From Salpingoeca rosetta (taxonomy: Eukaryota; Protista; Choanoflagellata), in NCBI GenBank assembly GCA_033442325.1, contig JAWQFM010000019.1:144952-194376 (forward strand): 49,425 bases of DNA, in the 5' to 3' direction. The first letter of the stretch is position 1, and every line of letters begins with the position of its first letter. Below the pieces are notes generated by a model. That model did no database searches. It was given only the letters and a program-made list of their open reading frames with translations, and was not told where the DNA came from. A program made the position numbers and the translations under genes. This document shows, in pieces, positions 1-49,425 of this stretch.

Positions 1-31
1 AACCCTTTTACCCCATTCTTCTGCCTTGCAG

Positions 32-84
32 GTGCGGCCATCTGTGTAGTTGTTGCTGTCATCTTGTGCGTTGCGGCATCGTGA
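32..84 (+). CDS. Possible terminal exon of an upstream gene, ending in a hydrophobic C-terminus (GAAICVVVAVILCVAAS*)
   Basis: Pyrimidine tract plus TTGCAG acceptor at 26-31. The phase-1 reading gives a tail-anchor-like hydrophobic segment ending at TGA 82-84. The rest of the gene would be outside the window. Confidence 0.3.
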
Positions 85-477
85 TGTGAGGTGACTGCGT
101 CCCTGAACACTCACGCCCGAGTGTTGCTGCGTACATTGTGCAGGCTTTACCAGCTTTGAAGGCGATTTCCAGGACTAAGGCGAGTGAGAGGGAGAGAGAG
201 AGAGAGAGGCAGGCCGACAGGAGCGTGTGTATTGTGTGCATGAGTGTGTGTGCTTGTACATGTGTTTTCGTGTGTTGTGTGTGTGTGCGTGTGTGTGTGT
301 GTGCGCGTGTGTGTGTTCATGTGTGTGTGCGTGTGTGTGTGCGTGTGCACGAGTGTCTTGGCTTCTGGCCGCCTGTGCGTTTAATGTTGCATCGAATCAA
401 TACAACGAGGAGCGTAAAATTTATTTTTTGGCCTCTTCTCCAAACAACAACAAGAAGAAGAAGAAGCGTGATTGACG

Positions 478-3213
<2,736 letters not shown>

Positions 3214-3437
3214 GCGTTGCTGGACTGGAGGAAAATAGGATTGGTGTTGTTGTTGTTGCTGGTGTTGTTGTTGCTGGTGGTGTTGTTGTTGTGCATCTGT
3301 TGCTTGATTTGCTTGGTTGCTCGTTCGTGTGCTGCTGTGGGTTCTTGCTTGTTTGTGTGCTGCTGATGCCGAGATGTGTATGATAAACACGCATAATGGA
3401 CACACACAACCTGCAGTGTGCAGGCGTTCCGTTCGCG

Positions 3438-3512
<75 letters not shown>

Positions 3513-3849
3513 AACACATGTGCATGCCGTTTACTGGAATAGCAGAGAAACACACACGGGCGGGGGTTGTGTACATGCAACCACACATGCAACCACGAAC
3601 GCGCGCGCGCGTGTGTGTGCAGAGAACAAACAAGCAGAGTCAGAGAGGAGAGGGAGGGAAGGAAGGAAGAGTGCAACCTAGCAAGGAAGAAGAAGGTGAA
3701 AAGATGGACACACGCGTGTGCGTGCGTGGTTGCAGTGTTCCGGTTGCGTCTGCGTACAAGTGCACGCAAACTACAGCCATAACCACGTCACCATCCCCAT
3801 CGTCAACCATCCACAGTCACCCATCACCCATCGCCACCACCATGTTGGG

Positions 3850-5478
<1,629 letters not shown>

Positions 5479-6126
5479 TGTGTCTATCTATGGGTATGTG
5501 TACTGAGGTTGCTTGGTGGGGGGGGGGGTCCTCGCAGCGGCGGCAGCAGCAGAAGCAGCAGTGCTTGTGTTGGTGCAGCCAACAAGTTGCGTCTGCCAAG
5601 TCAAGGATGGTAACAACCCCGCTGTGGTTGTTGTTACTGTTGTTGTTGCTGTAGTTACTGGCACCAGTCCTGCTCTCAACAAATCCTGCTCTCAAGAGCG
5701 GCGGCCAAAGGGCTGTGTCGTTGCTGAAGATCACACGACGAACTCTGCCAAAAACTCAGCCAGTAGTCATACGCGCTGCGTGTGTTGGTTCAACGCCAAG
5801 TCGATGCGATGCGCCTGAATCACCAACCAGATCTCTTCTGTGTCACGTCAGTGTGTCTCGTCTTCACAGCGGTTCCTATCACTCTGTTGTGTGCGTGTGT
5901 GGGTGTGTGTTGTGTGTGGGGGCAAAGGCGAGCAGTGTCGTCGTGTGTCTTGTCTCTGTCGCTGTTTGACAAAAAATGTATGTTTCGCAGCGTGTTTCTT
6001 GCGCTTAGAGCGCACAAATCTATGGAAGCAGCGCTATCCACCACACCTCAAGCGTTCCTCACGACAGCATTGATTGCAAACCAAAACAAACGACCGCAAC
6101 AAAGCAAGCAACAAGAAGCACTGGAG

Positions 6127-7110
6127 ATGAGCGACCAGGCAGCACAGGACTTTGCGGCCGTGCGTGTGACGCATGCGGCGACGGGCGCGTCCATTGTGGT
6201 GCACCCGCACGGCGCAACGCTGCTGTCGTGGATGCCGGCGCCTGCGCCACCTTCGCTCGTGCCAAGCCCGAGCGGGAACGGGAAAGAGGTGCCCCTGGAC
6301 GACGGCGAGAAGGTCGTGGTTGGCGGCACGGGCGACGTGCTATTCGTGTCCAGCGACACAGTGCTGCGAGAGGACAAGGCCATCCGCGGCGGCGTCCCCA
6401 TCGCCTTCCCGCAATTTGCGGGCGAGGGAAGCCTGCCCAACCACGGCTTCGCCCGCACCTCGCGCTGGACCGTGGCAGAGAAGGGCGACGGCATGATCGT
6501 GCTCACGCTGGAGGACAACCCGCGCACCCGCGCCGTCTGGGGCCACGCCTTCAAGCTGGAGCTGCGCATCGAGTTTGACGACGCAAAGTGCCACTCCACC
6601 CTCACCGTCCACAACACAGGCGACGCCCCAATCGAGCCACAGGCCCTGCTGCACACCTACTACCGCGTGCAGAACATCAACGTCGTCTACGTGGAGGGCC
6701 TCACGGGCCTCACCTACGAGGACAAGGTGCAGGACTTCAAGTCCTTTGAACTCAAGGACAAGCACCTCACCATCAAGGGCGAGACAGACAAGATCTTCCG
6801 CAGCGCAGCACCACAGGGCAAGGCCACCTTCACCCTGGACGCCGGCAGCGGCATGTGGCGGCACATCAGCCTGTGGGCAGAAGCGGGCCCCGGGGACGGT
6901 AGTGGCGACGACGCCTCCGCCACCATGAAGCCCGTGCCCTGCGACGCTGTCGTCTGGAACCCTTGGGAGGACAAGGCCAAGGCCATGGGCGACTTTGGCG
7001 ACAACGAATTCAACAACATGATCTGCGTCGAGCCGGGCTGCGTGCGCAACAAGCCCACCATCCCGCCTGGCCACCGATTCGCCCTGCATCAGGAAATCTC
7101 CCTCGAGTGA
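6127..7110 (+). CDS. Glucose-6-phosphate 1-epimerase (D-hexose-6-phosphate mutarotase, aldose 1-epimerase family), single exon
   Basis: Motifs AIRGGVPIAFPQF, NHGFAR, LHTYY, VVWNPW and MICVEPG. Uninterrupted GC3-rich ORF from ATG 6127. Confidence 0.9.
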   Translation: MSDQAAQDFAAVRVTHAATGASIVVHPHGATLLSWMPAPAPPSLVPSPSGNGKEVPLDDGEKVVVGGTGDVLFVSSDTVLREDKAIRGGVPIAFPQFAGEGSLPNHGFARTSRWTVAEKGDGMIVLTLEDNPRTRAVWGHAFKLELRIEFDDAKCHSTLTVHNTGDAPIEPQALLHTYYRVQNINVVYVEGLTGLTYEDKVQDFKSFELKDKHLTIKGETDKIFRSAAPQGKATFTLDAGSGMWRHISLWAEAGPGDGSGDDASATMKPVPCDAVVWNPWEDKAKAMGDFGDNEFNNMICVEPGCVRNKPTIPPGHRFALHQEISLE

Positions 7111-7638
7111 TTTGACGTGGGTGCGTGTTTGGGTGTTTGGTGTTTTGGAGGGGGGGGGGGGGTGGGAATGGTGGTGGTGACGAGGATGTGGATGTGGATG
7201 TGGATGAGGAGGGGAGGGGAGGTGGGTGCGTGGCGGGGGACGCTCGGGGGGAAGGTTACTGTCCCTTTCGTGCATGTACCGGTGTGCTTTGTGCTGTGGG
7301 TCGTTGCATTCGACGACAGCAAGGCGTTACGCTTCCTTGCTTTGAGTGTGTGGACGGCATGGGGGTTTCTTCTTGTGCCCTTGTGCTGTTGTGTGGTTGT
7401 GCGCTTGTGCTCTGGTGCTTGTCTTGTTGCAACGCTGTTACATTTGGCAAGAACAACACACATACACACATACACACGGATGGCGGAGGTTATGTGAGAG
7501 AGGGCTGAAGTGAGTGATCTTTGAAGAAGAAGGTGACAAAAAGACGAAGAAAGAGCAACAGCAAAAATCACCCCGCCCACAGACGACCAGAAGCAAGCGG
7601 ATTGTGTTGTGCATGCACCGACGACACCGACCGAAGCC

Positions 7639-10791
<3,153 letters not shown>

Positions 10792-11127
10792 TGTGACGTG
10801 GCAACATGCACCCGTGCGTGGAGCGTGCATTTGCGTTCTCTTGCTTGCATGTGGGACTTGTTTTCTGACTGTCTTGCTCTTCTTCGTCTTTGCCTTGTCT
10901 CGAGTCCATGTTTGCATGCTTTCTTTCCTGCCTGCTGCTTGCTTGCTTGCTTTCTTCATTGTGCCATTGCCAATACAACATGTGGTCCTTACTCTTTGTC
11001 TTACACAACGCCATCATACGTTAGGTGCTCACTGGGATCATTTCACAAACAAGAGCGCGCGCGCGCGCACACACACACACACACACAAGAACATTCACAC
11101 GCACACACACACACACACAAGTACATG

Positions 11128-11842
11128 CTAGCTGAGCATGCCTCTGAGCCAGGAGAGCTTGCGTGGGTTGCCGCTGAACTGCTCCTCAGTGATGGTGTTG
11201 GTGCCCGTGAGCTTGCGTTCAAAGGCGAGCAGCTGCTGCCGGTTGTCCTTCATGGGCCACACGCCCGGACGCTGCTTCTTCACGTGCGCAAACGCCTCCC
11301 GCAGCGTCATGTTCTCCAGCATCATCAGCAATGCCACGCACACGGTGACGCTGCGGTTACACCCAGCGGCGCAGTGCACCAGCACTTTTGCCTGCGACCT
11401 TCTTGCGCCGCTTGGTTGGCGTACGTCGCCAGCATCAGCAACGCCACCAGTGTTGTCGCTTCCATCACCATTGTTGCCGCTTGCCTCACCATCATCTGCA
11501 GTGTCATCATCACCTTTGTCATCATCGGCGTCTTCCCCTGCTTCCTCTCCTTTGCCATCGCCTTCGGTCGTGGCTGTGCTGGCTGCGCGTGCTTCCTCGA
11601 CGAATGCCTTGGCCTGTGCAAAGATGCGAGAGATGCCCTCGTCCTGGCCAAAGTCGGCGACGGGAAGGTGGCAGTAGGTGAAGTGCTGTGTGTGGTAGTT
11701 TGGGACGTCGTTCGCCACATTCAGGATGTGTGTGAAGCCGTGCATCTGCAGGTACTCCAGGTCGCTTGCCTCTCGTGCGCTGCCCACATACAAGTACGGC
11801 CTCAGCTCCGACGCGCGCTGCCTCTGCCTCGCCAACAGTTCC

Positions 11843-11902
<60 letters not shown>

Positions 11903-11985
11903 TACGTAAGGTGAGTGAGTGAGGGTGTATCAACCACATACACACCTCATACACACACAACACACATCTGTACCTGAAATGACAT
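11128..11985 (-). CDS. Atypical dual-specificity protein phosphatase, 2 exons (11974-11985, 11128-11841)
   Basis: LYVGSAREASDLEYLQMHGFTHILNVA; general-acid loop LPVAD; active site VLVHCAAGCNRSVTVCVALLM; AFAHVKKQRP. Confidence 0.9.
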
Positions 11986-12174
11986 GATAGCTGCTGCTGA
12001 CTGCTGACTGCTCACTGCTGACTGCTCCTGGTGCGATCGATGTCAAGACGAAGAATGGACAAGCGACACCCCACACCCCAACCCCCCACACGATTGATTC
12101 AGTGCATCTTGGTTGCTGATGACTGTGCTGCGTTGCGCCAAAAATAAAACACCACCACCACCACCGCCACCACA

Positions 12175-13669
12175 ATGAACAACACCAACAACAACAACGA
12201 TGACAGTGACGGGGAGGTGGTCGTGCTGGATGAGGGTGGCAAGCAGGAGGAGGGTGGCAAGCAGGAGGAAGGACAGCCACAACAACGACTGCACCCACAA
12301 GCACGGGCACAGGCCAAGCGGCAACGGCAACAACAACAACAACAACGCCGCCCACCGCCGCCGCCACTGAAGCCGAGGCGTGCCGCGCGAAGAGCAAGCG
12401 CAGCATCGTCGTCAACAATCCCAGCAACCAGCAGCAGCAGCCGCAACAGCAGTCGCAAGAGCAGCATCGCCAGTGTCATCAGCGATGGCCGCCCCATCAC
12501 GCGGCACCACAGCAACCCGTTCTTCCGCGACATGCAGCCGAGCAGTGGGGAGGATGACGTGACACCTGAACGAAAGATGAGCGTGGACCGGACCAGCGAG
12601 GGCGAGGACTACGGTGACGGGGTGCAAGGCAGGACAATGGACACAGCATCGGACGTCGTGTCAGGACGAAGCAGAAGGGCAACAACAAAGTTGGCACCAA
12701 AGACGGGGGCGAGCAGTAAGAGGCAAAGGAAGCCCAACCCGTTTGCCCCGTCAATCGCAGAGACCCCAACAACGACATCGACGACACCACCACCATCAAC
12801 ACCAACAACAACGATGGAGACGAGGAAAACAGCGACAACGAAGACGAGGGCAACAGCAGCACCCACGCCGTCGCCGTCAAGATCGCAGACACAGACACCT
12901 TCCAACAGGTCTGGGGTGGCATCAACAACGCCAGAGACGCAGACGCCAAGCATCCATCCACTGCACGTGACACTGTGCAGCCTGACGTTTGCCTCCCTCG
13001 CCTTTAACAGCTTCCGCAACACTGCAGACGGTGCGTGTGCGTATGTGTGTGCGTGTGCGTATGTGTGTCTGTGTGTGTCTGTGTCTGTGTCTGTGCGCGT
13101 GTGCGTATGTGTGTGTTTGTGTGTGTCTGTGCGTGCTGTGTGCGTGCTGTGTGCGCTGTGTGCGCGCGTGCGCGTGTATGTGTGTGTGTGTGTTTGTGCA
13201 CTGACAAACGCTTTCTTCTCCTCCTCACCCGCTCTTCCTTGCAGAAGCCCGTGATCGTGGCGTGAGGCATGGGCTGCTCTTGGGCCGGTTCACAAGGGAG
13301 ACGGTGACCAGTAAGGACGATGACCGGGAGCACGTGTCGGAGGAAAGGCGCGCCTGTGTCGTAACCGGTGCGCGGCCGCTTCCACTGTCCATCCTCGACA
13401 TCATGCAGTCGCGCGGTGATGCCCTGACCCACGCCATCTCGGTGCGTTGGTGGCGAGGACGTGACGTGTTGGCACTCATCCTGCATGTATTTGATGTGAA
13501 GTCGAAGATGCTGTCTCTGTGCGAGGAAGCGTTTGACGTTGGGCACTTGGTTGTAGCTGTCACCATCTCNNNNNNNNNNNNNNNNNNNNNNNNNNNNNNN
13601 NNNNNNNNNNNNNNNNNNNNNNNNNNNNNNNNNNNNNNNNNNNNNNNNNNNNNNNNNNNNNNNNNNNNN

Positions 13670-13761
<92 letters not shown>

Positions 13762-13970
13762 GTGTGTGTGTGTGTGTGTGCGTGCTTGCAGGGCGACCGT
13801 GACCAGGTGGTTGGCTGGTTCTCCACACGTACATGTGATGGCATCACACCAACGCTTCACGACAAGTGGCTGCACCGCCTCGTCTCCACCACATTCAACC
13901 CAGGTGTGTGTGTATGTATGTGATGTGTGATGTGTGATGTGTGTGTGTCTGTGTGTCTGTGTGTCTGTGT

Positions 13971-14010
<40 letters not shown>

Positions 14011-15141
14011 TGGATGGAACGATAGAGTGAGTGCGCCAACACGCTATGTTTGCTGTGGTTCAACACGCCATGTTCATTGCGGCCCACCTCACTCGACCGC
14101 CTGCCCTGCTCCCCGCATCAGAGACCTGCGTTGGCTGTGTGCTGCGCATGGCACCGGACAGAACCACGACCGCCAAGACCACGTGCAGCTTCTATCGTCA
14201 CATCAAGTGAGAGCCACTGCTGTTAGCAGGTTTTGATGTGTGTGTGCGTGTGTGTGTGTGTGTGTGCGTGTGTGTGTGTGTGTGTGTAAGAATCACGATC
14301 ACGCTTGGGGATGAAACCAGTGGCGTAGGTGTATCGTTCACATGCACATGTCATCATTACAATGTCCAGTGGGACATTCAGTCGCGTCACCCACGAACTG
14401 CGCGTGCGCCACGTCCAGCCATACCCACCAACCACGTGCGTCGATATCCACTTGCGCGTGCTTGGACTTGCAACTGTGTTTGTACTTGTGTATGCATGTG
14501 TGCATGTGCGTGTGTGTGTGTGTGTGTTTGTACTTGCGTGCTTGAAGCTTCACACACACACACACGTCCCGCGCCATGCCTCTTACTCGCTCTTCCTGCC
14601 CGGACACTGCAGGTCATCACTGGGACGTGGGTCTGGCACACTGGACTTCTTGCAGCCGTCGCTCCAGTGAGTCGCAACCCAGCGCTGACAGCACTGACAG
14701 CGCTGATCGCGAATGGATCTTTGTTTTGTCGACGCCTTCTCATACACGCACGCACGCACACACACACGCACGCACGCACGCACGCACACACGCATGGACA
14801 CGCCAAACACATCACATTACATGACATGACATCACATTACCTCGCATCACACGCCACAGGCGCTGGTCGCTGGATGCAGATGTGGCGGCGATGGAGGCCG
14901 CGGTTACAGAGGCCATTCAGAAGCTGCTACAGCTGGAGGAAAAGGTCGGTGTTGTGTTGTGGGTGGGGTGTTTCACACGCAAATGTAACCATACACGCAC
15001 ATGTGCACACATATGCACACACACACACACATGTACATTCATATGCAGTGCTCACTCACAATGATGTTTGTATCGCAGTTGGCTGCGACTGCGATTGCTG
15101 CTGCTGTTGCTGCATCACACAACACCCCAGACCTCATGTGA
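12175..15141 (+). CDS. Abraxas/ABRO1 (FAM175)-like MPN- domain plus coiled-coil protein with a long disordered N-terminus
   Basis: Spliced sequence: VTLCSLTFASLAF...HGLLLGRF...THAIS|GDRDQVVGWFSTRTCDGITPTLHDKWLHRLV (cf. Abraxas VVGWYKFRR...MTFRERLLH)|ETCVGCVLR...CSFYRHIN|GTFSRVTHEL (cf. GLFHRVPL)|...|DVAAMEAAVTEAIQKLLQLEEK|LAATA...DLM*. An N-gap lies at 13570-13669 in an intron. Confidence 0.65.
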
Positions 15142-15233
15142 AGACCCAACATGCTCGTGTCCCTCTGTCTCTCACACAATAAACGACTGGTCGATGTGAC
15201 GTGGGTCGAAGAGGAGAGACATTTCGAATTTGG

Positions 15234-15242
15234 TTGGCAACA
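15234..15242 (-). promoter_or_regulatory. RFX X-box-like half site TGTTGCCAA about 70 bp upstream of the EFHB-like start
   Basis: The + strand reads GGTTGGCAACA in the 169-bp intergenic gap. EFHB is a ciliary gene family. Confidence 0.45.
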
Positions 15243-15310
15243 AACAAACAAACGCACAACGCCCCAAAGCACCTTCACCACCAAGCAATACAGCAGCAGC
15301 AGCAGCCATC

Positions 15311-17280
15311 ATGTCGAACAGTGGTCGCTTCAAGGACATGAACCCTGGCATGCGCCCGGTGAGTGAGAAGGCACACAGCTTGCGCTGGGAGTGATCATGC
15401 AGCATGTGTGGGAAGTAAAGAAGGAGGCGGGGGGGGGGGGGGGACCTGTTGCCTCGCTGCAATGATTGTAATCGGGTGGTGATGTGGTGTGTGTGTGTGT
15501 GTGTGTCAATGTGACCGTTACTGAAGGACGCCATGACATCACTGTTCCATCATGTGTGTGCACGCTGCAGGCGGGGAAGTCCATGCCCGTGGACAAGGAC
15601 GGCGTCAAGGCCTCGCTCGTGATCGCTGATGATGTATGTTGAACGTGTGGTCTGTGAGGTGTCTCGACTCACGCTCGCTCACTTGCTTGATTGTTGGTGG
15701 TCGGGCTCACAACAGAACGCGTCGCAGCACCGCCCACGCTCACACTTGTCACTCTCTCGCATATGATCGGCCTTGACTCCCTTTGTAAAAAGGGCCGCGA
15801 TGATCACGTGGGCAAGCGTGTGGCACAGAAGTTCGACCCCAAGGTCGACAGCAACAAGGCCTTTGGCAAAGCCTCCGGCCTCGGCCAGGGCCCATCTGTA
15901 CGTCAAGAACGTTCAAGATGGTGGCAACCACACCATATCACAGCGGCAGATCTTTTGCTCTCCGTCGTCTGTGTGTGTGTGTGAGAGAGAGAGTGTGTGT
16001 GTGTGTGTGAGTGAGAGAGAGAGAGAGAGTGTGTGTGTGTGTGTGCGTGAGTGCCGACACACACACACACACTCACTCACTCACACACACACACACACAC
16101 TCACTCACTCACTCACTCACTCACTCACTCACTCACTCACTCACTCACTCACTCACTCACTCACTCACTCACTCACGCGCACTCACTCACTCACTCACAC
16201 TCGCACATTCCTATGATGGCGATGGCAGGCTGTGCAGAGTCTGAGACCGCGCGATCGCACTGCGTTCCAAGACGTTGTGGAGTCTCGCACAGGTAAGGCC
16301 AACGGTATTACAGTTGTGTGTGTGTGTGTGCCTGCTCCAATGTTCGCCGTCAGCACACAATGCATTCATTCTTCTCACCCACACAACACACAAGACACAC
16401 ACACATATCATGTTCTCCTTTCTGTCTCATGGCCTGCGTGCACAACGCTGTGTCTGCCCTCTCCTCTGTTTGTGTATGGACTGATACAGCACCAAAGAGG
16501 CCACAGGGCACAGCAGTCGACCCCAACAACGTCTTTGGCATTGCAAACAAGAAAGGTGCACAGAACTGATACGTTGCCATCGTACGGATCATTGCAGGGT
16601 GGTCGCTGAGCTGTCATGATCAGAAGTGCTGGCCAGAAGTACTGGTTCATCTCACTTGATCCCGCTTCGCGCATGTTTGCCTCCCTCTCTCACACGATCA
16701 CATACATGCACACATGCCATGTGTTGCACGCTTCCTGTGTGTGTTTGTGTGTATGTGTGTGTGTGCGTGCGTTATCGTGCTCTGCTGCAGACGGGAGTGT
16801 TCAGGACTGCATGACGGCGCCAGATGACGCCGACCCGCCGCTCTCCTCCTCCCTCCGCATCCCGCGCAACTACGGGCCCGGTGCGCACCGTTTGTGTGTG
16901 TCTGTGTGTCTGTGTGTGCGTCTGTGTGTGTGTGTGTGTCTGTGTGTGTGTGTGTCTGTCTGGCTGTCTGTCTGTGTGTGCGTCTGTGTGTGTGTCTCTG
17001 TGTCTGTCTGTCTGTCTGTGTGCAGGTAAGCGTGTGTACGTGTCGCTCTACAAGCTCTTGAAGGTCTTCCCACCTCAGTCTCAACCCCGTCCCACAATTC
17101 ACATCAATTCTTTTTCCCTGCCACGCTCACCGCTGTGCAGGCCAGCAAACCATGCGTGACTATGGCGGGCAGTTCAGTTCGGACCAGCAGTTTGGAAAGC
17201 CGACACCCAACGACCCGTCGGGCTCCCTTGTCAAGGGCGTCTTCTCCTGGAACGGCAACGACGTAAGCACAAGGAGGACT

Positions 17281-17371
<91 letters not shown>

Positions 17372-17392
17372 TGTGTATGTCCGTGCGTGCGC

Positions 17393-17441
<49 letters not shown>

Positions 17442-18513
17442 AATGGTGTGTTGGTCATGTCACCCCCACCCCCTTCTCACACTTGACACATTTCACATAC
17501 TTCACACACATCGTCGCCCGCGCCACTGTAGAAGCCGAAGGCGACCATCGTGCCGGCGCAGGCAGAGAAGCAACGCCGCGGTGCAGGTGAGCACGCGCTG
17601 TTCATGCTGCCATCACGGGAACGCACACATGTGCACACAAACATGCACACACACACATGCATCATTGTATTCACACATGCATCATGACACGCACACATGC
17701 ATACGCACACACGCACACTCACACGACCTCAACTACACCCCGCCCCTTAACCCCGAACAAATGACCTTTCCATCAGGGCGTGTCGACCCGTCGACGACGG
17801 CACCACTCGGATATGCGCCACCGGCAGATCCCAACAGCGCGTCCTCGCTGCTCAACTACGACCGCCAGGCGCAGACCCGCGTGGCGCGCATGGCCGACCT
17901 GGCACGCAAGGCGCGGCCCGAGACGATGAAGAGGGGCGCAGACCGCATGCTGTGCGTTGACACTGGCAACCTGCCTTCTGAATGTGCCTGTGCGTGTGTG
18001 TGCATGTGTGTGCATGTGTGTGTTGGTGAATTGCTCTGTCCTGGCGAGGTGATATGTGTGTGTGTGTGTCTCTCTCTCTCTCGACCCTCACACACACACA
18101 CGCACACACACACGCACACACGCACACACACACACTCACACACACTCACACACTCACGCACACACACATACACACACAGGGACCTGCAGCGCGCGTTTGA
18201 AGAGGCGGATGCAGACGGATCCGGGAAACTCAACAAGGACGAGCTTGCAAACGTACGCAGCAAATTGTGATGCTGCAGTGTTGGTGATGATGGCGGTGGT
18301 GGTGGCGGCGGCGTGGCTGTTGATGTGAATGATATGCTCGCCTGGTTTGTTTGTTGTGTGAGCGAGTGTTAGGAATAGACATTCATCACCAACACGCGTT
18401 CTTGCATTCGTACACGCCTCACACACATCCCCTGATCCCACATACTATTGGCGTCACCGCTGCAGGCGAGTGTTCTCGACTTTCAGCGCGCCCTCTCCAA
18501 CCTCTCGTCCTGA
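15311..18513 (+). CDS. EFHB: EFHB/CFAP21-like EF-hand protein (ciliary microtubule-associated family), about 11 small exons
   Basis: Recurrent (A/V/Q)FG motifs: FDPKVDSNKAFGKAS, DPNNVFGIANKK, GQQTMRDYGGQFSSDQQFGKPTPNDPSGSLVKGVFSW. EF-hand LQRAFEEADADGSGKLNKDEL at 18180-18252. Probable last exon 18466-18513 (ASVLDFQRALSNLSS*). The 3' end is uncertain. Confidence 0.6.
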
Positions 18514-18549
18514 TGCAACCCCATCCCAGCAGGCTGTGTCTGAGTGTGT

Positions 18550-18640
<91 letters not shown>

Positions 18641-19020
18641 CGTGTGGTGTGTGTGGGTGTGTGTGGGTGCGTGCGTGCGTGAACTTTCCTCTGTTTGCCC
18701 GTGTGGTGGGGACCCTTGCTCGATGCAATGCTTTGTTCGTTTCTTCCCTTTTGCTGCACCAGTACACAAGCCCAACGCGCGTCTCAGCGCTAATCGCTCA
18801 TATTGTTGATAGCCCAAGGAAAGGAGCAAACGCAAGGCACGGAGGGCATGGGAAGCTTAAGACGTGGAAAGGTAGGAAGATGACAAGCAAGGAGGATGAT
18901 GAAAAGGAGGAAGGGAGACACAACATGACGTAACGTGTGGGAAGCGGGAAGATGCATATATGGGGGGGGGGGGTGCAGAGCAGCATGATGTCACTGCTGC
19001 TGCTGCTGCTGCTGCTGCGT

Positions 19021-23840
<4,820 letters not shown>

Positions 23841-23957
23841 CTTGGGTGTTGATTTTCGGTGGAAGATATTGGTGAATAGTCACTAAGGGGTGGGAACCAA
23901 AACACACAAACCACCAATACAGACCAGCACACAGCCAGCCAACAACGAACGAGCAAG

Positions 23958-27051
<3,094 letters not shown>

Positions 27052-28008
27052 TTACCGACATTGTGGGCCAACCCACCCCATCCCATCCCATCCCATCCCA
27101 TGTCACGTCACGCACTCTCGTGTGTGTGTGTGTGTGTGTGACCGTGCTCTGTCTGTTCACTCTACCTGTAAGCAGCTTACCTTCTCTCTCTCTCTCTGTC
27201 CCAGTTGCTCTTTGTGCTTGCTGTTGTTGTTGCCACAGATTTGTGCTGTTGTGGATGTGTTGGTGTAGTGTTGTCGTGACACCCATTTGTTTTTCCTCGT
27301 TGTGTGCGCGCACGTTTGCTGTTGCTGTTGCTCTGTTGGTGTGTTGTGATTGGTGCCTGATTAGTGCCTTCCGCCTCTTCCTTTCTCGCTCTCTGCTATG
27401 GTTACTTGTTCATCCCATCCACATGTGAATGTGCGCACGTATGCGTGTGTGTGTGTGTGTGTCTGTGTCTGTGTGTTCAGAACGATTCACATTGAAGCAA
27501 AAGCCTTCGCTCATTGCTGCCATGAGTAGAGATACTCAAAGTTTACTCGCAGTTGACAGGAAGAGAAGGCAATCCAGGGGAGACAGAAGACAAAGAAGAC
27601 AATAGCGAACTGCAAACACGCACGCGAGCAGCAGACAGGCAGACAAGGAGCCAGGATAGCAGCAAGCATAGCCAGATTCTGACAATACACACGCACATAC
27701 ACACACACAGCGCATGCGTGGCAATTCACACGCTCAAATACAATATGAATGAAGACAGGTGGGGTCACGCAGTCGATAATGCACGCGCAAATCACGCGCA
27801 ACACCCGCGCCAACCAAGAAACAGGAAGAATGGGAGCTGGTGCGATCACTCCACGACTGTCGGCAGATGTGACGTCATCGTCGACTCTGCAAACGACAGC
27901 CTGATGAACACACGCACGCACAGATGCGTTCGTGTGAGCTGTCGCTGTGCCGCTGCTTGATGCATGAATGATGAAACACAAACTCAAACACAATGATAAC
28001 AGCAACAA

Positions 28009-28014
28009 CAACTT

Positions 28015-28070
<56 letters not shown>

Positions 28071-28073
28071 CTT

Positions 28074-28126
<53 letters not shown>

Positions 28127-28129
28127 CTT

Positions 28130-28176
<47 letters not shown>

Positions 28177-28276
28177 CTTAAACAACAACATCAACTTAAA
28201 CAACAACATCAACTTAAACAACAACTTAAACAACAACAACAACAACAACAACTTAAACAACAACTTAAACAACAAC

Positions 28277-28287
<11 letters not shown>
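28009..28287. repeat. (AAC)n microsatellite interrupted by CTTA/CTTAA units, overlapping the PP2C stop codon
   Basis: Read directly from the sequence. Confidence 0.9.
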
Positions 28288-31758
<3,471 letters not shown>

Positions 31759-32106
31759 GCTGTTGGTTGGAGAGATGCGTGCGTACAGATGTGTGCACAG
31801 ACGTGCAGTTGTATCCGTATGAGTATATGTGTGTGCGTACGTGCGTGCGTTTAGTGCGCGATGTGATCTCACACCCAGTCTGGTTTTCCGCTGCCAACTC
31901 GTTCGTGACGATGCGTCCGTGTCCTGATGTGAGCGAGATCAACACACACACAGACAAGAGGGTGCTTGCTTCTCTTGCGTTGAGTGAGGCGTGGTTGTTT
32001 GTTGTTTGGCAGAACTAACGATAGCTATGTGTGTTATTCATGATTTTCGTGACATTGAAGTCAGTGGGAAGAAGAAGAAGAAACAACAACGAGAACAAGA
32101 CTGACG

Positions 32107-32833
32107 ATGAGTGGTGCTCGTGGTGGTGGTGTGGAGAAGAGGAGAAGCTTTGTAACGGAGCGGGGCGTGCGGTTGGATGAGCGGCGCTGGGTGCCTGAGG
32201 ACCGCACCAGCATCCGCGGTTTCATCTTCCTTGCCCACGGCTACGCTCATCACATCGAGTGAGTGTGTTGTTTTGATTGGTGCTTCTTGTGTGCGTTGTG
32301 TTGTTGTGTCTGTAATCATGTTTGCATTTCCAGCTGTAGATGCGATCGCACACATCTGTGTGTGATGTGTTCTGTCAACTCTGGGCCCAACCCAACTACT
32401 GTCCTCCTCTCTTGTTGTCTTGTGTGCAGCGCGTATGCGGAGCGTGTTGGCAGTGAAGAGCTCATGCAGCAAGGCTTTGCCGTCTTTGGCGTCTCACACC
32501 ATGCACACGGACACTCTGAAGGTGTGAACGATGGGCGATTGTGCAAGTGATGTGTTTTGCAAACGATGTGCGTTTGTGCAGAGGATGTCTTCCCTTGCAG
32601 TCACCACCCACAGATGTAGCCACACCCCTCACCCACACATTGCTGATAACCGCCCCACTATCCCACTGCTGCAGGACTGCGCTGCCTTGTCAACGACTAT
32701 CAGCATCTTGTCGATGACTTTGCCGACTACATGACCGCGGTCTTCAAGGAGTTTACCGACCAGGGCATCACTCGTCCATGCTTCATCATCGGTGCGTACT
32801 GCGTGCGTGTGTGCGTGTATGTGTGCGTGTATA

Positions 32834-32871
<38 letters not shown>

Positions 32872-33570
32872 GAAATCAATACGTAGGAGCCGTGATTTTG
32901 AAGTGGCAGCTGCTGCACTCATGTGTTCTTGCATCCATGCCCTCATGTGACCGTTCCCTGTGCAAACTGCCGCACGCCACCTCATGCACGTTGTTTACAC
33001 GTCCACATTCTGCTCTGTCTGCATGCATTTGCATGTGTGCAGGGCAGTCCATGGGCGGTGCATTGACGCTGCTGCTGGCGGCCCCCAACAGCCGCGTGCG
33101 CCAGATTGTGTCGGGCGTGGTGCTCCTGGCGCCAATGTGCAAGATTGCAGACGAGATGATGCTGCCACAATGGCTGGTGCGCAATGGTGTGCTTGCGTGT
33201 GTCTCTATGTCTGTGTGTGTCTGTGTGTGTGCGTGTGTGTATGCCTGTATCTGTTCGAACGATCCCTTTCTAACGTTGAATCTCATTTAAATTCGCACTC
33301 ACACACACACACACACACACATACACACACACCATCACACTCCAACCCACTCCAACACTCCAACCCACTCCAACAGATCAACATGATGTACTGGACAGCA
33401 TATGTGCTGCCGTGGGCGCCACTCACGCCCGTCACCCCAACAGAGCACCTCTGCTTCAAGGACCCAAAGGTTCGCATCGTCGTCGTTGTCGTCGCAGCAG
33501 TCGTATTGATGGCGGCTATGTGGAGAGGCGGGGGCGGTTGTGATTGAACAACGGCATGTGCTTACCTCTC

Positions 33571-33659
<89 letters not shown>

Positions 33660-33754
33660 ATCAGGCCCTGGAGCGCAGTCTCGCTGATCCGCTTGGGTTC
33701 CACTCGCGCCCGCGGCTCATGACCGCGTACCAAATGCTGCAGATGATCCAGGCG
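32107..33754 (+). CDS. Monoacylglycerol lipase/lysophospholipase-like alpha/beta hydrolase (Hydrolase_4); the 3' part is missing from the assembly
   Basis: FIFLAHGY, GFAVFGVSHHAHGHSEG|LRCLV, nucleophile elbow GQSMGG, GVVLLAPMCKI, RPRLMTAYQML. No exon with the catalytic Asp (HGxxD) or His could be found downstream. Confidence 0.8.
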
Positions 33755-33878
33755 GTACGCTGATGATGGTCATGATGATGATGATGATGATGATGACGGT
33801 GATCATGATGATGATGCATTGTGTGTCTCTTTGACTGCCTCCCCAACCATACACAAGAAAGCACACATGCCGAGATAC

Positions 33879-37871
<3,993 letters not shown>

Positions 37872-38320
37872 TGTCGGTGGGTGTACCGGCGCTGTTGCTG
37901 TTGCTGCTGCTGGAGTTGTGTGAATGTACCGCTGGTGCTAGTGGTGCTGGTGCTGCTGGTGCTGCTGTGTCGGCGTTGCTTCGTCGCTCGCTGGCCCCGT
38001 CGCTCGTCTCGTTGTCGTCGTTTGCTGCTGTTCGTGGTTTGCGACGTGCGCGAAATGTGAGAGGATCATGGAAGGAATCGCAGGCACGTCAACAGCAGGT
38101 GGTGGTGGGGTGGCGGAGCAGGCTGGTTGGTTGGTTGGTTGGCGGTGCTGCCGTTTTGCTTCGTTGTTGGCGTCCAAAAAATTCGAAACGCAGCCGCGGA
38201 ACCGTCAGTCTTCGCCACTACTAAACGCATTTAGAAGACTTCGAATGTCTGGAGCAGTTAATGTTGCATCGAATTTTATGTAGTTTTGTCGTTGTATTGC
38301 TGGCTTGCAGGCAATCCAAT

Positions 38321-38353
<33 letters not shown>

Positions 38354-38585
38354 AACACTCACTCACACACACCAACACTCACTCACACACGCCAACACTC
38401 ACTCACACACACCAACACTCACTCACACACACACACACCAACACTCACTCACACACATGACAGTTAGTTCATCTACGGTGTTCAAACAGGACTGCTAACC
38501 GGAAGGAAACAACCCCCACCCCCGAGCACATCCCTCTCATCTCCTCATATCCACCTCCTCTCGTCGTCTTGCTGCCCCTTGTTGC

Positions 38586-40767
38586 TCACGGCGTCGCCGG
38601 CTTTGCCTCGTGGTGGAAGATGAGGATGGCGCGAACGAGCACGGCGTCCGGGGTGTTGACCACAATCTCCGACACGGGCCGCGCAGACACCTTCTTGCCG
38701 CCAACTTTTTGCTTCTTCGTCCAATCACTGTGGGACCTGAACGGTTTCGCCTGCTGGACATCCTGCTTGGTAAAGTCCGTGACAACAACGTGCGCATCGT
38801 GCCCGGCAACGAGCGTCTTCCCCACGTGCTGCAGGTCAATCACGGGGTATGGGTTGCCGTACACAACATCGCACACGAGAACGACGTTGAAGGTGCCCTT
38901 GCCATCCAGCTTCAAGCCGTGCAGCTCCTTGGGAACTTTGCTGCCGGGGCAGGGGCGCGCGTACGCCAGCGCATACTCGAGGTCTGGCGTGAAGTAGAAG
39001 CCGGAGCCGTACCAGCCCTGGTCCGTGGTCTGCAGCTGGGCAAATTCGCCACCCAGGATGCCCACCGCGGCTTCAAGCGAGGGCACGCCGTGGAACACGC
39101 GCTGGATGCGCACGTTGGACTGGTCCTGGTTCAGCAGGTGGTACTTGAAGTTGCTCATGCCGCCCAACTTGCACACGTACCCGAGCACATGCTTCATCTC
39201 CTTGTTCTTTGGGTGCCCGTTCTGGTCCAGCTGGTATTTGGGGCGAAACACGTGGTGCGCCGTGGTGGTGTTGCCCTTGAATCTGGCCTGGTCGCGCTGG
39301 ATGACGCCATTGAAGGCCGTGTTCTTCACGTCGGAGTGCACAATCGCCGCGCCGGCAACATGGCGCCCAAACGGGTGCTCCGCCTTCTCCCGTGACGTGC
39401 GCCCGCCTGCCTCGTCCAACAGCTGCATGACGTGTTTGGGGGGGGGATGGGGGTCGACAAGTGAGACGTGGGGCAGTGGGCGCCGAGTGGGAGCATCCAA
39501 AAGCACTCACGCAAATCATCACAGCGAGGAACAAAACGTGTGGCTCGTATGGTTCATATGGTTGCATCCCACACTAACACACGCACACACACGCACGCAC
39601 GCACGCACATGCGCACACACATGCATACACACACACGCGCACGCACGCACACACACATGCACAAACGAACGCGCACCTGCTGGATGAGTTGAAAGTTGGT
39701 GTCGTCGTAGAGGTCGAGAACAGCACAGCTGACAGATTTGCGGGCCTGCACCTGGACGGCCTTGTCTGAGAGTTTCGCCCACACATCCTCGGGAAACTTC
39801 CAGGGAGCATCTGGTGGCCCATGCAAAAGCAGATGCTGTTGCTCCTCGTCCACTTGTTTCTGGTGTTTCTCGGCAATGTATTGCGGCTGCAGTGTCTTGC
39901 GGAGCACACGGAAGGAGGTGCGCAGATCCGCTGGCTGAAAGCACTTGCTCAGCACTTCAATCATCAACTTGTCAAGCGTCTGCCCGTTGATGGACTTGTC
40001 GAGTGGAAGGTACTTGTTCTTGTCGTAGAATGCCTCGATCGTCTCCTGCTCGTGGTTTTCAAGGTGGTGCCATGGCTTGATGCCAAACATCAGCTCCCAC
40101 ACCACACATCCGTACGAAAACACGTCCGTGGATGACTTGAGCGCCTTGCCCGCCAGCTGCTCCGGGCTTGCCCACAGCGTGGTGCCCGGCATCTTGGACA
40201 CTTCTGAAGAGTCTGCTGCCTTGAATGCGCTGAGGCCAAAGTCGCACACCTGCGCCGTCATGTGCTCCGTCAGCAGCACGTTGCCGCTCTTCAGGTCGCG
40301 GTGCACAACATTGCGCATGTGCAGGAACTCCATTCCGCTGGCAATCTCGCACGCAATACGCAGCTTGTCCACCTTCGTCAGCGGCGCCTGGCCAGGGTCC
40401 CGTTCGTGCAGGTAGGAGGAGAGGGAGCCGTGCTCCGCCCAGGGCATCATGATGAAGAAGCGGTCGTCGCCGTCCTTGCACGTGCCCAGCAGCGGCACAA
40501 TGTGCGGGTGGCGCAGGCTGGCCATTGCCTTGAGCTCACGCAGCACACGCCGGTCGTGCAGGCGGAGTTTGCTCGTGTCCCCGCACAGCCAATACTTGAT
40601 GTCGGGGACATGGGACACTTCAACCTCCTTCAGCGCCACCTGCAGCCCACCAAAGAGGCCAGTCCAGATTTTACCCTGTCCGCCTTTGAGTGGGCCTTCC
40701 TTTCCAAGCGCACGCTTCCGATCTTCAACGCAATCAATGCCCAGGTGGAAGTTCAGCACGCGCTCTG

Positions 40768-40838
<71 letters not shown>

Positions 40839-41563
40839 ACGTTAGAGAAGGCGTGTTTGATAACATATGACAGCGAACAACAGCGGGTGTGCGCTTCAAC
40901 CAATCAAGAGAAGAACGCAGAAGATCCCATGTCAAGTGACACATCATCACACAGCAACAGAGGCAAGCTGTCTGTAACAACCGGTCGCAAAGGACAGGGC
41001 GACACCAAGAAATGAATGCCTGCACGCACCAATGGCGGAGGCGGCGGCCCTGTACGCGTCATCCTCGGTGTGCGACTGCTTCAATTTCTGCAGCTCGTGC
41101 TCTGCACGACAGGGAAAAAGGGACACACATGCAAAGACAGGGGTGGTGGGTGAGGGAGAGCACAGCATGCACATTTGAGAGGGTGACAACCAACGAGAGT
41201 AAGGAAACAGCCCATGAAGACGGACAAGAGAAGCTGCGTTGTCACACATCACGACACTTACCAAGTGCCTTCATCTGATCCTGTGCAGATTGCAGACTAA
41301 CCACCGTCTTGACAAGCTTGTCGTCTGTGTATGTGTGTGTGTGTTTGTGTGGGGGGGGGGATGCAGATGTGCATTGCAATGTGTGAGTTTAGAGTACTGG
41401 GACAAAATGGGAGGAATGGCAAAAAAAAAAAAACTTCGGCAGAGGGATAACTGTAGTCACTGCATCGGCATGCACAGAGCAACGTACCCAACTTCTGCTT
41501 GCCAATCTCCAATTCCTTCACTTTCGCCGTCGCCTCTCGCAGGCGCTGATCTGTTTTGTTTGA

Positions 41564-41623
<60 letters not shown>

Positions 41624-42119
41624 AATTGTGAACAACGTGCCTCTTGCCCTTGTGTGCGTTTGTATGTGTGTGAACAACGTGCCTCTTGCCCTTGTGTGTG
41701 TGTGTGTGTGTGTGCCAACTCACCAATCTGTTTCCTCTCCCGCTCCTCCAGGGACGCGGTCTCTTGTGCCGCGTGCAATTTCTTCTGCAGCGTCTTGTTC
41801 TCCTCACCTGCCCGCAAGTTTCACGTGCAAGTTGTACAAAGCCACCAAGCAACACTCACACGCGTGTGAGAACAACAACGGAAACAAAGGGCAGCATGTG
41901 TGCATCACACACGCGTACGGGTGTCCCCGTATCACTGATGACCATTCAAGATGCATGTGTGAGCATACATACTGTTGAAGCACCATCGACATACCCAGGC
42001 GAGCGGCCTTTCTTGTAGCATCCTCAAGCTTCTGGCTGTATTCTTTCCGAAGCGATGCAATCTCTGCTCCGGCCGCCGCAATCTTCTCCCCTGTGAACAC
42101 ACACACACACACACACACA

Positions 42120-42159
<40 letters not shown>

Positions 42160-44423
42160 TACACACGCATTGGAATGAGGCAGAAGCGTCACCCGATGAT
42201 GATGGCGATAATCATGGTGAGAAAGGGACGTGCAAGCTAACATTCCTGTACACTACAAGCATTCACACGCACATAGCATAGCTACACACATGTACATCCA
42301 CGCACATCCACGCACACACGCATGCACATCCACATCCACACACACCAACAACAACCACGTGTGCAACGTACGAAGGTCTTTGGCCTGCTGGTCGCGTGCC
42401 TCTGCATCCTTCGCCGTCTTCTCCTTGTGGTCTTTCAGTTCCGTGCGGACCCGCCGCAGATCCTCCTCTGTACACGTGCACGCGTGGGGACCAGGAGGGG
42501 TGGAAGGGGATTGGGTGTGAGGAACACGTGGGATGACATGTTGGTTTTGGGAGGAGGGGTGGTGTTTGGGCCACCACGGGCGAGTGAATGCAAGAACACA
42601 TCGGGCACAGAACGCACGCACACACCCCCAACATACACGTGACATCCACACAGACGCACCTGCTGTGTGCAGCGCCTCCTTCTTCTTTTTGTTCACAGTC
42701 GCGAATGTTTTTTGTGCCGCCATCAAGTTCGACCCTGCAGTGTAGAAGCGAAGGGAATGCAGATGATATGCGTGAGTATGTGTGTATGTATATATGTGTG
42801 CGTATGTAGGGTGTGTGTGCGTGTGTGTGTGTTGATTCGGAGGGAGAGAGCAGAATGGCGGTGACAGCGATGGAAAAGTGTGTGCATTCCACATGTTGGT
42901 GCAAGGGTTCAGCGTACGCATGTTTTCTTCCTTCTTCTTCCACAACGCTAGGGTATCCTGCAGCTGCTTGACCGTCTCTTTGTGCTCCGTGGCTTCATAA
43001 TGTGTGTGTGTGTGTGTGTGTGTGTGAGCGAGTTTGTATGCATGTGAGCGAGTGTGTGAGTGCATGTGTGTGCGTGTGCGTGTGCGTGTGCGTGTGCATG
43101 TGCGTGCATGGAGCTAGCGCCAGGCGTGCTGCGGCTGCAAATATTGTGCTTTCGCTCACCAGCGGTGGCGACTTTTGTTCGCAGCTCCGAGATGACACCG
43201 TCTGTACCACAGAACAGCATTGACGTGAGCACGCAGAGACAACAATGAACACAAACAACCACGCAGGCAAGCAACCACGCATGCAACGTCACCTGCGTGT
43301 TGGGCGCGGAGAGCTTGCGTGCGGTATTTCTCTTCAAGCGCGCGCTCTGCATGTGTTTGAGATGATGCATGGCGATTTGGGTGCGGGGCCGTCAGTGCGT
43401 GGTGATGAGGCAGTGATATAAGTGGGCTGCAATCACAGAGACAGATTGACACCCACACATGTAAATATTCACACACATGTAAATATTCACACACACACAC
43501 ACATGCATTCGCACACTGACACCCACGCAATCAAACACCACACACACACACACACTCTCTCTCTCTCTCATTCAAAGAAACACCACACGCAAACAAAACA
43601 CATTCACACGCAAACAACGCACGTGACTCTGCTGCCGCCTCCTTATCGCGTTCGCGGCGCTGCTTCTGGCGCTCGAATTCGCGCTTCCAGTAGTTCACCT
43701 TCCTCTTCAGGTCCTCCTTCTCCTCAGAGGCGTCTGCAATCGGACTCGCATCGCCTGGCCTGTGCGCATGCGCGTGCGCGTGGTGCCCAGATGAGGGTGC
43801 TGTGGTGGATGAGGTTTGGTGCGGTGAGTGCTGGGTTGACTGCACTTCGGCGTCGCCTTGCGGGCGGTAGTAGGGCTGCGAGAACGACGACGCTGACGAC
43901 GAGTGTGATGGCAATGGCGATGACATGCTGGGGGGCGGTGATGTGAACATGTCAGCAGGGTATGCTGTGCGCAGCGGTGCTGGTGGGCTGAATGTGGTAG
44001 ACGCAGGGGGCTCCGAGTCTGCAGCAGGGGTGGAGGTGCCCTGGTCTGATAGTGTTGGTGTTCGCAGCTCCGACCGAAAGTGCGGCATGTCATTCTCATG
44101 CAGCCTGCACACATGGTGCATGTGTGTATGTGTATGTGTGTGTGTGTGTATGTGTGTGTATGTGTGTATGCGTGTGTATGTGTGTGTATGTGTGTGTGAG
44201 GGGGGGGGAAGCAACAGGCACGAGAACGGCAGGCAGACGGTGAAGCTTAGGCAGTGCCAGCAGCTCACGTGATCTGAACGTTGTTTCCGGTTGCCCTGAC
44301 GACAGCTGCGATCATCCGAGCTCCAAGCTCTCCAAGCTCATTCCCCAGCAAACTGCAGCAGGCACAAGAAGCGAAGACGAATGGAATCGAAGGTGTCGGT
44401 AGTGTGTGTGTGTAAGTGTGTGT

Positions 44424-44456
<33 letters not shown>

Positions 44457-45767
44457 TGTGTGTGAGTGTGACTGTTGTGAGTGTGCATACACCCACTTGA
44501 ATATAGCAGGTGCGTATGCTCATGCAACACAATAATGCGCAGAGCAACACAACAAAGAGATGCAAAACGACAGCACCACACGAAACGAGAGAACGCGCAC
44601 GATACCTGATTTGGACGAGGGTATTGTTGTTGTTGATGAGGTTTGTGATGGTTGTGGCGGCAGCTGATGTCAACTTTGTGTCCTTCAACCTGTGTCCATG
44701 GCAGAGCACATGCATTGTAAGCTGCTGCCAACTTACACTTGTAGCGAAGGCACTGACAAACCAGTCAAACAGACAGACACACAGACACACAGACACATAG
44801 GCAGACACACACATAGGCAGACAGACAGACAGACAGACAGACACACAGACACACAGACAGACACATAGGCAGACACATAGGCAGACACACAGACACACAG
44901 ACAGACACTACACGACACACACAGACAGACAGAGATGNNNNNNNNNNNNNNNNNNNNNNNNNNNNNNNNNNNNNNNNNNNNNNNNNNNNNNNNNNNNNNN
45001 NNNNNNNNNNNNNNNNNNNNNNNNNNNNNNNNNNNNNCAACCCCAAGAAAACACACATGCACAATATGTGACGTACATGAGTTTGTGCAGACTGGTGTTT
45101 CCAATGAGACGGCCCGCCAGTCGCTCCAGACCTTCGTCGCCGAGCAGGTTCTGGCCAACGCTAATGGTGTAAAGGGAGAGGGAGGTGGCGGTGATGAGTG
45201 AACAGCAAACGTGATGGGACGAGGGTTGATGAGCACCGTTGGCAGATACACACATGAAGTACGAACATGAAATCAACCCCGCGCAAGCCAAACACGCGTG
45301 CGTGAAGGCGGACTGACTTGAGTAGTTTAATGCCTGGGTTTGCTTCGATGAGCTCGCCCAGGATGGAGCCGGCCTCTGCTGTGAGGAGATTGCCAAACAG
45401 CCTGCGACACACCATGCAGCGACGCAATCAGCACTAGAGACGCAGAGAGCGTAGGGGGGAACGCGCGCCCAACATATGGAGAGAGGGGGGACGGGAGAGA
45501 TAGGGAGAGAGGGGGGAGGGAGACGCACACGCACACGCACACGCACACGCACACGCACACGCACACACATGGAGGAAACACTAAAACAGCTGCGACACAC
45601 ATGCGTACATGCGCACTCACAGAAGCTTGCTGGGCCCAGTGACGAGCTTGAGGGCATTGGCGATGGCGCGCAGCCCATCCGTGCCAATGTTGTTGTTGCC
45701 CAGACTGCATGATGATTTGGAAGGGAAGCAATGTTGAAACATCGAGCACGACCGTTGTGCGCGCGCA

Positions 45768-45860
<93 letters not shown>

Positions 45861-46726
45861 AGAGGTTTGTGCATCACGTTGAACTGGGAAATCAGGTGTA
45901 TTGTTGTGAAATGACCACGAAATGAGGCATGACTATCCGCACAATCAATCAACACGTACTTGAGCGAGTCGATGGTGTGGTCGGGCGTGAACCCTTTGGC
46001 CAAGATCCTGGCCCCTTTCCCACCGATGTCGCATTTGTTGAACCTGCCAGACCAAAGACGGCAACAGCAAAACGAGGAGCGGTGAAATGACGTGGTGGCT
46101 GCAGATTGTGCACAAGTGGACGCATACGGCAATACCCACAAGACAGAGCGGCATGCATACACAAGTGAGCGGAGGTTGGTGTTCTTCCTGATGGCCTTGG
46201 CCAGCTCCTCCAAGTGTTCGTGGTCAATCGCCTTGCACCTGCGTGTGGGACAGGGGGGGTTGTGTTTGAGACAGTGAGTGAGTGAGTGAGTGAGTGAGTG
46301 AGTGAGTGAGTGAGTGAGTGAGTGAGTGAGTGTGTGAGTGAGTGTGTGAGTGAGTGAGTGAGTGAGTGAGTGAGTGAGTGAGTGAGTGAGTGAGTGAGTG
46401 AGTGAGTGAGTGAGTGAGTGAGTGAGTGAGTGAGTGAGTGAGTGAGTGAGTGAGTGAGTGAGTGAGTGAGTGAGTGAGTGAGTGAGTGAGTGAGTGAGTG
46501 AGTGAGTGAGTGAGTAAGTAAGCAGCTTAGAGCAGTCTCTTGGCATCAAGGAAAGGCTGCCAACAACCCCAAATCACAGCACAGCACATCACAGCACGCA
46601 GCAGGACATCACAGCACGCAGCAGGACAATGCGGACACAAGGCGACAACGCAATCTGGACACACTTGAGGGTGGGCCCGCAAGTGCGCTTCTCCACGCTC
46701 TTGATCAAGTTTTCGATATCCTCCAT
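38586..46726 (-). CDS. Multidomain LRR (RI-like) - coiled coil - TKL Ser/Thr kinase - PARP-type ADP-ribosyltransferase protein, about 1250 aa, about 21 exons
   Basis: ATG at 46726. LRR exons 46161-46238, 45960-46043, 45621-45704, 45318-45401, 45077-45160, 44606-44689 and 44269-44352. Linker exon 43623-44104, then about ten phase-1 coiled-coil exons. Kinase exon 39677-40764 ([38 protein letters not shown]). ART exon 38586-39422 ([34 protein letters not shown]). All junctions are GT-AG and frame-compatible. Confidence 0.8.
46274..46515. repeat. (GAGT)n tetranucleotide microsatellite in intron 1 of the LRR-kinase-ART gene; similar (TCAC)n tracts at about 2623-2760 and 16071-16200
   Basis: Read directly from the sequence. 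Confidence 0.95.
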
Positions 46727-47010
46727 CGTGGCAGCGACCACCGCGAAGCGAAGGCAGACAAGGAAGGCAGGGAGGAAGGAAGGAAGGAAGGAAGGAAGGA
46801 AGGAAGGAAGGAAATGACACACACAGACAAGGTGGTGGATGGAGGTGGATGGAGGCACAACAGACACACACTCGTGTTGATGTGACACACAACAACCCTG
46901 TGTGGTGTCCTTCTGGGAGGTCAAAATTGATTTTTGAGAAGTGCAATTTTGCTTTCGAAAGGACGACACGTCAGCCAATACGAGGAGAAGCGGACAACAC
47001 CACAGCCAAC

Positions 47011-47490
47011 ATGAGGCTCTCTGCTGCTACTGTCGCAGCTACTGCCGCAGCAGCTGCTGCGTGCCTGGCCCTCGTGGCCATGGTCTCCCCCACTGTNNNN
47101 NNNNNNNNNNNNNNNNNNNNNNNNNNNNNNNNNNNNNNNNNNNNNNNNNNNNNNNNNNNNNNNNNNNNNNNNNNNNNNNNNNNNNNNNNNNNNNNNCACC
47201 AACCAACCTAAGGGGTGTCCCTTTTGGGGAGTCCAAAACATTTTCGAGGGAAGCAGATTTTGCCTCTGAAAGGGCGCCCCCCCACCCCATCGGAGGGGAG
47301 GGGAAAACCCCCACCACGACCCTGGGGGCTTTTGCTCCAACGTTACAAGTTTCACAAGCGCATCTGGTAGGGCCCTGGCCCTAGGGCAACCGGTTTCCCC
47401 CCCTTCTGGCCCATTCGAGGAGCAAAATGGGTGCGTCTTTGATACCCCCCCCCACCACAGGATTTGGGGGGGGGGGGGGTTCAGTCTCTC

Positions 47491-47526
<36 letters not shown>

Positions 47527-48061
47527 GCTCTCTCTCGCTCTCTGTATCAGTGCCTGTGCCTCTGCGAGCGTCGTATGCTCGCCCATTTCAATGATGACCC
47601 TGACGCCGACTGACACGCGACCGTATTGTCCACTGTAGGATTTGGAAGACATTGACATTGGGAAGCTGGAACAAGAGTGGGATATTGAGGACGACTTGGA
47701 GGATGACCTGCTGCACCGCAAGCCCGCAATGCCGGACATCCAGCCAGGCGGCAAAATCTCCGACGAGGTGTGTGCACACACGTGAATGTGCGTGCTTGGG
47801 GAGGGGAAGGGGGTGGAGAAATGGACACGTACGAGCTGTACCACGCTGCCCTCCTCTTGAACTCAACCCCATGTGCTCGGGTGTACTGACAGGCCATTCA
47901 ACAACTGCTCGGGACCCAAAATGCGGGCAAGCCCGTGATGATGTTTGTGACCATGGAGGATGACGACCGCGAAAAGAACGAGGAACTGGCAGAGTGAGTT
48001 GTATGCATGTGTGTGTGTTTGTACATGTGTGTGTGTGTGTGTACATGTGTGTTTACAAGTC

Positions 48062-48104
<43 letters not shown>

Positions 48105-48582
48105 ATGTGTGTTTACATGTGTGCGTGTGTGTCTACCTGTCTGTCATCCACGCAACTTTGCTGTCCAGTTTTCCTTGCTGGTCCTCTGTTTTTTCCTGCT
48201 CGGTGTTTGATGTCGACATGCTCGCTGCAGCGTTATCTCACAAACTTACTCCCTCTTCTCCACACCCGCCATGGCAGGATGTATGTGGCGAGCCTGAAGA
48301 ACAACCACATGCCTGTCAAGTCGTTCTTCATCGAGGACGATCACTTTGGGCTCATTGTCGACGACGGCAAGTTTACCAACAACGTCATTGACTTTCTCAA
48401 GCGGCAAGATGAGGTGGCCCAGGTCAGCCTGGACCAGAAGGACATGCTGCCTCCGCACCCAAAGACAGAGTACGTGCATGCAGTATTGGGACGCCTTGTC
48501 ACTCGGGTTGCTGTTGTGACGGTTGCTGTTGTCGCGGTTGTTGTCGCTGCTTCCCATGCAGCCGCTGTCTTTGTCTTGTCTG

Positions 48583-48630
<48 letters not shown>

Positions 48631-48909
48631 GTGTCTGCCTATCTGTCTGTACTCCTCTGCCTCTGTGCCTTGGTCTTGCTGCCCTTTGCTCTCGCCACCC
48701 CACGTACTGCTACTGTTTTGTTCCCTCCACCACCACGTCCTCCTCACCCCTTACCTGCCATGTCCCACAGTGCGCAGAAGCAGCAGCGGGAGAAGGAGAA
48801 ACAAGAGAAGAAGGAGAAGCTTGAGAAGTTGAAGGCGCTGCACAAGAAGAAGCAGAAGCTCGCAAAGAAGAAGCGGCGTAAAGCCCGCAAGGCAAAGGAC
48901 GACCTGTAG
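47011..48909 (+). CDS. MESD: MESD/Boca-like ER chaperone for LDLR/LRP beta-propellers; part of the gene lies in the gap 47097-47196
   Basis: Signal peptide MRLSAATV...LALVAMV. DIDIGKLEQEWDIEDDLE (cf. ADMARLLEQWEKDDDIE), GKPVMMFVTM (cf. GKTLMMFVTV), SLKNNHMPVKSFFIEDDH...DDG...VIDFLKRQD...VSLD. Lys-rich tail ending in the ER-retention signal KDDL*. Confidence 0.88.
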
Positions 48910-49272
48910 TACACACACACACACGCACGCACGCACACACACATGCACACACATGCACACACACACACATGCACACACACATGCACACACACACACACAC
49001 GCTGTTTGCGCTCCATATGCTTGGTTGCTGCTGCCTTGAATGAGAGAGGGGGATGGACGTGTTTGTTACAGCGAAGGAGTTGAGAAGAGTAAAGAGGCAG
49101 TGATGCGATGCTTGCGGTGACATGACAGCTGTCAAGTAAGCAAAGGAAGGAAGCGAGAAGCAAGCGTGACGAGAGAAGCATTCACACATCACAACAAATC
49201 TACACAACAACAACAACAACAGTGAACACAAAGCACACCACCATCCAATACAGCGGTGCACATCATCATACA

Positions 49273-49332
49273 ATGTCGTCTCCCCCATCCGCAGTCGGCG
49301 AGGAGAAGCTCGTCAGCCAGGGTGCAGAGGCG
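49273..49332 (+). CDS. TP53RK: First exon of the KEOPS kinase Bud32/TP53RK (partial; gene continues beyond the window)
   Basis: MSSPPSAVGEEKLVSQGAEA followed by a GT donor. LVxQGAEA is the characteristic Bud32/PRPK N-terminal motif. Only 20 aa are visible. Confidence 0.6.
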
Positions 49333-49376
49333 GTCAGTGTCTGTCTGCCCTGTGTGTGTGTGTGTGTCTGTCTGTC

Positions 49377-49425
<49 letters not shown>

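Follow-up and report, generated by a model that had tools for sequence, protein, structure and literature searches.

The window, the whole 49,425-nucleotide stretch of Salpingoeca rosetta DNA that was analysed, contains on its minus strand (46726..38586) a gene of 21 exons encoding a product of 1256 amino acids (Table 1). S. rosetta is a close relative of animals. The protein combines RI-type LRRs, a linker, a long helical region, a TKL-type kinase and a PARP-like ADP-ribosyltransferase (ART) domain in a single chain.

Gene structure and transcript

The first-pass annotation had joined these parts into one frame through canonical splice sites and consistent phases. All 20 introns are indeed GT..AG with consistent phases, and the only change to the gene model was the end of exon 1, which was corrected from 46662 to 46665. 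The translation is identical, letter for letter, to the public S. rosetta protein XP_004990804.1 (EGD76964.1; F2UJ16). The same gene model is already in public databases, where it is annotated as 'serine/threonine protein kinase' and nothing more.

Table 1. Positions of the gene, its exons, domains and key residues in the window.
Feature	Position	Strand	Remarks
Whole coding region	38586..46726	-	ATG at 46726, TGA at 38586-38588
Exon 1	46726-46665	-	
Exon 2	46238-46161	-	
Exon 3	46043-45960	-	
Exon 4	45704-45621	-	
Exon 5	45401-45318	-	
Exon 6	45160-45077	-	
Exon 7	44689-44606	-	
Exon 8	44352-44269	-	
Exon 9	44104-43623	-	
Exon 10	43346-43293	-	
Exon 11	43201-43160	-	
Exon 12	42992-42918	-	
Exon 13	42734-42660	-	
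Exon 14	42467-42372	-	
Exon 15	42090-41995	-	
Exon 16	41807-41724	-	
Exon 17	41550-41488	-	
Exon 18	41324-41262	-	
Exon 19	41101-41030	-	
Exon 20	40764-39677	-	
Exon 21	39422-38586	-	
RI-type LRRs, aa 22-222	44083..46237	-	exons 2-8, plus short cap at start of exon 9
Assembly gap, 100 N	44938..45037	.	inside intron 6 (44690-45076); coding sequence uninterrupted
Ser/Pro/Thr/His-rich linker, aa 223-344	43717..44082	-	within exon 9; from composition
Long helical region, aa 345-600	41076..43716	-	last part of exon 9 into exon 19; exons in phase 1-1
TKL-type Ser/Thr kinase, exon 20, with ~70-aa tail	39677..40764	-	Pfam match aa 657-906 = 40642-39893
Kinase K661	40630-40628	-	VALKE
Kinase D772	40297-40295	-	HRD (HRDLKSGN)
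Kinase D790	40243-40241	-	DFG
Intron 20 (254 nt)	39423..39676	-	between kinase and ART exons; RNA joint 39422/39677
PARP-like (ARTD-fold) domain, exon 21, aa 979-1256 and stop codon	38586..39422	-	
ART H1089	39092-39090	-	
ART Y1121	38996-38994	-	
ART Y1128	38975-38973	-	
ART E1230	38669-38667	-	

RNA evidence came from intron-less contigs of two studies (X4 and X6) and from stranded raw reads (X19 and X20). Contig X4 (4003 nt) covers exons 6 to 21. At 45160 it has a loose end that runs on into exon 5 and matches the end of that exon. Contigs and raw reads together joined all testable exons, with joints at 39422/39677, 41101/41262, 42467/42660, 43201/43293, 44352/44606 and 44687/45075. First mates mapped to the plus strand only, which fits RNA from the minus strand, and read depth at the kinase exon (6-9) was similar to that at exon 9 (7.5). 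Moreover, no clustered transcript starts or ends were reported within 39300-45200. The locus is therefore one real transcribed gene with one mRNA, rather than two genes with transcripts ending before, or starting at, the kinase exon.

Two junctions had been singled out for checking. The junction from 39677 to 39422, linking kinase and ART exons, was confirmed by four X20 reads with four starts, one X19 read and both contigs. The junction from 41030 to 40764 was not listed as a direct joint because the neighbouring (CA)n repeat was masked; it is supported by length accounting, since the stretch left unlisted across it has in each contig exactly the length given by the model (X4, 289 nt; X6, 207 nt).

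The masked junction and the 100-N gap inside the locus might suggest an annotation artefact, in which neighbouring genes for an LRR/coiled-coil protein and a kinase/ART protein were merged, or an exon was lost in the gap. We consider this extremely improbable. It is already contradicted by the RNA contigs, by the agreement between record lengths and model exon lengths, and by reads that span the gap. The joint at 44687/45075 skips 387 nt (CT..AC) with no letters in between, and was found in five X20 reads with four different starts, one X19 read and both contigs. Exon 6 is thus joined directly to exon 7 in the RNA, so that the gap conceals no exon and the frame is continuous.

Domains of the protein

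The first-pass annotation expected about seven RI-type LRRs of 28 amino acids, and the exon register yielded exactly seven (aa 22-215), one per 84-nt phase-2 exon (78 nt in exon 2). The Pfam LRR_6 score of 27.8 bits exceeded the cut-off of 23.4. RI-type LRRs are general protein-binding modules, and calling them a 'sensor' is an assumption. The Pro/Ser linker that follows (aa 223-344) was recovered as well; it consists of 20% Ser, 16% Pro, 12% Ala and 10% Thr, a composition suggesting that it is probably disordered.

In the next 272 residues (aa 345-616), 69% are A, K, E, L, R or Q, with only four Pro and Gly in total. Homodimer prediction for this region gave a score of 0.43, compared to 0.00 for the best of three controls. 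The predicted contacts run i-to-i with 3-4 (heptad) spacing from residue 347 to 599, the runs agreed in at least 93% of the contacts, and partner pLDDT was at least 76. In benchmarks, 21 of 30 proteins whose solved structures are pairs of one chain reached the homodimer mark, as against none of 23 solved as single chains; for eukaryotes, the figures were 17 of 29 and 0 of 30. For the ~255-aa helix, the prediction is therefore a dimeric coiled coil with its two chains parallel and in register, which agrees with the ~240 aa of coiled coil proposed earlier. A crude test for a hydrophobic periodicity of 3.5 residues was not significant in this region (327 of 1000 shuffles reached it), and the dimer prediction may also reflect generic coiled-coil memory.

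The kinase matched Pfam PK_Tyr_Ser-Thr (E = 1.9e-43 to 1.8e-42) and Pkinase (E = 7.7e-41). The nearest solved kinases with a matched stretch were CTR1, IRAK4, BRI1, TNNI3K and RAF, all TKL members. E692 and N777 are present in addition to the catalytic residues in Table 1. Judged by these residues, the kinase looks intact and active, as expected from its first description as an intact RD kinase.

The last exon had been read as a PARP/ART domain with an H-Y-E triad. The proposed Pfam check turned out well for LRR_6 and PK_Tyr_Ser-Thr, but the PARP score (19.1-19.8 bits) remained under the gathering cut-off of 26.7. More distant relatives (P0025, P0026, P0038, P0040) do exceed this cut-off. Furthermore, all 51 matches of the family profile A1 in the PDB were PARP catalytic domains (best E = 3.4e-6), with ZAP/PARP13 first, followed by PARP4 and PARP12. 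The AF2 model of the domain, built with A1, had a pLDDT of 91.5 and a pTM of 0.90. Its top Foldseek matches were all PARP domains, and its protein-language-model neighbours were PARP clusters. VIA-align gave Z = 14.7 (rmsd 2.6, 158 aligned residues) for PARP14, and Z-scores of 13.6-14.7 over 151-173 residues for PARP14, 12, 10 and 15, tankyrase and RCD1. H1089, Y1121 and E1230 are kept, and D1187 is a further key residue. E1230 was identified as the PARP catalytic Glu from motif position, subfamily alignment and a fold alignment reaching residue ~271, rather than from a residue-level superposition; EEYVV of the aligned subfamily falls inside its Pfam PARP match. The domain is a divergent PARP-family ADP-ribosyltransferase domain with H-Y-E, and lacks a PARP1-type helical regulatory domain. 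The triad does not say whether the product would be mono- or poly-ADP-ribose, or what the target would be.

Gene family and proposed function

The S. rosetta genome contains 23 close copies and a further 13 that make up a Roc-COR-PARP-like subfamily, about 36 loci. We examined 22 of the 23 close copies, including the gene described here. A TKL kinase exon lies directly upstream of the ART exon in 17 of 21 family loci; kinase-less paralogs are named 'PARP catalytic domain-containing protein' in UniRef. The gene is not a singleton, since the genome holds at least 17 kinase-ART genes. Identity between paralogs is 39-50% in the kinase and ART domains and 17-30% in the LRRs and coiled coil. The ART domain also follows LRR-Roc-COR-TIR in paralog P0009 (PTSG_11903), Roc-COR in the 13-copy subfamily, and Ank repeats in Microstomoeca relatives. 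In this lineage-expanded family, the kinase and ART domains together form a conserved core, while the N-terminal repeats (LRR, Ank or none) vary. Proteins that combine a sensor or adaptor with an effector would be expected to show such a pattern. Outside S. rosetta, kinase-PARP fusions are found in Didymoeca, Paulinella, Apiculatamorpha and marine metagenomes. Full-text literature searches found no description of a kinase-PARP or LRR-PARP fusion, in line with the earlier remark that no characterised animal PARP is known to be fused to a kinase or LRRs.

The family also bears on whether the ART domain is catalytic. It could instead serve in regulation or binding, like the domains of ZAP/PARP13 and plant RCD1/SRO, in which case the protein would in function be just a scaffolded TKL kinase. 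The Pfam score under the cut-off, the inactive PARP domain of ZAP as top PDB profile match and the structural match to RCD1 (Z = 13.6) are in favour of this reading. Paralog P0023 has neither H nor E at the aligned positions, and a tandem copy carries D in place of E; therefore, degeneration does occur in this family. Yet H1089, Y1121, Y1128 and E1230 are all present in XP_004990804.1, whereas ZAP lacks the triad and has V in the aligned segment where the S. rosetta family has E. Moreover, H-Y-E is kept in 21 of the 22 examined copies at 36-50% identity to the gene described here, despite a divergence of ~50% or more, which argues for selection on catalysis. We consider a non-catalytic ART domain unlikely.

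With a probability of roughly 0.6, we interpret the locus as a single gene whose product is a cytosolic signalling enzyme with several domains (LRR - linker - coiled coil - TKL kinase - ART) with a dimer-regulated, coupled output. The LRRs would offer a surface for protein or ligand binding. The ~250-aa parallel coiled coil would hold two chains in register as a constitutive dimer, placing two kinase-ART modules next to each other. A partner bound at the LRRs might then alter kinase trans-autophosphorylation, and phosphorylation and NAD+-dependent ADP-ribosylation may act as coupled output on the protein itself and on recruited substrates.

Our leading guess is a role in the response to microbes or stress, and the shuffling with LRR, Ank, Roc-COR and TIR domains makes an immune or cell-death role plausible. 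A rival reading, following the first-pass annotation, is a dedicated innate-immune or cell-death switch, in which the LRRs would sense a microbial or viral ligand, the coiled coil would drive higher-order assembly, and kinase activation would unleash the ART domain as effector, which would ADP-ribosylate targets or burn NAD+, stopping the infection or killing the cell. This reading is possible but rather doubtful. It would fit the large family, the three alternative N-terminal contexts of the ART domain and the antiviral ZAP/PARP13 as best profile match ahead of PARP4 and PARP12, and kinases fused directly to LRR and TIR are already known in choanoflagellates ('Kinase TLRs/TIRs'; PMC6040629). 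The variable N-termini around a conserved effector core fit as well, but rapid divergence is usual for LRR, Ank and coiled-coil regions whatever the protein family. The Z-scores for tankyrase and for the antiviral PARPs lie within one unit of each other. For the coiled coil, the prediction is a constitutive in-register dimer rather than an assembly induced by ligand, and the protein has no death-fold or TIR domain. It also has no NACHT or NB-ARC domain, and is therefore not an NLR.

Comparison with known systems

Like the S. rosetta domain, PARP10, 12, 14 and 15 and ZAP/PARP13 have an ARTD (diphtheria-toxin-like) fold and no PARP1 helical regulatory domain. In structure they match it best (Z 14.0-14.7, rmsd of 2.2-3.1, 152-163 residues), at a sequence identity of 13-18% to the human mono-ARTs, and ZAP and PARP12 rank high among the profile matches of the family as well. 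These human proteins have H-Y-I/L/T/Y triads or none, in contrast to H-Y-E in S. rosetta. To our knowledge, their partner domains are macro, WWE, CCCH zinc-finger, RRM and UIM, but never a kinase or LRRs.

Tankyrases (Ank - SAM - PARP) are built on the same logic, with repeats as a platform for binding, a module for self-association and, at the C-terminus, a PARP domain with H-Y-E. They match the ART domain structurally (Z 13.6-14.0 over 162-173 residues), and Microstomoeca relatives even use Ank repeats. However, tankyrases lack a kinase and have SAM instead of a coiled coil and Ank repeats instead of RI-type LRRs. With a profile E-value to tankyrase of ~1e-2, we rejected tankyrase orthology. 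ROCO/LRRK proteins likewise carry N-terminal LRRs and a TKL-group kinase in one chain, and the ART domain also ends Roc-COR proteins in the S. rosetta genome. The protein described here differs by a coiled coil in place of Roc GTPase and COR, and by the ART domain after the kinase.

The 'Kinase TLRs' and 'Kinase TIRs' of Richter et al. 2018, proposed to bypass multi-protein signalling complexes, are similarly choanoflagellate-specific LRR and kinase chains with an NAD+-linked or immune-type output (PMC6040629). They have a transmembrane segment and/or TIR, whereas the S. rosetta protein is soluble, with a coiled coil and a PARP-like end. PARP and ADP-ribosylation have zero occurrences in that paper (PMC6040629).

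In animals, there is precedent for kinases and mono-ARTs acting on each other. Reported cases are modification of RIPK1 and RIPK3 by PARP12 (PMC12184365), regulation of PARP12 by PKD (PMC8740581), and modification of Aurora-A and PKC-delta by PARP10 (PMC9659153, PMC7558731). The RIPK1/RIPK3 and PARP12 pairs couple a TKL-type kinase to a PARP-family mono-ART, as in the S. rosetta fusion (PMC12184365). Among solved structures with a matched stretch, the S. rosetta kinase is nearest to proteins such as CTR1, IRAK4, BRI1 and RAF, and it gave no sign of RIPK orthology. The animal pairs are separate proteins that act in trans, whereas the two are fused in S. rosetta. The kinase-ART fusion thereby offers a 'Rosetta-stone' type link to kinase/mono-ART crosstalk in animals.

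Gene model and transcript support

The minus-strand gene consists of 21 exons, with GT...AG ends at all introns and consistent phases throughout (see the table of features below). Exons 2-8 are of phase 2-2, with a length of 78 nt for exon 2 and 84 nt each for exons 3-8. Exons 10-19 are of phase 1-1, and exon 9 makes the switch between the two. The end of exon 1 was the sole correction to the naive reading. The translation matches P0001, the public copy of the gene product (EGD76964.1 / XP_004990804.1 / UniProt F2UJ16), letter for letter, and is listed under the name 'serine/threonine protein kinase [Salpingoeca rosetta]'. The gene model is therefore already in the public annotation. Simple repeats are frequent in the introns: there is a (CTCA)n microsatellite in intron 1, as read on the gene strand, and (CA)n or (GT)n tracts occur in most introns, in many cases immediately before the acceptor site. 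A neighbouring ORF gave a borderline Pfam match (24.6 bits vs a cut-off of 24.4) to Mesd, a chaperone of the LDL receptor and Wnt co-receptor.

Features of the kinase-ART gene and its surroundings (window coordinates; residues of the 1256-aa protein)
Feature	Window position	Residues	Details
Gene	46726..38586 (-)	1-1256	21 exons
Exon 1 end	46665
(CTCA)n microsatellite	46270-46540		intron 1; ~240 nt
(CA)n or (GT)n tracts	e.g. 40765-40845, 41560-41620		40-70 nt
Intron 6	44690-45076
Assembly gap	44938-45037		100 N, within intron 6
RNA joints	39422|39677, 41101|41262, 41805|41993, 42467|42660, 42733|42917, 43201|43293, 43346|43623, 44352|44606, 44687|45075
Reads with deviating letters	40274-40305		loose ends at 40274 and 40305; G>A at 40295, G>T at 40298
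LRR units		22-215	seven units of 28 aa
Linker		223-344
Helical region		345-616
Kinase exon (exon 20)	40764-39677		K661 (beta3 Lys), E692 (alphaC Glu), D772 (HRD), N777, D790 (DFG)
ART exon (exon 21)	39422-38586		H1089, Y1121, E1230
Mesd-like ORF	47994-48824 (+)

The first-pass annotation had joined the exons from the LRRs to the ART domain into a single frame. Such a frame might also arise as an artefact, either from two adjoining genes or from an exon hidden in the assembly gap. We mapped RNA to window 39300-45200, using two raw RNA-seq runs (X19 and X20) and RNA contigs from two other studies (X4 and X6), and the results rule out both artefacts. One X4 contig of 4003 nt covers exons 6 to 21 with no intron in it; past 45160, its loose end matches the end of exon 5 in reverse complement. 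All RNA joints were CT..AC on the plus strand, i.e. GT..AG on the minus strand, and first mates mapped to the plus strand only, the pattern that a standard stranded library gives for an mRNA from the minus strand. RNA depth was comparable at exon 9 (7.5) and the kinase exon (6-9), and within the mapped interval no transcript was reported to start or end internally. The joint across the gap was present in five reads with four different starts in X20, in one read in X19 and in both contigs, with zero letters in between. Hence, the gap hides no exon and the frame of the mRNA is continuous.

Two junctions around the kinase exon had been singled out for confirmation. The junction from 39677 to 39422 is among the RNA joints. 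The junction into 40764 lies next to a (CA)n tract that was masked, and the joint list does not contain it, but the contig stretches without listed joints fit the model exactly, with 289 nt in X4 (exons 16-19 plus 9 nt) and 207 nt in X6 (exons 17-19 plus 9 nt). Some reads in the kinase exon had loose ends and two deviating letters. These are transcripts of paralogous kinases that share the 30-mer coding for HRDLKSGN, and not the product of editing or of alleles of the studied gene.

Domain composition of the protein

The N-terminal repeats were indeed RI-type LRRs, in about the number noticed at first: there is one unit per exon, in exon register, followed by a short cap, and LRR_6 (PF13516) scored 27.8 bits vs a cut-off of 23.4. 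The linker is rich in Ser, Pro, Ala, Thr and His. In the subsequent helical region A, K, E, L, R and Q make up 69% of the residues, and Pro and Gly together occur only four times. Homodimer prediction for this region gave a score of 0.43, compared with 0.00 for the best of three controls. Among proteins solved as homo-pairs, 21 of 30 reached the mark for this score, compared with none of 23 solved as single chains (for eukaryotes, 17/29 and 0/30, respectively). The runs agreed in at least 93% of their contacts, with a partner pLDDT of at least 76. The predicted interface pairs each residue with its own counterpart, at a 3-4 spacing over residues 347-599; this would imply a parallel, in-register coiled coil. 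A simple Fourier test found no significant heptad periodicity in residues 345-616. The models support, without proving, a parallel in-register dimer.

Exon 20 matched the Pfam profiles PK_Tyr_Ser-Thr (1.9e-43, 149 bits) and Pkinase (7.7e-41, 141 bits). All of the catalytic residues are kept, as expected for the intact kinase described earlier, and the HRDLKSGN motif is of the Ser/Thr type. The nearest solved kinases with a matched stretch (CTR1, IRAK4, BRI1, TNNI3K and RAF) are TKL members, and NCBI labels paralogs 'TKL protein kinase'. Profile, relatives and catalytic residues all fit the assignment of exon 20 to the TKL group.

The last exon, initially read as an H-Y-E ADP-ribosyltransferase, stayed below the gathering score of Pfam PARP (PF00644; 19.8 bits for exon 21 and 19.1 for the whole protein vs 26.7), but profile, fold and triad all favour that reading. 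Relatives numbered 179 in an exhaustive HMMER search; 23 had E <= 1e-30, and distant members of the domain family exceed the PF00644 cut-off with 28-34 bits. We built a profile, A1, from 39 of these relatives. Searched against the PDB, A1 matched 51 sequences, and all 51 were PARP catalytic domains; the best match was ZAP (3.4e-6), followed by PARP4 and PARP12 (~5e-5), and further matches included PARP10, PARP15, PARP16, PARP14 and tankyrases. AF2 modelled exon 21 with a pLDDT of 91.5 and a pTM of 0.90 from the 39-sequence alignment, whereas the single sequence gave a useless model (pLDDT 32.7). The best 50 PDB matches of the alignment-based model in Foldseek were all PARP domains (E from 5.8e-7). 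VIA-align aligned the model to PARP14 with Z 14.7 and an rmsd of 2.6 over 158 of 180 residues, and 378 chains reached Z >= 8; PARP14, PARP12, PARP10, PARP15 and tankyrase were tied within one Z unit of each other. Language-model neighbours were PARP clusters as well. Identity to solved PARPs is only 13-18%. By fold and profile, the domain is assigned to the PARP/ARTD superfamily, despite its Pfam score.

The triad was assigned from motif and alignment positions. H1089, in RVFHG, aligns with the FHG of PARP12, and Y1121, in GFYF, aligns with the GxYF of PARP12 and ZAP, with a second Tyr at 1128. E1230, in SEIVV, occupies a column in which 90% or more of the family have E; it aligns with the EEYVV of a Roc-COR subfamily, where this motif lies inside the Pfam PARP match. 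The helical regulatory domain of PARP1 type is absent from the ART domain. A MutY identity of exon 21 was discarded, with chance matches only (E >= 0.26) in a single-sequence phmmer search against the PDB. Foldseek against viral structures gave no sign of a viral origin: it returned only generic PARP-like proteins of giant viruses, iridoviruses and phages, no nearer than cellular PARPs.

The ART family in S. rosetta and other protists

A1 gave 41 matches in the S. rosetta genome. Close copies (E <= 1e-67) account for 23 of them and a second subfamily (E about 1e-22 to 1e-27) for 13; a few are fragments. We studied 22 close copies at 21 loci, including the gene itself. H, Y and E were all kept in 21 of the 22, and one tandem copy had E replaced by D. 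A TKL kinase exon lies immediately upstream of the ART exon at 17 of the 21 loci. RI-type LRR exons, detected by their within-exon pattern as the repeats are split by introns, lie further upstream at at least 11 loci. Between paralogs, identity is 39-45% in the kinase and 36-50% in the ART domain, which form the conserved core, vs 22-29% in the LRRs and 17-31% in the coiled coil.

Domain architectures of family members and distant relatives
Architecture	Proteins	Organism	Details
LRR-coiled coil-kinase-ART	P0002, P0005, P0008, P0013, P0171
Coiled coil-kinase-ART	P0003, P0010
ART alone or with short N-terminus	PTSG_08612, PTSG_09951		UniRef: 'PARP catalytic domain-containing protein'
LRR_6-Roc-COR-A-TIR-ART	P0009 / PTSG_11903	Salpingoeca rosetta	1728 aa
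Ank-(coiled coil)-kinase-ART and Ank-ART		Microstomoeca roanoka
Distant kinase-PARP fusions		Didymoeca costata, Paulinella chromatophora, Apiculatamorpha spiralis, marine metagenomes
SidE_PDE-kinase-PARP	P0038 / P0153	Paulinella chromatophora	transcripts, 1267 aa; PF12252 104 bits, TKL-like kinase, PARP 34 bits
WD40-kinase-PARP(-like)	P0032	Apiculatamorpha spiralis	1009 aa
Kinase-PARP and TPR-PARP	P0033, P0039, P0046	Didymoeca costata

PF00644 is absent from all precomputed Pfam lists for the family proteins. In the same lists, PF27087.1 is carried by LRR-bearing members and tracks the LRR-containing proteins. P0009 pairs TIR with a PARP-like domain, two outputs linked to NAD+, behind its ROCO switch.

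Genes of the second subfamily code for Roc (32.6 bits) and COR-A (34.6 bits), and their last exon is PARP-like (25.3 bits) and ends in EEYVVSQEAQVLP (EEYVV...); a phmmer search of this PARP ORF against the PDB gave no matches. About 13 near-identical copies exist, including loci L001 (C34:10000-19500), L002, L003 and L004, and ORFs resembling RI-like LRRs lie upstream. Since 10 of the 13 copies, on contigs of known length, lie no more than ~100 kb from a contig end, they may represent a subtelomeric multicopy ROCO-ART family.

The named close relatives come from S. rosetta and M. roanoka only. Further away, the metagenomic kinase-PARP protein P0040 has a kinase of only 30% identity that is degenerate: it reads HGD for HRD and DMG for DFG. 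The SidE effectors of Legionella use a PDE together with an ART to produce phosphoribosyl-linked ubiquitin; by analogy, the domain composition of the Paulinella protein hints at a similar chemistry.

Possible role and comparison with known systems

A single polypeptide combines a binding platform, a long helix predicted to self-associate and two enzyme domains with intact catalytic residues. The architecture and the gene of the first-pass annotation were confirmed, and its interpretation of them found support in part only. PARP-family enzymes and TKL kinases are central to stress, antiviral and cell-death signalling in animals, where to our knowledge they are separate proteins. Their fusion in one gene predicts a functional coupling of phosphorylation with ADP-ribosylation. 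The coiled coil would keep two kinase-ART modules together, and a partner bound at the LRRs would alter their trans-autophosphorylation. Phosphorylation would then be coupled to ADP-ribosylation in the output, with the protein itself and recruited substrates as targets. In animals, such coupling is reported in trans, between PARP12 and RIPK1/3 (PMC12184365), between PARP12 and PKD (PMC8740581), and between PARP10 and both Aurora-A and PKC-delta (PMC9659153, PMC7558731).

The association of the ART domain with LRR, Roc-COR, TIR and Ank domains, the expansion of the family and its pattern of variable sensors and conserved effectors suggest a possible role in defence or stress. Our broadest reading, to which we assign a chance of roughly one in five, goes further. 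The fusion would be a pre-metazoan form, in one chain, of the crosstalk between kinases and mono-ARTs that takes place in trans in animals (e.g. RIPK1/3 with PARP12). The ~36 genes for H-Y-E ADP-ribosyltransferases with links to LRR, Ank, Roc-COR and TIR would make up a choanoflagellate system of innate defence or cell fate, with ADP-ribosylation as its output, and not caspase or NF-kB signalling. If the family is defensive, an ADP-ribosylation arm would be added to the reconstructed pre-animal immune toolkit. With an ART domain that scores below the Pfam PARP threshold, the family will have escaped surveys by Pfam, both those of PARPs and those of immunity genes in choanoflagellates. S. rosetta is a tractable organism that can be edited by CRISPR.

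Full-text and keyword searches of the literature turned up no account of kinase-PARP, LRR-PARP or ROCO-PARP proteins, and no matches to the accession numbers. No kinase-PARP or ROCO-PARP fusion was found in Perina 2014, Richter 2018 or the Stentor kinome preprint. The protein is real and uncharacterised rather than categorically new, because public databases already contain the gene with its model, and the PARP domain is auto-annotated in some paralogs.

No Pfam match to NACHT or NB-ARC, the central NTPase domains of NLR / STAND sensors, was found in the 1256-aa protein at E <= 0.01, so that it is not an NLR. It is not a ROCO protein either, as Pfam found no Roc GTPase or COR in it; these domains are present in P0009 and the 13-copy subfamily. 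The protein resembles LRRK and other ROCO proteins in its combination of LRRs with a TKL kinase, and it shares with tankyrases the logic of repeats, an oligomerisation module and a PARP domain. Another parallel is offered by the 'Kinase TLR/TIR' fusions of choanoflagellates (PMC6040629).
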